From Betaproteobacteria bacterium RIFCSPLOWO2_12_FULL_68_20 (lineage in GTDB: Bacteria; Pseudomonadota; Gammaproteobacteria; Burkholderiales; SG8-39), in contig MERQ01000020.1 of NCBI GenBank assembly GCA_001770655.1, positions 4,272 to 68,271 on the forward strand: a stretch of DNA of 64,000 nucleotides. Direction: 5' to 3'. Within the stretch, counting starts at the first letter, position 1. Each line of letters begins with the position of its first letter. The notes beneath the pieces were generated by a model. The model saw only the letters and a list, made by a program, of their open reading frames with translations, had not been told where the DNA came from and did not search any database. Of the stretch, positions 1-64,000 are shown piece after piece. The translations under genes were made by a program, and so were the position numbers.

Positions 1-42
1 CGCGCTGTACCAAGCCTTGATCTTGTTCGCGTCGCCGGCCAT
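1..42 (-). CDS. Partial CDS running off the left edge (N-terminus MAGDANKIKAWYSA...), function unknown
   Basis: On the minus strand, AGGGGTGG (SD-like) lies 8 nt before an ATG at 42, and the frame is open to position 1. It is co-oriented with the upstream accessory genes. Only 14 codons are visible. Confidence 0.3.
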   Translation of the reverse strand, partial: MAGDANKIKAWYSA

Positions 43-56
43 GATCATGTCCACCC

Positions 57-1181
57 CTAGTTACCTACAGGTCTTGCGATCTTGCTCACAAACCAATAGG
101 AAAAATCTCCGAACTTGTCGCTCGCGTCGGGCCGCTTCCGTAGTCTTGGGCACACCAGGGCAGTCTCCCAATTGAATCCCGTTCGATTGCGCACCGTTCC
201 GCTTTGCGCAAAGCCTCGGCGCACCCCGAGAACCTCGCCAGTCACGAGATCGACAACAATCAGTTCGCCTCCAGCTACGCCAAGTTCGCGGTCACGAGGT
301 CGTTTGATGCCACGCCAAGTGAACCCGTACCGGCTCTTCGGACTGGCGTGGAATTCCTTGCGCAACGTAGTCTTGTCTCTCCCGTCATAGCCGAAGTACC
401 GCTCGACGCGCGCGTTCGGAGGAGGGGCAGCAAATACTGACTTATCAAAGCGCTCCGCCCCATACGCCGAGTCTGGTTTGCGTCGCGCCACAGACTCGAA
501 GAACTTGTATCTCGCGAATCCTCCTCGAGAAAATATCGTTTCTGGATCTTCCGCTTCCCAATCTGTGTACCCGTAGGGATCTTCCAGCACATACCTGTCT
601 TGATACGCGTCCGAGGACACCCGGCGTCGTGGCCGTACTTGGTAGATTCCTTCGACGTTATCCACCGTCTTGTAAACGAACTCCCCCGCCTCGGCCCTGC
701 ATAGCGCATCGAAGTACTGCTTGCTGGTCATGCCCTTCCTGTATACGGGTGGATTCGGCGCCTCGGGCCACTTCGGCCGCGGAGCATCCGGATAGGGCCA
801 ATATTCGGGTTCGGGCTCGCGCATCAAGCGCAGAAACTCACAACCGAAGTTAGTGGGTTGCCCCGCCTGTTTCAGGCACTCGCGATACTTGGCCGGGTCG
901 TACTCCTCGCCAAACCACTCGCGATACTGCCTCTCGAGGGGCGGCAGCTCCGCAGCTTGCGCGAACTTGCATTGCATTCCTTCCGCCATCGATCTGCCGG
1001 CGACCTTTAGACATTCCTCGCGCTGCGCATTCCAGTCCGCCAATCGCGCCCAGCCTGGCGGCGGAAAGTCTCCGCCTGCAACCGAGCTCGCCATGAACAA
1101 CGCGACGCAAGACGCGACAATGGGCAGGGCCGACGGAATGTCGTTGATGAATCCGGTTGCAGTCCTTTCGGTTTGTATCAC
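57..1181 (-). CDS. Exported hypothetical protein (candidate immunity-type protein of the T1SS locus)
   Basis: The ORF is open to 1388. GTG at 1181 has a GGGAG SD and is followed by a signal-peptide-like segment (ALPIVASCVALFMASSVA). It shares the motifs LCRAEAGEFVYKTVDNVEG and GELIVVDLVTGEVLGVRRGF with the gene at 1692-2732. Confidence 0.7.
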   Translation of the reverse strand: MIQTERTATGFINDIPSALPIVASCVALFMASSVAGGDFPPPGWARLADWNAQREECLKVAGRSMAEGMQCKFAQAAELPPLERQYREWFGEEYDPAKYRECLKQAGQPTNFGCEFLRLMREPEPEYWPYPDAPRPKWPEAPNPPVYRKGMTSKQYFDALCRAEAGEFVYKTVDNVEGIYQVRPRRRVSSDAYQDRYVLEDPYGYTDWEAEDPETIFSRGGFARYKFFESVARRKPDSAYGAERFDKSVFAAPPPNARVERYFGYDGRDKTTLRKEFHASPKSRYGFTWRGIKRPRDRELGVAGGELIVVDLVTGEVLGVRRGFAQSGTVRNRTGFNWETALVCPRLRKRPDASDKFGDFSYWFVSKIARPVGN

Positions 1182-1384
1182 ATGCTCCCGTGCCGGTGTT
1201 AACGAGTCGGGCTGCGGACCCGACGGCGCCGCCCACTCGTGTTCTCGCTTCGGCAATCGTTGGGCGTCACGCCAACCTTGTCGCATCTTCCTGAAGATGA
1301 GCAAGCGTCGACAATTCCTGCGAGCGGTTACTTGGCTCGTGTGCGCCACAAGAATCATCCACAAAAGCGACTTCGGCAACACCA

Positions 1385-1702
1385 TCATTGAGATTCCTTC
1401 CGCGACGAGCTCTTCAGCGCTGAACGAGGAATGGATAGCTCAAGATCGACTCCAGTCAGCACCTTTTCTTGCCTAGGAGAAATTCGCAATCGGTATTCCG
1501 TTTTCGTAATCTGGAGTTTGTGATCGGGGCTGTGTATGTATGTTCTCGGGCTTATCGTTGCCGGTAGGGCGACGTGCGTTTGACCAAGCAAGTCACCTTC
1601 TCCGCCAAAACGCCGTAGAACGAGAAATGGTTGGTCAACGTCGCTGCGGAAGCCCGTTGCAAAGACGGCAGTGAACCCATCCCCCTCCAGCTCAACCGCC
1701 AA
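1385..1702 (-). CDS. Hypothetical ORF, possibly the frameshifted C-terminal part of the 1692-2732 gene
   Basis: The 105-aa frame is beta-strand-like and starts 11 nt inside the upstream stop. Removing one T from CTCTTTGGCG (around 1699-1708) fuses the two frames. Its stop overlaps the ATG at 1388 (ATGA). Confidence 0.4.
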   Translation of the reverse strand: MAVELEGDGFTAVFATGFRSDVDQPFLVLRRFGGEGDLLGQTHVALPATISPRTYIHSPDHKLQITKTEYRLRISPRQEKVLTGVDLELSIPRSALKSSSRKESQ

Positions 1703-2732
1703 AGAGATTTGTGTTGTAGTCGCCGCCGAGTCCTTGACCGATCTTGATGTCCTTGTCGGGCTTTAGTAACACGATCGCACGCTCAAGAAATTCGCCGACA
1801 GAATCCTTTCTCCGTGAATATCCATATTCGAAGCCTGGCGGAAGATGCTTTTCGATGTGATCAAAGCGGCTCGTTGGCGGCCACTCGTCGACCACGCGGG
1901 CTGCTACCGAAGACGAAAAGTCCTCGGGTTTAACAATGTGTCGCTCTCGTCCTTCACGTACGAGCAGAAGGTCCTTCTGCACAATACGGACCCCCGGCAC
2001 TGGAATAAGCACTTTGCGTATGAACTCCAAATGGTCACGTTGCCACTTCCCGCGATCCTCCCGCTCGCGCCCCGCACAACCCTTCGGAAATACAAATTCG
2101 TCGCTGAGCGTCTCCATGTAGTCACGCCGCTCGGCGATAACTTCGTTTGCAACGCTATCAACGATCCGAATGTCCACTCCGTGTATCGTTGAACGCTCAT
2201 CTATGAGGCCAGCAGTCAGGTGCCTAAACGAAACGTGATAGCGAGGAACAGCACTCGTGTCCGTCAAGGAGGAAAGTGCCACGACTCTTTTGTAGCCCCC
2301 ATATCGACCACCCTTGGGACCTGCAATCCAACCGGCGCTAACATCCGGCCCTCCACCTCTGGAGGGGAAGAACAGGTCATTTCCCCATTGGTCCGTGGGC
2401 CCCCGACCTGGAGTGACCGCCACTTCCTGAACGCCGTCCACCGTGCGCCGAATTACCTCACGATCTGGTGAATCGCAAAGTACCCTATATTCATTTCCCA
2501 ATCGCCCAAGAATCGCTCTGTTCTCTTCCTGGATCTGCTTGCTCGAGAGGGAAATGCTCACGGCGGCTATTGAAGGAATTGCAATCCACGTCACTCCCAA
2601 GGTCCAAGCAAATCCCTTCTTGCCTCCTATTGCGGCTGCGACGCCGGCGATAATCAACCCGATGACCAACCAGACCGTCAAGATGATCTGTTTGACGGGC
2701 AAAAGCATGCCGAGCGTTTCGGCGGGTACCAT
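1692..2732 (-). CDS. Membrane-anchored hypothetical protein, divergent paralogue of 57-1181
   Basis: AAGGA SD before the ATG; two N-terminal hydrophobic helices; motifs YRVLCDSPDREVIRRTVDGV and GVDIRIVDSVANEVIAERRDY. Confidence 0.75.
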   Translation of the reverse strand: MVPAETLGMLLPVKQIILTVWLVIGLIIAGVAAAIGGKKGFAWTLGVTWIAIPSIAAVSISLSSKQIQEENRAILGRLGNEYRVLCDSPDREVIRRTVDGVQEVAVTPGRGPTDQWGNDLFFPSRGGGPDVSAGWIAGPKGGRYGGYKRVVALSSLTDTSAVPRYHVSFRHLTAGLIDERSTIHGVDIRIVDSVANEVIAERRDYMETLSDEFVFPKGCAGREREDRGKWQRDHLEFIRKVLIPVPGVRIVQKDLLLVREGRERHIVKPEDFSSSVAARVVDEWPPTSRFDHIEKHLPPGFEYGYSRRKDSVGEFLERAIVLLKPDKDIKIGQGLGGDYNTNLFGG

Positions 2733-2959
2733 CGCTAGTCCTTAGCGGCCGTCGCGAGCGGCGGTCTCGGCGCAGCGCCGAAGCTCACTGGATTTGCCCC
2801 GTTTCCGTGGACGGCTTAGCGCGTCACCGGCCGTACGGGTGCCGCCGGTACGCGAAATGTTTGACCATCCACCACAGCGTCCAGTCGCGCCTCGCATTGC
2901 TGTAGTCCTCCCTGTTCTTGTCCCAATCGTATAAGTACTGACACCGAATCTACGCACGC

Positions 2960-5050
2960 TCACCCCTCCCTCGACGCCGTCGCAAGCGGCTGCCGCGCGC
3001 CCGCCCCGAAGCTCATATGCCTGTCCACCTCCAGCCCCTGCGGCAACTGATGCGCAATGAACAAAATCGTCGCCGCCCCCTTCAAGGCATTCACCGTCAG
3101 CGCCAGGCTCTCCGCAGTCTTGTTGTCGAGATTGCTCGTCGCCTCGTCGAAAATCAAAATCCTCGGCCGCTTCAGCAGCGCCCGCGCGATCGCGATGCGC
3201 TGCTTCTGCCCGCCCGAGAGCCCGACCCCGTGCTCGCCCAGAAGCGTCTGATAGCCCTGCGGCAGCTTCTCGATCACCTCGTGGATCTCCGCCGCCTTGC
3301 ACGCGCCGACGATGTCCTCGAACCCGGCGTGCGGGTTCGCCATGGCGAGGTTGTCGTACACCGTCCCCGAGAAAAGCATCGTCTCCTGCGGCACCACGCC
3401 GAAGGCCTGGCGTAATTCGTTCGCCGACAGGTGGCCGATGTCGCGGCCGTCGAGCAGGATCCGCCCGTCGCCGGGCTGGTAGAAGCCGAGCAGCAGCTTC
3501 GCGAGCGTGCTCTTGCCGCAGCCCGAGGGGCCGCTCACCACCACCAGCTCGCCCGCGCGGAGCGCCAGGTCCAGGTTGCGGAAGAGATACGGATGCCGCT
3601 CGCTGTAGCGAAACGAAAGACCCTGCAGCTCCACCATCCCCGCCCCGCCCGGCTCGCGCGTCGGCGCGAGCGAGACCGGCTCGGCAGGCGCGTTCATGAT
3701 GTCGCCCAGGCGCTTCACGGCGATGTTCGCCTGCTGGAACTCCTGCCACAGGCCCGCGATCCTCAGCATCGGCTGCGCCATGCGCGCGGCAAACATCTGG
3801 AAGGCGACCAGCATGCCGATGGTGAAGCCGTCGTTGCGCATCACGAGCAGCGCCCCGACCACCAGGATTGCCATGGTCATCAGCTGCTCGAGCGCGCTCG
3901 CCACCACGTTGTAGGTGTTGGAGAGCTGGCGCGTGGCGAAGCCCGAGGCGAGGTAGGCGGCGAGGTAGTCGCCGAAGCGCCGCTCGAGCACCGGCTCGAA
4001 CTGCAGCGTCTTCACCGTCTCGACGCCCGCGATGTACTCGGTCATGAACGCCTGGTTGCGCGCGCCCAGGAGGAACTGGCGGTTGATGAGCTCGCGCAGC
4101 AACGGCGTGACGAGCACGCTGATCCCGGCGAGCACGACCACCACCCCGAGCGCGATCAGCGAGAGCTGCCAGCTGTAGGCGAGCATCACCGCGATGATCA
4201 CGACGAGGAACGGCAGATCGAGCACGAACGAGATCGCCGCGCCGGTGATGAAGTTGCGGATCGTCTCCACCCCCTGCAGGCGCGCGACCGTGGTGCCGGT
4301 CGGGCGGTGCTCGAAGTACGGCAGCGGCAGGCGAAAGAGGTGGCCGAAGACCTGCGTCGCGAGCACCGCGTCGACGCGGTTCCCGGTGTGCAGCACCAGG
4401 TACTGGCGCATCCAGCCCATCGCGGCGTTGAACACGAGGAACATCGCCAGGCCCACGGCGATCGCGATCAGCGTGCTCTGAGTCTGGTGCACGACCACCT
4501 TGTCGATAATGACTTGCGTGAAAAGCGGTGTGGACAGGCCGATGACCTGGATGGCCAGGGACGTCAGCAGGACGTCCCGCCAGATGCGCCGGTGCTTGGC
4601 GAGCTCGGGGACGAACCAGCGGAAGCCGAAGGACTTCGGCTCCTCGGGAGCTCCAGGCAGCGGCTCGGTCTCCACCGGGTCGCGCGCCGCAAGCATGACC
4701 TGCGGCTCGAACAAGGCGTCGAATTCGGTGGAAAGGCCCGTGCGCGCGGCGTCGCTGCCCGCCTCGACGTAGATCACGCGCTCGCCGTCGTGCTTGAGGA
4801 TGAGCGCGGGAGCGCCCGAGAGGAGAAACGCGACGGCGGGGAGCGGCAGCGCGTCGAAGCGCCCTCCGCGTGCGCCCGTGAAGCCGGTCTTGAATCCGTA
4901 GGCTCTCGCGGCGCTCTGCAGCGCGGCGCGGTCGTACGGCGGCGGGAACTGCTGCGCGAGCAGCGCCGAGTCGAACGGAACGCGGTGGATGCGGCAAAGG
5001 CTGCCGATCACCCAGGCGAGCTGCTCGAAGCGGAACTCTTCGCGTTCCAC
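2960..5050 (-). CDS. Type I secretion ABC transporter, HlyB family (C39-like domain + TMD + NBD)
   Basis: Walker A GPSGCGKST, signature LSGGQKQR, Walker B ILIFDEATS. The HlyB-type TMD carries LFTQVIIDKVVVH and HTGNRVD. The N-terminal C39-like domain lacks the QxxxxDCG catalytic motif. GGAGGA SD before a GTG start. Confidence 0.93.
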   Translation of the reverse strand: MEREEFRFEQLAWVIGSLCRIHRVPFDSALLAQQFPPPYDRAALQSAARAYGFKTGFTGARGGRFDALPLPAVAFLLSGAPALILKHDGERVIYVEAGSDAARTGLSTEFDALFEPQVMLAARDPVETEPLPGAPEEPKSFGFRWFVPELAKHRRIWRDVLLTSLAIQVIGLSTPLFTQVIIDKVVVHQTQSTLIAIAVGLAMFLVFNAAMGWMRQYLVLHTGNRVDAVLATQVFGHLFRLPLPYFEHRPTGTTVARLQGVETIRNFITGAAISFVLDLPFLVVIIAVMLAYSWQLSLIALGVVVVLAGISVLVTPLLRELINRQFLLGARNQAFMTEYIAGVETVKTLQFEPVLERRFGDYLAAYLASGFATRQLSNTYNVVASALEQLMTMAILVVGALLVMRNDGFTIGMLVAFQMFAARMAQPMLRIAGLWQEFQQANIAVKRLGDIMNAPAEPVSLAPTREPGGAGMVELQGLSFRYSERHPYLFRNLDLALRAGELVVVSGPSGCGKSTLAKLLLGFYQPGDGRILLDGRDIGHLSANELRQAFGVVPQETMLFSGTVYDNLAMANPHAGFEDIVGACKAAEIHEVIEKLPQGYQTLLGEHGVGLSGGQKQRIAIARALLKRPRILIFDEATSNLDNKTAESLALTVNALKGAATILFIAHQLPQGLEVDRHMSFGAGARQPLATASREG

Positions 5051-5160
5051 TCCTCCCCCTGCCTTTTCTCAGTCGACGGCGCCGCCTTCCCCAGCAGCCC
5101 GCCCCTACGGCCGAAAGGTTACCACCGACCGGTCTCGAAGTGCGGTAAAAAGCAGTAACG

Positions 5161-5230
5161 ATTCAAGGAGTTAAATCGGACGGAGAGATAAATTCGAAGC
5201 GGCGCACAGAGCTGCATTAGGAGCTTGATT
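5161..5230. promoter_or_regulatory. Two IHF-like sites next to the tRNA 3' end
   Basis: ATTCAAGGAGTTA (5161-5173, +) and AATCAAGCTCCTA (5218-5230, -) each differ by one base from the IHF consensus WATCAANNNNTTR. Confidence 0.25.
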
Positions 5231-5234
5231 CGAT

Positions 5235-5322
5235 TGGCGGAAGGGGTGGGATTCGAACCCACGAGGGCTTTCGCCCCTCCGGTTTTCAAGACCGGTGCAT
5301 TCAACCGCTCTGCCACCCTTCC
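5235..5322 (-). tRNA. tRNA-Ser (anticodon UGA)
   Basis: GGAAGGGTGGCAGAGCGGTTGAATGCACCGGTCTTGAAAACCGGAGGGGCGAAAGCCCTCGTGGGTTCGAATCCCACCCCTTCCGCCA folds as a cloverleaf with a long variable arm and an encoded CCA. Confidence 0.98.
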
Positions 5323-5432
5323 ACGCTTGAAAAAGCGGTGTCGCGCCGGCATTTTATGTCGCGGCAGGTGAAACTTCATGGTCGTCTGCTAGTCTTATGC
5401 ACGAGCGAGAAATCGCACCAAGGAGGGAAGGA

Positions 5433-6164
5433 ATGGAACCCGAGTTGAAGCCAGTACGAACCAACGACCAGGTTTTCGGGCGCGGAGCGAGCTACGAGGC
5501 GGCGCGCGAAGCCGTCATCGCGCCGTCCGCGCAGAAAGTCCTGCGCAACACCTACCTGCTGCTCGCCCTGACGATGGTGCCGACGGTGATCGGCGCCTAC
5601 ATCGGCATGCAGACGGCGGGCGTCATCATGGCGAGCCCCATCGTGAGCACGCTCGTCCTGCTCGCGGCGGTGATCGGGCTGCAGTTCGGCATCGCGGCGA
5701 ACCGCAACAGCGGCATCGGCATCGCGCTGCTGCTCCTCATGACCGGGTTGCTCGGCTGGTGGCTGGGGCCGATCCTGAACGTCGCGCTCGCGATGAAGAA
5801 CGGCATGCAGCTCGTCGGCTACGCCGCGCTCGGCACAGGCGCGATCTTCGTCGGCATGGGCGCGATCGCCGCCACGACCAAGCGCGACTTCAGCTTCATG
5901 GGGAAATTCCTCTTCGTCGGCATGATCGCGCTGCTGGTGGCGATGCTCGCCAACCTGTGGCTGCAGATCCCGGCGCTCGCGCTGACGATCTCGACGCTGG
6001 TGATCGTGGTGTTCTCGCTGTTCCTGCTCTACGACCTGAACCGCATCGTGCGCGGCGGCGAGACCAACTACCTGATGGCGACCACGGGCGTGTACATGAG
6101 CCTGTTCAACATCTTCGCCAACCTGCTGCACCTGCTGATGGCCTTTGCGGGCGAGCGCGAATAG
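5433..6164 (+). CDS. yccA: Bax inhibitor-1/YccA family membrane protein
   Basis: Motifs KVLRNTYLLLALT and ETNYLMAT..YMSLFNIF; about seven hydrophobic segments; AGGAGG SD. Confidence 0.9.
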   Translation: MEPELKPVRTNDQVFGRGASYEAAREAVIAPSAQKVLRNTYLLLALTMVPTVIGAYIGMQTAGVIMASPIVSTLVLLAAVIGLQFGIAANRNSGIGIALLLLMTGLLGWWLGPILNVALAMKNGMQLVGYAALGTGAIFVGMGAIAATTKRDFSFMGKFLFVGMIALLVAMLANLWLQIPALALTISTLVIVVFSLFLLYDLNRIVRGGETNYLMATTGVYMSLFNIFANLLHLLMAFAGERE

Positions 6165-6189
6165 CCGAAGCAGGAAAGCTCAGCAAGCA

Positions 6190-6216
6190 GGGCGCCGCGA
6201 GGCGCCCTTTCTTTTT
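6190..6216 (+). terminator. Rho-independent terminator
   Basis: GGGCGCC-GCGA-GGCGCCC followed by TTTCTTTTT, between the convergent yccA and rlmD genes. Confidence 0.8.
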
Positions 6217-6217
6217 C

Positions 6218-7501
6218 CTAACGCTCGAACAGTGCGATGCTCTCCACGTGCGCCGTGTGGGGAAACATGTTAGCCACTCCCGCGGCGGCAAGCCGGAAAC
6301 CCTTCGTGTGCACGAGCACGCCCGCGTCGCGAGCGAGCGTCGCCGGATCGCAGGAGACGTAGACGATGCGGCGCGGCCACTCGGCGGGAAGCGATTTCAC
6401 GATCCCGATCGCGCCCTCGCGCGGGGGATCGATCAGTAGCTTCTCGAACCGGCCCCACGCAGCGAGATTCGGCTCGGACAGGTCGGCGACCTCGAACTGA
6501 GCGACCAGTCCGTTCGCAGCGGCATTCTTCCGCGCCCGCTCCACCAAGTCCTTGCTGCCCTCGAACCCGATCACCTGCGCGCCGCGCGAAGCGAGCGGTA
6601 GCGAGAAGTTGCCCAGCCCGCAGTAGAGGTCGGCGATACGCTCGCCGGGCTGCGGGTCGAGCAGCCGCACCGCGCGCGATACGAGGATTCGATTCACGCC
6701 GTGGTTCACCTGGGTGAAGTCGGTCGGACCGAAAGCGATGCGCAGCCCGAACTCGGGCAGCGTGTAATAGAGCTCGCTGTCCTCCGGACGAAACGGGTGC
6801 GCGCTGTCCGGCCCACCGGGCTGAAGCCAGACGTGCACACCGTGCGCGTCGGCGAATCGCGCAAGCAACTCCTCGTCCTCGCGCGAAAGCGGCAGAAGGT
6901 GCCGGAACACGAGCACATCGCAGCCCTCGCCTCCCGCGTACTCGATCTGCGGGATGCGATCCCGGATCGAGAGACTTCCGACCAGCTCCCGCAAGGGGAG
7001 GATCAGCGCCGCGATCGGCTCGGGAAGCACCTCGCAGCCGCGCAGCTCGGCGACATGGGTCGAGTGCCGCTCGCGGAAGCCGACCAGCGCGCCCCTCGTC
7101 GCCACGTAGCGCGCCGAGAGCCGAGCGCGGCGGCGGTAGCCCCATTCCTCGCCGTAGACGATCGGCAGCATCGTCTCGGGCGCCACTTTGCCGATGCGCG
7201 CGAGGTTCTCCTCCAGCCAGCGCTGCTTCGCCGCCATCTGCGTGCGCGCGTCGGCGTGCTGCGTGGCGCAGCCGCCGCACACGCCGAAGTGCGGGCAGCG
7301 CGGCGGCCTGCGGCCCGGCGACTCGCGCAGGACGGCTGCGGTATGCGCGAGGTCGAACGAGCGCCGTTGCTCGAAGACACGCGCCTCGACGCGCTCGCCC
7401 GGCAGCGCGCCCTCGACGAACACCACCTTGCCTTCCCGGTTGCGCGCGACGCCGCGCCCCTCGGCATCAAGCGCACCGACCTCGAGAATCGTACTTTCCA
7501 T
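6218..7501 (-). CDS. rlmD: 23S rRNA (uracil1939-C5)-methyltransferase
   Basis: TRAM domain; Fe-S motif CPHFGVCGGC; FTQVN, DLYCGLGNF, DPPREG, YVSCDPATLARD and MFPHTAHVE. Confidence 0.93.
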   Translation of the reverse strand: MESTILEVGALDAEGRGVARNREGKVVFVEGALPGERVEARVFEQRRSFDLAHTAAVLRESPGRRPPRCPHFGVCGGCATQHADARTQMAAKQRWLEENLARIGKVAPETMLPIVYGEEWGYRRRARLSARYVATRGALVGFRERHSTHVAELRGCEVLPEPIAALILPLRELVGSLSIRDRIPQIEYAGGEGCDVLVFRHLLPLSREDEELLARFADAHGVHVWLQPGGPDSAHPFRPEDSELYYTLPEFGLRIAFGPTDFTQVNHGVNRILVSRAVRLLDPQPGERIADLYCGLGNFSLPLASRGAQVIGFEGSKDLVERARKNAAANGLVAQFEVADLSEPNLAAWGRFEKLLIDPPREGAIGIVKSLPAEWPRRIVYVSCDPATLARDAGVLVHTKGFRLAAAGVANMFPHTAHVESIALFER

Positions 7502-7536
7502 GGTTCCGCCGCGCCCGGAGGGCGCGCGGCAGGGTT

Positions 7537-8319
7537 TTAATCCAGCTTTTCCCAAAGCGACAGGAACTCGCGCCAGTGCGTCTCCTTCTGCTTCTCGAGC
7601 GCGGCGCGAAGCAGCGCGCATTCCTTGCGGTAGCGCTCCTCGGCGAACTGGCCGCGCATGCGCTGGAAGCGCAGGTAGAGCAGGTAGGTGTTGGCGCAGT
7701 CGGTCTCGCAGTAGTCGCGGATTTTCTTCATCTCGCCCTTGCCGTACTGCTCCCAGACCGCGGCGCCTTCGAGACCGAGCTTGCCGGGAAAGCCGCACAG
7801 CCGCGCCGCCTCGTCGAGCGGCGCGTAGTTGCGCGGCTGGTACTGGGCGAGCAGGTCCATCAGGTCGAGGTGGCGCGTGTGGTAGCGGCCGATGTAGTTG
7901 TTGTAGCGGAACTCGCGGTCCTCATCGCCCAGCTCCCAGTAGCGAGCCGCGCTCACCCCGTTCGCCAGGCCCCGGGCCTGCAGCACCGGCAGGTCGAAGC
8001 CGCCGCCGTTCCACGATACCAGCTGCGGCGTGTATTTCTCGATGCCGTCGAAGAACTTCTGGATCGTCGAGCGCTCGTCGCGCTCGGGCTCGCCGATCGA
8101 GAACAGCTGCACGCCCTCGCCGTCGCGCAGCACGCAGGAGATGACGATCACGCGCTGCAGGTGCGGCGGCAGGAAGTCGCTCCCGGTCTGCACGCGGCGC
8201 CTCTGGAAGGCGATCTCCGCGACCTCGTGATCGGCGAGCGACTCGGGCAGGCGGTGCAGCCTGCGGATCCCCGCGCAGTCGGGCACCGTCTCGATATCGA
8301 AGGCGAGGACCGGGGTCAA
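7537..8319 (-). CDS. 3'-5' exonuclease (PolB exonuclease-like, DEDD)
   Basis: Motifs LAFDIETVP, LVSWNGGGFDLPVL, HLDLMD and YCETDCANTY. The TTG start overlaps the cysM stop. Confidence 0.85.
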   Translation of the reverse strand: MTPVLAFDIETVPDCAGIRRLHRLPESLADHEVAEIAFQRRRVQTGSDFLPPHLQRVIVISCVLRDGEGVQLFSIGEPERDERSTIQKFFDGIEKYTPQLVSWNGGGFDLPVLQARGLANGVSAARYWELGDEDREFRYNNYIGRYHTRHLDLMDLLAQYQPRNYAPLDEAARLCGFPGKLGLEGAAVWEQYGKGEMKKIRDYCETDCANTYLLYLRFQRMRGQFAEERYRKECALLRAALEKQKETHWREFLSLWEKLD

Positions 8320-9215
8320 TCGGGGAACACTCCGGTGGTGAGGTAGCGGTCGCCGCGGTCGCAGATGACGGTGACGATCACCGCGTTCTTCAGCTCTCCC
8401 GCGACGCGCAGCGCGACGTGCACCGCGCCGCCCGAGGAGATGCCAGCGAAGATGCCCTCCTCGCGCGCCAGGCGCCGCGTCATCTCCTCGGCCTCGGCCT
8501 GGCTCACCAGCTCCAGCCGGTCCACGCGCTTGCGCTCGTAGATCTTCGGCAGGTAGGCCTCGGGCCACTTGCGGATGCCGGGGATCTGCGAGCCCTCGCT
8601 CGGCTGGCAGCCGATCACCTGGATCTTCGGGTTCTTCTCCTTGAAAAAGCGCGAGCAGCCCATGATGGTGCCGGTGGTGCCCATGCTGGAGACGAAGTGG
8701 GTGATTTTCCCCTCGGTGTCGCGCCAGATCTCCGGGCCCGTGGTCTGGTAGTGGACGAGCGGGTTGTCGGGGTTGGCGAACTGGTCGAGCATGATGCCCT
8801 TCTTCTCCCTCACCATCTTCTCGGCGAGGTCGCGCGCCGCCTCCATGCCGCCCTTCTGCGGCGTGAGGACGATCTCGGCGCCGTAGGCGCGCATGGTTTG
8901 CCGCCGCTCCGTCGACAGGTGCTCGGGCATGATGAGCACCATGCGGTAGCCGCGGATCGCCGCGGCCATCGCGAGCGCGATCCCGGTGTTGCCCGAGGTC
9001 GGCTCGATCAGCGTGTCGCCCGGCTTGATGCGGCCGCGCTCCTCGGCGCGCCGGATCATCGAGATCGCCGGGCGGTCCTTCACCGAGCCGGCGGGGTTGT
9101 CGCCCTCCAGCTTGGCGAGGATGACGTTGCCGCGCTTGCGGTTCTCCTCGCCCGGCAGGCGCTGCAGCCGCACGAGCGGCGTATCGCCGATGAAATCCTC
9201 GATCGTCCTGTTCAT
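8316..9215 (-). CDS. cysM: Cysteine synthase B
   Basis: PLP-lysine motif NPAGSVKDR; EPTSGNTG; SMGTTGT; GIRKWP. Confidence 0.95.
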   Translation of the reverse strand: MNRTIEDFIGDTPLVRLQRLPGEENRKRGNVILAKLEGDNPAGSVKDRPAISMIRRAEERGRIKPGDTLIEPTSGNTGIALAMAAAIRGYRMVLIMPEHLSTERRQTMRAYGAEIVLTPQKGGMEAARDLAEKMVREKKGIMLDQFANPDNPLVHYQTTGPEIWRDTEGKITHFVSSMGTTGTIMGCSRFFKEKNPKIQVIGCQPSEGSQIPGIRKWPEAYLPKIYERKRVDRLELVSQAEAEEMTRRLAREEGIFAGISSGGAVHVALRVAGELKNAVIVTVICDRGDRYLTTGVFPD

Positions 9216-10177
9216 GCGGCGCGCAGTTCCTGCATATAGGCGGACACGCCCTGCTCAACGGTCATGAATTCGCCCCCGAATCCCGCCTCGCGCAGGCGGC
9301 TCAGGTCCGCCTGCGTGAAGCTCTGGTATTTCTCCATCAGCCCCTCGGGAAAAGGGATGTACTCGATCAGCCCCTTCGCCGCCAGCTCGCGCGGCGCAAG
9401 GCGCGTGCCGCGCTCGGCGTTGATCACGGCGGCGGCGAGCTCGTTGAAGCTCTGCGCGCGGCCGGTGCCGCAGTTGAAGATGCCCGACACCCCGCGGTGC
9501 TCCAGCAGCCAGAGGTTGACCGCCACGGCGTCGTCGACGTGGATGAAGTCGCGCCGCTGCTCGCCGTCGCCGTAACCGCCAGAGCCCCTGAACAGCCTCA
9601 CCTTTCCCGTCTCGCGCAGCTGCCGACGCGCCTGGAACGCCATCGACGCCATGGCGCCCTTGTGCGCCTCGTCAGGTCCGTAGACGTTGAAATATCTCAG
9701 CCCGGCGAGCTGCGCGCCCGCCTGCGGCAGGCGGCGCCGCACTTCCTGGTCGAACAGCAGCTTCGATTCTCCGTACACGTTGAGCGGGCGCTCGCACTGC
9801 GGCTCCTCGCGGAACTCGCCGCTGCCGCCGTAGACCGCCGCCGACGAAGCGTAGATCAGCGGCACGCGCGCCGACTGGCACCTGTCGAGCAGGCGCCGCG
9901 AGAACTCGAAGTTGCTTTCCATCATCAGGCGCCGGTCGTGCACCATGGTATTGGTGCAGGCGCCTTCGTGGAACACGGCTTCCAGTGCGCCGTCGAACCG
10001 CTCGAGGAATTCGTCGTGGCGCAGGTAGTCGCGGATCCGCATCCCGGTCAGGTTGCGTAGCTCTCCGCCCGCCGGGAGGTTGTCGACGGCGATGATGTCG
10101 GCGATGCCGCGGCGGTTGAGCGCCGCGACAAGCCTGGAGCCGATGAACCCGGCGGCGCCGGTGACCACGTAGTACAT
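9212..10177 (-). CDS. rfaD: ADP-L-glycero-D-manno-heptose 6-epimerase
   Basis: VTGAAGFIGS, YASSAAVYG, PLNVYGESK, LRYFNVYGP and KYQSFTQAD. Confidence 0.93.
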   Translation of the reverse strand: MYYVVTGAAGFIGSRLVAALNRRGIADIIAVDNLPAGGELRNLTGMRIRDYLRHDEFLERFDGALEAVFHEGACTNTMVHDRRLMMESNFEFSRRLLDRCQSARVPLIYASSAAVYGGSGEFREEPQCERPLNVYGESKLLFDQEVRRRLPQAGAQLAGLRYFNVYGPDEAHKGAMASMAFQARRQLRETGKVRLFRGSGGYGDGEQRRDFIHVDDAVAVNLWLLEHRGVSGIFNCGTGRAQSFNELAAAVINAERGTRLAPRELAAKGLIEYIPFPEGLMEKYQSFTQADLSRLREAGFGGEFMTVEQGVSAYMQELRAA

Positions 10178-10183
10178 GGCCCA

Positions 10184-11110
10184 CTAGCCCCCGAACAGTT
10201 CCTGCCGCGTGACGACCGCGGTGCCGAACTTCTCCACCGCGATGCCGCCGGCGCGGTTCGCCAGGCGCACCGCGGCCTCCAGCGGCTCTCCGCAGGCGAG
10301 CATCACCGCGAGCGTCGCGATCACCGTGTCGCCCGCGCCGCTCACGTCGAACACCTCGCGCTTCTCCGCCTTGACGCGCAGCACGCGGCTGCGCCGGAAA
10401 AGCGTCATTCCCAGCTCGCCGCGGGTCAGCAGCAGCGCCTCCAGGCCCAGGCTCCCGCGCAGGCGCTGCGCGCGCGCCTCGAGGTCCTTCTCGCCCTTCC
10501 AGCCGCCGACCACGCCGCGCAGCTCGGCGAGGTTGGGCGTCACCACGCTCGCGCCCTTGTAGCGCGAGTAGTCCTCGCCCTTGGGGTCCACCAGCACGCG
10601 CTTTCCGGCCGCGCGCGCGAGCCGGATCATCCGCGCGATGTGCGCGAGGCCCCCCTTGCCGTAGTCGGAGAGCACCACCACGTCGCACTGCGGAAGCGCG
10701 GCCTCGAACTCGGCGAGCTTCGAGGCGAGCACCTCGCGCGAGGGCGGGGTCTCGAAGTCGATGCGCAGCAGCTGCTGCTGGCGGCCGATGACGCGCAGCT
10801 TCTGCGTGGTGCGGATCGAGCGGTCGCGGTGCAGGCTCGCGCGCACGCCGGCCTGCCTGACCAGGCGCGCGAGCCGCGTTCCCGGGCCGTCGCGCCCGAT
10901 GACCGAGAGCAGTTGAGTGCGCGCCCCAAGCGCCGCGCAGTTGCGTGCGACGTTCGCCGCGCCGCCCGGCCGCTCCTCTTCGCGCTCGACCAGCAATACG
11001 GGAACGGGAGCCTCGGGCGAGATGCGCGCGGCGTCGCCGAACCAGTAGCGGTCGAGCATCACGTCCCCGACCACCAGCACCCGTGCCGCGGAGGTATCCG
11101 GCACCTTCAC
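10184..11110 (-). CDS. rfaE1: D-glycero-beta-D-manno-heptose-7-phosphate kinase
   Basis: [23 protein letters not shown] and DVSGAGDTV (PfkB family); no adenylyltransferase domain. Confidence 0.92.
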
Positions 11111-12432
11111 GTCTTCCTTCCTATCGGGTGGTACTCGATTCCCTGGGCGCGCATCGCAGCCGGATCGTACAGGTTGCGCCCGTCGAAGACCGCCGGGGTC
11201 TTCAGGCGCGCCTTCAACGCGGCGAAGTCCGGGCTGCGGAACTCGCGCCACTCGGTGACGATCGCGAGCGCATCCGCCCCTTCCAGCGCGGCGAGCGCCG
11301 AAGCGGCGATCTCGACTTTCGGCTCGCCGGCGTAGAGGCGCCTCGCCCCGTCGCCCGCAGCCGGATCGTAGGCGCGCACCGCCGCGCCGGCGCCGAGGAG
11401 GTCGGCGATGAGGGTCCTCGCCGGCGCCTCGCGCAGGTCGTCCGTCTCCGGCTTGAACGCCAGGCCCCAGATCGCGAAGCGCCGCCCGGAGAGATCGGCG
11501 CCGAAGCGCGCGCGGATCTTTGCGCCGAGCACGTGCTTCTGCGCCTCGTTCACCTGCTCCACCGCGGCGAGCACCCTGAGCGGGCGGCCGGCCTCCGAGG
11601 CGATGCGCTGCAGCGCCTTCACGTCCTTGGGGAAGCACGAGCCGCCGAATCCCGCGCCCGCGTAGAGGAAGCGGCTGCCGATCCTCGGGTCCGCGCCGAT
11701 GCCGCGGCGCACCTGCTCGATGTCGGCGCCCAGCGTCTCGGCGAGGTTCGCCAGCTCGTTCATGAACGAGATGCGCGTGGCGAGCATCGAGTTCGCGGCG
11801 TACTTGGTGAGCTCGGCCGAGCGCGCGCCCATCACCATCATGCGCTCGCGGTTGCGCTGGAACGGCGCGTAGAGGCTTCGCAGCAGCGCGATCGCGCGCT
11901 CGTCGTCGGAGCCGACGATGATGCGCTCGGGGCGCATGAAGTCCTCGACCGCCGCGCCCTCCTTGAGGAATTCGGGGTTCGAGACCACCGCGAGCTCGAG
12001 CTCGACTCCGCGGCGGCGCATCTCTTCGCCTATCGCCTGGCGAATCCGGTCGGCCGTGCCGACCGGCACCGTCGACTTGGTCGCGACCACCTTGTACGAG
12101 CGCATGTGGCGCCCGATCGCGCGCGCCGCCTCGAGCACCTGCGTGACGTCCGCCGCGCCGTCCTCGCCGGGCGGCGTGCCGACCGCGATCAGCTGCAGCT
12201 CGCCGTGCGCCACGCTCGCCGCCACGTCGGTGGTGAACGCGAGCCTTCCGGCCGCGCGGTTGCGCGCGACGATCGGCTCCAGGCCCGGCTCGAAGATCGG
12301 GACGCGGCCCGCGGCGAGCGCCTCGATCTTCGTCGCGTCGAGATCGACGCAGAGCACGCGGTTTCCCGCGTCGGCGAGGCAGGCGCCGGTGACAAGCCCC
12401 ACGTAACCTGTTCCGACCACCGTGAGGTTCAT
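11107..12432 (-). CDS. ugd: UDP-glucose 6-dehydrogenase
   Basis: [16 protein letters not shown], catalytic [10 protein letters not shown] and [10 protein letters not shown]. Confidence 0.93.
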
Positions 12433-13607
12433 GGCGCGAGGTCGAACTCCTCGGTGCGCCGCGGCGGGTAGGTCTCCCAGCCGCCGCAGGCCGGGCAGCG
12501 CCAGTGGAACTGGCGCGCCTTGAAGCCGCAGCTCTCGCAGCGGTAGCGGGCGAGGCGCCGCGTGTGGCCGTGCACGAGATTGCGCACCAGCTCCAGGTCG
12601 CGCCTGCGCTCGGGCGATGCCGCCCCGATGATCTGCGCCTCGAGCAGCCGGTCCAGGCCGAGCAGCGTCGGGTTGCGCCGCAGCTCGTCGCGCACCAGCT
12701 TGTAGGCGACCTCGACGCCCTTCGCCTCGAGCGTCTGCTGGAACACCGTGTCGAGCAGATCGAGCGACGGGTAGCGCTCGAGGTAGCCGGCCAGCAGCGT
12801 CAGGCCCTCCTCGGGGCGCCCCACGTCGCGGTAGGCCTCGAGCAGGCGCTGCGCCGCGAGCGCGAGGTACGAGGCGTCCTGCGACTCGATCCTCTTCCAG
12901 TGCTCGATCGCGCGCTCCAGCTTGCCCGCCGCGCGCTCGAGGTCGCCGAGCTGCAGGCTGGCGCGCACGCACTTGCGGTTCGCCTCCAGCGCCTCCTCCA
13001 GGTGCCGGCGCGCCGCGTCCGGTCGCGAATGCGTCGCCTCGGTCGAGGCGAGCTCGCACAGGTACTGCGCGACGCCGCGGCCGCGGGATTCGCCGGATTC
13101 GGCGGCGAGGCGCTTCGCCATGTCGGTGGCGCGGTCCCACTCCTTTTCCTGCTCGTAGATCTCGAGCAGGCGCCGCCGCGCCAGCGCGGCGCTGGGGCCC
13201 TCGGCGAGCCGCGCGAATACGTCCTCCGCGCGGTCGAGGATGCCGGCCTTGAGGTAGTCCTCGCCCAGCGCGGCGAGCGCGGCGAGCTTCTGCTCGGCGC
13301 CGAGGTCGGCGCGCTCGAACAGGTTCTGGTGCATGCGGATCGCGCGGTCGTACTCGCCGCGGCGCCGGAACAGGCTCCCCAGCGCGAAGTGCAGCTCGAT
13401 GGTCTCGGGGTCGATCCTCACCACCTCGATGAAGGCCTCGATCGCCTTGTCCGGCTGCTCGTTGAGCAGGAAATTGAGCCCCTTGAAGTACGAGCGCGGC
13501 AGCGCGCGCGATTCACGCACCAGCTGCCGGATGTCGATGCGCGCCGCCGCCCATCCCAGGCCGAAGAACAGCGGAAATCCCAGCAGCCACCAGTACTCGA
13601 ATTCCAT
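12429..13607 (-). CDS. lapB: Lipopolysaccharide assembly protein B
   Basis: [20 protein letters not shown] helices, and a C-terminal rubredoxin motif (CESCG...CPACGGW). Confidence 0.93.
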
Positions 13608-13611
13608 GGCG

Positions 13612-13890
13612 CTAGAGATCCGGCACCTGGGGCGGCGCCGGCGCGGCGCCCGATGGCGTTTCGCGCTTCAGGCGCGCGATCTCGCGCCGCTGGCGCAGCA
13701 GGGTCGCGAGCACGGCCATCAAACCGACCGCGGCGCCGGCGGCGAAGGCCGCGAACAGCGCCACCACCAGCGGTGTCTGGATCGCGAGGTCGAAGAAGAA
13801 ACGCAGGGTGACCGGGTCGGCGTTCCTGGCCGCCAGCGCGAGCAGGAACAGGAACACGGCGATCCGGATGGTCCAGCTGGCGATGCGCAT
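13612..13890 (-). CDS. lapA: Lipopolysaccharide assembly protein A
   Basis: Small two-TM protein with NADPVTLRFF, located between ihfB and lapB. Confidence 0.8.
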   Translation of the reverse strand: MRIASWTIRIAVFLFLLALAARNADPVTLRFFFDLAIQTPLVVALFAAFAAGAAVGLMAVLATLLRQRREIARLKRETPSGAAPAPPQVPDL

Positions 13891-13934
13891 GTCAGGCGAT
13901 CCGGGCGCGGGCGCCGCTCACCCCCGCATCCGGC

Positions 13935-14264
<330 letters not shown>

Positions 14265-14301
14265 GGCGGAACTTCCCCCTTTTCGTGCGCTCGGGCCCCG
14301 C

Positions 14302-16032
14302 CTATTCCTGCGGGTCGGGATTGCCCTTGTCGAGCTTGGCGCGCAGCAGCGCGCCGAGATTGGTCGCTCCCGCGCTCGCCGCCGCCTGCTCGGTGCGCAG
14401 CTGCTTCATCGCGTCGGTCTCCTCTACGAGGTCCTTCGCCTTCACCGACAGGTTGATGGAGCGGTTCTTGCGGTCGACGTTGATGATCATGGCCTGCACC
14501 GCGTCGCCCTCCTTGAGGTGCTTGGCGAGATCCTCCACGCGGTCGCGCGAGAACTCGGAGGCGCGCAGATACCCTTCGACCTCGCCCGAGATCGCGATCA
14601 CGGCGCCCTTCGCGTCCACCGATTTCACGGTGCCGCTCACCACGCTGTTCTTCTCGTGGCTGGCGATGAAGTTGGTGAAGGGGTCGCCCTCGAGCTGCTT
14701 GACGCCGAGCGAGATGCGCTCGCGCTCGACGTCGATCGAGAGCACCACTGCCTCGACCTCCTCGCCCTTCTTGAAGTTCTTGACGGCCTCCTCGCCCGGC
14801 GCCGACCACGACAGGTCCGAGAGGTGCACCAGCCCGTCGATTGCGCCGGGCAGGCCGACGAACACGCCGAAGTCGGTGATCGACTTGATCTGGCCTTTTA
14901 CCCGGTCCCCCTTCTTGTACTCGCGCGCGAAGTCCTCCCACGGGTTGGGCTGGCACTGCTTCATGCCGAGCGAGATGCGGCGCCGCTCCTCGTCGATCTC
15001 GAGGATCATCACCTCGACCTCGTCGCCGACCTGCACCACCTTCGAGGGATGCACGTTCTTGTTGGTCCAGTCCATCTCGGAGACGTGCACCAGGCCCTCG
15101 ATGCCGGACTCGACCTCGACGAACGCGCCGTAATCGGTGAGGTTGGTCACTTTTCCGAACAGGCGCGTGCTCTGCGGGTAGCGGCGCGCGATGCCGACCC
15201 AGGGATCCTCGCCGAGCTGCTTCAGGCCGAGCGACACGCGGTTCTTCTCGGCGTCGAACTTGAGCACCTTGGCGGTCACCTCGTCGCCCACGTTGAGCAC
15301 TTCCGACGGGTGCTTCACGCGCCGCCACGCGAGATCGGTGATGTGCAGCAGCCCGTCGATCCCGCCCAGGTCGACGAACGCGCCGTAGTCGGTGATGTTC
15401 TTCACCACGCCCTTCACCACCGCGCCCTCCTGCAGCGTGGCGAGGAGCTGCTCGCGCTCGGCGCCCGCGGTCTCCTCGAGCACCGCGCGGCGCGACACGA
15501 CCACGTTGTTGCGCTTGCGGTCGAGCTTGATGACCTTGAACTCCATCTGCTTGCCCTCGTAGGGCGTGGTGTCCTTCACCGGGCGCAGGTCGACGAGCGA
15601 CCCCGGCAGGAAGGCGCGGATGCCGCGCGTCATGACGGTGAGGCCGCCTTTCACCTTGCCGGTGATGACGCCCTCGACCTTCTCGCCCTTCTCCAGAGCC
15701 TTCTCGAGATCGAGCCAGGCGGCCATGCGCTTCGCCTTGTCGCGCGACAGCCGCGTCGCGCCGAAGCCGTCCTCCAGCGCCTCGATGGATACGGAAACGA
15801 AATCGCCGGGCTTCACATCGACCTGGCCGGCGTCGTTGCGGAATTCCTCGATGGCGATGATGCTTTCGGACTTCAGCCCTGCGTTCACGACCACGAAGTT
15901 CTCGTCGACGCTCAGCACCTCGGCGGTGATGACTTCGCCGACGCGCATCTCCTTGCGGTTGAGACTCTCCTCGAACAGCGCCGCGAACGACTCGCTCGCG
16001 GGATCGGCGGCGGCGGGGGAAACGTTTGACAT
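14302..16032 (-). CDS. rpsA: 30S ribosomal protein S1
   Basis: [10 protein letters not shown] followed by six S1 repeats (e.g. [18 protein letters not shown]). Confidence 0.97.
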
Positions 16033-16100
16033 GAAGCGAAAAATCCTTTCAGGCCGCAGACTTGCGTGCTGCGGGTCAGGTTGAACACAAGGGCGGGACG

Positions 16101-16790
16101 TCAGCCCCGCCCACCCAGTTTCCTTTCCCTGCACCAGGCGACGATGCGCTCGGTGACGACTTCGATCGAAAGCGCCGAAGAATCCAGCACTTGCGAATCG
16201 CTCGCCGGAACGAGCGGCGCGACCGCCCGCTTGGCGTCGCGCCCATCCCGTTCCTCGAGGTCGCGGGAAAGGGCGCGAAGATTAGCACTGATTCCTTTTT
16301 CTTTCAACTGGTTATATCTTCGTTGAGCCCTGATTTCCGGGCTCGCTGTCAAGAACACCTTGAGGCTGGCATCCGGAAACACCACCGTACCCATGTCGCG
16401 GCCGTCGGCCACCAGCCCGGGCGCCCGCCTGAACCCCCTTTGGCGCTCCAGGAGCGCCTGGCGCACCTGAGCCAGACCCGCGACCTGCGAGGCGAGGATG
16501 CTGCAGCGCTCGCCGCGCGCCTCCCCGGTCACGTCCTCGCCGTCAAGAAAGATCGCCTCGCCCGCGAAGCGGAAATCGAGTCCGCGCGCGATCCCGGCGA
16601 GCCGCGGCTCGTCGCCGGGGGCGACGCCCGAGCGCAGCGAGGCGAGCGCGACCAGGCGGTAGAGCGCGCCGCTCTCCAGATAATGGAAGCCGAGCGCCTC
16701 GGCGACGCGCTTGGCGACCGTGCCTTTGCCGGAGGCCGAGGGGCCGTCGATGGCGACCACCGGCACGTTGGAAACCGCGGTGATCGTCAT
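16101..16790 (-). CDS. cmk: Cytidylate kinase
   Basis: [31 protein letters not shown] and RDGRDAKR. Confidence 0.95.
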
Positions 16791-16793
16791 CGG

Positions 16794-16815
16794 ATCAGAT
16801 AGTATCTGATAAACT
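16794..16815 (+). promoter_or_regulatory. Palindromic operator and -10 box of the toxin-antitoxin operon
   Basis: Perfect inverted repeat ATCAGATA-G-TATCTGAT (16794-16810) abuts TAAACT (16810-16815), which ends 6 nt before the antitoxin ATG. Confidence 0.6.
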
Positions 16816-16821
16816 GCCGCC

Positions 16822-17097
16822 ATGAAAACGCTGACCGTCACCGAAGTGGCCCGGAACTTCAGCGCCGTCCTGGACGGCGTCGAACGCGAGCAGGAGGAGG
16901 TGGTGCTGGTTCGCAACCGCCGGCAGATCGCGCGCCTGGTTCCGGAACCGCCCGCGCGCAACGCCCTCGAGGTCCTCGGTGACCTCTACCGGACGCTGGA
17001 CGACGGCACTGCCGACGCGCTCGCCTCGGCCATCCACGGCAGGAAGAAGGGCAAACGCGGAACGCTCGGCGAGTTGCGCGATCCATGGGCTTCCTGA
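16822..17097 (+). CDS. Phd/YefM family antitoxin
   Basis: [20 protein letters not shown]...[17 protein letters not shown]; overlaps the downstream PIN-domain gene. Confidence 0.85.
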
Positions 17098-17504
17098 TCG
17101 ATACCAACCTGTGGATCGCCGTCGAGCGGGGACGACTCGGCGCCGCCGACATTCACGCCGTTACCGGCCCGTCCCCGGTCTATCTCTCGCCGGTCAACCT
17201 CGCGGAGATTCGCTTCGGCATCGAACTGATGACCGACACAAAGCAGAAACAGAGAGCCATCGCCATGCTTCGCCGCATGCGACGCAAGCCGCTCCTGCGC
17301 ATCGGCGGCGCAACCGCCGAGATTTTCGGCGCCCTCGCCGCCGGATTGGCAAAAGCCGGCCGCGGTCACGATTTCCGCGTTCAGGATCTCTGGCTCGCCG
17401 CCCAGGCGATCGAGCGCAAGTTCACGCTGTTGACTGCCAACGCGAAGGATTTCAAGGACGTGCCGGGGCTGAAGCTCATGGGCGTCAGTGTCCCAAGTCC
17501 TTAG
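17085..17504 (+). CDS. vapC: VapC family PIN-domain toxin
   Basis: [21 protein letters not shown] and LLTANAKDF supply the PIN acidic residues. Confidence 0.88.
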
Positions 17505-18781
17505 CGCACGATCGAAGCGAACGCCGCGAAGTAGTCCGGATACGTTTTCGCGACGCATTTCGGATCGTTGATCGTCACGGCGACGCCGCCGAGCGCGGCG
17601 AGCGAGAAGCTCATCGCCATTCGGTGATCGTCGTAGGTGTCGATTGAAACGCCGGGAGTAAAGGTCTTGGGAGGATCGATTCGAATCCAATCGGCACCTT
17701 CCTCCACCTGCGCCCCCAGTTTCCGCAGTTCCCTCGCCATCGCGGCGATACGGTCGGTCTCCTTGACGCGCCAGCTCGCGATGTTGCGGATGGTGCTCGG
17801 CCCGCCGGCAAAAAGGGCCAGCACCGCTGCGGCCATCGCCGCGTCGGGAATGTGGTTGAGATCCATGTCGATCGGACGGAGCGTGCCGTTCGCCGAAGAG
17901 CATTCGATCCAGTCCTCGCCGAGCGCGACTCTCGCTCCCATGCGCTCCAGAACCTCCGTGAAGCGCACGTCGCCCTGGATGCTGTCGCGCCCGACGCCCT
18001 CGACGCGCACCGGCCCGCCGCCGATCGCGCCGGCGGCGAGGAAGTAGGACGCGGACGAGGCGTCGCCTTCGACGAAGATCCTTCCCGGGGAGACGTACCT
18101 GCCTTCCGGAACCTCGAACATCGTCCAGTCGTGACGCGGGACCTCGACGCCGAAGCGGCGCATGACGTTCAGCGTGATCTCGACGTAAGGTTTGGAAATC
18201 AATTCGCCTTGCACTTCGACGCTCGAGCGTTTTCCGCACAGCGGCAGCGCCATCAGGAGCGCCGTAAGGAATTGGGACGAAACCTCCCCTCTTACCTTCA
18301 CCGATTTCTCCAAATGAATCTGCGCCGGGTGAACGACCAGCGGCGGATAGCCCTCGGCGCCGGCATAGTCGATCCTCGCGCCGATGCCGCGCAACGCGTC
18401 GACCAGGTCGGCGATGGGCCGCTCGTGCATGCGCGGCACGCCCGAGAGCCGGTATTCGCCCGACGAGAGCGCGAGCGCCGCGACAAGCGGGCGCAATGCG
18501 GTTCCAGCGTTGCCGAGGAAAAGATCCGCCTTTTTCGCGGCGAACGGACCGCAGGCGCCCGTGATCACGAATCTACCGTCGCGCCTTTGCCAGGATATGC
18601 CGAGACGCGAAAGCGAATCCAGCATCACCCTGGTGTCGTCGGCGTCGAGCAGCCCGCGCACCTCGGTCTCGCCCGAAGCGAGCGAGGCGAGCAGCAGCAC
18701 GCGGTTCGAGATGCTCTTCGAGCCGGGCAGCCGCACCGTGCCGGCTGCGCGGCGGATCGGCTTCAGCTCGAGAAAATCCAT
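17501..18781 (-). CDS. aroA: 3-phosphoshikimate 1-carboxyvinyltransferase
   Basis: [35 protein letters not shown] and YDDHRMAM. Confidence 0.96.
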
Positions 18782-18791
18782 CGCACGCCCC

Positions 18792-19673
18792 TCAAGCGTC
18801 GTATTCGCCCTCCAGCCAGCGGCCGCGCGCCGCGCGCGCCTCGGCGAACAGGCGCTCCAGCGCCCCGGCGTCGCCCGCCTGGAGCAGGCCCCGCACCGAC
18901 TCGAGCTTCGCCGCGAAGCGCGCCAGCTCGGCGAGCAGCCGGTCGCGGTTCGCCACGCAGATGTCGCGCCACATCTCGGGATGGCTGGAGGCGATGCGCG
19001 TGAAGTCGCGGAACCCGCCGGCCGCGTACGAGAACAGCTGCGCCGAGTTCTCCCGGCCCGCCAGCTCGTGCACCAGCGCGTAGGCGAGCAGATGCGGCAG
19101 GTGGCTCACCGCCGCGAACACCGCGTCGTGCTCCTCGGGCTCCATGCGCGCGATTTTCGCGCCGCACGCCTGCCAGGCGCCGCTCACGCGCTCGACGGCG
19201 GCCGGGGCATTTTCGGCAAGCGGCACCAGCACCACGCGCCGGCCGCGAAACAGCTGGGCGCTCGCGGCGGCCACCCCGGAATGCTCGCCGCCGGCGATCG
19301 GGTGGGCGGGGACGAGCTGCCGGAGCTTCTCTCCCAGGGCGGCGCGCGCCGCCGCCACCACGCCGCACTTGGTGCTGCCCGCGTCGGTGACGAGCGCGTC
19401 GGCGCCCAGCGCCGGCGCGATCGATGCGAATACCTTGCCTGCCTGCGCGACCGGCGTCGCCACCAGGATCAGGTCCGCGCCGCGCGCCGCCGCGGCAGGA
19501 TCCGTTTCGCTCGAATCGACGACGCCGCGCTCGAGCGCGAGCCTGACGTTGCGCGGATCGCGCCCGACGCCCACGACATGGGAGCAGGCGCGGGCCTGCT
19601 TCAGGGCGAGCGCGAACGAGCCCCCGATCAGTCCGACGCCGATCACCGCGACCCGCTCGAAGCGCGGCGTCAT
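18792..19673 (-). CDS. tyrA: Prephenate/arogenate dehydrogenase
   Basis: [24 protein letters not shown] and [10 protein letters not shown]. Confidence 0.88.
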
Positions 19674-20773
19674 TCCTTCAGGCTCGCGGCGAGCGCGGAG
19701 AGGAACTTGTCGTTTTCTTGCGTCGTGCCGACGGTGACGCGCAGGTGCTCGGGCAGGCCGTAGCCGCCGCCGACCGGCCGCACGATCACTGCGCGGCGCA
19801 ACAAGCGCTTGTAGATCTCCGGCGCCTTGCCGACGCGCATGGTGAGGAAATTGCCGAAGGACGAGATGTATTCAAGGCCGAGCCGTTTCGCGCCTTCCTC
19901 GAGCTGCGCCAGACCCTGCAGGTTCTCGGCGTAGCTCCTGGCCACGAATTCCATGTCGTCGAGCGCGGCGGCCGCGGCGGCGAGCGCGATCGAGTTGACG
20001 TTGAACGGCTGCCTGACGCGGTTCATCACGTCGGCCACCGTGGCGTGGGCAAGCGCGTAGCCCACCCTCAGCCCGGCCAGTCCGTAGGCCTTGGAGAAGG
20101 TGCGCGTGATGACCAGATTGGGATGGCGCTTGAGCCATTTCACCGAGTCGAACCTGCGCTCCGGGGTCAGGTATTCGTTGTACGCCTCGTCGAGCACGAC
20201 GATCACGCGCTCCGGGACGCGCTTGAGCAGCGCCTCGAGCTCGTGCGGCATGGCGTGCGTGCCGGTCGGATTGTTCGGATTGGCGATCCACAGGACGCTG
20301 GTCTCCTGGTCCACCGCTTTGGCCATCGCCGGGAGGTCGTGCGCGTAGTCCCGCGCCGGAACCACGATGGCGCGCGCGCCGCGCGCCTGCGTGGCGAGCG
20401 GATAGACCGTGAACGCGTGCTGCGAGTAAACGGCGGCGCGGCCCGGCCCGAGAAAGGCGAGCGACGCGAGCTCGAGCACGTCGTTCGAGCCGTTGCCGAG
20501 CACGATCGAGGACACGTCCACGCCGTAGCGCCCGGCGAGCGCGCGCTTGAGCTCGTAGCCGTTGCCGTCGGGATAGCGCGGCACGTCGGCGATCGCCGCC
20601 TCGATCGCCGCGCGCGTGCGCGGGCCGATGCCGCGCGGGTTCTCGTTCGAGGCGAGCTTGACGATGCCCTCCTCCTTCAGGCCCAGCTCGCGCGCCAGCT
20701 CCGAGATCGGCTTTCCCGGCTGGTAGGGCGCGATCGAGCGCACGTACGACGGGGAAAGCTCGCACAGATCCAT
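19670..20773 (-). CDS. hisC: Histidinol-phosphate aminotransferase
   Basis: YQPGKPI, KLASNENP, NPNNPTG, DEAY and RTFSKAYGLAGLRVGY. Alternative ATG at 20779. Confidence 0.93.
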   Translation of the reverse strand: MDLCELSPSYVRSIAPYQPGKPISELARELGLKEEGIVKLASNENPRGIGPRTRAAIEAAIADVPRYPDGNGYELKRALAGRYGVDVSSIVLGNGSNDVLELASLAFLGPGRAAVYSQHAFTVYPLATQARGARAIVVPARDYAHDLPAMAKAVDQETSVLWIANPNNPTGTHAMPHELEALLKRVPERVIVVLDEAYNEYLTPERRFDSVKWLKRHPNLVITRTFSKAYGLAGLRVGYALAHATVADVMNRVRQPFNVNSIALAAAAAALDDMEFVARSYAENLQGLAQLEEGAKRLGLEYISSFGNFLTMRVGKAPEIYKRLLRRAVIVRPVGGGYGLPEHLRVTVGTTQENDKFLSALAASLKE

Positions 20774-20787
20774 CAGCATGGCGGGCT

Positions 20788-21864
20788 CTAGCGCACGGCC
20801 GCGGGATAGGAGCCGAGCACCTTGAGGAACGGCGCGATCTGCTTGAGCTCGGCGAGCGCCGCCGCGACCGGCGCATCCTTGCGGTGCCCCTCGACGTCGA
20901 TGAAGAACACGTATTCCCAGAGCACCGTGCGCATGGCGCGCGCGGGCCGCGATTCGATGCGCGTCATGCTCACGCGGTGCGCGGCGAGCGGCGTGAGCAG
21001 CGCGTGCACCGCGCCGGGCCTGTTCTCGGCCGACATCACCAGCGAGGTGCGGTCGTTGCCGGTGGGCTCCGGCTCGAGGTTGCCGAGCACGAGAAAGCGC
21101 GTGGTGTTGTTCGAATCGTCCTCGATCGAGCGCGCCACCACGTTCAGCCGGTAGCGCCCGGAGGCCGCTTCGCCCGCGATCGCCGCGGTTCCCTCCTCCA
21201 TGCTCGCTCGCAGCGCCGCCTCGGCGTTGGAGCCCACCGGCACTCGCTCGGCGTGCGGCATGTTGCGCGAGAGCCAGTCGTCGCACTGCGCGAGGGACTG
21301 GGCATGCGAGTACACGCGTCGCACCGCGGCAAGGTCGGTGGAGCGCGAAAGCAGGCTCTGCTGCACGCGCAGCTCGATCTCCGCGCAGATCCTGAGCGGC
21401 GTGACGAGCAGCAGGTCGAGGGTGCGGCCGACCGCGCCCTCGGTCGAGTTCTCGACCGGCACGACCGCGAACTGCACCGCCCCCGCCTCGCAGCGGCGCA
21501 ACGCCTCGTCCACCGATCCGGCGGGGAGCGCCTGCACGCCGTGCCCGAAGTGCTTGCGCACCGCCTGCTCGCTGAAGGTGCCCTCGGGCCCGAGGTAGGC
21601 GACCGCGATCGCCTCCTCGAGGCTGCGGCAGGCCGAGATCAGCTCGCGGAACACCGCGGCGACGCGCTCGGCGCCGAGCGGGCCGCGGTTCGCCTGGGTC
21701 ACGCGCCGCAGGATCTCGGTCTCGCGTTCGGGGCGGTAGGCGGGCGCGCCGTCCTTCAGGCCGCCGATCCGCTGCGCGATCGCGGCGCGGCGGCCGATCA
21801 GCCCGAGCAGTTCGTCGTCCAGCGCGTCGATCTCCTTGCGCAGCTTTTCGATCTCGTCCGCCAT
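20788..21864 (-). CDS. pheA: Chorismate mutase/prephenate dehydratase
   Basis: N-terminal CM domain (LRKEIDALD...RPERE), PVENSTEG, NTTRF and an ACT domain with IESRP. Confidence 0.93.
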   Translation of the reverse strand: MADEIEKLRKEIDALDDELLGLIGRRAAIAQRIGGLKDGAPAYRPERETEILRRVTQANRGPLGAERVAAVFRELISACRSLEEAIAVAYLGPEGTFSEQAVRKHFGHGVQALPAGSVDEALRRCEAGAVQFAVVPVENSTEGAVGRTLDLLLVTPLRICAEIELRVQQSLLSRSTDLAAVRRVYSHAQSLAQCDDWLSRNMPHAERVPVGSNAEAALRASMEEGTAAIAGEAASGRYRLNVVARSIEDDSNNTTRFLVLGNLEPEPTGNDRTSLVMSAENRPGAVHALLTPLAAHRVSMTRIESRPARAMRTVLWEYVFFIDVEGHRKDAPVAAALAELKQIAPFLKVLGSYPAAVR

Positions 21865-21869
21865 CGCCC

Positions 21870-23060
21870 TCAGTCTACCGGGAGATAGCGTACCGCGAGC
21901 ACGCCGGCGAGCCGCCGCAGGTCTTCGAGCGCCTCGCCGGCGACGGGACTGTCGACGTCGACCAGCGTGTAGGCCATCTCGCCCCTGGACTTGTTGAGCA
22001 TGTTGTGGATGTTGATGCGCCGCTTGCCGAGCGCGTGCGAGATCGAAGCGAGCATGTCCGGGACGTTGGCGTTGGCGATCGCGAGGCGGTAGGGCGCCTC
22101 GCGCGACATCTCGGCATCGGGAAAGTTGACCGCGTTGCGCAAAATTCCGTGCTCGAGGCAGTCGCGCAGCTGGTCGACCACCATCACGGCGCAGTTCTCC
22201 TCCGCCTCGCGCGTCGAGGCGCCGAGGTGCGGCAGCGCCATGACGCCCGGCTTGCCGATGAGCGCCGCGGTCGGGAAATCGGTCACGTACCACCTCGGGC
22301 GTTGCTGCGCCAGCCCCTTCAGCACGGCCGCGTCGTCGACCACGGCCTCGCGCGAGAAGTTGAGCAGGATCGCGCCGGGCCGCAGCAGCTCGATGCTCTT
22401 CGCGTTGACGAGGTGGCGCGTGCGCTCCGCGAGCGGCACGTGCAGCGTGACGAAATGGCTCGACTTCAGGACTTCCTCGATCGACACCGCGCGGCGCACC
22501 TGGGAAGGCAGGCTCCAGGCGGCGTCCACCGTGATGTCGGGGTCGTAGCCGAGCACGTTCATGCCCAGGCGGATCGCGCCGTCGGCGACCAGGCTCCCGA
22601 CCTTGCCAAGGCCCACGACCCCGAGCGTGTGTCCCGGCAGCTCGACCCCGGCGAATTGCTTTTTGCCTTCCTCGACGCGGCGATCCAGGTCCGCCGCCTC
22701 GCCCAGTCCGCGCACGAAATCGAGTGCGGGCCCGAGGTTGCGCGCGGCGAGCAGCATGCCGGCGAGCACCAGCTCCTTCACCGCGTTGGCGTTCGCGCCG
22801 GGAGCATTGAACACCGGAATGCCGCGCGCCGTGAGCGCCTTGACCGGGATGTTGTTCACGCCGGCGCCGGCGCGCCCGACCGCCTTCAGGCTCGGACCGA
22901 AGGCGTAGGCGTGCAGGTCCTGCGAGCGCACCAGGATCGCATCCGGATCCGACGCTTCCTTGACGACCGAGTAGCGCTCGGCAGGCAGGCGCTTCAGGCC
23001 CGACGCGGAGATCTGGTTGACGACGAGGATCTCGGATTTCTTTGCGTGCGCCTTAGCCAT
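21870..23060 (-). CDS. serA: D-3-phosphoglycerate dehydrogenase (with ACT domain)
   Basis: [23 protein letters not shown] and PHLGAST; located between serC and pheA. Confidence 0.88.
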
Positions 23061-24134
23061 GCCGCGCCTCGAACTCCTTCATGTAGCCGGCCAGCCGCTC
23101 GACGCCCTCGAGCGGCATCGCGTTGTAGATCGAGGCGCGCATGCCGCCGACCGAGCGGTGGCCCTTCAGCTGCACCATGCCGCGCTCTTCGGCCCCCTTC
23201 AGGAAAGGGGCGTCGAGGCGTTCATCGGGCACGCGGAACGGCACGTTCATGCGCGAGCGGTCGGCCTTCTCGACCGGATTGCGATAAAAGCCGCTCGAAT
23301 CGAGCAAATCGTACAGCAGCTTCGCTTTCGCGACGTTGCGCCGCTCGATCTCGGGGAGCCCGCCGAGGGCCTTGAGCCACTTGAGCACCAGCCCGGCGAT
23401 GTAGATCGCGTAGGTGGCGGGAGTGTTCAGCATCGAGTCTGCCGCGGCCTGCAGCTTGTAGTCCATGACCGTGGGCGTTCCTTTCGCCGCCCGGCCGAGC
23501 AGGTCCTCGCGCACGATGACGATGGTGAGCCCCGCCGGGCCGACGTTCTTCTGCGCGCCCGCGTAGATCAGGCCGAAGCGCGACACCTCGAGCGGCCGCG
23601 ACAGGAAGTGCGACGAGGCGTCGGCCACCAGCGGCACGCTTCCCGTGTCGGGAACCCAGTGGAACTCGACGCCGCCGATCGTCTCGTTCGAGCAGTAGTG
23701 CACGTAGGCGGCGTCCGGGCGCAGCTTCCACGCCGGCTGCGGCGGCGCGTAGGTGAAGCTGCGGTCTTCGGAACTCGCGGCGATGTGCACGTCGCAGTAC
23801 GCTTTGGCCTCCTTGATCGCCTTCTTGGACCATTCGCCGGTATTCACGTAGTCGGCCTTGCCTTTGCCGCCGAGCAGGTTCATCGGCACCTGTGCGAACT
23901 GCAGCGTCGCCCCGCCCTGCAGAAACAGCACCTTGTAGTGCGCGGGAATCGCCAGCAGCTCGCGCAGGTCGCGCTCGGCCTCGGCGGCGATCGAGATGAA
24001 CTCTTTCCCGCGGTGGCTCATCTCCATCACGCACATGCCGCTGCCGTGCCAGTCGAGCATCTCGTCGCCGGCGCGCGCCAGCACCTCTGCGGGCAGAATC
24101 GCCGGCCCCGGGCTGAAATTGAATATGCGCGACA

Positions 24135-24135
<1 letters not shown>
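23053..24135 (-). CDS. serC: Phosphoserine aminotransferase
   Basis: [28 protein letters not shown] and [11 protein letters not shown]. Confidence 0.95.
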
Positions 24136-26741
<2,606 letters not shown>

Positions 26742-26944
26742 GGGCGGGCGGGGGCCGCGCCGGCGCCACCGGCGACGGCGAGGATCGGCCTCTTGAGCGA
26801 GCCGAATTTTATCATGCGCGAGCGCGCCGGCCCGGTCGCAAGCGCCCGTTTTCCCTCGAAAATCGGCCTCTCTCGCGCTTGTCGGAACCCGCGTCGGTGT
26901 GCTTAAATCGGCTTCGTCCGTCAACCACCAAAAAGGGGATCGAG

Positions 26945-27610
26945 GTGAAGACGACCAGGCTGCTGTTCAGCGCGACGTTCGCCGCCGTCGTGGCCGGCAC
27001 GAGCGGAGTCGCAAGCGCGCAAGCGACGCAAGGCTACTGGACCGCGCCGGCTGCGGGCGGTGCGGTATGGAGGAACGCGTTCGGCCAGTGCTGGCGCGCG
27101 AGCTACTGGACTCCTGCGATGGCGAGCGCCGAGTGCGATCCAGGGCTCGCGCCGAAACCGGCGCCGAAAGTCGCGCCGCCGCCTCCCCCGCCGCCCGCGC
27201 CCAAGCCGGCGGCGAAACCCGCCGCGAAGCCCAAGGTGCTCTCGATCACCTCGACCGAGCTGTTCGGGTTCAACAGCTCGACGCTGTCGAAGGAGGCGCA
27301 GGCCAAGCTCGACAAGGAGGTGATCGCGCGCACCAAAGAGTTCGCGGTGATCCGGTTCATCAACGTGAGCGGCCACACCGACCGGCTCGGCTCGGCGCAG
27401 TACAACCAGAAGCTCTCGGAGCGGCGCGCCGAGGCGGTGAAGAGATACATGGTCTCCCGGGGCTTCGATGCGTCCAAGATCGAGACCTACGGCTTCGGCA
27501 AGACCACGCCGGTGAAGAGCTGTCCCGACGTGAAGAGCCGCAAGGCGCTCATCGAGTGCCTGGCGCCGAACCGCCGGGTGGTGGTCGACATTCAGGGCAC
27601 GCCCAGGTAG
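26945..27610 (+). CDS. OmpA-family peptidoglycan-binding protein, copy 1
   Basis: Signal peptide, Cys-containing N-terminal module, Pro/Ala/Lys linker, and an OmpA_C domain with [17 protein letters not shown] and CLAPNRRV. Confidence 0.85.
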
Positions 27611-27628
27611 CCGGGCGGTCCGGAGGAC

Positions 27629-27663
27629 AAGAAGGCCCCGTCAGCCCGGGGCCTTCTTTATTT
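27629..27663 (+). terminator. Intrinsic terminator-like hairpin
   Basis: 12-bp stem AAGAAGGCCCCG / CGGGGCCTTCTT followed by TATTT. Confidence 0.7.
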
Positions 27664-28986
27664 ATGGCAGACGCTTTCCTGGTCCGCGCGAAGTGGGTGG
27701 TCCCGGTCGAGCCCGCGGGCGCGGTGCTCGATGACCACGCGGTCGCGGTGCGCGAGGGCAGGATCGAGGCGCTGCTTCCCGCCGGCGAGGCGGCAGCGCG
27801 CTTCGCGGGCTACCAGACCATCGAGCTTTCCGAGCACGCCCTGATCCCGGGGCTGGTCAACGCGCACACGCACGCCGCGATGTCGCTCATGCGCGGCATG
27901 TCGGACGACCTGCCGCTCATGCGCTGGCTCGAGGATCACATCTGGCCGGCCGAGATGAAGCATGTCTCGCCCGAGTTCGTGCACGACGGCACGCTGCTTG
28001 CCTGCGCCGAGATGCTGCACGGCGGCGTGACCTGCTTCAACGACATGTACTTCTTTCCGGAGGCGGCGCTGCAGGCCGCGCTCGAGGCGGGCATGCGCGC
28101 GGCGCTCGGCATGATCGTGGTGGAGTTCCCGACCGCGTACGCCTCCGACCCGGCCGACTACCTGCGCAAGGGCCTGGAGCTGCGCGACCGGTACCGCGAC
28201 CATCCGCTCGTGTCGTTCTGCTTCGCTCCGCACGCGCCCTACACGGTGTCCGACGCCACGTTCCGCCAGGTGGCGACGCTCGCGGCAGAGCTCGATGCGC
28301 CGGTGCACCTGCATGTGCACGAGACCGCCGACGAAATCGAGCGCTCGATCGCCGAGCACGGCGTGCGCCCGCTCGAGCGGCTGCGCAGGCTCGGGCTGCT
28401 CGGCCCGAACCTGATCTCGGTGCATTCGGTGCACCTCGACGAAGCCGAGATCGCGCTGCTCGGGCGGCACGGCTGCTCGGTGGCGCATTGCCCGTCCTCG
28501 AACCTCAAGCTCGCGAGCGGCTTCGCCCCGGTCGCGGCGCTCGCTCGAGCGGGCGTGAATCTTGCGCTCGGCACCGACGGCGCGGCCAGCAACAACCGCC
28601 TCGACATGTTCCAGGAAATGCGCACGGCGGCCCTGCTCGCGAAGGCGGTGGCGCGCGACCCGGCGGCGCTGCCCGCGCACGACGCGCTGCGCGCGGCGAC
28701 CCTGGGCGGCGCGCGCGCTCTCGGCATCGAGGCGGTCGCGGGCTCGATCCGCGCCGGCAAGTCGGCCGATCTCGTCGCGGTGAGCCTGCGCGGTCCCGAG
28801 CTGGTGCCCTGCTACGACCCCGTATCGCACCTCGTCTATGCGGCCGGGCGGGAAAACGTCACCCACGTGTGGGTCGCGGGGCGTATGCTCGTGCGCGAGG
28901 GAAAGCTGCAAAATCCCTCATTTTCAGGCTTGGACACCCGGTGGCAGATGTGGCAAAATGCCCTCAGGCCGCATGCAGACTCTTGA
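27664..28986 (+). CDS. mtaD: TRZ/ATZ-family amidohydrolase (5'-methylthioadenosine/SAH deaminase-like)
   Basis: PGLVNAHTHAAM, APHAPY, HVHET, HCPSSNLKL and GTDGAASNN. Confidence 0.8.
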   Translation: MADAFLVRAKWVVPVEPAGAVLDDHAVAVREGRIEALLPAGEAAARFAGYQTIELSEHALIPGLVNAHTHAAMSLMRGMSDDLPLMRWLEDHIWPAEMKHVSPEFVHDGTLLACAEMLHGGVTCFNDMYFFPEAALQAALEAGMRAALGMIVVEFPTAYASDPADYLRKGLELRDRYRDHPLVSFCFAPHAPYTVSDATFRQVATLAAELDAPVHLHVHETADEIERSIAEHGVRPLERLRRLGLLGPNLISVHSVHLDEAEIALLGRHGCSVAHCPSSNLKLASGFAPVAALARAGVNLALGTDGAASNNRLDMFQEMRTAALLAKAVARDPAALPAHDALRAATLGGARALGIEAVAGSIRAGKSADLVAVSLRGPELVPCYDPVSHLVYAAGRENVTHVWVAGRMLVREGKLQNPSFSGLDTRWQMWQNALRPHADS

Positions 28987-29026
28987 TACGAAAAAGCTTT
29001 CGGACAAATCACAAGCGAGGGATGGC

Positions 29027-29680
29027 ATGATCAGGAAAGTGTGGATGTTGCTGGTCGCGGCGGCGGGAATCGCGATGGCCGCGATGCCGCTCAACGTTGC
29101 CGCTCAATCCAAGGACGGCTACTGGACCGCGCCTGCGGCCGGGAATGAGATCTGGAAGAGCGGGTTCGGCCTGTGCTGGCGTGCCAGCTACTGGACACCC
29201 GCGATGGCGGTTCCCGAGTGCGATCCGACTCTCGCACCGAAGCCGGCGCCCACGGTGACGCCGCCGCCTCCGCCTCCGCCTCCGCCCGTGCCCGCACCCA
29301 AGCCCGTGCCGAAACCGAAGCCAGTGGCGGCGAAGGTCACCTTCGCGGCCGACGTGCTGTTCGACTTCGACAAATCGGTGATCAAGCCCGAAGGCCGCTC
29401 CAGGCTCGACGACCTCGCGGCCAAGGTCACGGCCATCAACCTCGAGGTGGTGATCGCGATCGGCCACACCGACTCGATCGGCTCCGACGCCTACAACCAG
29501 AAGCTGTCGGTGCGCCGCGCCGAGGCGGTTAAGGCTTACCTGGTGTCGAAGGGCATCGCTTCGAACCGCATCTACACCGAAGGCAAGGGCGAGAAGCAGC
29601 CGGTGGCGAGCAACAAGACCCGCGACGGCCGGCAGAAGAACCGGCGCGTCGAGGTCGAGATCATCGGCACGCGCAAGTAA
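29027..29680 (+). CDS. ompA: OmpA-family peptidoglycan-binding protein, copy 2
   Basis: Signal peptide, the same N-terminal module as copy 1, LFDFDKS, GHTDSIGS and NRRVEVE; directly upstream of ubiG. Confidence 0.9.
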   Translation: MIRKVWMLLVAAAGIAMAAMPLNVAAQSKDGYWTAPAAGNEIWKSGFGLCWRASYWTPAMAVPECDPTLAPKPAPTVTPPPPPPPPPVPAPKPVPKPKPVAAKVTFAADVLFDFDKSVIKPEGRSRLDDLAAKVTAINLEVVIAIGHTDSIGSDAYNQKLSVRRAEAVKAYLVSKGIASNRIYTEGKGEKQPVASNKTRDGRQKNRRVEVEIIGTRK

Positions 29681-29700
29681 CCGCGCCCCGCTCCGAAGAA

Positions 29701-29728
29701 GGCCCTGCCTCGGCAGGGCCTTTTTTTT
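29701..29728 (+). terminator. Rho-independent terminator
   Basis: GGCCCTGC-CTCG-GCAGGGCC followed by T8. Confidence 0.85.
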
Positions 29729-29742
29729 GCGAAAATGCAACC

Positions 29743-30450
29743 GTGAGCGCTACCCCGAACGCCGATCCCGCCGAGCTGGAGAAGTTCGACCGGCTGGCGC
29801 ACCGCTGGTGGGACCCGCACGGCGATTTCCGGCCGCTGCACGAGATCAACCCGCTGCGCCTGGAATGGATCGAGCGCCACGCCGCTCTCGGAGGAAGGGA
29901 AGTGCTCGACGTCGGCTGCGGCGGCGGCATCCTTGCCGAGGCGATGGCGAGGCGCGGCGCGCGGGTCACCGGAATCGACCTCGCCGAGGAAACGCTCAGG
30001 GTCGCGCAACTGCACCTGCACGAAAGCCGGCTCGCGGTCCGCTACGAGCGCGCCGACGTGGAGGAATTCGCCGCGCTGCACGCCGGCTCGTTCGACTTCG
30101 TCACCTGCATGGAGCTGCTCGAGCACGTGCCGCAGCCCGCCGGCATGGTGGCCGCCTGCGCGCGCCTCGCGAGACCGGGCGGGAAGGTATTCTTCTCCAC
30201 CATCAATCGCAACCCGAAGTCGTATCTCCTCGCCGTGATCGGCGCCGAGTACGTCCTGAAGCTTCTGCCGAAGGGCACCCACGACTACACGCGCTTCATC
30301 AAGCCTTCGGAGCTCGCCCGCTGGTGCCGCGCGAGCGGCCTGTTGCCGACAGAAATGATCGGCATGACCTACAACGCCCTCTCCAGGCGCTACCGCCTCG
30401 GCGCGGACTGCGACGTCAACTACCTCCTGTGCTGCGTGCGTGAAGACTAG
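29743..30450 (+). CDS. ubiG: Ubiquinone biosynthesis O-methyltransferase
   Basis: WWDPHG..PLHEINP, LDVGCGGG, MELLEHVP and GTHDY. Confidence 0.95.
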   Translation: MSATPNADPAELEKFDRLAHRWWDPHGDFRPLHEINPLRLEWIERHAALGGREVLDVGCGGGILAEAMARRGARVTGIDLAEETLRVAQLHLHESRLAVRYERADVEEFAALHAGSFDFVTCMELLEHVPQPAGMVAACARLARPGGKVFFSTINRNPKSYLLAVIGAEYVLKLLPKGTHDYTRFIKPSELARWCRASGLLPTEMIGMTYNALSRRYRLGADCDVNYLLCCVRED

Positions 30451-31087
30451 GGCGGTGCTGTTCGATTTCGACGGCACCCTGGCGGATACGGCGCCGGACC
30501 TGGGCGCGGCGGTCAACCGCCTGCGACGCGAGCGCGGCCTGGCCGAGCTTTCGATCGGGGAAATCCGCCCGTATGCCTCGAGCGGAGCGCGCGGCATGCT
30601 GAACGTGGGACTCGGCCTCGCGCCCGGGCACGACGACTACGAGCGCATGCGCGACGCGTTCCTCGAGCTCTACGCCGAGCGCGTGTGCGTCGACACGCGG
30701 CTCTTCCCCGGCATCCCCGAGCTGATCCGCGAGATCGAGTCGCGCGGCCTTCCCTGGGGCATCGTCACCAACAAGGCGATGCGCTTCACCGCGCGCCTGG
30801 TCGAGGCGCTCGGAATTCAGCCCGCCTGCGTGGTGGGCGGCGACTCGACGCCGCACATCAAGCCGCACCCAGCGCCGCTGCTGCATGCGAGCGAGCTGCT
30901 CGGCCTGCCGCCCGGGCATTGCTGCTACGTCGGCGACGATCTGCGCGACGTGCAGGCGGCGCGCTCGGCCGGCATGATGGCCGTGGCGGTCGAGTACGGC
31001 TACAGCGCGGGAAACGACGGCGGCCCGCGGTCGTGGAACGCCGATGCCGTCATCTCGCAGCCGCTCGACTTGATCGCCCGGCTCTAG
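30440..31087 (+). CDS. gph: HAD-family phosphoglycolate phosphatase
   Basis: FDFDGTLADT, VTNK, KPHP and YVGDDLRD; follows ubiG. Confidence 0.85.
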   Translation: MKTRAVLFDFDGTLADTAPDLGAAVNRLRRERGLAELSIGEIRPYASSGARGMLNVGLGLAPGHDDYERMRDAFLELYAERVCVDTRLFPGIPELIREIESRGLPWGIVTNKAMRFTARLVEALGIQPACVVGGDSTPHIKPHPAPLLHASELLGLPPGHCCYVGDDLRDVQAARSAGMMAVAVEYGYSAGNDGGPRSWNADAVISQPLDLIARL

Positions 31088-31220
31088 TCCCCATATGAGA
31101 TAATGAACGCGATTTCGCAGCGAAACGGGGGCGACCTGGTTTCGACGCGGGTCACGAAGCAGCGCAGGGCATGCCGAGGACCAGATCACCTCGCAAATCC
31201 AGTCTGGAAACACTACAAAC

Positions 31221-31253
31221 GCCAACGACGAGCGTTTCGCTCTAGCGGCCTAA
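31221..31253 (+). other. tmRNA proteolysis tag reading frame (A)ANDERFALAA
   Basis: GCC AAC GAC GAG CGT TTC GCT CTA GCG GCC TAA. Confidence 0.9.
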
Positions 31254-31479
31254 TACCCGCTGGACGCTGCACTAGCTTGCTGATGGGCTAGGCCTTCGAA
31301 AGAAGGTGCAGCGTCATTCACATCAGCCCCTCTTCCCGGCTTGGCCGCTTGGCCGGGAGGATCCGTCGAAGCGGCTGGCCGAGCGTCAGCCTGCCGGCCG
31401 GCGGGCGCAAGGCGAGACCCAAACGACCTGGCTAAGCATGTAGTCCTGACTGTGTAGGGCTTGCGGACGCGGGTTCGAT

Positions 31480-31744
31480 CAGCATGGTCGCCTCTGCCCG
31501 AGAGGGCAGAGTGACAACGGGGCTCACATCGGCGAACCCTGTGCTGCCGAAAAGCAGCGTGGCAACGCCGAGGGGTAGGAAGAGGGCCAACCTCAGGCCT
31601 GCCCTGTAGAGACTCATAGAACCGCTGGGGGAAACCTGAGCGGCCACTAGGACCCGGCCGGTGCAAGGCCGGGTAACACGCCCCGCATCCTGGCGACAGG
31701 ATGAAGGCATAGTCCAGCCCGCCCCGAAAGGGGTGGAACAGCTG
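31480..31744 (+). mobile_element. Group I self-splicing intron (265 nt, no internal ORF) in the tmRNA T-loop
   Basis: P1 has a U31479-G31487 wobble at the 5' splice site and the intron ends in G31744. Other elements: P2 CTCTGCCC-GAGA-GGGCAGAG; P3 CGGGGC/GCCCCG; P4-P5 region TCGGCGAACCC...GGCAACGCCGAG; P7 GAGACT/AGTCC; J8/7 AAGGCAT; P8 and P9 GNRA hairpins; P9.0 AGC/GCT. Confidence 0.92.
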
Positions 31745-31766
31745 TCCCGCCGCCTCCACCAAATCC

Positions 31767-31800
31767 ACGGCTGCCCGCTTAGGGCAGCCGTCTTCTTTTC
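31767..31800 (+). terminator. ssrA terminator
   Basis: ACGGCTGCCC-GCTTA-GGGCAGCCGT followed by CTTCTTTTC. Confidence 0.8.
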
Positions 31801-31833
31801 CGGCGGGTGGACGTTAGTCCTCTCTCATACGCC

Positions 31834-32280
31834 ATGAGCCGTCCTCGCCTCGTCCACCGTTTGCAGTCCGATTGCGCCGCCTATCTTGCCGGACTGATCG
31901 ACGGCGAGGGAACCGTAACCCTGACGCGATTGCATCGGTACGGAAATCGACGGCTTGTCGTATCCATCAGCAACTGCGAACTCGCGATTCTCGAGCACGT
32001 CAGGAACGGCATCGGCGCTGGAAAGATAACGTCAAAGAAGACGTACCGCGAGCACCACGCGAGAAGCTTTACGTATCAGATTTCGAGCCGCCAGGCGCTC
32101 CAGCTTCTCGTTCAGGTCGTCGGTTTCATGAAATCGTACAAGGCCGAGCGGGCCCGGCTGGCGCTCCTTGAATATCTGCGAGTCACCCCGAGAAACGGCC
32201 ACTATCGGCCCGAGGTGGCGGTCGCTCGACGCAATTTCGAGGCGAGACTGCTCGCAATCGTTCCGCGACTTGCAAGCTGA
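31834..32280 (+). CDS. Free-standing single-motif LAGLIDADG homing endonuclease
   Basis: AAYLAGLIDGEGTVTL is a canonical LAGLIDADG helix, followed by basic beta-strand segments (RRLVVSISN, GKITSKKTY, SFTYQISS). 148 aa from ATG 31834; GTG at 31807 is an alternative start. Confidence 0.88.
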   Translation: MSRPRLVHRLQSDCAAYLAGLIDGEGTVTLTRLHRYGNRRLVVSISNCELAILEHVRNGIGAGKITSKKTYREHHARSFTYQISSRQALQLLVQVVGFMKSYKAERARLALLEYLRVTPRNGHYRPEVAVARRNFEARLLAIVPRLAS

Positions 32281-32356
32281 ACGCCGTGGTTCGCCGGCCC
32301 GACTCCCTCCGCCAATCGGGTCTCCGGATAGAATCCGCGCTTTTCCTGGGACTCTC

Positions 32357-34702
32357 ATGAACGACGCCGCCTTTCCTTCCGGCCAGCCCGGCGCGAGCCA
32401 ATGGATCGGCAAGCCCGTGCGCCGCATCGAGGACGCGCGCCTGCTCACCGGCCATGGCCGGTTCACCGACGACGTACCGCTCGAAAACGCCGCGCACGCC
32501 GCGTTCCTGCGCTCGCCTCACGCGCACGCGAGGATCCGCGCGCTGGACGTGCGTCCCGCGCTCGCCGCGCCGGGCGTGATCTCAGTGTTCACCGGCGCCG
32601 ACGTCGCCGCCGAAGGGCTGAAAAGTCTTCCCTACTTCGCACTGCACAAGCGCCCAGACGGCTCCCCGATGACCGCCCCGCCGCGCATGCCCCTCACGGC
32701 AGACGTCGCGCGTTTCGTAGGCGACCCGGTAGCGCTGGTGGTCGCCGGGACGCGCAACCAGGCGCGCGACGCCGCGGAGCTGATCGAGGCGGACTGGGAG
32801 CCCCTGCCCGCGGCCGCCGATCTCGAAGCTTCGGCCCGGAGCGACGCTCCGCAGGTCTGGCCGGCCGCGTTCGCGCCGGACTACGGCAACATCGCCGCGT
32901 ACTACCGCATGGGCGACCGCGATGCCGTGGCGAAGGCGCTGGCGGCCGCGAAGCACGTGGTGCGCCTGCGCGTCGTCAACAACCGCGTGGTGGCGAATCC
33001 GCTCGAGCCGCGCGCGCTCGCCGCACAGTACGACGCCTCGAGCGAGCGCTACACGCTCTGGTGCCCCACGCAGAACACGCACACCGTGCGCGCGCAGATG
33101 GCGGCGGTGCTCGGCATCGGCGAGGCGCGCCTGCGCGTGGTGTGCACCGACGTGGGCGGAGGATTCGGCGCGCGCGGCTACGCCTATCCGGAGCACGCCG
33201 CGCTGCTCTTTGCCGCGCGGCGCGTCGGGCGCCCCGTGCGCTGGCTCGCCGACCGCTCGGAGAATTTCCTCAGCGAAGTGCACGGCCGCGACAGCATCGC
33301 CGAGGCCGAGCTCGCGATCGACGCCGGGCACCGCTTCACGGCGCTGCGCATCCGCGCGCTCGGCAACGTCGGCGCGTACGTGTCCAATTTCGGCGCGGCC
33401 GTGCCGGCCATGTCCGGCGCGCGCGCGCCGACCGGCGTCTACGCGATCCCGCTCCTCGACCACGAGGTGCGGATCCTGTTCACGCATACCGGCCCGGTGG
33501 ACGCCTATCGCGGCGCCGGGCGCCCGGAGATGGGCTACCTCATCGAGCGGCTGGTGTCGCGCGCGGCGCAGGAGCTCGGCGCCGACCCGGTCGCGCTGCG
33601 CCTGAAGAACCTGATCCCGGCCGCGCGCATGCCGTATACGAATCCCGCAGGCCAGACCTACGATTGCGGCGACTTCGAGCGCATCCTGCGCGGCGCGCTC
33701 GCCGCCGCCGACTGGGAAGGCTTTCCCGCCCGCAAGGCCGCCGCGACCAGGCGCGGCAGGCTCTACGGGCGGGGAATCGCCTCTTACATCGAGATCACCG
33801 GCAGCGCGCGCCTCACCGAGGCGGTGCGTCTCACCGCCGCGCCCGACGGCACGGTGACGCTGCTCTCCGGCGTGCAGCCGATCGGGCAAGGCATCGCGAC
33901 CTCGTTCGCCCAGATCGTCGCGCAGCGCCTCGGCATCGATCCCGAGGCGATCAGGGTGGTGCAGGGCGACACGGACATTGTCGGGTCGGGCGGCGGCGCG
34001 GGCGGATCGCGCGGCTTGCAGGTCGGCGGCAGCGCCGCACTTGCCGGCGCGCTGGCGCTCGTCGAGGCGGGCCGGCTGCTCGCCGCGCAGTCGCTCGAGG
34101 CGGCGGTCGCCGACATCGAATACCGCGAGGGTCGCTTCCGCATCGCCGGCACGGACCGCTCCATAGGGCTGTTCGAGCTCGCGGCCGCGCAGCCCGAGCG
34201 GCGCATCGCGGTCGAGCACACCGAGACCGTGAAGGGGCAGACCTGGCCGAACGGCTGCCAGGTGGTCGAAGTCGAGGTCGATCCCGAAACCGGCGTCGCC
34301 GACGTCGTGCGCCACGCCGCGGTGGACGACTTCGGCACCGTGATCAATCCTCTGATCGCCGAAGGCCAGGTGCACGGCGGCATCGCACAGGGGCTCGGGC
34401 AGGCGCTCATGGAGCAATCGGTCTACGACGCCTCCGGGCAGCTGCTGACCGGCTCCTTCATGGACTATGCCATGCCGCGCGCCGAGCTCGTTCCCGCGCT
34501 GAGCACGCGGTTCGACGAATCGGTCCCGACCCGGCTCAACCCGCTCGGCGCGAAAGGCGCCGGCGAGGCCGGCTGCCACGGCGCCATGCCGGCGCTGGTG
34601 AACGCGGTGCTCGACGCGCTCGCCGAGCGCGGCGTCACGACGCTCGACATGCCGCTCACGTCCGAGCGCGTCTGGCGCGCGCTCAGCACCCGAGCCGCTT
34701 GA
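32357..34702 (+). CDS. Xanthine dehydrogenase family molybdopterin-binding subunit (CoxL form II-like)
   Basis: RIEDARLLTG.G.F.DD, GGGFG, AYRGAGRPE, QVHGGIAQG and KGAGE. Confidence 0.85.
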   Translation: MNDAAFPSGQPGASQWIGKPVRRIEDARLLTGHGRFTDDVPLENAAHAAFLRSPHAHARIRALDVRPALAAPGVISVFTGADVAAEGLKSLPYFALHKRPDGSPMTAPPRMPLTADVARFVGDPVALVVAGTRNQARDAAELIEADWEPLPAAADLEASARSDAPQVWPAAFAPDYGNIAAYYRMGDRDAVAKALAAAKHVVRLRVVNNRVVANPLEPRALAAQYDASSERYTLWCPTQNTHTVRAQMAAVLGIGEARLRVVCTDVGGGFGARGYAYPEHAALLFAARRVGRPVRWLADRSENFLSEVHGRDSIAEAELAIDAGHRFTALRIRALGNVGAYVSNFGAAVPAMSGARAPTGVYAIPLLDHEVRILFTHTGPVDAYRGAGRPEMGYLIERLVSRAAQELGADPVALRLKNLIPAARMPYTNPAGQTYDCGDFERILRGALAAADWEGFPARKAAATRRGRLYGRGIASYIEITGSARLTEAVRLTAAPDGTVTLLSGVQPIGQGIATSFAQIVAQRLGIDPEAIRVVQGDTDIVGSGGGAGGSRGLQVGGSAALAGALALVEAGRLLAAQSLEAAVADIEYREGRFRIAGTDRSIGLFELAAAQPERRIAVEHTETVKGQTWPNGCQVVEVEVDPETGVADVVRHAAVDDFGTVINPLIAEGQVHGGIAQGLGQALMEQSVYDASGQLLTGSFMDYAMPRAELVPALSTRFDESVPTRLNPLGAKGAGEAGCHGAMPALVNAVLDALAERGVTTLDMPLTSERVWRALSTRAA

Positions 34703-35555
34703 TCGCCTCGGCCACCGCGGCCGGCGTATCGACCACGCACGCGCCGGCCGCCTCGAGCGCGCCGCGCTTCGCTGCATAGCTGCCGCGGCTCCCCATCACG
34801 ATCGCGCCGGCGTGGCCCATCTTCTTGCCGGGCGGCGAGGCGCGTCCGGCGATGAAGGCCACTACGGGCTTGCACACGCTCGCGATCATGCCCGCCGCGG
34901 CCTCCTCCATCGTGCCGCCGATCTCGCCCACCAGCACGATCCCGGAGGTGCGCTCGTCGGCCTCGAACGCCCGCAGGGCGTCTGTCGCGGTCGTCCCCAG
35001 CATTGGATCGCCCCCGATGCCGATGAAGGCGGACTGGCCGTAGCCCGCGTCGACCAGGCTCAGGCAGACGAGCGTGCCGAGGCTGCCGCTGCGTGAGACC
35101 ACGCCGATATCGCCCGGCCGGAACACGCGCGCGTTGAAGGCCGGCATGATTCCCACGAACGCCTCGCCCGGCGTCACCAGCCCCGCCGTGTTCGGGCCGA
35201 CGATGCGGCACCCGGCCGCCGCGGCGAGGGCGTGCATGCGCATCACGTCGTGGGCGGGGATGTGCTCGGTGAGCACCACCAGCAGCCGCACGCCCGCAGC
35301 GATCGCGTCCGCGGCCGCCTCCAGAGCGGCCGCAGGCGGTATGAACATCACGGATACGTCGGCGCCGCCGATGCTGCGCGCCGCGTCGCGCACCGTCGCG
35401 AATACCGGGACCCCGCAATGCGTCTCGCCGGCGCGCCTGGGATTCACGCCCGCCACCACGCGCGTGCCGTAAGCGAGCATCTTCTCGGTCCAGAAGCTTC
35501 CCTGGCGGCCGGTGATTCCCTGCACCACCACGCGATCCCCGCCGCGCACGATCAT
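34683..35555 (-). CDS. ADP-forming CoA ligase alpha subunit (SucD-like; probable sulfoacetate-CoA ligase)
   Basis: VQGITGRQG, GPNTAG, SRSGSL, GEIGG and the phospho-His motif MGHAGA. Confidence 0.85.
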   Translation of the reverse strand: MIVRGGDRVVVQGITGRQGSFWTEKMLAYGTRVVAGVNPRRAGETHCGVPVFATVRDAARSIGGADVSVMFIPPAAALEAAADAIAAGVRLLVVLTEHIPAHDVMRMHALAAAAGCRIVGPNTAGLVTPGEAFVGIMPAFNARVFRPGDIGVVSRSGSLGTLVCLSLVDAGYGQSAFIGIGGDPMLGTTATDALRAFEADERTSGIVLVGEIGGTMEEAAAGMIASVCKPVVAFIAGRASPPGKKMGHAGAIVMGSRGSYAAKRGALEAAGACVVDTPAAVAEAIKRLGC

Positions 35556-36643
35556 CGCGCGGCCGCCACCGCCGCGCGCACGGCGTCTTCCATGCGATCG
35601 AAAGGCTCGAGCTCGAGCCGCTCCCGGATCAGGCGAACCGCCTCCTCCTCGCCGGTGCCGTGGACCGAAAAGAACACCGGCAAGGTCGGCTGCAGCGTTT
35701 CCCAGGCGCGCACTACGCCCTCGGCCATGACGTCGGTGCGCGCGAACGCTCCGCAGAAGTTGACGATCAGGCTCTTGACGCGCGGGTTGGCCAGCACCAG
35801 CTCGAGCGCAGCGGTCGCCTTGGTGTACGCCTCGCCGCCGATCTCGAGAAAATTCGCCGGCGCTCCGCCGTAGTGCTCGATCACGTCCATGGTGGTCATG
35901 GTGAGGCCCGCGCCGTTGGCGAGCACCCCGATATCGCCCGGCAGCTCGATGTACTTGAGCCCGAGCTCCCGTCCGCGTTCCTCGAGCGCGCTGAGCTTCT
36001 CGCGCGCCCCTCGCCCGGCGAGCCCAGGCTGGCGGTAGAGCGCCGCGTCGTCGATGGTGAGCTTGCAATCCAGGGCGAGCAGGCCGCCGCCGCGCAGGCG
36101 CGCGAGCGGGTTGATTTCCACCAGCTCGGCGTCGGTGCGCGCGTAGATGTCGTACAGGCGCGCCAGCACGTCCGAAACGTCGTCGTCCTGCACTCTTGAA
36201 AAGATCTGTTTGCGTTCCACGCCTTGCATGATGTCGACTGGAATGCGGATCAGCGCTTCGGGGTTGTCCTCGATGTCCATGCCGCCCGTGGCGGAGAACA
36301 GGATCAGCGGCGCGCGCGATTCGACGTCGTTCAGCACCGCGACGTAGAGCTCTTGCGCGATGTCCGCACGCTTCTCGACCAGCACCCGGCTCACGCGGTG
36401 GCCGGCGATCTCCATGCCGAGAATTGCCTCGGCCGCGGCACGCGCATCGGCGACGTTGTCGACCAGGCGTACGCCGCCCGCCTTGCCGCGCTTGCCCGCC
36501 GGCACCTGCGCCTTGATGGCGCAAGGGCCCAGCCGCTCGGCCGCCGCCGCCGCCGCCTCTGCGTCCGCGCATAGCTCGCCCGGCGGCACGGCGATGCCGG
36601 CCTCGGCGAGCACGCGCTTGCCTTCGGCTTCCTCCAGGTCCAT
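35552..36643 (-). CDS. ADP-forming CoA ligase beta subunit (SucC-like; probable sulfoacetate-CoA ligase)
   Basis: KAQVPAGKRGKAGGV, VEINPL, NGAGLTMTTMD and NFLEIGG. Confidence 0.85.
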   Translation of the reverse strand: MDLEEAEGKRVLAEAGIAVPPGELCADAEAAAAAAERLGPCAIKAQVPAGKRGKAGGVRLVDNVADARAAAEAILGMEIAGHRVSRVLVEKRADIAQELYVAVLNDVESRAPLILFSATGGMDIEDNPEALIRIPVDIMQGVERKQIFSRVQDDDVSDVLARLYDIYARTDAELVEINPLARLRGGGLLALDCKLTIDDAALYRQPGLAGRGAREKLSALEERGRELGLKYIELPGDIGVLANGAGLTMTTMDVIEHYGGAPANFLEIGGEAYTKATAALELVLANPRVKSLIVNFCGAFARTDVMAEGVVRAWETLQPTLPVFFSVHGTGEEEAVRLIRERLELEPFDRMEDAVRAAVAAAR

Positions 36644-38050
36644 CTACTTCCCGTAGCGGGCGTGGAACGCGCCGAAGATCTCGTCTTCGGCAGGCACCCT
36701 TTCGGGGATGACGCGGGCGATGCGGGTGATGTTCAGGAAGTGGCGCCAGTGCATGTTGTCCGAGAAGCTGTTGCCGCCCCAGGTGCCGCAGCCCATCGAG
36801 AGCGAGAACGGCAGCCCGTTGTCGAAGCTGCCGCCCGTGGCGATGCAGTGCGCCTGGTTGACGATCACCCGCGCGACCGGCATCTCGAGACCGAGGCGCA
36901 TCACCTGGCCTTCGTCGCGCGTGTGGATCGAGACCGAATGACCCTTGCCCTGGTAGTCGTAGATGCGGCGCGTGAGCTCGAACGCCTCGTCGAAATCCCG
37001 CGCCCGGTATACCGCGAGCACCGGCGCGAGCTTCTCTCCGGAGAACGGGTACGCGCGTCCGGCGCCCGTTTCTTCGACCATCAGGAACCGGGCGTCGCTC
37101 TTCAGGCCGGCAAGCCCGGCGATGCGCGTCGCGGACTGCGCCGTTGTCTGCGCCGAGAGCTTGCCGCCCGGAAACATGACCTCCTGCAGCTTCGCCTTGC
37201 CGGCCTCGTCGAGCATCTCGCCGCCCTGCTTTTCAAGCTCCCTCACCATCTCGTCGTAGACCGCAGCCAGGATCACCACCGCGTTCTCCGACGAGCAGCT
37301 GGTCGCATTGTCGAAGGTCTTGGAGAGCGCGATCTTCTCGGCGGCGCGGGCGAGGTCCGCGGTCGTATCGACGATCGAAACCACGTTGCCCTGCCCGACC
37401 CCGATCGCCGGTCTGCCGCTGGAATAGGCGGCGCGGATGTTCGACTGCGAGCCGGTGGCGGCGACGAGATCCGCCTGGCGCATCAGCTCGCGGGTCGATT
37501 CCCTGGTCACCGGGTCGGGCAGGACCTGCACCAGATCCTCCGGTGCGCCGACTTTCCTCAACTCGTGGTGGACGAACTCGAGCAGCTTCGCGCAGGTGGA
37601 GTAGCCCTTGGGCGAGGGTGCGAGGATGATCGCGTTGCCGCACTTCAGCGCATTGATGATCTGGTTGGCGGGAGTCGCACCGGGGTTGGTCGACGGCGTG
37701 ATGGCGGCCACGACCCCGACCGGGCGGGCGATCTCGGTGATCCCGCGCTCCGGGTGCTCGGCGATCACACCGACGGTGCGCACGCCCCGGAGATCGCGCA
37801 GCAGCCCCAGCGTCTTGCGGTGGTTCTTGGCGAGCTTGTCGGCCGCGCTGCCCAGGCCGGTGTCGCGAACCGCGAGCTCGGCGAGCGCGCGGTTGTTCTC
37901 CGGCTTCATGATGGCCCACCCGCAGGCGAGCGCCGCCGCGTCGATGCGTTCCTGCGGCCAGCGCTCGTAGCGCGCCTGCGCGGCGCGCGCCCGGGCCACC
38001 AGGCCGGCTACCAGATCGTGCGCCGCGTCGACTTGCAGGTTGGCTGCCAT
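36644..38050 (-). CDS. sauS: Acylating sulfoacetaldehyde dehydrogenase
   Basis: Acylating aldehyde dehydrogenase fold: PSTNP, SKTFDNATSCSSEN, EKL.PV and GGSFDNGLPFSLSMGCGTWG; same operon as xsc. Confidence 0.85.
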   Translation of the reverse strand: MAANLQVDAAHDLVAGLVARARAAQARYERWPQERIDAAALACGWAIMKPENNRALAELAVRDTGLGSAADKLAKNHRKTLGLLRDLRGVRTVGVIAEHPERGITEIARPVGVVAAITPSTNPGATPANQIINALKCGNAIILAPSPKGYSTCAKLLEFVHHELRKVGAPEDLVQVLPDPVTRESTRELMRQADLVAATGSQSNIRAAYSSGRPAIGVGQGNVVSIVDTTADLARAAEKIALSKTFDNATSCSSENAVVILAAVYDEMVRELEKQGGEMLDEAGKAKLQEVMFPGGKLSAQTTAQSATRIAGLAGLKSDARFLMVEETGAGRAYPFSGEKLAPVLAVYRARDFDEAFELTRRIYDYQGKGHSVSIHTRDEGQVMRLGLEMPVARVIVNQAHCIATGGSFDNGLPFSLSMGCGTWGGNSFSDNMHWRHFLNITRIARVIPERVPAEDEIFGAFHARYGK

Positions 38051-38066
38051 GCGAAGGAAAGCGATT

Positions 38067-39560
38067 TTATCGCGTACGCCAGCGCCGCAGCGCCGGATAG
38101 GCGAGCGCGACGATCGCGAGCGCCATCACCACGCCGGCAACCGGGCGCGTGAAGAGCACGGTCCAGTCGTTGTCGTGGCTGATCATCGTGGTCATGAAGG
38201 CGTTTTCCGCCAGCGGGCCGAGGATCGAGCCCAGCACCATCGGCGCGATCGGGAAGCGGAACCGCTCGAACAGGTAGCCGATCACCCCGAACGCGGTGAT
38301 GACATAAAGGTCGGTGAGGTTGTTGCGGGCGGCGAAGGCGCCTACGAAGCAGAACATGACCACGAAGGCCGAGACCACCGCCTCGGGAAACGCGAGCACC
38401 CTGACCAGCAGCTTGATGGCGAAGTACCCGAGCAGGCACATGCCGAGCACCGCGACGAAAAGCGAAGCGAAGATCGCGTACACGGTGTCGCCCGAGCTCA
38501 CGAACACCTGCGGGCCGGGCTGCACGCCCTTCAGCAGAAAGGCCGCGAGGATGATGGCCGTCGCGCCGCTGCCGGGAATGCCCATCGTGAGGAGCGGTAT
38601 CAGCGCGCCGCCGACCGAGGCGGTGGCCGCGGTCTGCGGGGCGAGAATGCCTTCCGGAATGCCGCTGCCCAGTTCCTTGCGGCGCCTGCCGTACTGGCCC
38701 TCGGCGCCGTACGAAACGAAGGAGGCGATGGTCGCGCCCGCCCCCGGAATGATGCCCACCAGGATGCCGATGAGCGAGCTGCGAATGAAAGTCGCCTTGG
38801 TCGCGAGCAGCTCTTTCAGCCGCGGCAACTCGGTGCGGATCGGCGCGCCCTTCCCGGCTCCGGCCGTCTGGGTCCTGAACCCCTGCTCGAGCCGGGTGAA
38901 CACCTCGCCCAGACCGTAGGCGCCGACCATCACCAGCAGGTACTCGATGCCGTCGCTCAGCATGCGAACGCCGAACGCGAAGCGCTCGGCGCCGTAGGTC
39001 TCGTCGGTTCCCACCGTGGCGATCAGCAGGCCGATGAACAGGCTGATGAGCGCGTTGGTGACCGAGCCGCCGCCCAGGGAGACCACGCTGGTCAGGCCGA
39101 ACAGGATGATGGCGAGAAATTCCGGCGCCGAGAAAGTGAGGGCGAGCCGCGCTACCGGCTCGGAAAGCAGCACCAGCACCAGCGCCGCCACCAGCCCGCC
39201 GCCCAGCGCGCCGAACAGCGTCCAGCCGAGCGCCTTGGCGGGCGCCCCGGCACGCGCCATGGCGTAGCCGTCCCAGAGCAGCGGCACGTCGATCGGCTCG
39301 CCGGGAATGCGGAACAGGATCGACGTGAACGCTCCGCCGTAGGTCCCCGACACGTACATCGCAGTGAGGAGGATGATGGCCGGCGTCAATTCCATGCGGT
39401 AGGTGAACGGCAGGGCGAGCACCACGCCCATCACGAGAGTCAGGCCCGGCAGCACCGCCACCAGAAGACCGAGAACCAGCCCGATCGCGAGCACGAGCAG
39501 GTTGACCGGCTGCAGCACGTCGGCGAAGCCGCCGGCGAGATGCGTGAGCGTCTCGAGCAC
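38067..39560 (-). CDS. Tripartite tricarboxylate transporter permease (TctA)
   Basis: YGGAFTSILFRIPG, IIPGAGA and LTMGIPGS; polytopic membrane protein. Confidence 0.88.
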   Translation of the reverse strand: MLETLTHLAGGFADVLQPVNLLVLAIGLVLGLLVAVLPGLTLVMGVVLALPFTYRMELTPAIILLTAMYVSGTYGGAFTSILFRIPGEPIDVPLLWDGYAMARAGAPAKALGWTLFGALGGGLVAALVLVLLSEPVARLALTFSAPEFLAIILFGLTSVVSLGGGSVTNALISLFIGLLIATVGTDETYGAERFAFGVRMLSDGIEYLLVMVGAYGLGEVFTRLEQGFRTQTAGAGKGAPIRTELPRLKELLATKATFIRSSLIGILVGIIPGAGATIASFVSYGAEGQYGRRRKELGSGIPEGILAPQTAATASVGGALIPLLTMGIPGSGATAIILAAFLLKGVQPGPQVFVSSGDTVYAIFASLFVAVLGMCLLGYFAIKLLVRVLAFPEAVVSAFVVMFCFVGAFAARNNLTDLYVITAFGVIGYLFERFRFPIAPMVLGSILGPLAENAFMTTMISHDNDWTVLFTRPVAGVVMALAIVALAYPALRRWRTR

Positions 39561-39567
39561 GAGATTC

Positions 39568-40122
39568 CTACTTCACGCCCATCAGCGAGAGCACCGCATA
39601 GGAGAGCGCGCCGAACGGCCCCACCCCCGGCGGCAGGGAAACGTAGACGATGCGCATGAAGACGAACAGCAGCGCGGCGGCTCCGGCGAGGCTCGCGGCG
39701 GCGATGACCGCGTAGCGCCGGTAGCGGCCTACGCGCATGAAGGCGGCGAGATAGAGCGCGGTGGCGAGGAGAAATCCCAGCACGTCGACCAGCGCGACGT
39801 AGAGGACCGTGATCCCGATTCCCGCCAGCAGCCGCCGGAACGACCTCGGCGCCGCACCGCCGCTTTCGGCGTCGTCCGCCGCCTTCTCCAGGAAGGACTG
39901 CAGCAGCCCGGAAACCTCGCTGCCGGCACGCCCGAGGAAACTGCGCCCGATCTCGTACAGGCAGACCGTCGCGAGCAGGCCGAGCACGATCTTCGGCCAG
40001 GCGTCCGGGCCGAGACGGCCGCCCGGAGCGCTGAACTCGAACCTTTCCGCGAGGGCGTAAAAATAGGCCGCCGCCCCCAGCAGGACGGCGTAGGGGGCGG
40101 ACCTTCCCAGCCGGTCGAGCAC
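39568..40122 (-). CDS. Tripartite tricarboxylate transporter TctB
   Basis: Four TM helices with GPDAWP and LPPG; lies between the tctC and tctA genes. Confidence 0.75.
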   Translation of the reverse strand: MLDRLGRSAPYAVLLGAAAYFYALAERFEFSAPGGRLGPDAWPKIVLGLLATVCLYEIGRSFLGRAGSEVSGLLQSFLEKAADDAESGGAAPRSFRRLLAGIGITVLYVALVDVLGFLLATALYLAAFMRVGRYRRYAVIAAASLAGAAALLFVFMRIVYVSLPPGVGPFGALSYAVLSLMGVK

Positions 40123-40123
40123 G

Positions 40124-41074
40124 CTACTTCTTGGGCAGCAGCGCGGCGACCTTCTTCATCGCTGCCAGCTCGCCGTCCATGAACTTCTGCGCGTCCTTGC
40201 CGGGGATGAAGCTGTCGCGCAGCGCCCACTGCTGCTTGAGGTACGCGTAATACTCCGGGTCCTTCGCCGCCTTCTCGATCGCGTCGGCCAGGACCTTGAC
40301 TCTCTTCGGATCGGTCCCCGCGCGCACGATGATGGAGCGGAACTGCGGCAGGTAGATGTCGAAGCCCAGCTCCTTCGACGCCGGAACGTCGGGGAACACG
40401 TCGTAGATGCGGTCGGTGTGGAAGAAGATCACCGGCTTGAGCTTGCCGCCGTCGATCATCGCCCTGACGTCGCCCGCCTGCTCGTAGAGCACATCGGCAT
40501 GCCCGCCCAGCACCGCCGCGTAGCGCTCGCCCGGCTTGGCGTAGGGCACCGAGGCCATGCGAATGCCCTTGGACGCGAAGTAGTTCACCGTCATGTCGTC
40601 GAGCGTGCCGAAGCCCGTGACCCCGACCTTGAGCTTGCCGGGGTTCGCCTTCGCCGCCTTCACGAGATCGTTCCAGGTCTTGTACGGACCGTCGCTGCGG
40701 ACAAAGAACCCCGAAGGCTGGCGAATCATGATGGCGAGCGGGACGTAGTCGCCCGGCTTCCACCTGGGGCTGGCCGTCGCAATCTGCGCATAGGTGTCGG
40801 CGATGAATATCGACATCGCGTGGCCGTCGTTCGCCCCGGCCAGCAGCTTCGCCATCCCGGTGTTGCCCGAGGCACCGGGAACGTTCAGCACCGGGAACGA
40901 GACCTTCAGATCCGCCTCGAGCAGCGATCCGACCTTGCGCGCCACCTGGTCGGCGCCGCCGCCCGGACCCCACGGCACGATGAACTCGATCGGACGCGTC
41001 GGGAACTTCTCCTGCGCCCATGCGCTCGCCGCCGCGGCAAGCGCCAGCACCGCCACCATCAATCGTTTGACCAT
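40124..41074 (-). CDS. Tripartite tricarboxylate transporter substrate-binding protein (TctC/Bug)
   Basis: Signal peptide, FPTRPIEFIVPWGPGGGAD, NVPGASG and VPYAKPGE...VLGGH. Confidence 0.88.
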   Translation of the reverse strand: MVKRLMVAVLALAAAASAWAQEKFPTRPIEFIVPWGPGGGADQVARKVGSLLEADLKVSFPVLNVPGASGNTGMAKLLAGANDGHAMSIFIADTYAQIATASPRWKPGDYVPLAIMIRQPSGFFVRSDGPYKTWNDLVKAAKANPGKLKVGVTGFGTLDDMTVNYFASKGIRMASVPYAKPGERYAAVLGGHADVLYEQAGDVRAMIDGGKLKPVIFFHTDRIYDVFPDVPASKELGFDIYLPQFRSIIVRAGTDPKRVKVLADAIEKAAKDPEYYAYLKQQWALRDSFIPGKDAQKFMDGELAAMKKVAALLPKK

Positions 41075-41097
41075 ATCCTCCTCCCTTTGGTCTGACC

Positions 41098-42879
41098 TCA
41101 AACGCAGCTCTTGTATTTCTCCAGCAGCCGCACCGGCTTCTTCAGCGCGTCGCGCCGGAACGGGTCGCCGAGCTCGCGCGTGCACATCATCTCGACGATC
41201 GTCGTCTTGCCTTCCTTCTGCGCCTTGCAGGCGTCGCGCAGCGCAGCGCCCACTTCGGAGACCTTTTCCACCCGGACTCCCTCGGCGCCCATCGCCCGGG
41301 CGATGCCGGCGAAGCTCGGGTTCTCCAGGTTCACTCCGAGGAAGCGGTTGGAGTAGAAGTCGACGTGGTTCTTCTTCTCGGCACCCCATTGCTCGTTGTT
41401 GAACACCACCGCGGTCACGGGGATTTTCTCGCGCACGCAGGTGAGGATCTCGCCGAAGCTCATTCCCCAGGCGCCGTCGCCGACGTAGGCGATCGCCGTG
41501 CGCCCGGGCGCGGCGACCTTGCAGCCGATCATGGTCGGGAAGGCGTAGCCGCAGTTGCCGAACATCATGGCGCCGAACATGCTGCGCGGGCGCTCGAACT
41601 TGAGGTAGCTGTTGGCGATCTGGCAGATGTTGCCGATGTCGGTCGACACCATCGCGTCGCCGGGCATGGCCTTCTCCAGCTCGCGCAGCATCTGCCTCGG
41701 GTGCATGTGCCTGGATCCCTTCGCGACTTCCAGGCTCCAGGCGTCCTTCTCGTGATCCCAGCCGGCGAGCTCGCCGCTCCAGGCCTGCTTCTCCGCCTGG
41801 ACCAGCTTCGCGATCTCGTCGCGCGGCGCCGCGAGCGTGCGGCTCTTCAAACGCGACAGCAGCGCGCGCGCCGCCGCGGCGGGGTCGCCGCATACCGTAA
41901 CCGCCGTTTTCTTCACCAGACCGAGCACTCTCGGGTCGGCGTCCACCTGCACCAGCTTCGCGTTCTGCGGCCAGTAGTCGAACCCGTATTGCGGCAGAAC
42001 GCCGAACGGCCCCAGGCGCGAGCCGAGCGCGAGCACCACGTCGGCCTTGCTGATGATCTTCATCGCCGCCTTGGAGCCGTGGTAGCCGAGCGGCCCGCAC
42101 GCGAGCGCGTGGCCTGCCGGGAAGGAGTCGTTGTGCAGGTACGAGTTGCACACTGGAGCGCCGAGCGCCTCGGCGAGCGCGACGCAGTCCTGCACCCCGT
42201 CCGACATCACGACGCCGCCGCCGGCGATGATCACCGGGAACTTCGCCTGCGCGAGCGCCTCGGCCGCGGCGTCGAGGCTGCGCTCCCCGCCGGCGCCGCG
42301 CTCGATGCGGATCGGCTGCGGCACCTCGCACTCGATCTCGCCGTACAGGTAGTCGCGCGGGATGTTGATCTGCGCGGGCCCCATCTCCAGGAGCGCACGG
42401 TCGAACGCGCGCGCGGTGAGCTCGGCCATGCGCGCCGGGTTGTTCACGTGCGCCTGGAACTTGGTGATCTTCGAGAAGATCGGCAGCTGGTCGGCTTCCT
42501 GGAACCCGCCCAGCCCGACCGACATCGTGCCGGCTTCCGGAGTGATCGCGATCACCGGCGAGTGCGCCCAGTAGGCCGCGGCGATCGCCGTGACGAAATT
42601 GGTGATGCCTGGGCCGTTCTGCCCGATGCACACGCCGTGGCGCCCCGAGACGCGCGAGTAGCCGTCGGCCATGTGCGCCGCGCCCTGCTCGTGCACCGTG
42701 GGCACGAAGCGGATGCCGGCGGCGGGAAAGAGGTCGAGCGCGTCCATGTACGCCGAGCCCACGATGCCGAACACCTCGGTCACGCCCTGCGCGACCAGCG
42801 TCTCGACGAACGCCTCGGAGGGCGTCATGCGCGTGCGGCCGGAGACGACCATGCGCTTCACTTCGGCGATGTTGGTCAT
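41098..42879 (-). CDS. xsc: Sulfoacetaldehyde acetyltransferase
   Basis: ThDP enzyme with Xsc-typical MTPSEAFVETL, GIVGSAYMD, GQNGPGITN, GDGAWGMS and WGAEKKN. Confidence 0.93.
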   Translation of the reverse strand: MTNIAEVKRMVVSGRTRMTPSEAFVETLVAQGVTEVFGIVGSAYMDALDLFPAAGIRFVPTVHEQGAAHMADGYSRVSGRHGVCIGQNGPGITNFVTAIAAAYWAHSPVIAITPEAGTMSVGLGGFQEADQLPIFSKITKFQAHVNNPARMAELTARAFDRALLEMGPAQINIPRDYLYGEIECEVPQPIRIERGAGGERSLDAAAEALAQAKFPVIIAGGGVVMSDGVQDCVALAEALGAPVCNSYLHNDSFPAGHALACGPLGYHGSKAAMKIISKADVVLALGSRLGPFGVLPQYGFDYWPQNAKLVQVDADPRVLGLVKKTAVTVCGDPAAAARALLSRLKSRTLAAPRDEIAKLVQAEKQAWSGELAGWDHEKDAWSLEVAKGSRHMHPRQMLRELEKAMPGDAMVSTDIGNICQIANSYLKFERPRSMFGAMMFGNCGYAFPTMIGCKVAAPGRTAIAYVGDGAWGMSFGEILTCVREKIPVTAVVFNNEQWGAEKKNHVDFYSNRFLGVNLENPSFAGIARAMGAEGVRVEKVSEVGAALRDACKAQKEGKTTIVEMMCTRELGDPFRRDALKKPVRLLEKYKSCV

Positions 42880-42952
42880 GAAAGGGCCTCGCAAGAAAGA
42901 AGGCGCCTCAGTTTCTCACAGGTGGCGTTTTAGAAAATGATAATCTGGTGAA

Positions 42953-43135
42953 ATGCCGCGCAAGGAGGACAACGTCCCGGCCACGCTGCGGGCGGTCTCG
43001 GTGCTCGAAGCGCTGGTCGCGGTCGACAAGCCGGCGGCGCTCGCCGAGCTGACCGCCCTGGTGCGCCTGCCCAAGCCGACCCTGCCGGTGCTGCGCCGGG
43101 CGTCCAGCGCCATGGCGTCGATCCTGAATTCCTAG
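42953..43135 (+). pseudogene. IclR-family regulator with a large in-frame internal deletion (60 aa)
   Basis: The IclR HTH start (TLRAVSVLEAL...LAELTALVRLPKPTL) joins directly to an IclR-like last helix (PVLRRASSAMASIL). The effector domain is absent. Confidence 0.7.
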
Positions 43136-43165
43136 GCTATCTCCTACGCGAGCCGTATTCCGTCC

Positions 43166-44308
43166 ATGAGCGAAGAAACCGGAAAGACCGAGATCCACCG
43201 CGGGCTGAAGGGCGTCTACTTCGATCGCTCGCGCGTCTGCTACATCGACGGGCGCGCCGGCGAGCTGCGCTACCGCGGCTATTCGATACACGACCTGGCC
43301 GCGCACTCGACGTTCGAGGAGACCTGCTGCCTGCTGCTCAAGGGGGAGCTGCCGGGCGCGAGCGAGCTGGAGGCGTTCACGCGCGAGCTCAAGGCGGCGC
43401 GCATCCTGCCGCCCGAGATCCTGCAGGTGATCCGGACCGTGAAGGCGGCGCATCCCATGGACGTTTTGAGGACCGCAGTGTCCGCCCTTGCCGCCTTCGA
43501 TCCGGACGTGGCGGACAACTCGCCCGGGGCGATCGTGCGCAAGGGCCTGCGGCTCGCCTCGCAGGTGCCGATGATCGTCGCGGCGCACGAGCACATCCGC
43601 AACGGCCGCGAGCCGGTGGCGCCGGATCCGTCGCTGGGCCACGCGGCCAATTTTCTCTACATGCTGAAGGGCGCGCGCCCGGGCGCCGACGCGGCGAAGC
43701 TCATGGACACCGACATGATCCTGCACGCCGAGCACGGCTCGAACGCGTCGTCGTTCACTGCGCGCGTGGTCGCCGGCACCGAGGCCAACCTGCACGCGGC
43801 GGTCACCGCCGCGATCGCGGCGCTCTCCGGCCCGGCGCACGGCGGCGCGGCCGAGAACGTGATGCTCATGGCGCAGGAGGTCGGCGAGGCCGCCAATGCC
43901 GCCGAGTACGTGAAGCGCAAGCGCGCCGGCAAGCAGCCGGTCATGGGCTTCGGCCACCGCGTCTATCGGGCGGAGGACCCGCGCGCGCGCCACATGCGCG
44001 CCGGCGTCGAAAAGCTCTCGATCGAGATGGGCCAGCCGAAGTGGTACCGGATCCTCGAGGCGCTCGTGCAGGCGATGAAGCCCTACGCGCGCCACGGCGT
44101 CAACGTGAACGTCGATTTCTACGCCGGCGTCGTGTATTACCTGAACGGCATCCCGGCCGACCTGTTCGTCCCGATCTTCGCCGTCGGCCGCGTGCCCGGC
44201 TGGACCGTCCAGGCGCTCGAGCAGATGGAGAACAACATCCTCATCCGCCCGCTCACGCTGTACAACGGCCCCGCGGCGCGGGACTACGTGCCTCTAGAGC
44301 TGCGCTAG
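43166..44308 (+). CDS. Citrate/2-methylcitrate synthase family protein
   Basis: [29 protein letters not shown] and NVDF. Confidence 0.88.
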
Positions 44309-45181
44309 CAGCACCGCGGCGGCGGCGACGATGTCCTCCACCGTCGCGCCCCGGGAAAGATCGCTGATCGGCCGCGCGAAGCCCTGCAGGATCGGGCCGA
44401 CGGCGCGCGCCCCGGCGAGATGCTGGGTCAGCTTGTAGCCGATGTTGCCCGCGTCGAGGTCCGGGAACACCAGCACGTTGGCGCGTCCCGCCACGGCGCT
44501 CTCACCCTTCACTTTCTTTCTCGCGATCGACTCCACGAGAGCCGCGTCGGCCTGCAGCTCGCCGTCGATCGCGAGGTCCGGGGCGCGGCTGCGCGCGATC
44601 TCGAGCGCGCGAACCACTTTCTCGGCACGGGGGTGGCGCGCGCTGCCCTTGGTGGAGAACGAAAGCAGCGCCACGCGGGGCTCGTCCCGGACGAGCGCGC
44701 GGTAGCTTGCCGCCGAGGCGAGCGCGATGTCGGCGAGCTGCTCCGCATCCGGATCGGCGTTCACCGCGCAGTCGGCGTAAAGCAGCACTCTCTCCCCCAG
44801 CAGCATGAGAAAGAAGCTCGAAGGCGTGCCGATCCCTTCGGCAAGCCCGATGGTCATCAATCCGGCCTCGATCACGCGCGCCGTGGGATGCGCGACGCCC
44901 GCAAGCATGGCGTCGGCGTCGCCCGAGCGCACCATCATGCCGGCGTGAAACAGGGGCTTGCGCACCGCGCGCTGCGCGATCTTCGGGTTGCCCGGGAAAA
45001 GCGCCGCATAGGCGCCGAGCCGCGGGTCGGTCGCGGGATCGACGGGCAGGATGGCCTCGGCAAGCCCTTCGTCCTTCAGCCTGCGCGCCGCCTCGACGAT
45101 GCGCGCGTCGCCGACTTCGGGCAGCACCAGGCGCCCGCGGCGGCGCCGCGCTCGCGCAAACAGCTCGTCAAGGATGCGCAC
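44294..45181 (-). CDS. pta: Phosphate acetyltransferase
   Basis: [48 protein letters not shown] and DLSRG. The start is uncertain (ORF open to 45217). Confidence 0.85.
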
Positions 45182-45194
45182 TGTGCGAGGATTG

Positions 45195-45227
45195 TAAAAA
45201 CAAAAGGGCCCGCTCACGCGGGCCCTT
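45195..45227 (-). terminator. Rho-independent terminator of the CHAT-cyclase operon
   Basis: Minus strand AAGGGCCCGC-GTGA-GCGGGCCCTT followed by TTGTTTTT. Confidence 0.75.
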
Positions 45228-45250
45228 CTTGAAAACCGGAAGGCCGAGCG

Positions 45251-45928
45251 CTACCTGGCCTCGGTCTTGACCTTGACGTAGTCGGCCATGATGGCGACGT
45301 CCGGGTTGCCCGGCTGGCGCTTCTGCATCTCCGCGACCACCGGCTTCATTTCGCCGTACAGGAGGTGATCCTGCAGCACCGAGTACAGGTACAGCTCGGG
45401 CGTGATGTCGTCGGCCGCCGTCGAAGCGCGCAGCTGCTCGTAGGTCTGCTTCGCCTGGCGCACCTCGGCCTGCTGCTGCGGCGTCAGGCGCTGATCCCGG
45501 TTCAGCCCGCGCACCGCCACGCCTCCCGAACGGCCGAGCTTCGCGATCTGGATCAGCTCAGGCGTCTGGGCGATCTTCTGCGGCACGCCCGAGGGCAGCG
45601 TCGTCACCTGCGGCTGCGCCCCGCTTTGCACCGTGCTCTGCTGCGTGCCGGCGGTGAACGCCGCGGGCCCGCTGTAGCTTTCCTGGCGGCTGCCCTGGAA
45701 GTACACCAGCCGCACCTGCGCACCCGCGGCGACGCGGAAGCGGTCGCCTTCGCGCACCTTCATGAAGGGCTTCGCCTTCGCGGTGCCGGTTCCGCTGGTG
45801 TAGCTGACATCGCCGGCGAGGTGATTGAGCAGGCCGACGTCCTGCTGCTGCGCGAATGCCGCGCCGACGAACAACGCCGCTGCCGCGGCAGCCGCGCCCC
45901 TTGCAAATCTCCGGAATCCCGCGTTCAT
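45251..45928 (-). CDS. Exported hypothetical protein with a FecR-like N-terminal beta domain
   Basis: Signal peptide (..AAFA/QQQ); VGLLNHLAGDV...VREGDRFRVAAGAQVRLVY resembles FecR-type repeats; helical C-terminus. Confidence 0.6.
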   Translation of the reverse strand: MNAGFRRFARGAAAAAAALFVGAAFAQQQDVGLLNHLAGDVSYTSGTGTAKAKPFMKVREGDRFRVAAGAQVRLVYFQGSRQESYSGPAAFTAGTQQSTVQSGAQPQVTTLPSGVPQKIAQTPELIQIAKLGRSGGVAVRGLNRDQRLTPQQQAEVRQAKQTYEQLRASTAADDITPELYLYSVLQDHLLYGEMKPVVAEMQKRQPGNPDVAIMADYVKVKTEAR

Positions 45929-46061
45929 GAATCCTCCCCTCCCAGTAGCGCGAGGGTAGCCTATTGGCCCGCCCCTCGGCCAGCGAGGAATTTTGTCACG
46001 CCGGGACCGGTCAAGCCTCTGATCGGACAAAGATTTGCGACGCGCCCCACCGGCACCCAGT

Positions 46062-47936
46062 CTACTCTGCCTCGATCCCGGTGATCTCGAACACTCGGAT
46101 CGGCTCGCTGCGGCCCTTGACGGTGAGCGTCTCGACCTTGCCGGTCCGCACCCCCGCTCCCGCCGCCCCGACGGTCGATTCCGACGCAGCGATGACGCAC
46201 TTCAGCTCCTTGGTGACGCCCTCCAGGCGGGATGCTGCATTGACTGTGTCGCCGATGGCTGTGAATTCTTTCCTCTTCGGCGTGCCGATGTCGCCGATCA
46301 CCGCCTCGCCGGTGAACAGCCCCACGCCGATCCCGAATTCCGCCAGGCCGCGATCGGGAAAACGCTCATGCATCCATTGCGTGAAACCCGCGGCCTCTTT
46401 CGCCATGCCGAGCGCCGCGCGCACCGCGCGGCGCGCGTGGTCCGGGTAGGTGACCGGCGAGCCGAACACCGCCATCACCGCGTCGCCGATGTACTTGTCC
46501 ACCGTGCCGCCCTGGGCGAGGATCGGCTCGCACACGCGCGTGAAGTACGCGTTCAGCATCTCGACCGTCTCGTGCGCGGTGAGCTTCTCCGAGATAGTGG
46601 TGAAGCCGCGGATGTCGGAAAAAAGCACGGTCACGGTGAGCGCCTCTCCGCCGAGGTCGGGGCGCCGCTCCTCGGCGAGGAGCTTGGCGACCACCTCGTC
46701 GGAAACGTAGCGGCCGAAGATCTGCCGGATCCTGGAGCGCTCGCGCTCCTCGCCCGTGAGCCGCAGGCCGAGGGTCATGAGAAAGGCCGCGGCGAGCGCG
46801 GCCTGCGGCTCGGCGACCGGGAGCACCCAGTCGACCTGGAAAGCGAGATACGCCGGCGGCGCGACCGCGACGAGCAGCACCGCGCCCAGAAGCACCCCGG
46901 CGCCCACGCTCAGCCTGAGGAAGAACCACACGGAGAACGCGAGCAGCATCGCCACGTACGCGATCTCGGCCGCGACCGGGAGCGGCCGCGGATAGCGCCC
47001 GGTCAGGATCGTTTCCACGATGTTGGCGTGGATCTCGCCGCCCGCCATCTGGTCGGCGCGCGCGCCGCGCGAGTAGGGCGTGAAGTGCCGGTCGGAAGTG
47101 CCGACGTTGTTGGCCGCGATGATCGCGACGCGGCCTTTCAGCGCCTGCACCTCCGGCCGCGCCAGTGCGTCGGGCTGCAGCAGCGTGAGCATCGAGACCG
47201 TGGGAATGGTGCCGGGCGGGCCCGCGTAGCCGATCGAATAGCGCCTGAGCTCGCGCTTCAGCGTCACGCCGCCGATCGTCCATTCGTCGCGCGCGGGATC
47301 CAGGCCCGCCGCCCGCAGCGCGAGCTGCATGTTGAACGCGAGCCCCGGGATGGCGGGGTCCGGGACCATGACGGGGTAGAAGCTGCGCACGTGCTTGTCC
47401 GGATCCGGATGCAGGTTCGCGATGCCGAGATCGTTGTTCCCGCCGGGCAGCAGCACGCGCTGATCGTCGGGCGGCGCGAGCAGCCCGAGCTCGCCGCTCG
47501 GCAGCTCGACCAGGTGCGTGATCAGGATCTTGTCGCCGGAGGAGAGCGCCGCGCGCAGCGGCGAGTCGTAATTGCGCGAAATCTCGCTGTCGGGGAGGTT
47601 GAGCTTTTTCAGCCAGCTCTCGGCGCTCACCTGGTAGATGAAGTCCAGCCCGACCACTTTCGCGCCCGCTTTGGCGAGCGTGTCCATCGCCTGCGCCCAG
47701 TACGGCGCCCAGAACGCGAGCGGATCGTCCTTGTACGCGAGCAGCGTCGCGTCGTCGACGGTGATGAACGCGGTATTCCGGGGCTGGTAGCGCACCCCCG
47801 TCAGCACGTGCCAGCTGTCGTAGTACACGCTCTCGAGCGAGCGGTGCCAGTCGGTGCGCGCCAGCCCGGCGGCGAGGCCGGTCGCCGCCGCCGCCACGCC
47901 GAGCCAGCGCAGGAGCTTCTTGTGGAGCGCTTTCAA
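46062..47936 (-). CDS. CHASE2-domain class III adenylate cyclase
   Basis: CHASE2 motifs (FITVDD, VVGLDF, DPDKHVR, MAGGEIHANIVETIL), three TM helices, and cyclase motifs FSDIRGFT, DKYIGDAVM and GDTVNAASRLEG. Confidence 0.9.
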   Translation of the reverse strand: MKALHKKLLRWLGVAAAATGLAAGLARTDWHRSLESVYYDSWHVLTGVRYQPRNTAFITVDDATLLAYKDDPLAFWAPYWAQAMDTLAKAGAKVVGLDFIYQVSAESWLKKLNLPDSEISRNYDSPLRAALSSGDKILITHLVELPSGELGLLAPPDDQRVLLPGGNNDLGIANLHPDPDKHVRSFYPVMVPDPAIPGLAFNMQLALRAAGLDPARDEWTIGGVTLKRELRRYSIGYAGPPGTIPTVSMLTLLQPDALARPEVQALKGRVAIIAANNVGTSDRHFTPYSRGARADQMAGGEIHANIVETILTGRYPRPLPVAAEIAYVAMLLAFSVWFFLRLSVGAGVLLGAVLLVAVAPPAYLAFQVDWVLPVAEPQAALAAAFLMTLGLRLTGEERERSRIRQIFGRYVSDEVVAKLLAEERRPDLGGEALTVTVLFSDIRGFTTISEKLTAHETVEMLNAYFTRVCEPILAQGGTVDKYIGDAVMAVFGSPVTYPDHARRAVRAALGMAKEAAGFTQWMHERFPDRGLAEFGIGVGLFTGEAVIGDIGTPKRKEFTAIGDTVNAASRLEGVTKELKCVIAASESTVGAAGAGVRTGKVETLTVKGRSEPIRVFEITGIEAE

Positions 47937-50900
47937 TCGCCGACGAACACGAACGCCGCCCAGAAGAACGGATGCGCGCGCGAGAAGTGGTACCCGCCCC
48001 GGGCGTAGCGCCCGGAGGCGACCTGGCGCTGCGCGTCGTTCATCGCCGCGAGCGCCGGCATGCCGGACTTGATGTTGCGGAAGGTCGAGGTCATGAGCGC
48101 CTTGGCGGAGAGGCTGTCCACGCTCCAGTGCGACACCAGCAGGCTCTTCGCCCCGGCGTACATGAAGGCACGCGTCAGGCCGGCGAAGCCCTCGCCGTTG
48201 TTCGCCTGCGCCGATTCGCCAGCCGTATTGCAGGCCGAGAGCGCGACCAGCTCGGCGTTGAGCTCCAGGTCCTCGATCACCTCCTTCATGGTGAGCAGCC
48301 CGTCCTCGCCCTTCAGGTCGCCCACCAGCGTGAGCGCGAGCGCCGGCTGGGCCTGCGGGCGCTCGGGGAGCCGGCGCGCCTCGCCTTCCTCCAGCGGCAG
48401 GTCGCTCGCAAGGTACTCTCCGCCAAGAAAGCCGTGGGTGGCGAAAAGCACGTAACGGGCGTCGCGCAGGTGTAGCTCCTTGGCGACGCGCTCCTGCGCC
48501 AGCTCGCCGACGTAGAGATGGGTGTTGCCGCCCAGCACCTGCGCGATCTCCTTCGCCTCCTCTGCCGTCTCGGCGAGGCGCGGGATCGCCGGAACGCCGC
48601 CCGCGCCCTTGCCGAAGCCGATGTTGAGCTGCGAGAGCGCCTTCACTGTCCGGCCGGGCATGGCGCGCGCGGCATCGGCGGCGAACACCGGGTCGGCGAA
48701 CGCGACCAGGTCGAGCTTGGCGAGCGCGGTGTTCTTCGGATAGAGCCGCTGCGAGGCGAGCGCCGCGAGGCTCGGCAGGTAGGCGATGCCGTGCTTGCGG
48801 CCGAGATACGAGAGCGGCGCGTATTCGCCGAAGAACGGGCGCTCTGCGCTGCCGTCATTGGCGCTCTTCGCCTGCTCGAACGCCGCTCGCTCGGCCGGCG
48901 TATAGCTCGTCACGAAGAACTCGAACGGGATCGTCTGCAGCGGCCCGTCGGCGACCACCAGCAGCTTATCCTGACCCGCCACCATGTCCGCCACCGGCGC
49001 GTACAGGTCGCGATACAGAGAGTGCAGCGTCTCGGGCTCGATTTCGCGCAGGAACAGCACCGACTCGCCGAGCGCCACTTTGTCGATCGCGCGCCGGATG
49101 CGGTACACGCGCTCGGCGAGCTCGGATCGGCGCACCGGGACCACGACCATGCGAAAGCGCTCGCGAGTGACCGCGAAGACCAGCGCCTCCTGCGGCAGCA
49201 GCACATAGGAAAGCAGCACCTCGCCGGCCCTGAGAAGCCGCTGCTGCAAATCCTCGGCGGTCACCGGGCGCGGATTCGTCAGCTCCATGAAGCGCGGGTA
49301 CTCGCGCCAGAGCCGCTCGTCGGCCGCCGCGAGCTCCTTCGAGGCCTGAGCGATCTGCGCGTCGAGCTCGGCGACGCGCTGCGCGGCGTTGGCGAGCGTC
49401 ACCGGAACCGTGGCGCGGCCCTGGCGCAGCTGCGCGAGGCGCTCCTGCAGGGCCTCGCGCCCCTCGCGCGCAGCTACGAACGCGGGCTCGCCCGAGAAGC
49501 GCGCCACGTCGGCCTGGCGCATCATCTCGGTGAAGATGCGGCTCTGGTTGCGCGAGGCGACCGCGAGCGCCTCGCGGTCGTAGCCGGCCGAGGGCTGCGC
49601 GCGGTGCAGCCGCAGCAGCAGCCGGATGGTCTCGCGGTAGATCGCCGAGAACTGCTGCAGGAACGTCGCGCGCGTCTCCTCCGAGTAGCCGCGCGTCTGC
49701 GAGTAGAGGAAATCGAGCGTCTCCACCGCCTCCTTGTAGTACGGCAGCGCCTCGCGGTTGCGGCCGCGCTTGGCGAGCGAGTAGCCCAGGCGGCTCGCGT
49801 TGATGAGCAGGTTCCTCGGATTGCCCGCCTTGCGCGAGATCTCGATCGCGCGCAGGTACGAGGCCTCGGCCTCGGCGCTCTTGCCCTGGCGGTCGAGCGC
49901 GAGCGAGAGCGAGGTGAGCACGGCGGCCGTGTCGGGATGCTGCTCGCCGAACACCTTCTCCATGGTGGCGAGGGCGGCGCGGTGCATGCCTTCGGCCTGC
50001 GCGAAATCGCCGCGCAGCGCGAGCATCACGCCGAGGTTGTTGTACGTCACCGCTGTCGAGGGATGCTCGCGGCCGAGTGCGCGGTCCTGGATCGCGAGCG
50101 CGCGCCGGTACATCGACTCCACCTCGGTGAACGCGCCCACCGCGGCGCCGGTGCGGACGCGGGCGCGCGCCTCCGACACCGTGATCTGCTGGTCCTTGCC
50201 GAGCTCCTGGAGCACGTTGGCGAGGTTGTTGAGGCTGGTGGCGACGTCCGGATGCTCGGCGCCGAGCACTTTCTCGCGCACCGCGAGCGCGCGGCGGTAG
50301 ACCTTTTCCGCCTCGGCGTACTTGCCCTGGAGGCTCAGCACGTTGCCCAGGTTCGACATCGAGGTCGCGGTGCTCGGGTGCTCGGGGCCGAGGGTCTTCT
50401 CGTGGATCGCCAGCACCTGGTGATGCAGCGTCTCCGCGACCTGGAACTCGCCGCGCTTGAGCGCCTCCTCGGCGCGCGCCGCAAGCTGCGCCTCCTCGCC
50501 GCCGGCCGCGGTGGCGCGCCCCCCCGCGGGCTTCGGCGCGGCGCCCGAGCCGGCGAACTTGCCCTGGCTGTCCAGCGCACGCGCCAGATTCGACACCACC
50601 GACGCCGTATCGGGATGATCCCGGCCGAGCTTCTTCTCCAGGATGCCGACGGCGCGCCTGAGCAGCGTTTCGGCGCCCGGATAGTCGCCGAGCTTTTCCA
50701 GCACCAGGGCGAGGCTGTTCAGCGCCGCGGCCGTGTACTCGTGCTCGGGGCCGAGGCGACGCTCGTAGATCGTGAGCATGCGACGGAAGTTGCCCTCGGC
50801 CTCGTTGAACTTGCCCTGGCGCCGCTGCGCCTCGCCCAGCAGCTGGTGCGCCACGGCGACGTTCGCGTGGTCGGCGCCGAAAGTGCGGACGTTCTCCTCG

Positions 50901-51100
50901 AGCAGGCGCAGGCCGGCGGCCTCGGTGGCCGCATAGTCGCCGCGCGTCAGGGCGCCCTGCGCCTCGGCGAGCAGAGCCCGTGCGCGCCCGTCGTCCACCT
51001 GGCGCTGCTGCGCGCCCGGTTGCGGCTTGCGCTGCGCGGTCTGCGCATGTGCCGCCGTCGCCGCGGCGAGCAGCGCGGCGAGCAGCGCGGCCGCGCGCAT
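47933..51100 (-). CDS. Exported TPR-repeat CHAT-domain (caspase-like) protease
   Basis: Signal peptide, TPR repeats, and CHAT motifs ADGPLQTIPF, FADP, catalytic His in FATHG, catalytic Cys in LSACNT, SHWSVD and HPFFWAAF. Confidence 0.9.
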   Translation of the reverse strand: MRAAALLAALLAAATAAHAQTAQRKPQPGAQQRQVDDGRARALLAEAQGALTRGDYAATEAAGLRLLEENVRTFGADHANVAVAHQLLGEAQRRQGKFNEAEGNFRRMLTIYERRLGPEHEYTAAALNSLALVLEKLGDYPGAETLLRRAVGILEKKLGRDHPDTASVVSNLARALDSQGKFAGSGAAPKPAGGRATAAGGEEAQLAARAEEALKRGEFQVAETLHHQVLAIHEKTLGPEHPSTATSMSNLGNVLSLQGKYAEAEKVYRRALAVREKVLGAEHPDVATSLNNLANVLQELGKDQQITVSEARARVRTGAAVGAFTEVESMYRRALAIQDRALGREHPSTAVTYNNLGVMLALRGDFAQAEGMHRAALATMEKVFGEQHPDTAAVLTSLSLALDRQGKSAEAEASYLRAIEISRKAGNPRNLLINASRLGYSLAKRGRNREALPYYKEAVETLDFLYSQTRGYSEETRATFLQQFSAIYRETIRLLLRLHRAQPSAGYDREALAVASRNQSRIFTEMMRQADVARFSGEPAFVAAREGREALQERLAQLRQGRATVPVTLANAAQRVAELDAQIAQASKELAAADERLWREYPRFMELTNPRPVTAEDLQQRLLRAGEVLLSYVLLPQEALVFAVTRERFRMVVVPVRRSELAERVYRIRRAIDKVALGESVLFLREIEPETLHSLYRDLYAPVADMVAGQDKLLVVADGPLQTIPFEFFVTSYTPAERAAFEQAKSANDGSAERPFFGEYAPLSYLGRKHGIAYLPSLAALASQRLYPKNTALAKLDLVAFADPVFAADAARAMPGRTVKALSQLNIGFGKGAGGVPAIPRLAETAEEAKEIAQVLGGNTHLYVGELAQERVAKELHLRDARYVLFATHGFLGGEYLASDLPLEEGEARRLPERPQAQPALALTLVGDLKGEDGLLTMKEVIEDLELNAELVALSACNTAGESAQANNGEGFAGLTRAFMYAGAKSLLVSHWSVDSLSAKALMTSTFRNIKSGMPALAAMNDAQRQVASGRYARGGYHFSRAHPFFWAAFVFVGD
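49900..50900 (-). repeat. Tetratricopeptide repeats within the CHAT protein (approximate bounds)
   Basis: Units such as LGPEHEYTAAALNSL, LGRDHPDTASVVSNL, LGPEHPSTATSMSNL, LGAEHPDVATSLNNL, LGREHPSTAVTYNNL and FGEQHPDTAAVL. Confidence 0.8.
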
Positions 51101-51537
51101 CAGCCGTGGAGCGCGATGAGGATGCTGCAAGGCGCGTAATCGAGCAGCGACGCCCCGACCGAGCCCTTCCACCAGCGCGCCGCGAACGACGTGGTCTGGT
51201 TGTGGCCGAGCACGATCAGGTCGGCGCCTACTTCCTTCGCCGAGCGGCAGATCTCCTCGACCGGCTCGCCGACCGCGAGGTGCCCGATAGCCTTGAAGCC
51301 GCTCTCGCGCAGCGTGCGGATGCCCTCGTCGAGGATGCTCTGGGTGCGCTTCTTCTCCTCCTCGAGCAGCTCCTCGGGCACGAAGCCCTCGGTGAGGAAC
51401 AGGCTCGGCGGCATGCTGGCGACCGCGAGCAGGTGCGTCTCGGCGCCAAGGAAGGTCGCGAGGTCGGCGCACTCGAGCAGCGCGCGCCTGCCTTCCTGCG
51501 AGCCGTTGTAGGCGAGAAGGATCTTCTGGTATTTCAT
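51100..51537 (-). CDS. Universal stress protein
   Basis: YQKILLAYNGS, ADLIVLG and GSVGASLLDYAPCSIL. Confidence 0.88.
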   Translation of the reverse strand: MKYQKILLAYNGSQEGRRALLECADLATFLGAETHLLAVASMPPSLFLTEGFVPEELLEEEKKRTQSILDEGIRTLRESGFKAIGHLAVGEPVEEICRSAKEVGADLIVLGHNQTTSFAARWWKGSVGASLLDYAPCSILIALHG

Positions 51538-51606
51538 GCCAGCCCCTCCTCCGGTGGTGGGCAACTCGATTATATCCGCCGCTCATCCAATACAATAGAC
51601 AGCCCC

Positions 51607-52815
51607 ATGCTCGACGCCTACCTGTACGACGGGTTGCGCACCCCGATCGGCCGCCACGCCGGCAAGCTCGCGCCGCTGCGCCCCGACGACCTCGCGGCCG
51701 AGGTGATTCGACAGGTGGTCGCGAGAAACAGCCTCGATCCGGCCGAGATCAGCGACGTGGTGCTCGGCTGCGTCAACCAGGCGGGCGAGGACTGCCGCAA
51801 CGTGGCGCGCTTCGCGGCGCTTCTCGCCGGCCTTCCGCCGAGCACGCCCGGCGCGACAGTGAACCGGCTGTGCGCGAGCGGGCTGCAGGCGGTGGTGGAC
51901 GCGGCGCGCGCGATCACCTGCGGCGAGGGCGAGCTCTACCTCGCCGGCGGCGTCGAGAGCATGTCGCGCGCGCCGTACGTGCTGGCAAAGTCCGAGGCGC
52001 CCTACAGCCGCGAGGCGAAGATGTACGACTCGACCATCGGCGCGCGCTTCCAGAACCCGCGCTTCGTCAAGCAGTACGGCGATCACTCGATGCCGCAGAC
52101 CGGCGACAACGTGGCGAGGGATTTCGGCATCACGCGCGGCGAGGCCGACGAGTTCGCGCTCGCCTCGCAGCAGAAGTACGCGCGCGCCGAGGCCGAGGGC
52201 TTCTACAAGGGCGAGATCCACCCGGTCGCGCTCCCGGCGCGCAAGAAGGACGCGCCGCCCGCGACGCTGGACGCCGACGAGCACCCGCGGCGCGACTCGA
52301 CGCTGGAGGCGCTCGCGAAGCTCAAGCCGCTGTTCGAGGGCGGCGTGGTCACCGCGGGCAATGCGTCGGGCGTGAATGACGGCGCCGCCGCCCTGGTGAT
52401 CGGTTCGAGGGCTTGGGGAGAAAAAAAGGGCAGGAAGCCCATGGCGCGCATCCTCGCTGCGGCGAGCGCCGCGGTCGAGCCGCGCATCATGGGCGTCGGC
52501 CCGGCATACGCGATTCCGCTTGCCCTGCAGCGCGCCGGCCTTTCGCTCAAGGACATGGACGTCATCGAGATCAACGAGGCCTTCGCCAGCCAAGTGCTCG
52601 GCTGCCTCAAGTTGATGAACGTCGACTTCAAGGACCCGCGGGTCAACCCGAACGGCGGCGCGATCGCGATCGGGCATCCCCTCGGCTGCTCGGGAGCGCG
52701 CCTCGCCCTGACGGTGGCGCGCGAGCTGCAGCAGTCCGGCGGCCGGTACGCGGCGGTGTCGTTGTGCATCGGAGTCGGGCAGGGACTGGCCGTGATCCTG
52801 GAGCGCATGAGCTGA
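51607..52815 (+). CDS. Thiolase (3-oxoadipyl-CoA thiolase-like acetyl-CoA C-acyltransferase)
   Basis: NRLCASG, NEAFA, GGAIAIGHPLG and SLCIGVGQG. Confidence 0.9.
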   Translation: MLDAYLYDGLRTPIGRHAGKLAPLRPDDLAAEVIRQVVARNSLDPAEISDVVLGCVNQAGEDCRNVARFAALLAGLPPSTPGATVNRLCASGLQAVVDAARAITCGEGELYLAGGVESMSRAPYVLAKSEAPYSREAKMYDSTIGARFQNPRFVKQYGDHSMPQTGDNVARDFGITRGEADEFALASQQKYARAEAEGFYKGEIHPVALPARKKDAPPATLDADEHPRRDSTLEALAKLKPLFEGGVVTAGNASGVNDGAAALVIGSRAWGEKKGRKPMARILAAASAAVEPRIMGVGPAYAIPLALQRAGLSLKDMDVIEINEAFASQVLGCLKLMNVDFKDPRVNPNGGAIAIGHPLGCSGARLALTVARELQQSGGRYAAVSLCIGVGQGLAVILERMS

Positions 52816-52874
52816 TTTTTCTTGATTTAACTCAGTTCCTTGGCCGTCCCGACGCGGCATAAGTCCGGAGGACG

Positions 52875-53024
52875 ATGAACGCTCCACTCAAGGCCCGGCC
52901 GCCCAAGGCCCAGTTCGTCTGGGACGACCCGCTCCTGCTGAGCGGCCAGCTCATCGAAGACGAGCGCATGGTGCGCGATGCGGCGCACGCCTACTACTGC
53001 CAGGGCATACAGGGATTCAGCTAA
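52875..53024 (+). pseudogene. gcdH: 5' fragment of a glutaryl-CoA dehydrogenase-type acyl-CoA dehydrogenase
   Basis: GGAGG SD, then MNAPLKARPPKAQFVWDDPLLLSGQLIEDERMVRDAAHAY(Y)CQ, the typical GcdH N-terminus. Similarity stops near 53004 and a stop codon follows. Confidence 0.75.
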
Positions 53025-53030
53025 AGCGCC

Positions 53031-53180
53031 ATGGACAACTGGGCCTTCGGTATCACCATGACAATCGTCGGCGTGGGCGGTACTTTTCTCACGCTCTGGA
53101 TCCTGAGCCTGGTCATGAGCCTTCTGAAGAAGGTCTTTCCGCTTTCACCGGAAGAGAGCAAGACCGACAAGAAGCCTTAA
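53031..53180 (+). CDS. Na+-translocating decarboxylase small (gamma/delta, OadG-like) subunit
   Basis: 49 aa, MDNWAFGITMTIVGVGGTFLTLWILSLVMSLLKKVFP..., a single TM helix directly upstream of the beta subunit. Not in the supplied ORF track. Confidence 0.7.
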   Translation: MDNWAFGITMTIVGVGGTFLTLWILSLVMSLLKKVFPLSPEESKTDKKP

Positions 53181-53196
53181 CGAGGGAGAAAAGAAC

Positions 53197-54348
53197 ATGC
53201 TGGAGAGCATCCTAAGGGGCCTCTCCGGGCTGGGCAGCGGCGGGATCGAGCTGTTCTCATCGCAGGGGCTGCCGAACCTGGTCATGCTGTTCGTCGCCGC
53301 CGGGCTGCTCTACCTCGGCGTGAAGAAGCAGGTGGAGCCGCTCCTTCTCGTTCCCATCGGCTTCGGCGGCCTGCTCGCGAACGTCCCGCTCGGCGACCTC
53401 ATGCAAGAGGGCGGCCTGCTGCGCATCCTCTACGACATGGGCATCTCGAACGAGCTGTTCCCGCTGCTCATCTTCATCGGCATCGGGGCCATGATCGATT
53501 TCGGCGTGCTGCTGGAGAACCCGAAGATCCTGCTGTTCGGCGCGGCGGGGCAGATCGGCATCTTCCTTACGCTGCTGCTCGCTTTGGGGTTGGGATTCAC
53601 GCAGCTCGAGGCGGTGAGCATCGCCATCATCGGGGCAATGGACGGCCCGACCGCGATCTACGTGACTTCGCAGTTCGCGCCGCACCTTCTCGGCGCGGTC
53701 TCGGTCGCCGCGTATTCGTACATGGCGCTCGTTCCGATCATCCAGCCGCCGATCATGAGGGCGCTCACCACGCAGAAGGAGCGCGTGGTGCGCATGGGCA
53801 CGCTGAAAAAGAGCGTCTCTCCTACCGCGAAGCTGCTTTTCCCCATCGTCGTGACGCTGGTGACCGGGCTCATCGCGCCGAAGGGCCTGCCCCTCATGGG
53901 AACTATCATGCTTGGCAATTTCATGCGCGAGTGCGGCGTGGTCGCCCGGCTGACCAAGGCCTCCGAGAACGAGATCGCGAACATAGTGACGCTGTTCCTC
54001 GGGCTTGCTATCGGGGGCACGATGGAGGGCAAGGCGTTTCTCACGCCGCAGACGCTCTTGATCTTCGGGCTCGGATTCATCGCCATCTGCCTCGACACCG
54101 TGGCAGGCGTGCTCTTCGGCAAGCTGGTGTGCTGGGCGAGCGGCGGCAAGGTCAACCCGCTCGTCGGCGCGGCCGGCATCTCGGCCTACCCGATGGCCGC
54201 GCGGGTGGTGCAGGTCCAGGGGCAGCGCTACGACAAGAGGAATTACCTCCTCATGCACGCCGCCGGAGCGAACACCGGCGGGCAGATCGGCTCGGTGATG
54301 GCCGCCGCCGTGATGCTGTCGGTACTCAATGGCATGGGCCTGATCTAG
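53197..54348 (+). CDS. Na+-translocating decarboxylase beta subunit (OadB/GcdB family)
   Basis: EPLLLVPIGFG, PLLIFIGIGAMIDFG, IIGAMDGPTAIY, AAYSYMALVPIIQPP and AGANTGGQIGS. Confidence 0.92.
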   Translation: MLESILRGLSGLGSGGIELFSSQGLPNLVMLFVAAGLLYLGVKKQVEPLLLVPIGFGGLLANVPLGDLMQEGGLLRILYDMGISNELFPLLIFIGIGAMIDFGVLLENPKILLFGAAGQIGIFLTLLLALGLGFTQLEAVSIAIIGAMDGPTAIYVTSQFAPHLLGAVSVAAYSYMALVPIIQPPIMRALTTQKERVVRMGTLKKSVSPTAKLLFPIVVTLVTGLIAPKGLPLMGTIMLGNFMRECGVVARLTKASENEIANIVTLFLGLAIGGTMEGKAFLTPQTLLIFGLGFIAICLDTVAGVLFGKLVCWASGGKVNPLVGAAGISAYPMAARVVQVQGQRYDKRNYLLMHAAGANTGGQIGSVMAAAVMLSVLNGMGLI

Positions 54349-54377
54349 CCGCCAACGGTTCGCGAGCGGTGGATCGC

Positions 54378-54412
54378 TTGACATATTTCCATATTTCCGC
54401 GATTATCGAAAC
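54378..54412 (+). promoter_or_regulatory. Sigma70 promoter with an imperfect ArsR-type operator
   Basis: TTGACA (54378-54383), a 17-nt spacer, GATTAT (54401-54406); ATATTTCC tandem repeat; imperfect inverted repeat TTTC...GAAA. Confidence 0.5.
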
Positions 54413-54760
54413 ATGGTTACGGTTTCCAAGGTCGCCGCCTACGCCGACATGTTCTCCGCGATGGGGACCGAGCCGCGGCTGCGCATCCTGCGCCTTCTGC
54501 TGGCGGCGCATCCCGAGGGGCTGGTGGCCGGCGCCATCCAGTCGGAGCTCGACATCCCGAATTCGACCCTTTCCCACCATCTGGAGAAGTTGCGCAGCGA
54601 GGATCTGGTCGAGGCGCGGCGCGAGGGAACCTTCCTCTGGTACACCGCGAACACAGGAACGCTTCAGGAACTGCTTGGATTTCTCTTCGAGGAATGCTGC
54701 TGCCGCACGAGCGCCGTTCCCCGTGAAAACATCGTCAGGATTCAGCCAATGCGGAGATAG
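54413..54760 (+). CDS. arsR: ArsR/SmtB family transcriptional repressor
   Basis: FSAMGTEPRLRILRLL, STLSHHLEKL, REGTFLWY and C-terminal EECCCR. Confidence 0.9.
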   Translation: MVTVSKVAAYADMFSAMGTEPRLRILRLLLAAHPEGLVAGAIQSELDIPNSTLSHHLEKLRSEDLVEARREGTFLWYTANTGTLQELLGFLFEECCCRTSAVPRENIVRIQPMRR

Positions 54761-54765
54761 ATCAA

Positions 54766-55512
54766 ATGGATGCCAGCGACATTCGCAACGCAGTAAAGCG
54801 CAAGTATGCCGAGGCCGCGCGCAGTGCGACGTCGGGTGAGAGGTCCTGCTGCGGCACTTCGTGTGGCAGCGACAATGCAATCACTTCGCATCTGTATGCG
54901 CCCGAGCAAATGGCCGATGTCCCCGAAACCGCGCTGCGTGCCTCGCTCGGCTGCGGCAACCCCAGCGCCCTCGCGCAACTGCGCGCCGGGGAGATCGTGC
55001 TCGACCTGGGCTCCGGCGGCGGCATCGACGTGCTGCTCTCCGCAAAGCGGGTCGGCCCGACCGGGAAAGCCTACGGCCTGGACATGACCGAAGAAATGCT
55101 GCGCCTGGCACGGGACAACCAGCGCCAGGCGGGCGTGACCAACGCCGAGTTCCTGCAGGGCGAGATGGAAAACATCCCGTTGCCCGACAAGTCCGTAGAC
55201 GTGATCATCTCGAACTGCGTGATCAACCTGTCCGCGGACAAGGACCGCGTCCTGTCCGAGGCATTCCGCGTGCTTCGGCCCGGAGGCCGCTTCGCGGTGT
55301 CCGACGTCGTGTCGCGGGGCGAGATACCCGACGAGATCCGGCGCAACCTCGAACTCTGGACCGGATGCATTGCCGGCGCACTGGACGAGAGCGACTATCT
55401 GGGCAAGCTGCAGGCCGCCGGCTTCGTCGACGCGAGCATCGAGCCGACGCGCGTCTACGGCGACGGGCGATTTTTCGGCGCCTTTGTGCGCGCGAGGAAG
55501 CCGCTCACATGA
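54766..55512 (+). CDS. arsM: Arsenite S-adenosylmethionine methyltransferase
   Basis: [29 protein letters not shown] and WTGCIAGAL. Confidence 0.92.
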
Positions 55513-55538
55513 CCAGCGACGCTGCGGAGTTTCGCCGC

Positions 55539-55700
55539 TCAGCCCCTGATGAGCCGCGGCAGCATCATCAGGTGCCGCGGGCAGATGGATTCCGGGTTCT
55601 GGTAGACGGCACCGGCAAACGCCTTGAGATAGCCGCGTAACGCGGCGAGATTCACGATCTCGTCGACGAAGCCGTAGCGCGCGCAGGGGGATGGGGTTGA
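55539..55700 (-). pseudogene. gcdA: 3' fragment of a glutaconyl-CoA decarboxylase alpha (carboxyltransferase) subunit
   Basis: CARYGFVDEIVNLAALRGYLKAFAGAVYQNPESICPRHLMMLPRLIRG* matches the GcdA C-terminus as recalled (..GLVDEIV..RGY..AF..AYQNPESICP.HQM.LPR). There is no upstream GcdA sequence. Confidence 0.7.
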
Positions 55701-55766
55701 TCTAACCGCTTCTTGGGCCGGAAGCGGGTAGCGAGCGCCGCTGCCGGTACCCGCGCCCACAGTCGC

Positions 55767-56966
55767 TTACAGGTATTTCTTGAGCTCCAGCCTGCCGATT
55801 TGGTTGCGGTGGACCTCATCCGGACCGTCAGCGATACGCAGCATCCGCGCATTGGCGTAGGCCCTGGCCAGGCCGAAGTCGTTGATGACGCCCGCGCCGC
55901 CGTGCGCCTGGATCGCCCAATCGATCACGCGGCAGGCCATGTTGGGCGCCGCCACCTTGATCATCGCGATCTCGGCCTTCGCCACCTTGTTGCCCACGGT
56001 GTCCATCATGTAAGCCGCCTTGAGCACCAGCAGGCGGGCCTGCTCGATCAGGATGCGCGATTCGGCGATGCGCTCGAGCGTCACCGTCTGCTCGGATATC
56101 GGTTTGCCGAAAGCCACACGCTTCATCGTGCGCCGGCACATGCTCTCCAGCGACCGCTCGGCCAGCCCGATGAGGCGCATGCAATGGTGGACGCGCCCCG
56201 GCCCCAAGCGCCCTTGCGCAATCTCGAAGCCGCGACCCTCGCCCAACAGAATGTTGCTGACCGGCACGCGCACGTTCTCGAACTTGACCTCCGAGACGCG
56301 GTCCAGGGCATCGAACCCGAACACCGGCAGCGGGCGGATCACCGTCACCCCCTTCGACTCAAGCGGCACCAAGATCATCGACTGTTGCTTGTGCCGGTCC
56401 GGATTGTCCTGATCGGTCTTGCCCATGAAGATGAAAAGCTTGCAGCGAGGATCGGGGGCGCCCGAGGAGAACCACTTGCGGCCGTTGATCACGTATTCAT
56501 TGCCGTCGCGCTTGATCGACGCTTGGATATTGGTGGCATCGCTGGAAGCCACTCCCGGCTCGGTCATCGCGAAGCAGGAGCGGATCTTGCCGTCCAGCAG
56601 CGGTTCCAGCCATTGCTTTTTCTGCTCATCGGTGCCGTAGCGCACCAGCACTTCCATGTTGCCGGTATCCGGCGCCGAGCAGTTGAACACTTCCGGCGCC
56701 CACGTCACGCCGCCCATGATCTCGCAAAGCGGCGCGTATTCGAGGTTGGTGAGCGTGCCGCCATGCGACTTGGGCAGGAACAGGTTCCACAGGCCCTCGG
56801 CCCTGGCCTTCTGCTTGAGATCCTCGATCTTCATTGAATAACTGAACGGCCCGCCCTGGTCGATGTCCTGCTGGATCTGTGCCTCGCTCGGATAGATGTG
56901 CTCCTCCATGAAGCCCTTGAGGCGCGCCTGTAGGTTTTTCACTTTCTGTGAATAGTTGAATTCCAT
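55767..56966 (-). CDS. Acyl-CoA dehydrogenase (ACAD10/11-like)
   Basis: [42 protein letters not shown] and [10 protein letters not shown]. Confidence 0.9.
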
Positions 56967-57075
56967 CTCACTTCCTTCTCGGTTCGTTGATCATCCGGCG
57001 TCGCCGTCCGGTGAAGTCGGCAACCAGAGCGGTAAACTGGTGCGACCACGTGCGGCATGTTTGCGGGGGGCCGAT

Positions 57076-57852
57076 ATGAGTGTAAGGCAACTGTTCGATC
57101 TGACCGGCAGGGTGGCGCTTATCACTGGCGGGTCGCGCGGGCTGGGCCTACAGATCGGCGAAGCACTGGGCGAGATGGGTGCGAAGATCGCCATCAGCGC
57201 GCGCAAGCAGCCAGAATTGGACGCAGCGGCAGCGCATCTCGAGAGGCAGGGCGTCGAGGTCATGACGGCCGCTTGCGACCTGCAGGACCCGAAGGCTGCC
57301 AAACCGTTGGTGGAGGAGGTGCTCGCCAAATTTGAGCGCCTCGACGTCCTGGTCAACAACGCCGGGACCACGTGGGGCGCACCCGCGGAAGAGCATCCGC
57401 TGGAAGCCTGGAACAAGGTGATCAACCTGAATCTCACTGCGGTGTTTGCGCTGAGCCAGACTGCGGCCAATCTCGCGATGATTCCGGCCCGCTACGGGCG
57501 TATCGTCAACATCGCATCGATTGCGGGGCTTTCCGGCACGCATATCGACGTTATGTGCACCATCGCGTACAACACTAGCAAAGGCGGCGTGGTGAACTTC
57601 ACCCGATCCCTGGCCGCGGAGTGGGCACGCTACAACATCACCGTGAACGCCATTGCACCCGGTTTTTTCCCGAGCAAGATGGCCAAGGTGATGATCGAAA
57701 CTCACAAGGACGCCATCATGCAGTTCACGCCGCTCAGGCGTCTCGGCGGCGCGGAGGACCTGAAGGGCGTAGCCGTGCTGCTGGCTTCCGACGCCTCCGG
57801 CTTCATCACAGGCCAGACGATCGCCGTCGATGGCGGCGTGAGCGCCATCTAG
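57076..57852 (+). CDS. SDR family oxidoreductase
   Basis: TGGSRGLG, NNAG, catalytic YNTSK and APGFFPSKM. Confidence 0.9.
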   Translation: MSVRQLFDLTGRVALITGGSRGLGLQIGEALGEMGAKIAISARKQPELDAAAAHLERQGVEVMTAACDLQDPKAAKPLVEEVLAKFERLDVLVNNAGTTWGAPAEEHPLEAWNKVINLNLTAVFALSQTAANLAMIPARYGRIVNIASIAGLSGTHIDVMCTIAYNTSKGGVVNFTRSLAAEWARYNITVNAIAPGFFPSKMAKVMIETHKDAIMQFTPLRRLGGAEDLKGVAVLLASDASGFITGQTIAVDGGVSAI

Positions 57853-57951
57853 GCGCGAGCTGCTCCAGACTGGAATTCCGGGGATCGATGATCATGGGCA
57901 AGAGTAATCCGGATGACCAGATCGCCACCGCCAGCAGTCGATGATCGTCGC

Positions 57952-58985
57952 ATGAACGGGCACGACAATCCGGACCTGGGCCGGCTGACGGCGTACTTCG
58001 AGCGCCATGTACAAGGCACTAGTGGCGCGCTCGTGGCCGAACGGTTCACCGGCGGACAGTCCAATCCAACGTATCGCATCGCGGACAGTGCGGGGCACCG
58101 TTTCGTGTTGCGAAAGAAGCCTTCGGGAGTACTCCTGCCATCCGCTCACGCCGTTGACCGTGAATACCGTGTGCTGAAGGCACTGCAGGAAACCGACGTA
58201 CCCGTTCCCCGCGTGCTGGCTTATTGCGACGATCCCCGCGTGATTGGAACTCCGTTCTATGTCATGGAGTTCGTAGAGGGCCGTATCTTCTGGGACCCGA
58301 CGCTGCCTGAGCTGTCGCCGGCAGATCGCACAGCCCTTTATGAGGATGTAAACCGCATGGTGGCGACCCTGCATCGTGTGGACGTCGGAGCGGTCGGACT
58401 GGGGGACTATGGACGTCCTGGTCGGTTTATGGAGCGACAGATCGCGCGATGGACAAAGCAGTATCTGGCTGCCGCCACGGAGCCCATCGAAGCTATGGAC
58501 CGGCTCATCCACTGGTTGTCTGCGCACATGCCGCCCGGGGACGAGTCGGCGGTTTTTCACGGCGACCTACGACTGGACAACATGATCGTCCATCCTGTTG
58601 AGCCGCGCGTGTTGGCCGTACTGGACTGGGAATTGTCCACGATCGGGCATCCCTTGGCGGACCTTGCGTACCACATGCTGCCCTGGCATTTGACGGCGCA
58701 ACAGTTTCGCGGCATGGCCGACAAGCCGCTGGCGGCACTCGGCATTCCGTCCGAGAACCAATACTTGCGCGCCTATTGTTCGCGCGTCGGTCGACGCGAC
58801 GTCGAGCCACGGAGTGGTCGTTCTATGTCGCCTATGCGATGTTTCGGCTCGCAGCGATCCTGCAAGGCATCCTCAAGCGTTCGCTGGATGGCACCGCATT
58901 CGACAAGCACGCGCGTGAAACCGGGATGAAAGCGGGCTCGATCGCGGCCGTGGCCTGGAAGTACGCGAGCTCAACGGTACCGTGA
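57952..58985 (+). pseudogene. Phosphotransferase (APH / ACAD10-11 kinase-like), frameshifted near 58812
   Basis: GGQSNPTY, SAHAVDREY, HGDLRLDN and LDWELSTIGHPLAD. The conserved tail EWSFYVAYAMFRLAAILQGI is in another frame; one G is missing in CGG/GAG at 58810-58814. Confidence 0.85.
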
Positions 58986-59007
58986 ACGACCATTGTCAAT
59001 CGAACAT

Positions 59008-59694
59008 CTAATGTTCTGGCGCGAAGACATCGTCGGGAAGTTCCGCGATCGCCGCGAGAACTGATTTGAAATGCCGCCGCACCGCCAACGCGGCTTTTGG
59101 TGCGGAGCCTTGCGACACCGCGTCTGCGATGAGCTGGAAATCATGCAGCCGTGCATCCCTTGATTGGTAGTCACGGAATTGGGTACGGATTAGATTGATC
59201 TGAACGCCGGGCACCAGTCTTGCCAATTCCCGATTACCGCCGATATGCACCAGCGCACGATAGAAGGCGTTCCTTGCCCGCGCGAATTCGAAGGAGTCGC
59301 CGGCGGCCTTGAAAGCCAGGAGCCGGTCAAAACTCTCTCGCAGCACCTTGCGGTTATCCGCCACCATGATTTTCCCGGCGGCCAATCTGGCGGCGAGCGC
59401 AATGAGCGCCTCGCCGACGGCGAGGATGTCCATGGCTTCGGCGCGGGTAAGCAAGCGGATCTGGGCGCCGCGATTGAAGCTGAGGGTGACCACGCCTTCG
59501 GCTGCAAGGCGGTTCAGCCCCTCACGGATCGATCCGCGGGCGACTTTGAACTCTCGCACGAGGTCGGCCTCGACCAGGCGCTGACCGGCTACGTATTTGC
59601 CGCGGTATAGTCCCTCGAGAATGGCGCGATAGACCCTGTAAGGCGCGCTTGCTGCCTCGAGATTGGCGAGTGCTGCATTGCTGGCGGGAATCAT
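59008..59694 (-). CDS. GntR family (FCD) transcriptional regulator
   Basis: YVAGQRLVEADLVREFKVARGSIREGLNRLAAEGVV HTH plus an FCD domain. The start is uncertain. Confidence 0.88.
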   Translation of the reverse strand: MIPASNAALANLEAASAPYRVYRAILEGLYRGKYVAGQRLVEADLVREFKVARGSIREGLNRLAAEGVVTLSFNRGAQIRLLTRAEAMDILAVGEALIALAARLAAGKIMVADNRKVLRESFDRLLAFKAAGDSFEFARARNAFYRALVHIGGNRELARLVPGVQINLIRTQFRDYQSRDARLHDFQLIADAVSQGSAPKAALAVRRHFKSVLAAIAELPDDVFAPEH

Positions 59695-59911
59695 CGGGCG
59701 CTCCCGGGCTGCCTGCGCCAGCCGGGGCGGTCGCGACCACCCACCAGCCCCGCCTGCACGCGCTGCTTCAGCAGACGGCGGGATCGAAAGCGTTCCCCGT
59801 AGGCATCGAACATGATTTCCTGCGCTTGCAGGCAGAGACTCGACGTCGTGGCGTCCATCAGCAAGTCGTCTTCGAACCCGAGCGGGCGCTCGCCCGTCGG
59901 GGAAAGCCCGA

Positions 59912-59941
59912 TTGACATTGTCAGACAAAATTGTAAGATAA
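59912..59941 (+). promoter_or_regulatory. Sigma70 promoter overlapped by tandem GntR/FadR-type operator palindromes
   Basis: TTGACA (59912-59917), 16-nt spacer, TAAGAT (59934-59939); palindrome TTGTC-A-GACAA (59918-59928) and a degenerate copy TTGTAAGATAA (59931-59941). Confidence 0.6.
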
Positions 59942-60193
59942 ACACGGACCGCAGCACAAGCGAGCGGCGCGTTACGTGCATTGGTGCGTGCGCGCCGATA
60001 TAGCTCCAAACCCAGGAGGCGATTTTTGTGATCGAGATCAAGTCGCCGATCGTCGCCACGATATTCGATGTGTGATCGCAATCGTCACGTCGCGGCAAGA
60101 CCTGGAGGGCAAACCGATGGCGCTACTGCGCCTTGCGTCCAGGCGATCAATCCTTAGGCCGATCGCATAACCATCGAAAAGGAGATAGTTCCA

Positions 60194-61075
60194 ATGTCGT
60201 TTTCCATGCAGACCCCGATCAAGGCCGAATTCGACGACCTCATCTACGAGGAGAAAGGCGATGTCGCGACGATCACGCTGAATCGGCCGAAGGTCGTCAA
60301 CGCCCTCTCGGTCAAGGTCTCCGACGAGCTGGTGGCGGCGGTGGAGAAGGTGCGCCAGTCGGAATCGATCAAGATCCTGGTGTTCCGCGGGGCAGGAGGC
60401 AACTTTTGCGCCGGCGACGATCTGAAAGAGTTTCTCAACTTGCCGGAGTGGGGCGACTCGAACCGCGCCTTCCGCCGCGCGCGCTTCTACCAGGACATGG
60501 CGTACTCCATCGAGGAGCTCGACAAGATCACAATCGCCGCGGTCGACGGATTCGCCGTCGGCGGCGGCCTGGAGCTCACGATGGCGTGCGACTTCGTGAT
60601 CGCGACCGAGCGCGCCAAGTGGGGCATGCCGGAGGCCGACTGGGGCATCACGCCCGGCTGGGGCGGCACCACGCGCATGGCGCGTCTCATTGGCCGCCGC
60701 AGGACCAAGGAGATCAACATCCTCGCTGCGCTGCATCCCGCCAAGACTGCGGTGGAATGGCATCTGTGGAACCGCGTCGTGCCCGACGACGCCCTGGACG
60801 CCGAGGTGGGGACGCTCATCGACCTGCTGCGCAGGAAAAATCAGCAGACCATGCGCCAACTCAAGTACATCATCAACAAGGGCGTGGAATGCGACCAGTA
60901 CACGGCGCAGGCGATGGAAGCGTTGTCGGCCGGCTGGACGTTCGAGCTTCTGCGCAGAGGCGTGGTGCGCGATCACGATGCGACCGCGGGACTCGAGGCG
61001 TTCCGCGACAAGAACGCGCTGCAAAAGAACCGGCGCAACGCGGCGCGCGACTTCTGGACCAAGCCGGCGATCTGA
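60194..61075 (+). CDS. Enoyl-CoA hydratase/isomerase family protein
   Basis: ITLNRP, FCAGDDL, AVGGGLEL and MPE..WGITPGWGG. Confidence 0.88.
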   Translation: MSFSMQTPIKAEFDDLIYEEKGDVATITLNRPKVVNALSVKVSDELVAAVEKVRQSESIKILVFRGAGGNFCAGDDLKEFLNLPEWGDSNRAFRRARFYQDMAYSIEELDKITIAAVDGFAVGGGLELTMACDFVIATERAKWGMPEADWGITPGWGGTTRMARLIGRRRTKEINILAALHPAKTAVEWHLWNRVVPDDALDAEVGTLIDLLRRKNQQTMRQLKYIINKGVECDQYTAQAMEALSAGWTFELLRRGVVRDHDATAGLEAFRDKNALQKNRRNAARDFWTKPAI

Positions 61076-61085
61076 TCGACGTATC

Positions 61086-62582
61086 GTGCGCCGCGAGCAC
61101 CTGAGCAGCCTGCGCAGCACCCTCGCGTGGCTCGGCGACGAGGTCAAATACCTTCGCGCCGAGGTCGATCCGGTGCTGGAGATGACTGCCATCAACAAGG
61201 CCTTCGACGACGGGCCGGTGTTCGTTGCCGAAAACATAACCGGCTATTCCCACGCCCGATACGTCGCCAGCCTGTTCGGCCGCAGGGACCGGGTTTGCCG
61301 CCTCCTCGGAGTGCAGTCCCAGAAAGAGGCGGCGCAGCGGATCCTGGAGGCTTTGCGACACCCGGTCGCGCCGGTGATCGTGTCGGATGCTCCCTGTCAG
61401 GAAATCGTGACCCCCGGGAAGGACGTCGATCCATTCGCGCTTTTCCCGATGGTCAAGCACACGCCGGTGGACGGCGGCCGCTTTTTCGGCTCCGGGGTGC
61501 ACCTGATCGGCGGGAAATACGCGGATGGAAAGAGTCAACTTGCGTTTTACCGCATGAGCTTTCGCGGCCGGGACTTCGCGTCGATCAACATGTTTCCCGG
61601 CGGGCATGGCGATCAAATCGCCCAGCGGCACTTCGGAGAAAAAATCCCCTGCACGGTCAACATCTGCCCGCCGCCGATGGTGGAGTTCGTGGCAGGCGGC
61701 TCGCTGAACCCGATCATTTTCCCGACCGCACCGGATGAGTTGGGACTCGCCGGCGCGTTGCAGGGGGCGCCGGTCGAGCTCGTCAGGGCGCGCACCGTGG
61801 ACGCCTACGCGATCGCCCGCTCGGAGTGGGTGATCGAGGGCTACATCGTGACCAACGAGCGCGTGTGGGAGACCGAGGAGGCCGAAGAGCTCGGGGTACA
61901 AGGCAAGGCCATGTTCCACCCCGAATACGCCGGCTACGTAGGCCGCGCGTATCGGTGCAGAAAATTCGAAGTCACCGCGGTGACCCATCGGGCGGACAAG
62001 CCCTATTACTACGTCCCCTATTTCGGGAATATCTGGGCGTACCTCCCCTTCGTCAGCGCCAATTACCTGGAGCTGTGCGAGCGCATCGCCCCCGGCTTCG
62101 CCCTGGACGCTACTTCCATGACCGGGCTCATCACCTGGGGCGGCGTCATCATCCAGGTGAAGAAGCGCAGGGCCACCGACGAGGGCCTGCAGCGCAACAT
62201 CCTCACTGCGGCGATGGGGATAAGCCGCGGCCTGCGGCTTGTGGTCGTCGTCGACGAGGATGTCGATATCTACCAGCCGGAGAGCGTTCTCTGGGCGATC
62301 GCCACACGGGTCGATCCGAAGTCCGACGTCGTGATCGGCGGAGGCGGCCGCGGCCAGGCGTTCGTGCCGTCCGCGGCTGTTCCCGAGGGCAAAGGGACTT
62401 TCGGCACCTGCCTCGGCGTCGACGCAACCGTCCCCTGGTCGATGAAGGACCAGTTCGCGCGCACGCGCTATCCGGTGGACGCGGTCGATTTCTCGAAATG
62501 GTTCACTGCGGAGGAGATCCGCTCGATGCGCGAGCACCAGAGCGAGTATCTCCGCCATCTCGGCATGACGGGTTTCAGCTGA
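61086..62582 (+). CDS. UbiD-family prFMN-dependent decarboxylase, phthaloyl-CoA decarboxylase-like
   Basis: UbiD motifs (YRM, ELGLAGALQGAPV, EGY, VVVDEDVDI, WAIATRVDP, GVDATVP) plus FHPEYAGYVG, WGGVIIQVKKR, EGLQRN and GRGQ.F.P. Confidence 0.9.
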   Translation: MRREHLSSLRSTLAWLGDEVKYLRAEVDPVLEMTAINKAFDDGPVFVAENITGYSHARYVASLFGRRDRVCRLLGVQSQKEAAQRILEALRHPVAPVIVSDAPCQEIVTPGKDVDPFALFPMVKHTPVDGGRFFGSGVHLIGGKYADGKSQLAFYRMSFRGRDFASINMFPGGHGDQIAQRHFGEKIPCTVNICPPPMVEFVAGGSLNPIIFPTAPDELGLAGALQGAPVELVRARTVDAYAIARSEWVIEGYIVTNERVWETEEAEELGVQGKAMFHPEYAGYVGRAYRCRKFEVTAVTHRADKPYYYVPYFGNIWAYLPFVSANYLELCERIAPGFALDATSMTGLITWGGVIIQVKKRRATDEGLQRNILTAAMGISRGLRLVVVVDEDVDIYQPESVLWAIATRVDPKSDVVIGGGGRGQAFVPSAAVPEGKGTFGTCLGVDATVPWSMKDQFARTRYPVDAVDFSKWFTAEEIRSMREHQSEYLRHLGMTGFS

Positions 62583-64000
62583 TGGGCGCCGCCCCCACGG
62601 TTTCGCAGACGCGGCTCGGGCCGGCCGAGAGCGTGGACGAGATGCTGCGGTCACGCTGCGCGGAAAACCCAGACAAGGTCATGTTCCGGAGCATCGAGCA
62701 GGGAAGTGCGATCACCTACCGGCAAATGCTGGACGTGACCGCTCAACTCGGCCGGCTGTTCGACGACCTGGGTCTCAGGGCCAACGACCGGGTGGCTGTC
62801 CTTGGAGAGAACTCGCTGGAGTTCCTGATCATCGCGCTGGCGGCGATGCGCTACGGGGCCACGTTCTGCCCGCTCAATCCCGAATACCTGGACGGGGAAA
62901 TCGAGAAGCTGCTCGCTCGCGCGCGCCCGAAAGCGACTTTTTGCCATCGCAGCCAGGCCGGCCGCGAGATCGGTGGCGCGCACGGGCAACTGTTCTATTA
63001 CGAGGACTGGCGCTCCGCCGCGCAAGCAGAAGCGCGTCCGGCCGCGGACCCCGACCTGTTTGCGGCGATCGCGAAGTACCCGGTCGACCGCCCGCCGGTG
63101 CCGGTATCGACCGGCGACAGCGCCGGGCTGATCTTTCACACCTCGGGAACCGAGGGCGAGCCGAAAGGCATCGTCCACTCGTCCCGCGGCTTCCTGACCA
63201 ACGCGCAGAACGCGGTGGCGATTTTCGAAATAGGCCCGCAAGACGTGCTGCTCGAGTACCGTCCCTACAGTTGGGCGGCGCCGTTCTGCTTCGGGTGCCT
63301 GACGCTGCTGTTCTCGGGGGCGACGGTCGTCTTCGCCAAGAAATTTTCGCGCAGCCGATTCTTCGATTGGATCAGGGATTACCGGGTCACCGTCGTCGGC
63401 GGCATCCCGGCGGTCTTCAACGCGCTGTTGAGCGCCGGGGAGCGGGTGAAGAGGTCCGACATTCCGTGGCTGAGATTCATCACCAGCAGCACTGCGCCGC
63501 TGCCGGCCTCGCAGCAAAAAAGATTCGTCGAGACCTACGACATCCCGATCGTCACACTGTACGGAGCGACCGAAGGCGGCTGGATGGCGTTTACGCCCCC
63601 CTCCAGCCCGAGGATCGGGAGCGTCGGTAAGCCGGCGGCATGTGCCGAGATGCGGATCGTGGACGAAGCGGGCAAGGCACTGCCGGCGGGAACGGTCGGG
63701 GAAATCGAGGTCGGAGGGGTGCAGCGCGCGATCGGATACCTGCTTCCCGACGGCAGCGTGCAGCCGTACTCGTCGGGGCGAATCCGCATCGGCGACCTCG
63801 GCGTCATCGACGCGGACGGATACCTCTACATCACCGGGCGCAAGAAGGACCTGATCATCCGGGGCGGCGAGAACGTCGCGCCTGCCGAGATTGACAACGT
63901 GCTGCTATCGCATCCCGACATCGCCGACGGTGCCGCTCTCGGCGTGCCCGATCCGATCTATGGCGAAGAAGTCGTGTGCTTCGTCGTTCCCAAGGAAGGG
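62582..64000 (+). CDS. AMP-dependent acyl-CoA ligase (partial, runs off the right edge)
   Basis: The ATG overlaps the UbiD stop and the frame is open to the window end. Motifs IFHTSGTEGEPKG, LYGATEG and GDLG..D.DGYLYITGRKKDLIIRGGEN. Absent from the ORF track, presumably because it has no stop in the window. Confidence 0.88.
   Translation, partial: MGAAPTVSQTRLGPAESVDEMLRSRCAENPDKVMFRSIEQGSAITYRQMLDVTAQLGRLFDDLGLRANDRVAVLGENSLEFLIIALAAMRYGATFCPLNPEYLDGEIEKLLARARPKATFCHRSQAGREIGGAHGQLFYYEDWRSAAQAEARPAADPDLFAAIAKYPVDRPPVPVSTGDSAGLIFHTSGTEGEPKGIVHSSRGFLTNAQNAVAIFEIGPQDVLLEYRPYSWAAPFCFGCLTLLFSGATVVFAKKFSRSRFFDWIRDYRVTVVGGIPAVFNALLSAGERVKRSDIPWLRFITSSTAPLPASQQKRFVETYDIPIVTLYGATEGGWMAFTPPSSPRIGSVGKPAACAEMRIVDEAGKALPAGTVGEIEVGGVQRAIGYLLPDGSVQPYSSGRIRIGDLGVIDADGYLYITGRKKDLIIRGGENVAPAEIDNVLLSHPDIADGAALGVPDPIYGEEVVCFVVPKEG

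Follow-up and report, generated by a model that had tools for sequence, protein, structure and literature searches.

What links an ORF-less intron in a bacterial tmRNA gene (ssrA) to a LAGLIDADG endonuclease gene that lies just outside it, and could the two be spreading as one unit? We addressed this question in a window of 64 kb of contig MERQ01000020.1 (the window being the whole stretch of DNA analysed), which was compared with ~150 other genomes. The original prediction described an ssrA split by an ORF-less intron and, outside this intron and beyond the terminator, a LAGLIDADG gene of 148 aa (motif YLAGLIDGEG) about 70 nt past the CCA of ssrA. This arrangement was confirmed at the coordinates below, with a measured distance of 72 nt between the CCA and the start of the gene. 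The features of the locus are as follows.

31127-31761, + strand: ssrA (tmRNA), whole split gene (RF00023 match and sequence)
31127..31479, + strand: ssrA exon 1 (Rfam RF00023, 145.8 bits, 31135-31481; sequence)
31480..31744, + strand: ORF-less group I intron, 265 nt (covariation among 44 homologues; Intron_gpI match below threshold)
31745..31761, + strand: ssrA exon 2 (sequence, TCCCGCCGCCTCCACCA)
31767..31800, + strand: ssrA intrinsic terminator (10-bp hairpin at 31767-31791 and a T run)
31834..32280, + strand: free-standing single-motif LAGLIDADG homing endonuclease gene (HEG), 148 aa, I-CreI type (ORF, profile and fold)
32281..32315, + strand: putative decayed remnant of an ssrA 3' end (ACGCCGTGGTTCG..CCCGACTCCCTCCGCCA; local alignment)
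32325..32345, + strand: second terminator-like hairpin and T run, 10 nt past the CCA of the putative remnant

Exon 1 starts with GGGGGCGA... at 31127 and ends with ...GCGGGTTCGAT at 31479. It contains the 5' acceptor strand, the tag reading frame (ANDERFALAA*), the pseudoknots and the 5' half of the T-arm. The match to RF00023 reaches TTCGAT, and the 3' half of the T-arm and the acceptor strand are missing from it. Exon 2 consists of the last T-loop base, the 3' T-stem strand, the 3' acceptor strand and the CCA (31759-31761); joining the two exons gives back a GCGGG-TTCGATT-CCCGC T-arm as well as a 7-bp acceptor stem with a G3.U pair. The split tmRNA was not detected by ARAGORN when run on the sequence. 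The terminator that separates ssrA from the endonuclease gene is kept in the cassettes of related genomes, and the homologous hairpins of two of these loci (L002 and L003) show compensatory changes.

The intron is inserted between T-loop bases 6 and 7 (i.e., T-loop position 7), with U at position -1 and G as its last base, and none of the + strand ORFs starting inside it exceeds 41 aa. Its match to Rfam Intron_gpI (RF00028) scored 19.2 bits against a cut-off of 50 (E = 0.034) and did not reach the gathering threshold; the group I intron seed of Rfam is reported to be without bacterial introns (10.1101/2020.01.27.920355). We assigned the intron to its class on covariation and did not rely on the curated threshold. 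The consensus structure derived from 44 aligned homologous introns has 58 pairs, with compensatory changes in 36 of them. P1 (CGAT/GTCG with a U.G pair) is invariant across the 44 sequences, the T-stem closes across the intron with pairs that covary among the same homologues, and the core motifs GTAGAGACTCATAG and GATGAAGGCATAGTCC are conserved among homologous introns. Judged by this covariation, the insert is a group I intron at a known tmRNA T-loop subsite and is predicted to be self-splicing. T-loop position 7 is the main known site of tmRNA introns, with four known subsites, and 883 unique sequences of intron-form tmRNA genes from 21 phyla have been catalogued (PMC11915505). The window has the same T-loop position 7 group I intron as these genes (Williams 2002; PMC11915505). 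LAGLIDADG genes were found inside the intron in 36 of the 883 (4.1%), a fraction noted as low; the flanks were trimmed in this catalogue, and the intron-internal genes are the only ones it reports (PMC11915505).

The endonuclease ORF is intact, running from an ATG at 31834 to a TGA at 32278-32280, and its motif occupies residues 17-26. Residues D23, G24, E25 and G26 do not vary among 24 homologues, and the acids D23 and E25 are retained in the window protein. Matches to Pfam LAGLIDADG_1 (20.9 vs 22.5 bits) and LAGLIDADG_3 (21.2 vs 23.1 bits) were just below threshold, and membership of the endonuclease class was based on profile and fold instead. A PDB search with the family profile gave I-MsoI as a match (1e-7). 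An AlphaFold2 model of the protein (pLDDT 90.4) has the element order H-E-E-H-E-E-H-H-H, and its top 35 Foldseek matches are I-CreI, I-CvuI and I-MsoI, over the full length and with TM 0.68-0.76 (0.72 for I-CreI). According to this model, the 148-aa protein has an I-CreI-type LAGLIDADG fold with one domain per chain. Fold, size, single motif and acidic residues are thus common to the window enzyme and to I-CreI, I-MsoI and I-CvuI, which are homodimers of rRNA introns. Identity to these enzymes is ~18%, however, and the window gene lies outside its intron; moreover, they target rDNA, whereas the presumed target here is a tRNA-like T-arm.

The GC3 of the endonuclease gene is 0.69, compared with 0.90-0.92 in neighbouring genes, and by this measure its composition is foreign to the neighbourhood. 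Neither a sigma-70-like promoter nor a clear ribosome-binding site was seen in a search 5' of the gene. The ORF that follows the cassette in the window is molybdopterin oxidoreductase-like only. The dN/dS ratio, a check proposed in the original prediction, ranges from 0.04 to 0.23, and 82 of 83 copies are intact; comparison of these sequences indicates that the family is under strong purifying selection. A chance ORF was rejected, as there are > 800 homologues at E < 1e-3 and dN/dS is <= 0.23. The window copy itself forms the longest terminal branch of its own clade in the HEG tree and deviates at two positions (G37 and C48) that are >= 90% conserved in the family. Given the long branch and the non-consensus residues at these two near-invariant positions, this copy may be losing activity.

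Next to which genes do such endonucleases occur? Among 149 family members (to ~30% identity), 107 are found just downstream of ssrA in the same orientation, 9 converge with it and at least 4 are intron-internal, the latter forming one clade. In the loci of close homologues (n = 80), the gene nearly always starts 35-200 nt past the CCA of ssrA. Where the upstream ssrA was readable, 66 of 70 close homologues flank an intron-bearing gene and 4 an uninterrupted one; most of the more distant family members likewise adjoin intron-bearing ssrA. Among 401 genomes of the host's order, the intron occurs in only 7, five of them with an intact HEG, one with a 22-aa relic and one with none. The association between HEG and intron is strong (Fisher p ~1e-67, phylogeny ignored). 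The co-occurrence expected by the original prediction is thus borne out, and the outcome it had named as speaking against it, homologues occurring equally beside intron-less ssrA, did not occur.

On the HEG tree, furthermore, introns of one type group together (10 changes vs 26 in shuffles). The family spans several phyla at 50-70% identity and is apparently inherited vertically in whole clades, e.g., Nitrospira. Two genomes of the same genus as intron-bearing ones in our comparison (G200, paired with G011, and G034, paired with G001) have a canonical intron-less ssrA. The DNA 3' of ssrA is unrelated within both pairs, so that the exact limits of the cassette are unreadable from synteny. Decayed HEG copies were found at four loci (L003, L090, L026 and L264). 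The hits in a scan of a viral collection were generic LAGLIDADG genes (25-38% identity), and at the loci checked none of these adjoins a tmRNA gene. Pairwise identities of tmRNA body, intron and HEG gave Spearman coefficients of 0.2-0.4, which are uninformative through saturation. A cross-phylum outlier (L045) was considered as clean evidence of transfer and rejected, because intron cores are constrained. Taken across genomes, these sequences indicate that the HEG family is near-exclusively linked to ssrA and that HEG and intron co-occur, share their phylogeny and are patchily distributed.

At least 12 relatives have a further copy of the ssrA 3' end, uninterrupted, located 3-65 nt downstream of the HEG stop. 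The loci with a clear remnant are L002/L006, L005, L007, L008, L009, L050, L057, L062, L072, L075, L081 and L084; the 12 remnants have scores of 30-58, where the 99th percentile of the background is 26. At L084, the terminator recurs in identical form after the remnant. The remnants begin at differing points, between positions 4 and 18 of the canonical sequence (the canonical intron-less ssrA 3' end is ...GCTTGCGGACGCGGGTTCGATTCCCGCCGCCTCCACCA), and at L009 a complete canonical T-arm and acceptor (29/29 nt) adjoins an intact HEG. Since these copies follow the HEG stop, the unit would appear to insert into ssrA and to bring its own exon 2. We also considered a HEG inside a longer intron with its 3' splice site after the HEG and rejected it, as the remnants hold whole T-arms and are without a G-T junction. 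In the window, the stretch at 32281..32315 is probably the decayed native ssrA 3' end. It is marginal by itself (p ~0.01), its score being matched by 0.8% of 45-nt windows in the 64 kb and by 1.3% of shuffles, and its position agrees with the clear remnants of the nearest relatives (L005-L009). The hairpin at 32325..32345 is possibly the original ssrA terminator.

Intact HEGs next to an uninterrupted ssrA are informative as well. The four among the close homologues all face a recoded T-arm. The recoded T-arms of HEG-adjacent uninterrupted ssrA genes are as follows.

L005: GCGAG-TTCGATT-CTCGC
L053: GCGAG-TTCAACT-CTCGC
L067: GCGGG-TTCGAAA-CCCGC
L084: GCCGG-TTCGAGA-CCGGC
L269: GGCGG-TTCGATT-CCGCC

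The canonical form is retained in the remnant at the same locus or in sister lineages, and these cases represent at least three independent losses of the intron. A recoded stem was present in none of 23 HEG-less controls (Fisher p = 1.5e-4 vs HEG-adjacent uninterrupted genes), and the sole HEG beside a canonical uninterrupted T-arm (L264) has a 24-residue deletion. These exceptions suggest that the T-arm is the target of the enzyme. The T-arm is an inverted repeat in which 6 of 11 positions are symmetric about the loop centre (hand count), and the intron is inserted 3 nt 3' of that centre, consistent with the pseudo-palindrome described in the original prediction. Given that whole canonical remnants persist beside intact HEGs, the model requires the additional assumption that recognition extends 5' of the T-stem.

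Considering these observations together, we think it likely that the locus is a composite selfish element in the 3' end of ssrA, made up of the intron, its own exon 2 and terminator, the HEG and the leftover native 3' end. In intron-less ssrA, a homodimeric enzyme would recognize and cut a site of ~20 bp that begins slightly 5' of the T-stem and extends to the T-loop and 3' stem. Repair of the break would copy the occupied allele; with homology provided by ssrA at the left side and by its duplicated 3' end at the right, the intron, exon 2, terminator and HEG would be copied in together. The resident functional ssrA would be immune because the intron splits the site, the displaced copy because the upstream part of the site is absent, and the rare lineages that lost the intron through recoding of the T-arm with compensatory changes. 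The function of tmRNA would be preserved through self-splicing, and intron-internal family members would be expected to home to T-loop position 7. We infer the cleavage site, immunity, homing and any present-day activity of the window copy from sequence comparison. The collaborative homing put forward in the original prediction therefore gains support from co-occurrence and from recoded T-arms, but exon 2 and the terminator belong to the unit as well, which makes it larger than supposed there. Fresher copies also contain the displaced, uninterrupted ssrA 3' end, the HEG being in effect inserted into ssrA.

The strong purifying selection and clade-wide retention exceed the expectation for a purely selfish fixed HEG, which hints at frequent re-invasion or an added function. 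The selection and the retention, together with the absence of integrases at occupied ssrA, would be accounted for if the HEG were a domesticated guard, with the intron splitting the attB of phages and genomic islands that integrate at ssrA and the enzyme cutting the uninterrupted ssrA 3' copy in the attP of these elements, to the benefit of the host. Nearly all HEGs still adjoin ssrA, which means that no element has come to lie between the two. A P4-type integrase lies directly downstream in 0 of 77 HEG loci and in 4 of 18 HEG-less ssrA loci (Fisher p = 0.001), although this comparison is confounded by taxonomy, query and controls being from one order, and the betaproteobacterial loci alone give p ~0.08 (hand estimate). 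The patchy spread (7 of 401 genomes) and the four decayed copies fit a selfish cycle better, and we regard a guard role as unlikely.

The near-obligate co-occurrence of HEG and intron, the low dN/dS and the retention in clades such as Nitrospira could also be expected of a trans-acting maturase. The host would then keep the LAGLIDADG protein for folding or splicing of the tmRNA intron, with endonuclease activity secondary or lost, in the manner of I-AniI and bI3 maturase, which act on their own introns; bI3 maturase is indeed among the sequence and fold matches of the HEG. However, intact HEGs occur beside intron-less ssrA in at least three independent lineages, and the intron-less L067 and L084 are still under purifying selection (pN 0.105, pS 0.78). 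Pure maturases often lose the acids of the LAGLIDADG motif, whereas D23 and E25 are invariant family-wide. Small group I introns with an Azoarcus-like core usually self-splice, and a maturase role leaves unexplained the traces seen in the DNA itself, namely the remnants and the recoded T-arms. A maturase role in place of homing thus seems quite unlikely; a dual role as maturase and endonuclease is possible.

Integrase-mediated islands, too, are marked by direct repeats of the ssrA 3' end, and the order of functional 3' end, cargo and partial ssrA 3' duplicate is the layout of an ssrA island. The locus could accordingly be read as a relic or miniature island, in which the repeats flanking the HEG are attL and attR, and the HEG is surviving cargo moved in trans by ssrA-specific island integrases and not by its own cuts. 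Relatives with a P4-type integrase immediately 3' of ssrA do exist (G200 and 4 of 18 control loci). Nevertheless, no integrase was found within 1.5 kb in any of 77 HEG loci (tblastn with a P4-type integrase query), and there is no tyrosine integrase next to ssrA in the window, where only the molybdopterin oxidoreductase-like ORF follows the cassette. The same ~0.45-kb HEG is the sole cargo in genomes of several phyla, the variable 5' limits of the remnants are at odds with a fixed att core, family members occur inside the intron as well, and the intron and recoded T-arms would be left unexplained. We consider this reading very unlikely.

Finally, a target elsewhere than the T-arm, e.g., in intergenic DNA after ssrA, with the link to the intron reflecting shared old residence, would suit a HEG that lies outside the gene and beyond its terminator and whose cleavage site is predicted only, but it is highly improbable, as the DNA downstream of ssrA is unconserved between hosts of a family found in several phyla at 50-70% identity, the remnants place the point of recombination within ssrA, in its 3' end, and recoded T-arms and intron-internal relatives indicate the T-loop region.

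The composite element proposed here can be compared with several known systems. Collaborative (trans) homing was described for the free-standing F-CphI and an ORF-less psbA intron of cyanophage S-PM2 (Zeng, Bonocora & Shub 2009; PMC3984707), and a T3/T7-like phage system provides a second case (Bonocora & Shub 2009; PMC3984707). In both, as in the window, the intron is expected to immunize its own allele and the partners are co-inherited. The window differs from them in its setting, which is a non-coding tmRNA gene on a bacterial chromosome instead of a protein gene of a phage. Its enzyme is an I-CreI-type LAGLIDADG protein, with cleavage predicted from sequence, unlike the phage enzymes, of which that of the T3/T7-like system is presumably I-TslI. 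Unlike the phage systems, too, units of the type found in the window come with an exon 2 and a terminator of their own, displace the 3' end of the gene and are widespread in several phyla, and for them the recoded T-arm would be an alternative form of immunity. In the mitochondria of Allomyces macrogynus, ORF360 at atp6 reportedly brings a replacement 3' end (a finding attributed to Paquin, Laforest & Lang in 1994). Both there and, by our proposal, in the unit described here, a HEG and a foreign 3' end are inserted and the resident 3' end becomes a downstream pseudo-copy; the differences are the RNA host gene, the intron that protects the imported 3' end and the bacterial setting. Intronless homing is known for T4 SegF and other seg/mob genes (PMC3984707). 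There, the target of the free-standing HEG is a conserved gene close by, which is cut in genomes that lack the HEG, and co-conversion of the flanks lets the HEG spread. The same is proposed here, but our elements are located on chromosomes, and the DNA that is co-converted would include the intron. In the literature searched, we found no paper describing an intron-bearing ssrA flanked by a HEG. The flanking HEG, displaced 3' end and recoded T-arms are unmentioned for the catalogued intron-form tmRNA genes (PMC11915505).

If the engine of mobility adjoins the gene, in the flank that the catalogue trimmed, this would explain how endonucleases can be internal to only 4% of introns that are spread over 21 phyla (PMC11915505). 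One HEG family is seen in three layouts, namely free-standing next to a recoded gene, free-standing next to an intron that has no ORF, and intron-internal, and these are the layouts predicted by a proposed pathway for the birth of mobile introns. The spare gene end would serve as the element's own homology arm, making it independent of the variable DNA after ssrA. For annotation, a gene and a pseudo 3' end are to be expected after intron-form ssrA. The family also represents a large natural set of small homodimeric meganucleases under purifying selection, with a presumed 20-bp target that is near-universal in bacteria. If the proposed mechanism is true, collaborative homing, of which only a handful of phage cases have been described so far, would be widespread among bacterial chromosomes.

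The tmRNA gene (ssrA) of the window is interrupted in its T-loop by an intron, and a homing endonuclease gene (HEG) follows it on the same strand, as listed here.

Features of the ssrA locus in the window
31127 (start), + strand, GGGGGCGACCUGGUUUCGAC: 5' end of ssrA, a betaproteobacterial-type tmRNA with tag frame ANDERFALAA*
31480-31744, + strand: intron of 265 nt at T-loop position 7, preceded by U and with G as its last base
31745-31761, + strand, TCCCGCCGCCTCCACCA: ssrA exon 2, with the T-loop base, 3' T-stem strand, acceptor strand and CCA that are absent from the Rfam match
31767-31791, + strand: ssrA terminator, a 10-bp hairpin
31834-32280, + strand: HEG, a 148-codon ORF with the motif YLAGLIDGEG, 72 nt past the ssrA CCA

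The original prediction had described a single-motif LAGLIDADG gene outside an ORF-less intron, beyond the terminator and about 70 nt from the CCA, and all of these elements are present; no + strand ORF beginning within the 31480-31744 insert exceeds 41 aa. The Rfam model RF00023 aligned with 31135-31481 at 145.8 bits, the alignment stopping after GCGGGTTCGAT, and ARAGORN made no tmRNA call at the split gene. Upstream of ssrA (29743-31087), two genes overlapping by 11 nt resemble ubiG (methyltransferase) and a phosphoglycolate phosphatase-like HAD hydrolase, judged from translations only, and have no apparent relation to the cassette.

T-loop position 7 is the main site of the catalogued tmRNA intron form (PMC11915505). 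The window intron scored 19.2 bits against Intron_gpI in Rfam, for which the cut-off is 50. We therefore turned to 65 distinct homologous inserts taken from other genomes, of which 43 were aligned with the window's own. Of the 58 pairs in the consensus fold of these 44 sequences, 36 show compensatory double changes. The fold includes P1, in which the U.G pair marking the 5' splice site is invariant. Its hairpins show many pair types, and the tmRNA T-stem pairs across the intron with covariation of its own.

The window protein scored slightly below the Pfam LAGLIDADG cut-offs. It shares 58-72% identity with more than 800 homologous proteins about 144 aa long, and 1703 homologues were found at E ≤1e-3 in a 50%-clustered library. 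The family profile matched I-MsoI at 1e-7, and an AlphaFold2 model of the window protein (pLDDT 90.4) superposed over its full length on I-CreI, I-CvuI and I-MsoI (TM 0.68-0.76). Motif residues D23 and E25 are invariant in the family, and the enzyme, being single-domain, is presumably a homodimer. The window copy is intact but somewhat divergent: it is full length, yet forms the longest terminal branch of its clade on the HEG tree, and G37 and C48 replace E and N kept in at least 90% of relatives. Its GC3 of 0.69, lower than the 0.90-0.92 of the flanking genes, suggests a foreign origin. A search for a sigma-70-like promoter upstream of the HEG found none. The HEG would have to be expressed by transcription running past the ssrA terminator or from a promoter that escaped recognition.

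A scan of close relatives, with one genome per species, yielded 80 loci, labelled as Betaproteobacteria, Gammaproteobacteria, Nitrospirota and a few other taxa. Pattern searches placed almost all of their HEGs 35-200 nt 3' of an ssrA CCA. The ssrA T-arm halves lie 250-455 nt apart in 66 loci, and ssrA is uninterrupted in 4. One HEG (L061) is clearly convergent with an intron-bearing ssrA, another (L059) stands opposite a T-arm-like 3' end on the other strand, and at L016 no ssrA was found despite enough flank. A second scan, with members 30-45% identical to the window protein, gave the same picture. Among 149 family members, 107 lie downstream on the strand of ssrA, 9 are convergent with it and at least 4 sit within the intron. 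Rfam places the HEG between exon 1 and exon 2 in L217, L226, L235, L233, L239, L243 and L262; the intron-internal members form a single clade and, being intron-encoded homing enzymes, would be expected to home to the insertion site of their own intron. In L267, a family member (1011-1388, +) lies within the intervening segment of a circularly permuted tmRNA gene on the opposite strand (825-1460, -; RF04321, 94 bits). More distant LAGLIDADG relatives (about 25-38% identity) lie between tRNA genes (L131, 2372-3014; L125, 327-1588; L123, 53-883); two of them are flanked by tRNA-Ser genes on both sides, one in a 26-gene phage tRNA array and the other on a short contig.

A query combining the T-arm, intron and exon 2 was run against 401 genomes from the host's order. 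The intron was found in 7, the others matching the exon part only; downstream of it stood an intact HEG in 5, a 22-residue relic in 1 and no HEG in 1 (G239). In an additional relative from a related genus (G001; locus L003, 1357-1700, -), the intron is intact and the HEG is truncated and fused to another ORF, matching the window protein over residues 3-67 only, with the motif decayed to YAAGSIGGDG; its fusion partner is the remains of a small membrane-protein gene. Two genomes used for same-genus comparison, G200 (with G011) and G034 (with G001), have a canonical ssrA with neither intron nor HEG. Of 18 control loci, 4 (L097, L101, L103 and L110) have a P4-type integrase gene immediately 3' of a canonical ssrA that lacks the intron, as does G200 (L116, about 2822-4139). 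The ratio of intron-bearing to intron-less ssrA was 66:4 for HEG loci versus 7:394 for the order, in a comparison that ignores phylogeny. The co-occurrence anticipated by the original prediction was thus borne out, and HEGs were not equally frequent beside intron-less ssrA. Intron sequence types also cluster on the HEG tree (10 changes versus a shuffled mean of 26), as joint inheritance of intron and HEG in a single block would predict. Intact copies made up 82 of 83 sampled, a sample biased to good matches, and dN/dS, a measurement that had been proposed, was 0.04-0.23 over 12 HEG pairs, some with unsaturated dS (0.11-0.40).

A feature absent from the original prediction is a second, uninterrupted ssrA 3' end, 3-65 nt past the HEG stop, in L002/L006, L005, L007, L008, L009, L050, L057, L062, L072, L075, L081 and L084. 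It extends at most over CGCGGGTTCGATTCCCGCCGCCTCCACCA and aligns with scores of 30-58, where the 99th percentile of the background is 26. In L084 the terminator is duplicated along with it. These displaced ends imply that ssrA received, immediately 5' of its native T-arm, an inserted block made up of an intron-bearing T-arm, exon 2, the terminator and the HEG, and that the gene's original 3' end was left to decay. In bringing along a replacement gene end the block is like mobile mitochondrial endonuclease ORFs, and with its displaced 3' end it resembles ssrA islands. In the window, 32281-32315 is probably such a remnant: its likeness is weak (p about 0.01), it stands at the expected position after the HEG stop, and a second terminator-like hairpin follows.

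All four intact HEGs adjoining an uninterrupted ssrA lie beside a non-canonical T-arm, the canonical sequence being GCGGG-TTCGATT-CCCGC.

T-arms of uninterrupted ssrA genes adjoining intact HEGs
L005: GCGAG-TTCGATT-CTCGC
L053: GCGAG-TTCAACT-CTCGC
L067: GCGGG-TTCGAAA-CCCGC
L084: GCCGG-TTCGAGA-CCGGC

On the HEG tree these loci fall among intron-bearing sisters and represent at least three separate losses of the intron. The T-stem changes are compensatory, so that they alter the DNA sequence but preserve the tmRNA structure, and the displaced copies of L005 and L084 retain the native T-arm, an internal control at the same locus. Two further loci have an uninterrupted ssrA with a recoded T-stem and its own terminator followed by a displaced intron relic: L269 (1860-2520; stem GGCGG/CCGCC), where the HEG comes next, and L089 of G239 (1300-2400, -; stem GCGAG/CTCGC). 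Both appear to record layered replacement of the ssrA 3' end; the relic begins within the intron and also takes in exon 2 and a second terminator. None of 23 HEG-less ssrA genes of the order had a recoded stem, and recoding stood at 5/7 versus 0/23 (p = 1.5e-4, taxa mixed). The only HEG found by a canonical uninterrupted T-arm (L264, 1462-1866) lacks about 24 residues between LLQRL and TPRNGKY through an in-frame deletion. HEG clades match T-stem variants of the adjoining ssrA, as in the L025/L036/L038/L052 clade and a Nitrospira clade (GGGGG/CCCCC; AGGGG/CCCCT), which could be enzyme-target co-evolution or merely host phylogeny.

On the best-supported reading the cassette is likely to be a composite homing element; its anatomy, associations, remnants, recoding, selection and fold are observations, and we infer cleavage, immunity and homing as follows. 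The enzyme would cut canonical intron-less ssrA DNA around the T-arm, and the break would be repaired by copying in the entire block, guided by ssrA sequence on either side. The resident gene would be protected by the intron or by a recoded T-arm. The geometry accounts for the need for such protection: after insertion the functional copy again has all of its upstream context, and must be intron-split or recoded. The displaced copy lacks that context. Some remnants keep perfect T-arms beside an intact HEG (L009), so the model requires recognition reaching 5' of the T-stem. Four other accounts are less likely. An integrase-mobilised mini-island leaves both the intron and the recoding unexplained, and no integrase was found in 77 HEG loci. 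More speculatively, the cassette could benefit the host by guarding the ssrA attachment site, in line with the strong selection on the HEG and with adjoining P4-type integrases at 0/77 HEG loci versus 4/18 other loci, a comparison confounded by taxonomy. A maturase role of the LAGLIDADG protein is weakened by intact, selected copies beside intron-less ssrA genes and by the invariant motif acids, and a target unrelated to the T-arm is contradicted by the remnants and the recoding.

The composite-element reading has relatives in the collaborative, or trans, homing known from phages (PMC3984707). The tmRNA intron form has been catalogued with its flanks trimmed, and the catalogue reports intron-internal LAGLIDADG genes only, in 4.1% of introns, a fraction remarked as low (PMC11915505). 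In the literature searched on LAGLIDADG with tmRNA and on collaborative homing, no account of an HEG flanking ssrA turned up. Judged from the genomes compared here, the arrangement of HEG, intron and ssrA is real and widespread, the HEG family is dedicated to ssrA, and the wider LAGLIDADG clade may be specialised on tRNA-like DNA.

Follow-up and report, generated by a model that had tools for sequence, protein, structure and literature searches.

The first group I intron in the T-loop of a tmRNA was reportedly described by Williams in 2002, from Clostridium botulinum. The C. botulinum intron is cited as self-splicing. A tmRNA database of 2025 holds 883 unique intron-form tmRNA sequences from 21 phyla, and its supplementary table counts 159 intron-form instances in Pseudomonadota among 183,138 genomes (PMC11915505). 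The introns in the database are mostly placed at "position 7" of the T-loop, follow the -1 U / omega-G rule, contain a P7.1 region and have a mean length of 293 nt (PMC11915505). Endonuclease genes were sought there only inside the introns, and 36 of the 883 carry one, about 96% being ORF-less (PMC11915505). Collaborative homing, the other described arrangement which comes close to the present locus, is known from phages, with S-PM2 psbA/F-CphI and Aeh1 nrdA/mobE as the examples (PMC3984707).

In the window, i.e., the whole 64-kb stretch of DNA analysed here, the ssrA gene is interrupted by an insert at 31480–31744. With a probability of roughly 0.93 we consider this insert to be a genuine ORF-less group I intron, located between nucleotides 6 and 7 of the T-loop, the splicing of which is needed by the only ssrA of the genome. 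It is a further instance of the catalogued class and possibly one already listed in the 2025 database. A first-pass annotation of the same DNA had called tmRNA T-loop introns reported but rare; the former holds, and the latter has to be qualified by the 883 sequences, 21 phyla and 159 pseudomonadotal instances given above. As an intron the insert adds one more lineage to the class, and the linked endonuclease gene and duplicated 3' ends described below are the more useful and less ordinary part of the locus.

Anatomy of the interrupted ssrA gene

The gene order of ssrA is standard, on the + strand, with the following parts.

31127–31479, + strand: ssrA 5' exon, 353 nt (Rfam RF00023, and ARAGORN on the in-silico spliced sequence)
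31221–31253, + strand: tmRNA tag reading frame, GCC AAC GAC GAG CGT TTC GCT CTA GCG GCC TAA, read as ANDERFALAA and stop
31480–31744, + strand: ORF-less group I intron, 265 nt (alignment of 39 homologues, Rfam Intron_gpI)
31745–31761, + strand: ssrA 3' exon, TCCCGCCGCCTCCACCA, 17 nt, with T-loop nucleotide 7, the 3' strand of the T-stem, the 3' strand of the acceptor (G3•U70) and ACCA
31767–31800, + strand: intrinsic ssrA terminator; stem of 10 bp, 8 of them G-C, then CTTCTTTTCC

The 5' end of the gene, GGGGGCGA at 31127, was taken from ARAGORN run on the in-silico spliced sequence. The 5' exon contains the acceptor 5' strand GGGGGCG, the tag frame, the pseudoknots, the 5' strand of the T-stem and the first six nucleotides of the T-loop (GCGGG TTCGAT), and it ends with ...GGACGCGGGTTCGAT at 31479. 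The insert between the exons starts with CAGCATGG and ends with ACAGCTG. The Rfam tmRNA model (RF00023) matched 31135–31481 (145.8 bits) but did not extend over the last 16 positions of the model, and ARAGORN called no tmRNA in the 64-kb window. When 31480–31744 was deleted in silico, ARAGORN called a tmRNA of 370 nt with the tag ANDERFALAA; without the deletion there was no call. The joined exons form a canonical T-arm, GCGGG-TTCGATT-CCCGC (5 bp and 7 nt), with the G3•U70 acceptor. The corresponding exon-joined 32-mer GGACGCGGGTTCGATTCCCGCCGCCTCCACCA, which covers the T-arm and the 3' end, was searched for in 60 relatives and is uninterrupted in 22 of them, all 32 bases being identical, and no uninterrupted copy of it was found in the source genome. 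Since the 32-mer is intact in 22 relatives, the boundaries of the intron are fixed independently of any model. The junction to be expected in spliced RNA is ...GGUUCGAU-UCCCGCC, alternatively written GGGUUCGAU-UCCCGCC.

The first-pass annotation had placed the break of ssrA at 31479 and its resumption at 31745, around an insert of 265 nt, which was exact to the base according to both the sequence itself and the 32-mer in the 22 relatives. It had also stated that removal of the insert restores a T-arm of 5 bp and 7 nt, in agreement with the ARAGORN tmRNA obtained after deletion and the 32/32 match, and that standard finders miss or truncate such genes, as indeed they do here: ARAGORN found none in the window, and the Rfam match ends at the T-loop. 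An essential ssrA is thus missed or truncated by standard tools, which would record an intact ssrA as absent from this genome and from no fewer than 105 related species genomes.

Fold of the intron and maturation of the tmRNA

The structural elements assigned to the insert and its flanks are listed below.

31476–31481/31485–31490, + strand: P1, CGAU/CA (splice site at the slash) with UGGUCG; U31479•G31487 at the 5' splice site
31492–31499/31504–31511, + strand: P2, GAGA loop
31518–31523/31680–31685, + strand: P3, CGGGGC/GCCCCG
31529–31534/31566–31571, + strand: P4
31538–31562, + strand: P5 hairpin
31572–31579/31598–31605, + strand: P6
31582–31585/31591–31594, + strand: P6a
31609–31614/31711–31715, + strand: P7, G(A)GACU/AGUCC with bulged A31610
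31617–31649, + strand: P7.1
31652–31674, + strand: P7.2
31687–31692/31697–31702, + strand: P8, GCGA loop
31703–31710, + strand: J8/7, GAAGGCAU
31716–31717/31742–31743, + strand: P9.0, AG/CU
31719–31725/31730–31736, + strand: P9, GAAA loop
31744, + strand: omega-G, the terminal guanosine directly before the 3' exon

The structure alignment comprised 39 homologues with less than 80% identity. P1, P2, P3, P4, P5, P6, P6a, P7.1, P7.2, P8, and P9 were obtained by RNAalifold on these 39 sequences, and P7, which is a pseudoknot, and P9.0 were added to the model before the pairs were counted. Over the resulting 77 pairs in 14 helices, 97.2% of the cells in the 39 sequences were paired, as compared to 35–43% when the 3' partners were slid by 1–3 columns, and none of 500 shuffles attained any of the observed pairing measures. 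Compensatory change was recorded in 35 of the 77 pairs. P3 switches between G-C and A-U in 16 of the 39 sequences, and double changes are abundant in P2, P6a, P7.1, P7.2, P8, and P9. The U•G at the 5' splice site is kept in all 39 sequences, with the adjacent pair varying between C-G, U-G, and U-A; P4, P7, J8/7, P9.0, and omega-G are likewise invariant throughout the alignment. Covariation supports all helices but the invariant ones (P7, P4, and P9.0), on which it is no test. An identical core combined with compensatory change in the variable helices points to purifying selection on the intron fold.

The Rfam model Intron_gpI could be aligned over its whole length (1–253 of 253) and gave the same P3, P4–P6, P7, and J8/7, with P7 and the J8/7 of the window aligning to AGACUA...AAGAUAUAGUC of the consensus. 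The score was 19.2 bits against a gathering score of 50, with an E-value of 0.019 which is valid for the 751-nt search only, and at the gathering threshold no group I intron was reported by Rfam in the whole window. The seed of this model consists of 12 sequences, 0 of them bacterial, and a threshold of 20 bits has been used by others for the group I introns of tRNA and tmRNA genes from bacteria. The P7.1/P7.2 periphery resembles that of subgroup IA, and we keep the assignment at IA-like. Every hallmark named in the first-pass annotation (P1 with its U-G, P2, P3, P7, J8/7, P8, P9, P9.0, omega-G, and the GNRA loops) is present, and its identification of a group I intron in the tmRNA T-loop stands on the full core, the published main subsite and the constraint across at least 105 species genomes. 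It had further proposed recovery of the core by a covariance model, and here the outcome was divided, the end-to-end alignment being obtained at a score below the cut-off.

The genome from which the window comes (3.48 Mb; 96% complete in 109 contigs) contains a single tmRNA match that exceeds the cut-off, the other matches being tRNAs. A second intact ssrA, which according to the same annotation would mean that the present copy need not be functional, was not found in this 96%-complete, 109-contig assembly, and smpB is intact. With one ssrA and an intact smpB, the mature tmRNA almost certainly arises by splicing of the intron-bearing precursor. The core, the subsite, the constraint, the sole ssrA and the intact smpB taken together are sound grounds on which we infer that maturation of the tmRNA requires this splicing.

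The primary transcript, reaching from 31127 to approximately 31800, would be spliced by the standard group I route, with the intron presumably acting as the catalyst. Free guanosine would attack after U31479, held in P1 by the U•G wobble, and in the second step the terminal G31744 would dock in the pocket of P7, upon which the exons are ligated. Ligation would rebuild the T-arm GCGGG-UUCGAUU-CCCGC and the acceptor stem with G3•U70, both of which are needed by alanyl-tRNA synthetase and SmpB. Trans-translation in this organism would thus be dependent on a ribozyme, and ribosome rescue would rest on it.

Two other explanations of the insert were weighed against splicing. It might be a decayed relic that no longer splices, making ssrA a pseudogene, in which case stalled ribosomes would be rescued by factors of the ArfA/ArfB type or by a second ssrA that was left unassembled. 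An assembly of 96% completeness in 109 contigs and the low Rfam group I score give this idea some room. However, 38 diverse homologues share every element of the catalytic core with the insert in identical form, the variable helices pair via compensatory changes, and the exons are identical to functional intron-less alleles; as smpB is intact and the genome contains no further tmRNA match, we hold a relic to be extremely unlikely. Two-piece tmRNAs occur in Alpha- and Betaproteobacteria, and the insert could be imagined as an intervening sequence cut out by protein RNases, leaving a two-piece tmRNA like the permuted forms. The Rfam model tmRNA_permuted does give a partial, sub-threshold match at 31100–31253 (45.5 bits against a cut-off of 47), but this match spans only the 5' tRNA-like and tag region common to all tmRNAs, and the gene order is the standard one and not permuted. 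The insert has a complete group I core, a U•G at the 5' splice site and an omega-G, and a break in the T-loop would leave a 3' piece of 17 nt held by just 5+7 base pairs, which brings the probability of excision by RNases close to negligible. Excision as a group I intron is the reading we retain.

The intron, the endonuclease gene and the duplicated 3' ends in related genomes

A 23-mer from J8/7–P7'–P9, GGATGAAGGCATAGTCCAGCCCG, was used as query against approximately 185,000 species genomes and was present in 105 of them. The carriers are mostly soil MAGs with the labels Steroidobacteraceae, Burkholderiales, Casimicrobiaceae, and beta/gamma-proteobacterium. All 105 loci show the same architecture, namely GGGTTCGAT, an insert of 259–341 nt (471 in one case), a G, and TCCC(G/C)CC...CCACCA, and in every one of them the 3' end of the intron reads GCTG directly before TCCC. 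The T-stem covaries across the insert, with GCGGG/CCCGC in some of the 105 loci and GGGGG/CCCCC in others. Among 61 relatives the intron was carried by three (G000, G011, and G001) and was absent from 58; the survey of ssrA in related genomes that the first-pass annotation had suggested thus returned both states, with the uninterrupted 32-mer in 22 of 60. A divergent subfamily of the intron, with the J8/7 GGUGAAGGAAUAGUCC, occupies the same site of ssrA in three loci (L119, L123, and L128). Overall, the intron family is patchy through soil Burkholderiales and Steroidobacteraceae genomes. Two carriers have labels that do not fit: L052 (JBLNDO010000028.1, labelled Bacillota), in which the intron region is 79% identical to that of the window, and L030 (CAYOVM010000035.1, labelled Enterobacteriaceae) both contain a proteobacterial soil-type intron and tmRNA, and their taxon labels look like misbinning or mislabelling.

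Downstream of ssrA the window contains three further features.

31834–32280, + strand: free-standing gene of a LAGLIDADG homing endonuclease with one motif (YLAGLIDGEGT), 148 aa; outside the intron, 72 nt downstream of ssrA
32292–32313, + strand: tentatively, a decayed copy of the T-arm and 3' end from an ssrA without intron, CGCCGGCCCGACTCCCTCCGCC versus CGCGGGTTCGATTCCCGCCGCC, 17 of 22 bases
32325–32337, + strand: weak terminator-like hairpin after the remnant

The product of the free-standing gene scored 21.2 and 20.9 bits with Pfam LAGLIDADG_1 and LAGLIDADG_3, just below the cut-offs of 23.1 and 22.5, and precomputed Pfam hits are present for many of its homologues. A profile of 20 homologues searched against PDB matched only LAGLIDADG enzymes, including I-MsoI, the bI3 maturase, I-Vdi141I, and I-CreI, and D23 and E25 of the LAGLIDGEG motif are invariant in the 20 aligned proteins. 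The AF2 model (pLDDT 93.2) has the alpha-beta-beta-alpha-beta-beta-alpha fold, with I-CreI as the top Foldseek matches (TM 0.72–0.75). Among intact homologues dN/dS is about 0.12–0.3, dS being saturated. In metagenomes the family comprises at least 2,618 clusters.

The gene was found in exactly the three relatives of 61 that have the intron and in none of the 58 without it; the hypergeometric chance of this co-occurrence is 1 in 35,990, with shared ancestry ignored. A locus search with the endonuclease as query returned two loci only, and much more was learned by tblastn of the 105 intron loci. Downstream sequence of 650 nt or more was available for 92 intron loci. In 35 of these a homologue stands no more than 400 nt from ssrA, 21 of the homologues being of full length and free of stops and the other 14 broken or partial; the remaining 57 loci have none. 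This series of intact, broken and absent genes is a classic case of invasion, decay and loss. The gene also follows the divergent intron subfamily in L119, L123, and L128, while an independent member of the family, L125, has no ssrA within 1.5 kb. The intron is less diverged than its host ssrA gene. The rank correlation of distances between intron and endonuclease (rho 0.40) exceeds that between intron and tmRNA body (rho 0.10), phylogeny being ignored in both, which is suggestive of an intron that tracks the endonuclease better than the tmRNA body.

Some single loci deserve mention beside this series. In L011 (approximately 1100–1440; G001, JBBINV010000006.1) the homologue is degenerate (AGSIGGDGT) and truncated after about 65 codons, and its frame continues into hydrophobic, membrane-protein-like sequence. 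Palindromes of the LexA-box type, CTGT-N8-ACAG, abut the start of the endonuclease gene in L020 and L097 (53–54 nt past ssrA) and in L125, as compared to a background rate of 0.003 per 300 nt, which hints at SOS-controlled expression of the endonuclease in some lineages; as a general feature the box was dismissed, being absent from the window and from most loci. Reverse-transcriptase ORFs of group II introns (RVT_1, GIIM) adjoin endonuclease homologues in L126 (83–1399) and L125 (2370–3131), and past the endonuclease gene of L126 there is also a perfect remnant (24 nt) of the ssrA 3' end, so that several mobile elements appear to pile up at the same spot.

A LAGLIDADG protein so tightly linked to an intron might also act as a maturase in the folding of a protein-dependent intron and have no role in mobility, and the bI3 LAGLIDADG maturase is indeed the second-best PDB match of the profile. 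We regard this as very unlikely. The gene is missing from 57 of the 92 intron loci and broken in 14 more, and the intron core is conserved nevertheless; in L118 an intact homologue stands next to an intron-less ssrA; and the acidic E25 of LAGLIDGEG is kept in 20 of 20 proteins, as expected of an active nuclease. A mobility endonuclease remains our reading of the gene.

The remnant in the window starts 12 nt past the stop codon of the endonuclease gene. Several other loci contain a second, intron-less T-arm and 3' end approximately 10–35 nt past this gene, the copies matching in 24 of 24 bases in L110 and L020 and in 22 of 24 in L068, with further ones in L118 and L097. In L097 and L105 the repeat includes a copy of the terminator. 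The segment 32292–32313 can be aligned to the evident remnants which L110, L020, L068, L118, and L097 have at this position, and is probably a decayed remnant of an intron-less ssrA 3' end. We considered and rejected the possibility that the endonuclease gene lies inside a longer intron that has its true 3' splice site at the distal repeat: T and not G stands before these distal copies, and they contain the 5'-exon side of the junction (GCGGGTTCGAT followed by TCCC). Both properties mark them as displaced intron-less ends and not as alternative 3' splice sites.

Two loci have a functional ssrA without an intron and with the compensatory T-stem variant GCGAG/CTCGC. In L118 (2526–3460, JBDTRO010000043.1) there follow after this ssrA the terminator, then an endonuclease homologue that is intact and 69% identical, and finally a 3'-end remnant of the GCGGG type, and the variant may be an alternative, intron-free route to an immune functional copy. 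In L064 (approximately 4830–5700, oriented; JBOIEI010000397.1) the variant ssrA with its terminator is followed, at a distance of about 170 nt, by a displaced copy of the intron which is truncated at its 5' end and has a 3' exon (TCCCGCC) and a terminator of its own, an arrangement which we read as evidence of serial replacement of ssrA 3' ends. Second copies of the ssrA 3' end were also seen in two intron-less relatives, 155 nt away in G020 (C297:5341–5527) and 4.7 kb away in G042 (C7:106519–111279; partial, 26 of 32 bases), both resembling the att-type repeats of elements that have integrated at ssrA.

An ORF-less intron and an endonuclease gene linked at the same target gene and co-distributed, both in the three of 61 relatives and in 35 of the 92 loci, suggest a collaborative-homing cassette, in which the free-standing endonuclease probably supplies the mobility of the intron in trans. 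That the intron is the immunity half of a selfish cassette homing into ssrA we would call an even bet. Such a cassette would consist of the ORF-less intron (or, in some genomes, the compensatory T-stem variant GCGAG/CTCGC), a 3' exon and a terminator brought in as replacements, the free-standing gene of a homodimeric LAGLIDADG enzyme, and the native T-arm and 3' end, intron-less, displaced and decaying. In ssrA alleles that are still naive, the endonuclease would cleave the T-arm DNA, which is a palindrome by nature, and the cassette would be copied in with the universally conserved ssrA body as the left homology arm and the carried remnant as the right one. By later recombination between the 3'-end repeats the endonuclease gene would be lost, and what stays would be the "clean" ORF-less introns which dominate databases. 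The T-arm DNA is a pseudo-palindrome, as would be expected of the target of a homodimeric LAGLIDADG enzyme, and a swapped pair in the stem would alter both half-sites; the remnants and the variant T-arm of L118 are indirect hints at cleavage of this target. In the literature covered, which was incomplete, no account of such a cassette at ssrA was found. If true, it would be the first collaborative homing on a bacterial chromosome and at an RNA gene, and would explain why only about 4% of tmRNA introns contain an endonuclease gene. The endonuclease gene and the duplicated 3' ends thereby offer a testable account of the spread of ORF-less tmRNA introns. The intron, the T-stem variant and the remnants would form a natural allele series for studies of the arms race between endonuclease and target, and a compact family of I-CreI-like enzymes may recognise a tRNA-like palindrome.

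Comparison with known systems

The intron of the window shares with the intron-form tmRNA class the host gene, the subsite (nucleotides 6/7), the -1 U / omega-G rule, the P7.1 region and the lack of an ORF, and with 265 nt it is somewhat shorter than the mean of 293 nt. The free-standing gene downstream and the duplicated 3' end are not described in PMC11915505. Unlike the introns of the C. botulinum type, the present one is hosted by a soil lineage of Burkholderiales/Steroidobacteraceae and not by Bacillota. Bacterial group I introns of the tRNA anticodon loop, such as the tRNA-Ile intron of Azoarcus (IC3), are likewise ribozymes of small size, lacking an ORF, whose host is tRNA-like and whose P2 and P9 are capped by GNRA loops, but the window intron is inserted in the T-loop instead of the anticodon loop and has the P7.1/P7.2 which IC3 lacks. 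The P4–P6 sequence of the window, UCGGCGAA.CCU...GGCAACGCCGAG, is one which we take to be similar to that of the Azoarcus IC3 intron.

With I-CreI, I-MsoI, and I-CvuI the endonuclease has in common the single motif, the length of about 150 aa, the alpha-beta-beta-alpha-beta-beta-alpha fold and the TM of 0.72–0.75 to I-CreI; it differs from this family in being free-standing and not intron-encoded, with 15–20% identity. Genomic islands at the 3' end of ssrA likewise bring in a 3' end and displace the native copy downstream as a direct repeat, whereas the cassette of the window has no integrase and measures only about 0.6–0.9 kb (intron or variant T-arm, terminator, and endonuclease gene). The likeness to collaborative homing in phages lies in an ORF-less intron and a free-standing endonuclease tightly linked at a conserved target gene. 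The phage cases concern protein-coding genes and enzymes of the HNH or Endo VII type, whereas the present, putative case concerns a structural RNA gene on a bacterial chromosome and a LAGLIDADG enzyme of the homodimer type, and unlike the phage cases the cassette would carry its own 3' exon and terminator and a displaced native 3' end.

Follow-up and report, generated by a model that had tools for sequence, protein, structure and literature searches.

A Burkholderiales glutaryl-CoA cluster with an internally deleted gcdH and a predicted sodium-pumping glutaconyl-CoA decarboxylase system split by about 11.7 kb

Introduction

Facultative anaerobes use a decarboxylating glutaryl-CoA dehydrogenase (GcdH), and obligate anaerobes use a non-decarboxylating dehydrogenase together with the Na+-pumping glutaconyl-CoA decarboxylase Gcd (PMC5852087). 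The described systems closest to the locus presented here are the GcdABCD complexes of Acidaminococcus fermentans and Clostridium symbiosum (PDB 1PIX, 3GF3), which belong to the Na+-transporting carboxylic acid decarboxylase family; the pairing of Acd/GDH_Des (3MPI/3MPJ) with Gcd in Desulfococcus multivorans, proposed for Syntrophus aciditrophicus too; the decarboxylating GcdH of facultative anaerobes and of aerobes, such as Azoarcus, Thauera and Pseudomonas, and the human GCDH; and the OadB/OadG subunits of the Salmonella and Klebsiella oxaloacetate decarboxylase (6IVA/6IWW).

We have analyzed a stretch of 64,000 nucleotides (the window) of a metagenome-assembled genome (MAG) from Burkholderiales, together with the rest of its contig and genome. 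Each part of the system found there belongs to an already known kind. It has the same four subunit types as the A. fermentans and C. symbiosum complexes, but in place of a fermenting Firmicute the host is an oxygen-respiring Burkholderiales, the genes form two convergent units with 11.7 kb between them, and the partner is a glutaryl-CoA dehydrogenase instead of the hydroxyglutarate pathway. Its GcdC consists of just the biotin carrier domain, 71 aa long, unlike the GcdC of A. fermentans with its long Ala/Pro linker. As in Salmonella and Klebsiella, the gene of the beta subunit is preceded by that of a small partner of the OadG type; the alpha partner, however, is GcdA, without any OadA-type subunit, and the beta subunit has 383 aa as opposed to the 433 aa of OadB. 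As in D. multivorans, gdh adjoins gcdA and encodes Val in place of Tyr with the carboxylate-binding Arg kept, but that pairing is described as a trait of obligate anaerobes (PMC5852087), and this genome has haem-copper oxidase genes. As for the decarboxylating enzyme, both ends of a gcdH remnant are orthologous to the GcdH of relatives, but some 351 codons are missing and there is no second copy.

Our reading, to which we give a probability of about 0.8, is that this is a native Burkholderiales glutaryl-CoA cluster in which gcdH has been internally deleted, and in which the gdh plus GcdABCD route is intact and split by about 11.7 kb. What had been taken for foreign remnants in the window is one half of a native system that is intact; its second half is found shortly beyond the window end.

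The gcdH remnant

The first unit of the cluster, on the forward strand, consists of

51607-52815, + strand, 3-oxoadipyl-CoA-type thiolase, heading the thiolase-gcdH-gcdD-gcdB unit (Pfam Thiolase_N, Thiolase_C)
52875-53024, + strand, gcdH remnant of 49 codons (the first 43 and the last 6) plus stop
53031-53180, + strand, gcdD, OadG-like small anchor subunit (PF04277, NF040909)
53197-54348, + strand, gcdB, OadB-like beta subunit of a predicted Na+-translocating carboxybiotin decarboxylase (PF03977, TIGR01109)

The thiolase (NF006001, 674 bits; cut-off 622) holds the equal position in the locus of relatives, at 76-91% amino acid identity. In the stub that follows, the first 43 residues are 73-88% identical to the GcdH N-termini of relatives, and alignment to the 3′ ends of the relatives' gcdH identifies the closing GIQGFS* as the native GcdH C-terminus. 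Because the last six codons are that native end, the gene has suffered an internal in-frame deletion and not a truncation, and nothing has been inserted into it. The initial annotation, in which an inserted block cut gcdH off after about 44 codons, was right as to a short stub but not as to how it arose.

The deletion takes out about 1.05 kb (about 351 codons) between 53003 and 53004, where TGCCAG on the left of the join meets GGCATACAGGGATTCAGCTAA on the right, and it is at exactly this point that the nearest relatives (L034, L035, L036) have about 1.06 kb more gcdH sequence. The GcdH of relatives is full length and carries the Tyr-Glu-Gly motif (TYEGT); all the catalytic parts fall in the missing codons, and of a three-domain acyl-CoA dehydrogenase of about 395-400 aa there remain 49 codons, a stub too short for a Pfam search to return any match. 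The start codon, the ribosome-binding site and the stop all survive, the stop 6 nt before gcdD.

A genome-wide search for a second gcdH found none: gdh, at 34% identity, was the best match, and control genomes in the same search score E-values of 1e-192 to 1e-233. Since the MAG is 96.45% complete, a gcdH could lie on unbinned DNA. At least five related genomes likewise have no gcdH, so that members of this clade can evidently live without the gene; other stages of its decay can also be seen among them (in L056 the remnant has 54 codons, and in L043 it is tiny).

The alternative that survives best is that the deletion is only one allele, with full-length gcdH cells co-existing and the assembler or binner having kept the deleted path alone, in which case the one-enzyme route would not be lost. 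A 1-kb bubble yields a short contig of the kind that tends to be dropped in binning, and at least one further structural variant has been assembled at the locus: the JGI contig L114 is 100% identical to the window over 52621-55426, contains the gcdH junction 32-mer, and leaves the window sequence at 55426, inside arsM, its 267-aa form of ArsM being a singleton. This divergence hints at structural heterogeneity at the locus. But no sequence in the MAG resembles gcdH at more than 34% identity, the deleted form has been assembled 39 times, and in five related genomes gcdH is wholly absent, all of which makes a surviving full-length allele unlikely.

Could the assembly itself be at fault? A chimera or a collapsed path, one of the options first put forward, would make mis-joins of both the gcdH deletion and an orphan gcdA tail described below. 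The MAG comes in 109 scaffolds with N runs, composition shifts at the gcdH junction (GC from about 0.70 to 0.62-0.65), and L114 departs from the window as just described. Against this, the exact 49-aa peptide of the gcdH remnant occurs on 39 other contigs, and 27 plus 18 contigs from other assemblies carry a 73-aa ORF across the junction of the gcdA tail with the DNA that follows (all from JGI, Logan and ENA), the longest contig being 75,687 bp and distinct from the present contig; these are independent assemblies of organisms that are not necessarily independent and may share a site or population. With both junction peptides on dozens of other public contigs, mis-assembly is very unlikely. 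The microhomology at the joins also amounts to a few bases, far under any assembler k-mer, and the relatedness to L034-L036 runs unbroken across the gcdH junction.

The decarboxylase and gdh genes

Immediately after the stub, gcdD scores above cut-off as an anchor subunit both for PF04277 (30.1 bits; cut-off 27) and for NF040909 (55.7 bits; cut-off 25), and gcdB is recognized by PF03977 (E-value 1e-145) and TIGR01109 (425.5 bits; cut-off 190.6). Mutagenesis of the Klebsiella OadB has reportedly established the importance of D203, Y229, N373, G377, S382 and R389; the equivalents of all of these are conserved in GcdB, which matches the 6IVA structure with an E-value of 5e-96.

Due to some 11.7 kb of extra DNA between gcdB and gcdA, only half of the system is inside the window. 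The second unit continues on the same contig (given in window-equivalent positions and as positions of the contig, C20):

66097-67830 (C20:70368-72101), - strand, gcdA, full length, 577 aa, past the window end (PDB match)
67833-68993 (C20:72104-73264), - strand, gdh, predicted Desulfococcus-type non-decarboxylating glutaryl-CoA dehydrogenase, past the window end (3MPI match)
69022-69237 (C20:73293-73508), - strand, gcdC, biotin carrier, 71 aa, past the window end (PF00364, EALKME)

GcdA, already named as the alpha subunit in public records, is a glutaconyl-CoA carboxyltransferase by its full-length match to 1PIX (E-value 4e-221) and to 3GF3 (2e-217), compared with 1e-18 to 1e-37 for other carboxyltransferase structures. 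For gdh, the best PDB match is 3MPI (E-value 1.8e-109, runner-up 2e-91), and the best NCBIfam family is NF045552 (GlutCoADH_Des), at 445.5 bits, which is under the curated equivalog cut-off of 470. Its QVVEGTS aligns to V366-E367 of 3MPI, so that Val replaces the Tyr ahead of the catalytic Glu, and the equivalent of the carboxylate-binding Arg87 is present (SWRLPF vs. SALRVQL). Wischgoll et al. 2010 are said to have found this Tyr-to-Val exchange diagnostic of the non-decarboxylating enzyme. The carrier gene gcdC, upstream of gdh-gcdA as in relatives, scores 67 bits for PF00364 (above cut-off, at C20:73299-73499) and has the biotinyl-lysine motif EALKME. In all five genes of this second route dN/dS is low (0.09-0.17): 0.09-0.12 for gcdD (vs. 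L034 and L036), 0.11 for gcdB, and 0.13-0.16 for gcdA, gdh and gcdC.

The Gcd system was initially thought to be decaying, with no biotin carrier. Inside the 64-kb window there is indeed none, but gcdA, gdh and gcdC are complete on the contig and the decayed gene is gcdH itself; a genome search for intact gcdA, gcdC and gcdH returns the first two and no gcdH. The suggestion of a partly relocated functional system came close, as the system looks functional from its genes, although what separates its halves is an 11.7-kb insertion.

It is very improbable that gcdD-gcdB serve another biotin decarboxylase (for methylmalonyl-CoA or oxaloacetate) and stand beside gcdH by accident. The beta subunits of this family do not reveal a substrate from sequence alone, TIGR01109 being a subfamily model, and a distant second carboxyltransferase, 25% identical to GcdA, is found on another contig (C86). 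Yet gcdB is the sole beta subunit gene in the genome, the adjacent alpha subunit has the GcdA affinity just given, and the gcdB of relatives L045, L046, L076 and L088 adjoins, or shares an operon with, gcdA-gdh-gcdC.

Synteny in relatives

The closest relatives are uncultured Burkholderiales, and in many of their loci the gene order is thiolase>gcdH>gcdD>gcdB<gcdA<gdh<gcdC, with a variant in which gcdD-gcdB is inverted. A convergent layout of two units, with a glutaryl-CoA dehydrogenase of one type heading the first and of another type heading the second, is found in L036, L038, L048, L079 and others; compared with it, the present genome has gcdH deleted and an additional 11.7 kb of DNA dividing the cluster. 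The best matches of GcdB are from Burkholderiales (78-93% identity) and not, as had been expected, from Desulfobacterota (69-77% only), and in a quick tree it clusters with 56 other Pseudomonadota sequences (aLRT 93).

The initial annotation placed the acquisition of anaerobe-type remnants exactly at the gcdH locus. That an anaerobe-type Gcd block was horizontally acquired into gcdH and is now decaying, with only gamma, beta and an alpha tail left, could appeal to the GC drop at the junction, to Desulfobacterota as the source of the nearest GcdB from outside Burkholderiales, and to the existence of the orphan gcdA tail, but this is the least probable explanation of all, given that gcdD-gcdB natively sit 3′ of gcdH in many related Burkholderiales MAGs, that the native GcdH C-terminus closes the stub, that at a distance of 10.5-13 kb there are intact genes for full gcdA, gdh and gcdC, that the two flanks of the junction show similar dS to the nearest relatives (thiolase 0.60-0.79, gcdD/gcdB 0.39-0.96), and that in relatives too the gcd genes are 1-3 GC points under the thiolase gene.

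The DNA between gcdB and gcdA

The extra DNA that splits the native cluster starts with arsR-arsM, continues with an orphan copy, 144 bp long, of the 3′ end of gcdA, and is completed by a catabolic block of 10.4 kb:

54413-54760, + strand, arsR-family metalloregulator (Pfam HTH_20, HTH_5; NF033788)
54766-55512, + strand, arsM, arsenite methyltransferase (NF008823, 341 bits; cut-off 263)
55539-55686, - strand, orphan gcdA 3′ end, 48 codons plus stop, 74-83% identical to the GcdA C-termini of relatives
55687 to window-equivalent 66096 (55687-64000 in the window), no strand assigned, 10.4-kb catabolic block (Pfam, composition), with the following genes, all by Pfam
55767-56966, - strand, ACAD
57076-57852, + strand, SDR
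57913-58929, + strand, APH kinase
about 59008-60081, - strand, GntR/FCD regulator
60194-61075, + strand, enoyl-CoA hydratase
about 61086-62582, + strand, UbiD-like
about 62579-64186, + strand, CoA ligase
about 64200-65166, + strand, TctC receptor
65228-66100, + strand, 3-hydroxyacyl-CoA dehydrogenase, its stop overlapping the gcdA stop

The OadG-like and OadB/GcdB-like genes followed by arsR-arsM, and the GcdA-like tail on the opposite strand, are all present as initially described. Neither arsR and arsM nor the cargo of the block occurs in any of the 80 related loci. The exact ArsM protein is found on 24 contigs. A promoter-like site lies ahead of arsR (54378-54406).

The orphan tail is one copy of a 144-bp direct repeat (55543-55686). 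The other copy, at window-equivalent 66101-66244 (G000:C20:70372-70515), is the 3′ end of the full gcdA, so that the earlier statement that there are no terminal repeats holds inside the window and fails just beyond it. The copies are identical at 138 of 144 nt (96%) and lie 10,558 bp apart, flanking the block. Block composition is deviant, in the 1st-4th percentile of the genome for GC and the 92nd-97th for tetranucleotide distance, and its ACAD is 68% identical to the closest relatives compared with 75% to another family. Thus, of the marks of a mobile element or island, the block has direct repeats at a gene 3′ end and deviant composition, and it does not have a recombinase gene: Pfam on the main ORFs finds no integrase (as already noted in the initial annotation), transposase or other recombinase, only catabolic, transport and regulator families.

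Metabolic role

The cluster is predicted to encode two routes from glutaryl-CoA to crotonyl-CoA, one through the single decarboxylating GcdH, and one in two enzymes, gdh and then the biotin-dependent, Na+-pumping GcdABCD. With gcdH deleted, glutaryl-CoA, for instance from the encoded anaerobic benzoyl-CoA pathway (Oah/BamA marker, 609 bits; cut-off 464), would now be oxidized by gdh to glutaconyl-CoA, GcdA would transfer the carboxyl group to the biotin of GcdC, and the carboxybiotin would be decarboxylated by GcdB, anchored by GcdD, with export of Na+. Expression of gcdD-gcdB would still come from the thiolase/gcdH transcript, and the in-frame gcdH remnant may sustain translation up to the gcdD start.

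The lineage has both routes side by side; in this genome and at least five relatives the "facultative" enzyme is gone and the "anaerobe" enzyme has been retained. We put at about even odds the wider proposition that in an oxygen-respiring, benzoyl-CoA-degrading Burkholderiales clade the "strict-anaerobe" route is native and the classical GcdH has been repeatedly discarded. If true, selection would favour storing the energy of decarboxylation in a sodium gradient even in organisms that are not strict anaerobes, and this genome would represent a naturally occurring gcdH knock-out that depends on the pump. If the pump works, these bacteria would gain some additional energy, if only a small amount, per glutaryl-CoA, and calling an organism an obligate anaerobe from metagenomic gcd genes would be unsafe. 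The locus also illustrates how the edge of a window can disguise an intact split system as decayed fragments. The lineage is uncultured and widespread, occurring in groundwater, soil and lakes.

An internal deletion in gcdH

The window lies at 4272-68271 on a 99.9-kb scaffold, C20, of a 3.48-Mb metagenome-assembled genome (MAG; 109 scaffolds, 68% GC, 96.45% complete). The features that the initial annotation listed here (a stub of gcdH, the decarboxylating glutaryl-CoA dehydrogenase gene; OadG- and OadB-like genes; arsR-arsM; and a GcdA tail) are all present near the places it gave them, and its 55539-55700 peptide does align to GcdA.

Features of the locus (coordinates above 64000 are window-equivalent, on the same contig past the window end)
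52875-53024, plus strand: gcdH stub, 49 codons; residues 1-43 at 73-88% identity to relatives' GcdH N-termini
53031-53180: OadG-type peptide (gcdD), above Pfam and NCBIfam cut-offs
53197-54348: beta subunit (gcdB); PF03977 E 1e-145, TIGR01109 above cut-off
54413-54760: arsR, ArsR/SmtB regulator
54766-55512: arsM; NF008823 341 bits versus a cut-off of 263
55539-55760, minus strand: GcdA tail, the last 48 codons of a 73-aa ORF; 74-83% identity to relatives' GcdA C-termini
66097-67830, minus strand: full gcdA; best PDB match 1PIX, E 4e-221
67833-68993, minus strand: gdh, acyl-CoA dehydrogenase; best PDB match 3MPI (the Desulfococcus multivorans non-decarboxylating enzyme), E 1.8e-109
69022-69237, minus strand: gcdC, 71-aa biotin carrier with EALKME

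The stub was thought to be a gene cut off by an arriving block. Instead, it ends as a native GcdH does, in GIQGFS and a stop, where relatives read GIQGFS, GIQAFF or similar before theirs, and thus the gene was deleted, not interrupted. In a DNA alignment, the first 129 nt of the stub match the start of gcdH, and from 53004 on the sequence matches the final gcdH codons and then the beginning of gcdD. Because the native 3′ end is kept, and because the three closest relatives (loci L034, L035, and L036, with GcdB 92-93% identical in amino acids) carry ~1.06 kb more at that point, the change is, as read from the alignments, an in-frame loss of ~351 internal codons, with the two ends joined at 53003/53004. 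Microhomology at the junction amounts to a few bases only. What remains of gcdH still has its start codon, its ribosome-binding site, and its stop, which precedes gcdD by 6 nt; relatives have no gap here, their gcdH stop adjoining or overlapping the start of gcdD. The remnant may still bring ribosomes to gcdD.

A full-length GcdH query finds no second gcdH in the genome: its best match is gdh, at 34% identity, and the same query in control genomes reaches E-values of 1e-192 to 1e-233. We also considered an island inserted in gcdH, with the rest of the gene at the distal edge of the low-GC block described below. A tblastn search returns other ACADs only, at ≤34%, and the 3′ end of gcdH is already within the stub, so we reject it.

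Could the locus be an assembly artefact?

Judging from sequence comparisons, probably not. We reject a chimera of two organisms at ~53000, which the initial annotation had left as an alternative, because of synteny, continuous dS, and the fact that other assemblies have the junction too. The gcdH junction 32-mer is found in the JGI contig Ga0209520_10040013 (L114), which is 100% identical to the window over 52621-55426. Counting contigs, not samples, 39 (from JGI, Logan, and ENA) carry the exact 49-aa remnant, and 27 carry the 73-aa ORF across the junction of the gcdA tail and the block, a variant form of which is on 18. (The cluster of the 49-aa peptide also includes Rho factors of 643-652 aa, a clustering artefact that we disregarded.) The longest contigs with the junction peptides are 75,687 and 66,907 bp, and neither is C20.

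The last 155 bp of the JGI contig (L114:2807-2961, window 55427 onward) depart from the window inside arsM. Its ArsM has 267 aa and a different C-terminus, and is seen on 1 contig only; the 248-aa ArsM of the window is on 24 contigs. The divergence reflects a rare structural variant or else a chimera at the end of that contig.

A complete gene set for glutaconyl-CoA decarboxylase, split in two

The window holds no biotin carrier, as first reported, but gcdC is present on the same contig beyond it. Together with gcdA and gdh, also on C20 past the window end, it completes what is, from its gene content, a full Gcd system. Intact gcdA and gcdC are thus in the genome; the stub is all there is of gcdH. 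In comparisons of gdh to other structures, the next ACAD has an E-value of 2e-91 and the decarboxylating enzymes ~1e-59. Its best NCBIfam family is GlutCoADH_Des, at a score slightly below cut-off. It reads Val-Glu-Gly at the Tyr-Glu-Gly of GcdH, a Tyr/Val exchange that we take to be a signature separating the two dehydrogenase types, and retains the equivalent of Arg87. The sole beta subunit gene in the genome is gcdB, and its product retains the equivalents of OadB D203, Y229, N373, G377, S382, and R389. Public records already call the alpha subunit [quoted passage not shown].

The view of acquired and decayed remnants of an anaerobe-type system does not hold, given that the gene order is native in relatives and the remaining subunits are intact on C20. 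The alternative of a partly relocated functional system came close: the cluster is complete, and its halves are split by 11.7 kb.

Native gene order and ancestry

We compared layouts among loci from relatives and 80 loci retrieved with GcdB; the relatives are on record as MAGs of Burkholderiales or Betaproteobacteria and come from groundwater, soil, and lakes. Three layouts recur (thl is the thiolase gene):

A: thl>gcdH>gcdD>gcdB<gcdA<gdh<gcdC
B: gcdC>gdh>gcdA>gcdD>gcdB<gcdH<thl
C: thl>gcdD>gcdB, with gcdH absent between

Lineages differ by an inversion of the gcdD-gcdB pair (L045, L046, L076, and L088 versus L036, L038, L048, and L079), which stands either after gcdA, in a single operon gcdC-gdh-gcdA-gcdD-gcdB, or after gcdH. 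Therefore, the pump subunits swap between the transcripts of two rival dehydrogenases.

Divergence is alike across the locus. To both L034 and L036, dS is 0.60-0.79 for the thiolase gene, 0.39-0.96 for gcdD/gcdB, and 0.48-0.64 for gcdA, gdh, and gcdC, with dN/dS of 0.09-0.17 throughout. The change in GC at the junction is partly intrinsic to the gcd genes, since they lie 1-3 points under the thiolase gene in relatives as well. Desulfobacterota-like best matches had been expected for the beta subunit; they are Burkholderiales. In a quick tree, GcdB groups with 56 other Pseudomonadota sequences (aLRT 93), away from Thermodesulfobacteriota; with a midpoint root only, that tree gives no direction for any old transfer between Desulfobacterota and Burkholderiales, which is possible.

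Loss of gcdH in relatives, and what it may mean

In five more genomes, each with layout C or a remnant (G018 and G034-G037), no gcdH is found at E 1e-60 or better. Remnants are also seen: in L056:7668-7829 the final 54 codons are all that is left, right behind the thiolase gene, and L043:2065-2118 is an 18-codon scrap. Because of these absences and remnants, the loss looks recurrent in the clade, in a tally of loci and genomes, not of independent events on a species tree. In ~10 loci (L050, L053, L055, L061, L063, L066, L068, L070, L073, and L089), gcdD directly follows the thiolase gene, without gcdH.

The anaerobic benzoyl-CoA pathway is a source of glutaryl-CoA. The host probably runs it and also respires oxygen, since the MAG has genes for haem-copper oxidase subunit I and for an Oah/BamA-type 6-oxocyclohex-1-ene-1-carbonyl-CoA hydrolase (scaffold C37, 15190-16224, plus strand; 609 bits versus a cut-off of 464). 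The non-decarboxylating enzyme and Gcd have been tied to obligate anaerobes (PMC5852087), and a search of a collection of open-access papers for Gcd in Betaproteobacteria or Burkholderiales found nothing relevant. All the parts are of known kinds, and the host is less expected. What is new is a loss of gcdH caught in the act, together with the split cluster. As a single locus it is of modest to low interest, and would be of somewhat more if GcdH proves to be replaced recurrently in this clade by the sodium-pumping route.

The extra DNA between gcdB and gcdA

In L035 and L036, gcdB and gcdA end within a few bases of each other; here, 11.7 kb lie between their 3′ ends. This DNA includes arsR-arsM, with its own promoter-like site, and a 10.4-kb catabolic block between the orphan gcdA tail and the full gcdA, with an ACAD, an SDR, an APH-type kinase, a GntR regulator, a crotonase, a UbiD-like enzyme, a CoA ligase, a TctC receptor, and a 3-hydroxyacyl-CoA dehydrogenase. 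The composition of the block is deviant (GC at the 1st-4th percentile, tetranucleotide distance at the 92nd-97th), and its cargo is common to no related locus in the gcdB-gcdA interval of 80 loci. A plasmid source was tried with megablast against PLSDB, where the only matches, at 72-76%, were to generic ACAD genes.

The reported absence of IS elements and integrases stands, the DNA past the window included: no recombinase, integrase, or IS was found in the 11.7 kb. The reported absence of terminal repeats is right within the window, but the orphan gcdA 3′ end (55543-55686, 144 bp) is identical in 138 of 144 nt to 66101-66244, past the window end. Three origins of this duplication are possible: an insertion that restored the end of gcdA; an incoming allele that, with its neighbours, replaced the resident gcdA-gdh-gcdC and left the old tail; or template switching in replication. 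There is an independent second case in L066, from another Burkholderiales MAG, where a direct repeat of the gcdA 3′ end (11547-11683 and 12661-12797; 137 nt, 93% identity) stands 1,114 bp apart. Together, the two pairs suggest that insertions recur at the 3′ end of gcdA and leave an extra gene end there.

The L066 repeat flanks ~1 kb without any Pfam match. Also between gcdB and gcdA in that locus, near a biotin-dependent enzyme, is an ORF with a BATS domain, the C-terminal part of biotin/thiamin synthase (9312-9827, minus strand). Within the block, 55767-58929 is a divergent trio of ACAD versus SDR and APH-type kinase; the pairing of ACAD and phosphotransferase is reminiscent of ACAD10/11 and the Lva-type 4-hydroxyacyl-CoA route. 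This ACAD is nearer to other Burkholderiales families (75% identity to a different family) than to its closest relatives (68%). Finally, 60194-64000 (to 64186 on the contig) is, by family assignment, a tight row of crotonase, UbiD-like decarboxylase, and CoA ligase, in which the UbiD-like gene has all three UbiD Pfam domains.

Follow-up and report, generated by a model that had tools for sequence, protein, structure and literature searches.

Which acid is the substrate of a UbiD-family decarboxylase that is encoded between a crotonase and a CoA ligase, and does the enzyme act on a CoA ester? To our knowledge, specificity for CoA esters is known for just two UbiD enzymes, one for o-phthaloyl-CoA and the other for isophthaloyl-CoA, both of which handle man-made compounds. 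The locus described here, at the end of a 64,000-nt stretch of DNA ("the window"), represents in clean and compact form a large, as yet unnamed clade that is sister to the phthaloyl-CoA decarboxylases (PCD). Identification of its substrate could reveal a missing route for a phthalate isomer or a heteroaromatic compound, of use in plastic-monomer bioremediation, or alternatively the natural chemistry behind PCD evolution, and would add new thioester substrates to the toolbox of prFMN biocatalysis. A 2026 review notes that anaerobic terephthalate degradation still lacks a genetically resolved pathway (PMC13040137).

Organization of the locus

The locus is a five-gene operon with the order crotonase, UbiD, AMP-ligase, TctC binding protein and 3-hydroxyacyl-CoA dehydrogenase. 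It runs past the end of the window and was read further on contig C20. The operon genes and two neighbours are:

53197..54348, + strand: beta subunit of a Na+-translocating decarboxylase (OAD_beta; PF03977, 1e-145)
59008..60081, - strand: GntR-family regulator with FCD ligand-binding domain, divergently transcribed (GntR 1.1e-10, FCD 1.5e-11)
60194..61075, + strand: crotonase (short-chain enoyl-CoA hydratase), operon gene 1 (Pfam ECH_1, 1.3e-48)
61086..62582, + strand: UbiD-family prFMN-dependent decarboxylase, 498 aa, GTG start (Pfam UbiD_N, UbiD, UbiD_C)
62582..64000, + strand: AMP-forming acyl-CoA ligase, interrupted by the window end (Pfam AMP-binding, 2e-74, and AMP-binding_C)
G000:C20:68475-69437, past the window: TctC-family periplasmic binding protein (Pfam TctC, 2.3e-64)
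G000:C20:69499-70371, past the window: 3-hydroxyacyl-CoA dehydrogenase (Pfam 3HCDH_N and 3HCDH)

An earlier, sequence-only reading had described crotonase, UbiD and ligase as tightly coupled, and the junctions bear this out. The crotonase stop (TGA, 61073-61075) is separated from the UbiD GTG start at 61086 by a 10-nt gap, and the UbiD stop (TGA, 62580-62582) and the ligase ATG (62582-62584) form a TGATG overlap (gap given as -4 nt). The downstream genes, which that reading had proposed to inspect, are the TctC binding protein and then the dehydrogenase. The complete ligase on the contig has 534 aa and ends 186 nt beyond the window; it is followed after 17 nt by the TctC gene, which has a GGAGG ribosome-binding site and whose product carries a signal peptide. 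The regulator ORF comprises 357 aa, with the GntR and FCD matches confined to residues 149-339, and translation probably starts inside this ORF, near 59.66 kb. Its position suggests that it may control the operon.

Sequence features and phylogenetic position of the decarboxylase

The UbiD protein has the three-domain architecture of UbiD_N, Rift-related UbiD and UbiD_C, with all domains above the Pfam cut-offs. Residues R156 (in YRM) and E280 (in HPE), which we take to be the equivalents of Fdc1 R173 and E282, fall in the Arg and Glu columns common to the family (AroY-like, canonical UbiD and PCD sequences). Both are invariant throughout the clade described below, and the E-R-E network thus retains its conserved Arg and its catalytic Glu.

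The best PDB match is PCD (8pmk/8oz5; E 3.9e-100, 339 bits, residues 8-496), followed by AroY (182 bits); HmfF scores 110 bits. Identity to PCD is 36-37% (36% to the canonical A. aromaticum enzyme). The motifs that the sequence-only reading had matched to the PCD clade (FHPEYAGYVG, WGGVIIQVKKR, EGLQRN and GRGQAFVP) are all found in the translated protein and align with the corresponding PCD segments, while EGPFGE is absent from it as claimed. The description of a PCD-like but clearly divergent enzyme likewise agrees with the wide margin of PCD over the next PDB match, with the low identity and with the position of the protein in a sister clade.

The UbiD phylogeny, an analysis suggested earlier, places the protein with PCD and apart from the AroY/VdcC-type free-acid decarboxylases. 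It falls into a 25-row clade ("clade W", SH-aLRT 100) that is sister (SH-aLRT 95) to the PCD-containing clade, and both lie inside a 66-row PCD-like superclade (SH-aLRT 100; all support values from a quick search without bootstraps, on a tree without the ligase-dependent Desulfosarcina PCD and the Syntrophorhabdus isophthaloyl-CoA decarboxylase). The AroY/VdcC-like and canonical UbiD sequences are left out of this superclade and fall into separate clades. Comparison of group consensus sequences likewise separates the groups. PCD and clade W share derived features that AroY/UbiD lack, namely the GRGQxFxP motif, a lengthened insert ahead of HPE (the motif with the catalytic Glu) and an extension of ~35 residues at the C-terminus. 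The PCD-specific motifs NRMNF, FQISPGSH and TDWGG are replaced across all of clade W.

Public data contain >120 protein clusters at 45-76% identity to the window UbiD, most of them accompanied by a dedicated ligase, and the named matches include Dehalococcoidia/Chloroflexota and alphaproteobacterial (including Hyphomicrobiaceae) MAGs. Judged from tree and alignment, clade W is a large, uncharacterised sister group of PCD, to which the window UbiD is not orthologous. The related genome G029 holds a PCD-type locus plus a clade-W locus, which points to different functions of the two types.

Conservation of the gene neighbourhood

In 32 of the 52 clade-W loci, the UbiD gene has a CoA ligase or type III CoA-transferase gene at a distance of <=5 kb. 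The same holds for 15 of the 21 loci with >=2.5 kb on both flanks; in ~30% of these well-flanked loci the 5-kb neighbourhood contains no activating gene. Elsewhere in the superclade the picture is similar, with ligases or paired CoA-transferases in 21/29 loci. Ligases 34-44% identical to that of the window adjoin clade-W UbiD genes in ~30 metagenome loci, the UbiD-ligase pairing is seen again in dozens of unrelated contigs, and in some clade-W loci UbiD is directly flanked by a CoA-transferase as well as a ligase. The pairing with a CoA-activating enzyme first noticed in this operon is hence conserved over clade W, which fits the activation and subsequent decarboxylation of a dicarboxylate. 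Carboxylate uptake genes are likewise recurrent near clade-W UbiD genes (TctC at 35-40% identity, TRAP and ABC binding proteins). Paired type III CoA-transferases stand beside the decarboxylase in EbN1, G029 and the PCD-clade metagenome loci.

UbiX adjoins the decarboxylase in the PCD-clade loci but in only 3/52 clade-W loci. The sequence-only reading was correct in seeing no ubiX in the window: none is present there or on contig C20, and the single UbiX of the genome (237 bits vs a cut-off of 108.9), which could supply the prFMN, is encoded on contig C16.

Among solved proteins, the window ligase is closest to oxalyl-CoA synthetases (246 and 245 bits), then to a malonyl-CoA synthetase (205 bits); a 4-chlorobenzoate ligase scores 143 bits.

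Proposed pathway

We consider it fairly probable, from sequence and gene context, that the operon core is a PCD-like module that activates an acid other than o-phthalate with CoA and then decarboxylates the ester. The substrate most likely differs from o-phthalate because UbiD belongs to a separate sister clade with a CoA ligase and/or type III CoA-transferase as recurring partner. We infer CoA-ester specificity, the order of ligase before decarboxylase and the substrate from the same data. The TctC-type periplasmic receptor would capture a di- or tricarboxylic acid, and the ligase would join CoA to one of its carboxyl groups as a thioester. UbiD, with prFMN made by the single UbiX of the genome, would then take off the remaining carboxyl group, located on an sp2 carbon.

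Within this explanation, an aromatic or heteroaromatic dicarboxylate may be converted to an aroyl-CoA that is consumed by the benzoyl-CoA routes of the genome, a possibility to which we give somewhat less than an even chance. BoxB, BcrB and a haem-copper oxidase are encoded, and with BoxB and BcrB benzoyl-CoA could be consumed. An aliphatic or alicyclic alpha,beta-unsaturated di- or tricarboxylate, likewise plausible at a little under even chances, may instead yield a short-chain enoyl-CoA for the hydratase and dehydrogenase of the operon. Some other substrate would be rather unlikely.

It is also conceivable, if improbable, that decarboxylation comes first and that UbiD acts on a free dicarboxylic acid (compare HmfF with 2,5-furandicarboxylate and AroY with protocatechuate), the ligase then thioesterifying the monocarboxylic product. 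Gene adjacency does not tell the order of reactions, linkage to a ligase would be equally expected, and the genome has two further HmfF-like UbiD genes. The top NCBIfam model for UbiD is the free-acid enzyme VdcC, but its 186 bits are far under the cut-off of 650, and the protein groups with PCD, with which it has the PCD-type indels in common, and not with the AroY/VdcC-like sequences. Furthermore, the nearest solved relatives of the ligase activate dicarboxylates (oxalate, malonate) and not aromatic monocarboxylates, and the clade-W loci in which CoA-transferase and ligase both directly flank UbiD likewise argue against this order.

The crotonase and the surrounding island

The crotonase attains the cut-off of none of the NCBIfam models. 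Its best solved relative is the 3-hydroxypropionyl-CoA dehydratase 5zai (155 bits), followed by short-chain enoyl-CoA hydratases, and by comparison with the rat hydratase both catalytic Glu positions are presumably present (GGGLELT, GMPEADWG). The crotonase had been taken as a pointer to a different substrate, a suggestion that we do not uphold. A crotonase or hydroxyacyl-CoA dehydrogenase (HBD) lies <=5 kb from UbiD in only 5/52 clade-W loci, and an alternative reading for this genome assigns crotonase and dehydrogenase to the neighbouring module from glutaryl-CoA to acetoacetyl-CoA; the crotonase is therefore weak evidence in this respect.

Just past the window, convergent to the operon, lie the likely partners of the OAD_beta gene, namely a carboxyltransferase gene and one resembling glutaryl-CoA dehydrogenase Acd (445.5 bits vs a cut-off of 470). 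The OAD_beta gene shares a low-GC stretch with the operon (0.62-0.65 from ~53.7 kb to ~69 kb, in extrapolated window coordinates past 64 kb; flanks 0.68-0.70). The surrounding 15 kb are a mosaic that combines the GC dip with Gcd parts, an ArsM gene and a duplicated gene end of 144 bp.

A more speculative reading, which we regard as possible but rather doubtful, is that clade W decarboxylates naturally occurring aliphatic di- or tricarboxylates with alpha,beta-unsaturation, in the form of their CoA esters, that the products feed the island, and that this is the chemistry ancestral to PCD. Such esters would present the same local structure as phthaloyl-CoA, with the carboxylate on an sp2 carbon beside the thioester-bearing carbon. 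Candidates would be mesaconyl- or citraconyl-CoA, yielding crotonyl-CoA, and aconityl-CoA, yielding glutaconyl-CoA. The product could pass straight to the Na+-pumping glutaconyl-CoA decarboxylase and to the short-chain hydratase and 3-hydroxyacyl-CoA dehydrogenase of the operon. If true, this would constitute a new prFMN-dependent entry into central metabolism and would exemplify the natural functions that gave rise to the xenobiotic PCD by recruitment.

The rarity of crotonase and dehydrogenase partners and the mosaic surroundings would also suit a mere packing of UbiD, ligase and TctC beside beta-oxidation genes in a catabolic island, with unrelated substrates. We consider this quite unlikely: overlapping or near-overlapping stop and start codons join crotonase, UbiD and ligase, the UbiD-ligase pair is repeated on unrelated contigs, and the crotonase is no more native than UbiD, because no orthologue at E<=1e-50 occurs among 60 related genomes.

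Comparison with known systems

The closest full-length match of the window UbiD is the PCD of Thauera chlorobenzoica and Aromatoleum aromaticum EbN1 (8PMK, 8OZ5, 8P02; WP_011255033/WP_011255025), with which it has in common HPE(W/Y)AGY(M/V)G, WGGxIIQVKKR, EGxQRN, GRGQxFxP and the C-terminal extension, as well as genetic linkage to CoA activation and to carboxylate uptake. PCD loci contain UbiX, PCD, two type III CoA-transferase genes and a TRAP transporter. In contrast, the window locus has an AMP ligase and a TctC receptor, lacks paired CoA-transferases and has no adjacent UbiX, and the PCD-specific residues around the metal and substrate region are altered in its UbiD.

The PCD of Azoarcus sp. 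PA01 is described in a preprint as not accepting isophthalyl- and terephthalyl-CoA. Paired CoA-transferases are no universal PCD feature, since sulfate reducers are reported to use a ligase: Desulfosarcina cetonica activates o-phthalate by an ATP-dependent ligase (PMC13040137). That the operon encodes such a ligase-dependent PCD isoenzyme for o-phthalate nevertheless seems very unlikely, even with PCD as nearest characterised enzyme and BcrB and BoxB on hand for benzoyl-CoA, as sediment PCDs are 74-85% identical to reference PCDs (PMC8269228) and the window UbiD only 36-37%, in a separate clade; as NRMNF, FQISPGSH and TDWGG are replaced throughout clade W; as UbiX, adjacent to the decarboxylase in all known o-phthalate clusters (PMC13040137), is not adjacent in the window or on contig C20; and as G029 holds both types.

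A system of the same logic is known from Syntrophorhabdus aromaticivorans, in which the ATP-dependent ligase IPCL is followed by a UbiD-like isophthaloyl-CoA decarboxylase acting on the CoA ester (PMC9516798, PMC13040137). This decarboxylase has been described as close to phenolic acid decarboxylase subunit C sequences (PMC8269228) and would, by that description, fall outside the PCD-like superclade. IPCL is a PaaK-type phenylacetate-CoA-ligase homologue of 49.6 kDa (PMC9516798). The window ligase, with 534 aa and closest to oxalyl- and malonyl-CoA synthetases, is unlike this partner.

Given its BoxB, BcrB and haem-copper oxidase, the window genome also resembles facultative anaerobes in which benzoyl-CoA routes are supplied by CoA-dependent decarboxylation. 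Ebenau-Jehle et al., cited in PMC9516798, are said to have described in 2020 such an aerobic hybrid phthalate pathway via phthaloyl-CoA in denitrifying bacteria, reportedly with a true PCD and a succinyl-CoA:phthalate CoA-transferase.

AroY/VdcC and HmfF belong to the same superfamily as the window UbiD, with the same cofactor system, and take dicarboxylate or aromatic acid substrates. They differ from it by their separate clades and by the lack of the C-terminal extension and of GRGQxFxP, and plasmid-borne examples of this free-acid group adjoin UbiX.

The operon and its gene order

The window spans G000:C20:4272-68271, and its UbiD gene belongs to an operon in a source genome of 3.48 Mb, with a GC content of 68% and a completeness of 96%. 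The genes in and around the operon are as follows.

60194-61075, plus strand: crotonase, the operon gene upstream of UbiD
61086-62582, plus strand: UbiD, GTG start, 10 nt after the crotonase
62582 (start), plus strand: AMP ligase, 534 aa, complete on the contig past the window end
17 nt after the ligase: TctC/Bug-family periplasmic binding protein, signal peptide, GGAGG site before the start
61 nt after the TctC gene: 3-hydroxyacyl-CoA dehydrogenase, 290 aa
Downstream of the dehydrogenase, convergent to the operon: carboxyltransferase, then acyl-CoA dehydrogenase
Upstream of the operon: GntR/FCD regulator (divergent), APH-family kinase, SDR, second acyl-CoA dehydrogenase
Farther upstream: ArsM methyltransferase, OAD_beta (Na+-decarboxylase beta subunit), 3-oxoadipyl-CoA thiolase

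The tight coupling of crotonase, UbiD and ligase claimed in the sequence-only reading is borne out by the short gap before UbiD and by the overlap of the UbiD stop with the ligase start (TGATG), and none of the operon's intergenic gaps holds a terminator-like site. The downstream acyl-CoA dehydrogenase is close to the non-decarboxylating glutaryl-CoA dehydrogenase Acd (445.5 bits, cut-off 470), and the upstream 3-oxoadipyl-CoA thiolase scores 695 bits against a cut-off of 622.

Affinities of the UbiD protein

The UbiD protein has three UbiD domains (Pfam) and reaches the cut-off of no NCBIfam model, the best being VdcC with 186 bits versus 650; the ESM Atlas gave generic UbiD clusters only. 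Among all PDB sequences its top match is phthaloyl-CoA decarboxylase (PCD; E 3.9e-100, 339 bits, residues 8-496), followed at lower scores by AroY (182 bits), HmfF (110 bits) and Fdc1 (about 67 bits). The motifs by which the protein had earlier been likened to a divergent PCD are all present and align with PCD. Our PCD reference consists of the genes on plasmid 2 of Aromatoleum aromaticum EbN1, two copies 99% identical to each other, of which one scores 1175 bits against PDB 8PMK and is therefore very close to the solved enzyme. The window protein shares 36% identity with these PCDs. Matches to the PCD query at 75-90% identity were all unnamed or MAG entries, and the search returned no named Desulfosarcina sequences; sediment PCD homologues are reported at 74-85% identity to the reference enzymes (PMC8269228).

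The phylogeny (IQ-TREE, LG+C20, quick search; SH-aLRT support only, without bootstraps) has 81 rows, drawn from the window protein, its relatives in a search of 5.8 billion proteins, cluster representatives at 50% identity, 79 metagenome loci, related genomes, EbN1 PCD, plasmid-borne AroY/VdcC-like genes and the other UbiD genes of the source genome. The window protein falls into a 25-row clade (support 100), here called clade W, whose sister (support 95) is an 11-row clade (support 100) with PCD. Both lie inside a PCD-like superclade of 66 rows (support 100), with AroY/VdcC-like enzymes and canonical UbiD outside; the proposed kinship to PCD, as opposed to a grouping with AroY/VdcC-like enzymes, is thus upheld by the tree. 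PCD is the only member of the superclade that we could identify as biochemically characterised.

Three features unite the group consensus of the superclade and are absent from AroY and UbiD: GRGQxFxP, a long insertion N-terminal to the catalytic HPE, and about 35 extra residues at the C-terminus. Within this common frame, clade W has YRMSFRG where PCD has NRMNFRW, and ASINMxPGGHGD where PCD has TFQISPGSHMW, while the stretch 309-325 differs likewise. The PCD-specific segments replaced in clade W are conserved across PCD and the lineages closest to it. Clade W comprises more than 120 clusters (90% identity) at 45-76% identity to the query, all unnamed or generically named, and the closest relatives of the window protein reach 75-76% (P0003-P0005). 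We found no paper that describes this clade.

Gene neighbourhoods in clade W and the superclade

Synteny was assessed in metagenome and genome loci. In 52 clade-W loci, conserved ORFs were delimited by cross-locus similarity and recurrent families named by Pfam and NCBIfam. UbiD is most often accompanied by a homologue of the window's AMP ligase (34-44% identity, about 30 loci); nine loci have a type III CoA-transferase, which lies directly upstream of UbiD in the related genome G029 and in L021, L022 and L026. An activating gene is found within 5 kb of UbiD in 32 of the 52 loci, and in 15 of the 21 that have flanks of 2.5 kb or more on either side. Ligases or transferases are likewise present in 21 of 29 loci of other superclade lineages, so that a link with CoA activation characterises the superclade as a whole. 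Uptake genes also recur in clade W, namely TctC proteins 35-40% identical to that of the window, TRAP systems and ABC binding proteins. A crotonase or 3-hydroxyacyl-CoA dehydrogenase near UbiD is restricted to 5 of the 52 loci, and the crotonases are only 27-34% identical to that of the window. PCD-clade loci, in contrast, run from UbiX through PCD to two type III CoA-transferase genes; this signature position of UbiX differs from clade W, in which UbiX adjoins UbiD in only three of the 52 loci.

Several loci display further arrangements. G029 has both a PCD-type locus (L102, on C38: UbiX, PCD and two to three type III CoA-transferases) and a clade-W locus (L103, on C43: CoA-transferase, UbiD, ligase and methyltransferase) beside an HMG-CoA lyase and hydratase pair. 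At the clade-W loci of G029, L021 and L022 this pair, an HMG-CoA lyase (476 bits, cut-off 246) and a crotonase that matches a methylglutaconyl- or carboxygeranoyl-type hydratase, probably forms an adjoining Liu/Atu module rather than a partner of the UbiD. Many metagenome loci carry two UbiD genes, adjacent or separated by a few kb: they are in tandem in L025, L027 and L037, and pairs also occur in L033, L038, L046, L062, L065, L066, L077, L086, L090 and L094. In some of these loci both genes are clade-W paralogues with 56-59% identity to the window protein; in others a clade-W or superclade gene is accompanied by a UbiD of 24-29% identity, the one in L038 being similar to the HmfF-like gene on C69 of the source genome. 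Such loci may represent two-decarboxylase systems. A clade-W subclade whose members are about 50% identical to the window protein (L050-L057, L062-L064, L096) shares a similar layout in a distinct gene context, which includes cupin (minus strand), UbiD, a ThDP enzyme resembling acetolactate synthase (750 bits, cut-off 509), SDR (minus strand) and ligase, with an ornithine-cyclodeaminase/mu-crystallin gene upstream. Such a context hints at a different substrate.

Probable function and substrate

The best-supported reading, which we consider reasonably probable by analogy with PCD, is a pathway in which an acid would be taken up via the TTT (TctC-type) receptor, the ligase would couple it to CoA as a thioester, and the prFMN-dependent UbiD would strip the second carboxyl group off the CoA ester. 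The source genome has one UbiX and four UbiD-family genes (canonical UbiD, two HmfF-like genes and the window gene).

Aromatic and aliphatic or alicyclic unsaturated substrates appear equally likely to us. An aromatic acid is favoured by PCD being the nearest characterised enzyme and by the benzoyl-CoA pathways of the source genome. The genome possesses a haem-copper oxidase as well as BoxB (763 bits) and subunit B of class I benzoyl-CoA reductase (767 bits), so that benzoyl-CoA could be used with or without oxygen, the reductase subunit and BoxB implying coexisting anaerobic and aerobic routes. The BcrB-type gene is at G000:C37:18250-19485, an HmfF-like UbiD about 9 kb away at C37:28164-28739, and BoxB at G000:C25:37262-38659. 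An aliphatic or alicyclic acid is favoured by the translational coupling of UbiD to a hydratase that, among solved proteins, is nearest to 3-hydroxypropionyl-CoA dehydratase and next nearest to short-chain crotonases, and by the 3-hydroxyacyl-CoA dehydrogenase within the operon. The ligase, moreover, is nearest to oxalyl- (246 bits) and malonyl-CoA synthetases (205 bits), with aromatic acid ligases at 143 bits, and a complete glutaconyl-CoA decarboxylase route lies in the same island. The TctC protein gives no hint of the substrate, since its scores against Bug27, BugE, BugD, the adipate binder and the terephthalate binders all fall within 168-201 bits.

No PCD orthologue is present in the source genome, and a function of the operon in o-phthalate use is very unlikely. 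Among known phthalate systems, a preprint reports that neither isophthalyl- nor terephthalyl-CoA is a substrate for PCD of Azoarcus sp. PA01, the isophthalate ligase is of PaaK type (PMC9516798), and isophthaloyl-CoA decarboxylase was grouped with phenolic acid decarboxylase subunit C (PMC8269228); a 2026 review (PMC13040137) summarises these systems and regards the anaerobic terephthalate pathway as not elucidated.

Distribution and the low-GC island

A clade-W orthologue occurs in one of 60 related genomes (G029, 62% identity), and in a sample of 400 genomes from the phylum there is no orthologue of the UbiD at E<=1e-130. Between about 53.7 kb and about 69 kb (extrapolated window coordinates) the GC content is 0.62-0.65, as against 0.68-0.70 outside. 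The dip covers Gcd (glutaconyl-CoA) parts, ArsM, the operon and the Acd-like gene, with about 5 kb past the window, and may be an acquired catabolic island. Patchy distribution and GC dip, both soft evidence, suggest that the operon was gained horizontally. Insertion of a UbiD-ligase-TctC cassette into a native crotonase-dehydrogenase operon is not supported, the window crotonase having no orthologue at E<=1e-50 in the 60 related genomes.

ArsM (54766-55512) stands alone among genes of acyl-CoA metabolism. We dismissed a trans-aconitate methyltransferase as a substrate clue, as this island methyltransferase matches arsenite methyltransferase (NCBIfam, 341 bits, cut-off 263); in other loci, the methyltransferases beside clade-W genes look like protein-lysine methyltransferases.

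G000:C20:64015-73603 (window 59744 onward) has an exact counterpart in a public MAG labelled "Anaerolineae bacterium SMAG_U8338": a contig of 9,589 bp, 100% identical, with ends near the regulator gene and the end of the Acd-like gene, which was the sole match in a single-sequence scan of genome contigs. Misbinning is the probable cause, the alternative being a strain-variable island that is assembled on its own. Two copies of a 144-bp repeat, sharing 95.8% identity, lie at window 55543-55686, between the ArsM and acyl-CoA dehydrogenase genes, and at G000:C20:70372-70515, where the carboxyltransferase (GcdA-like) gene beyond the window has its 3' end; the repeat resembles a scar left by rearrangement within the island.
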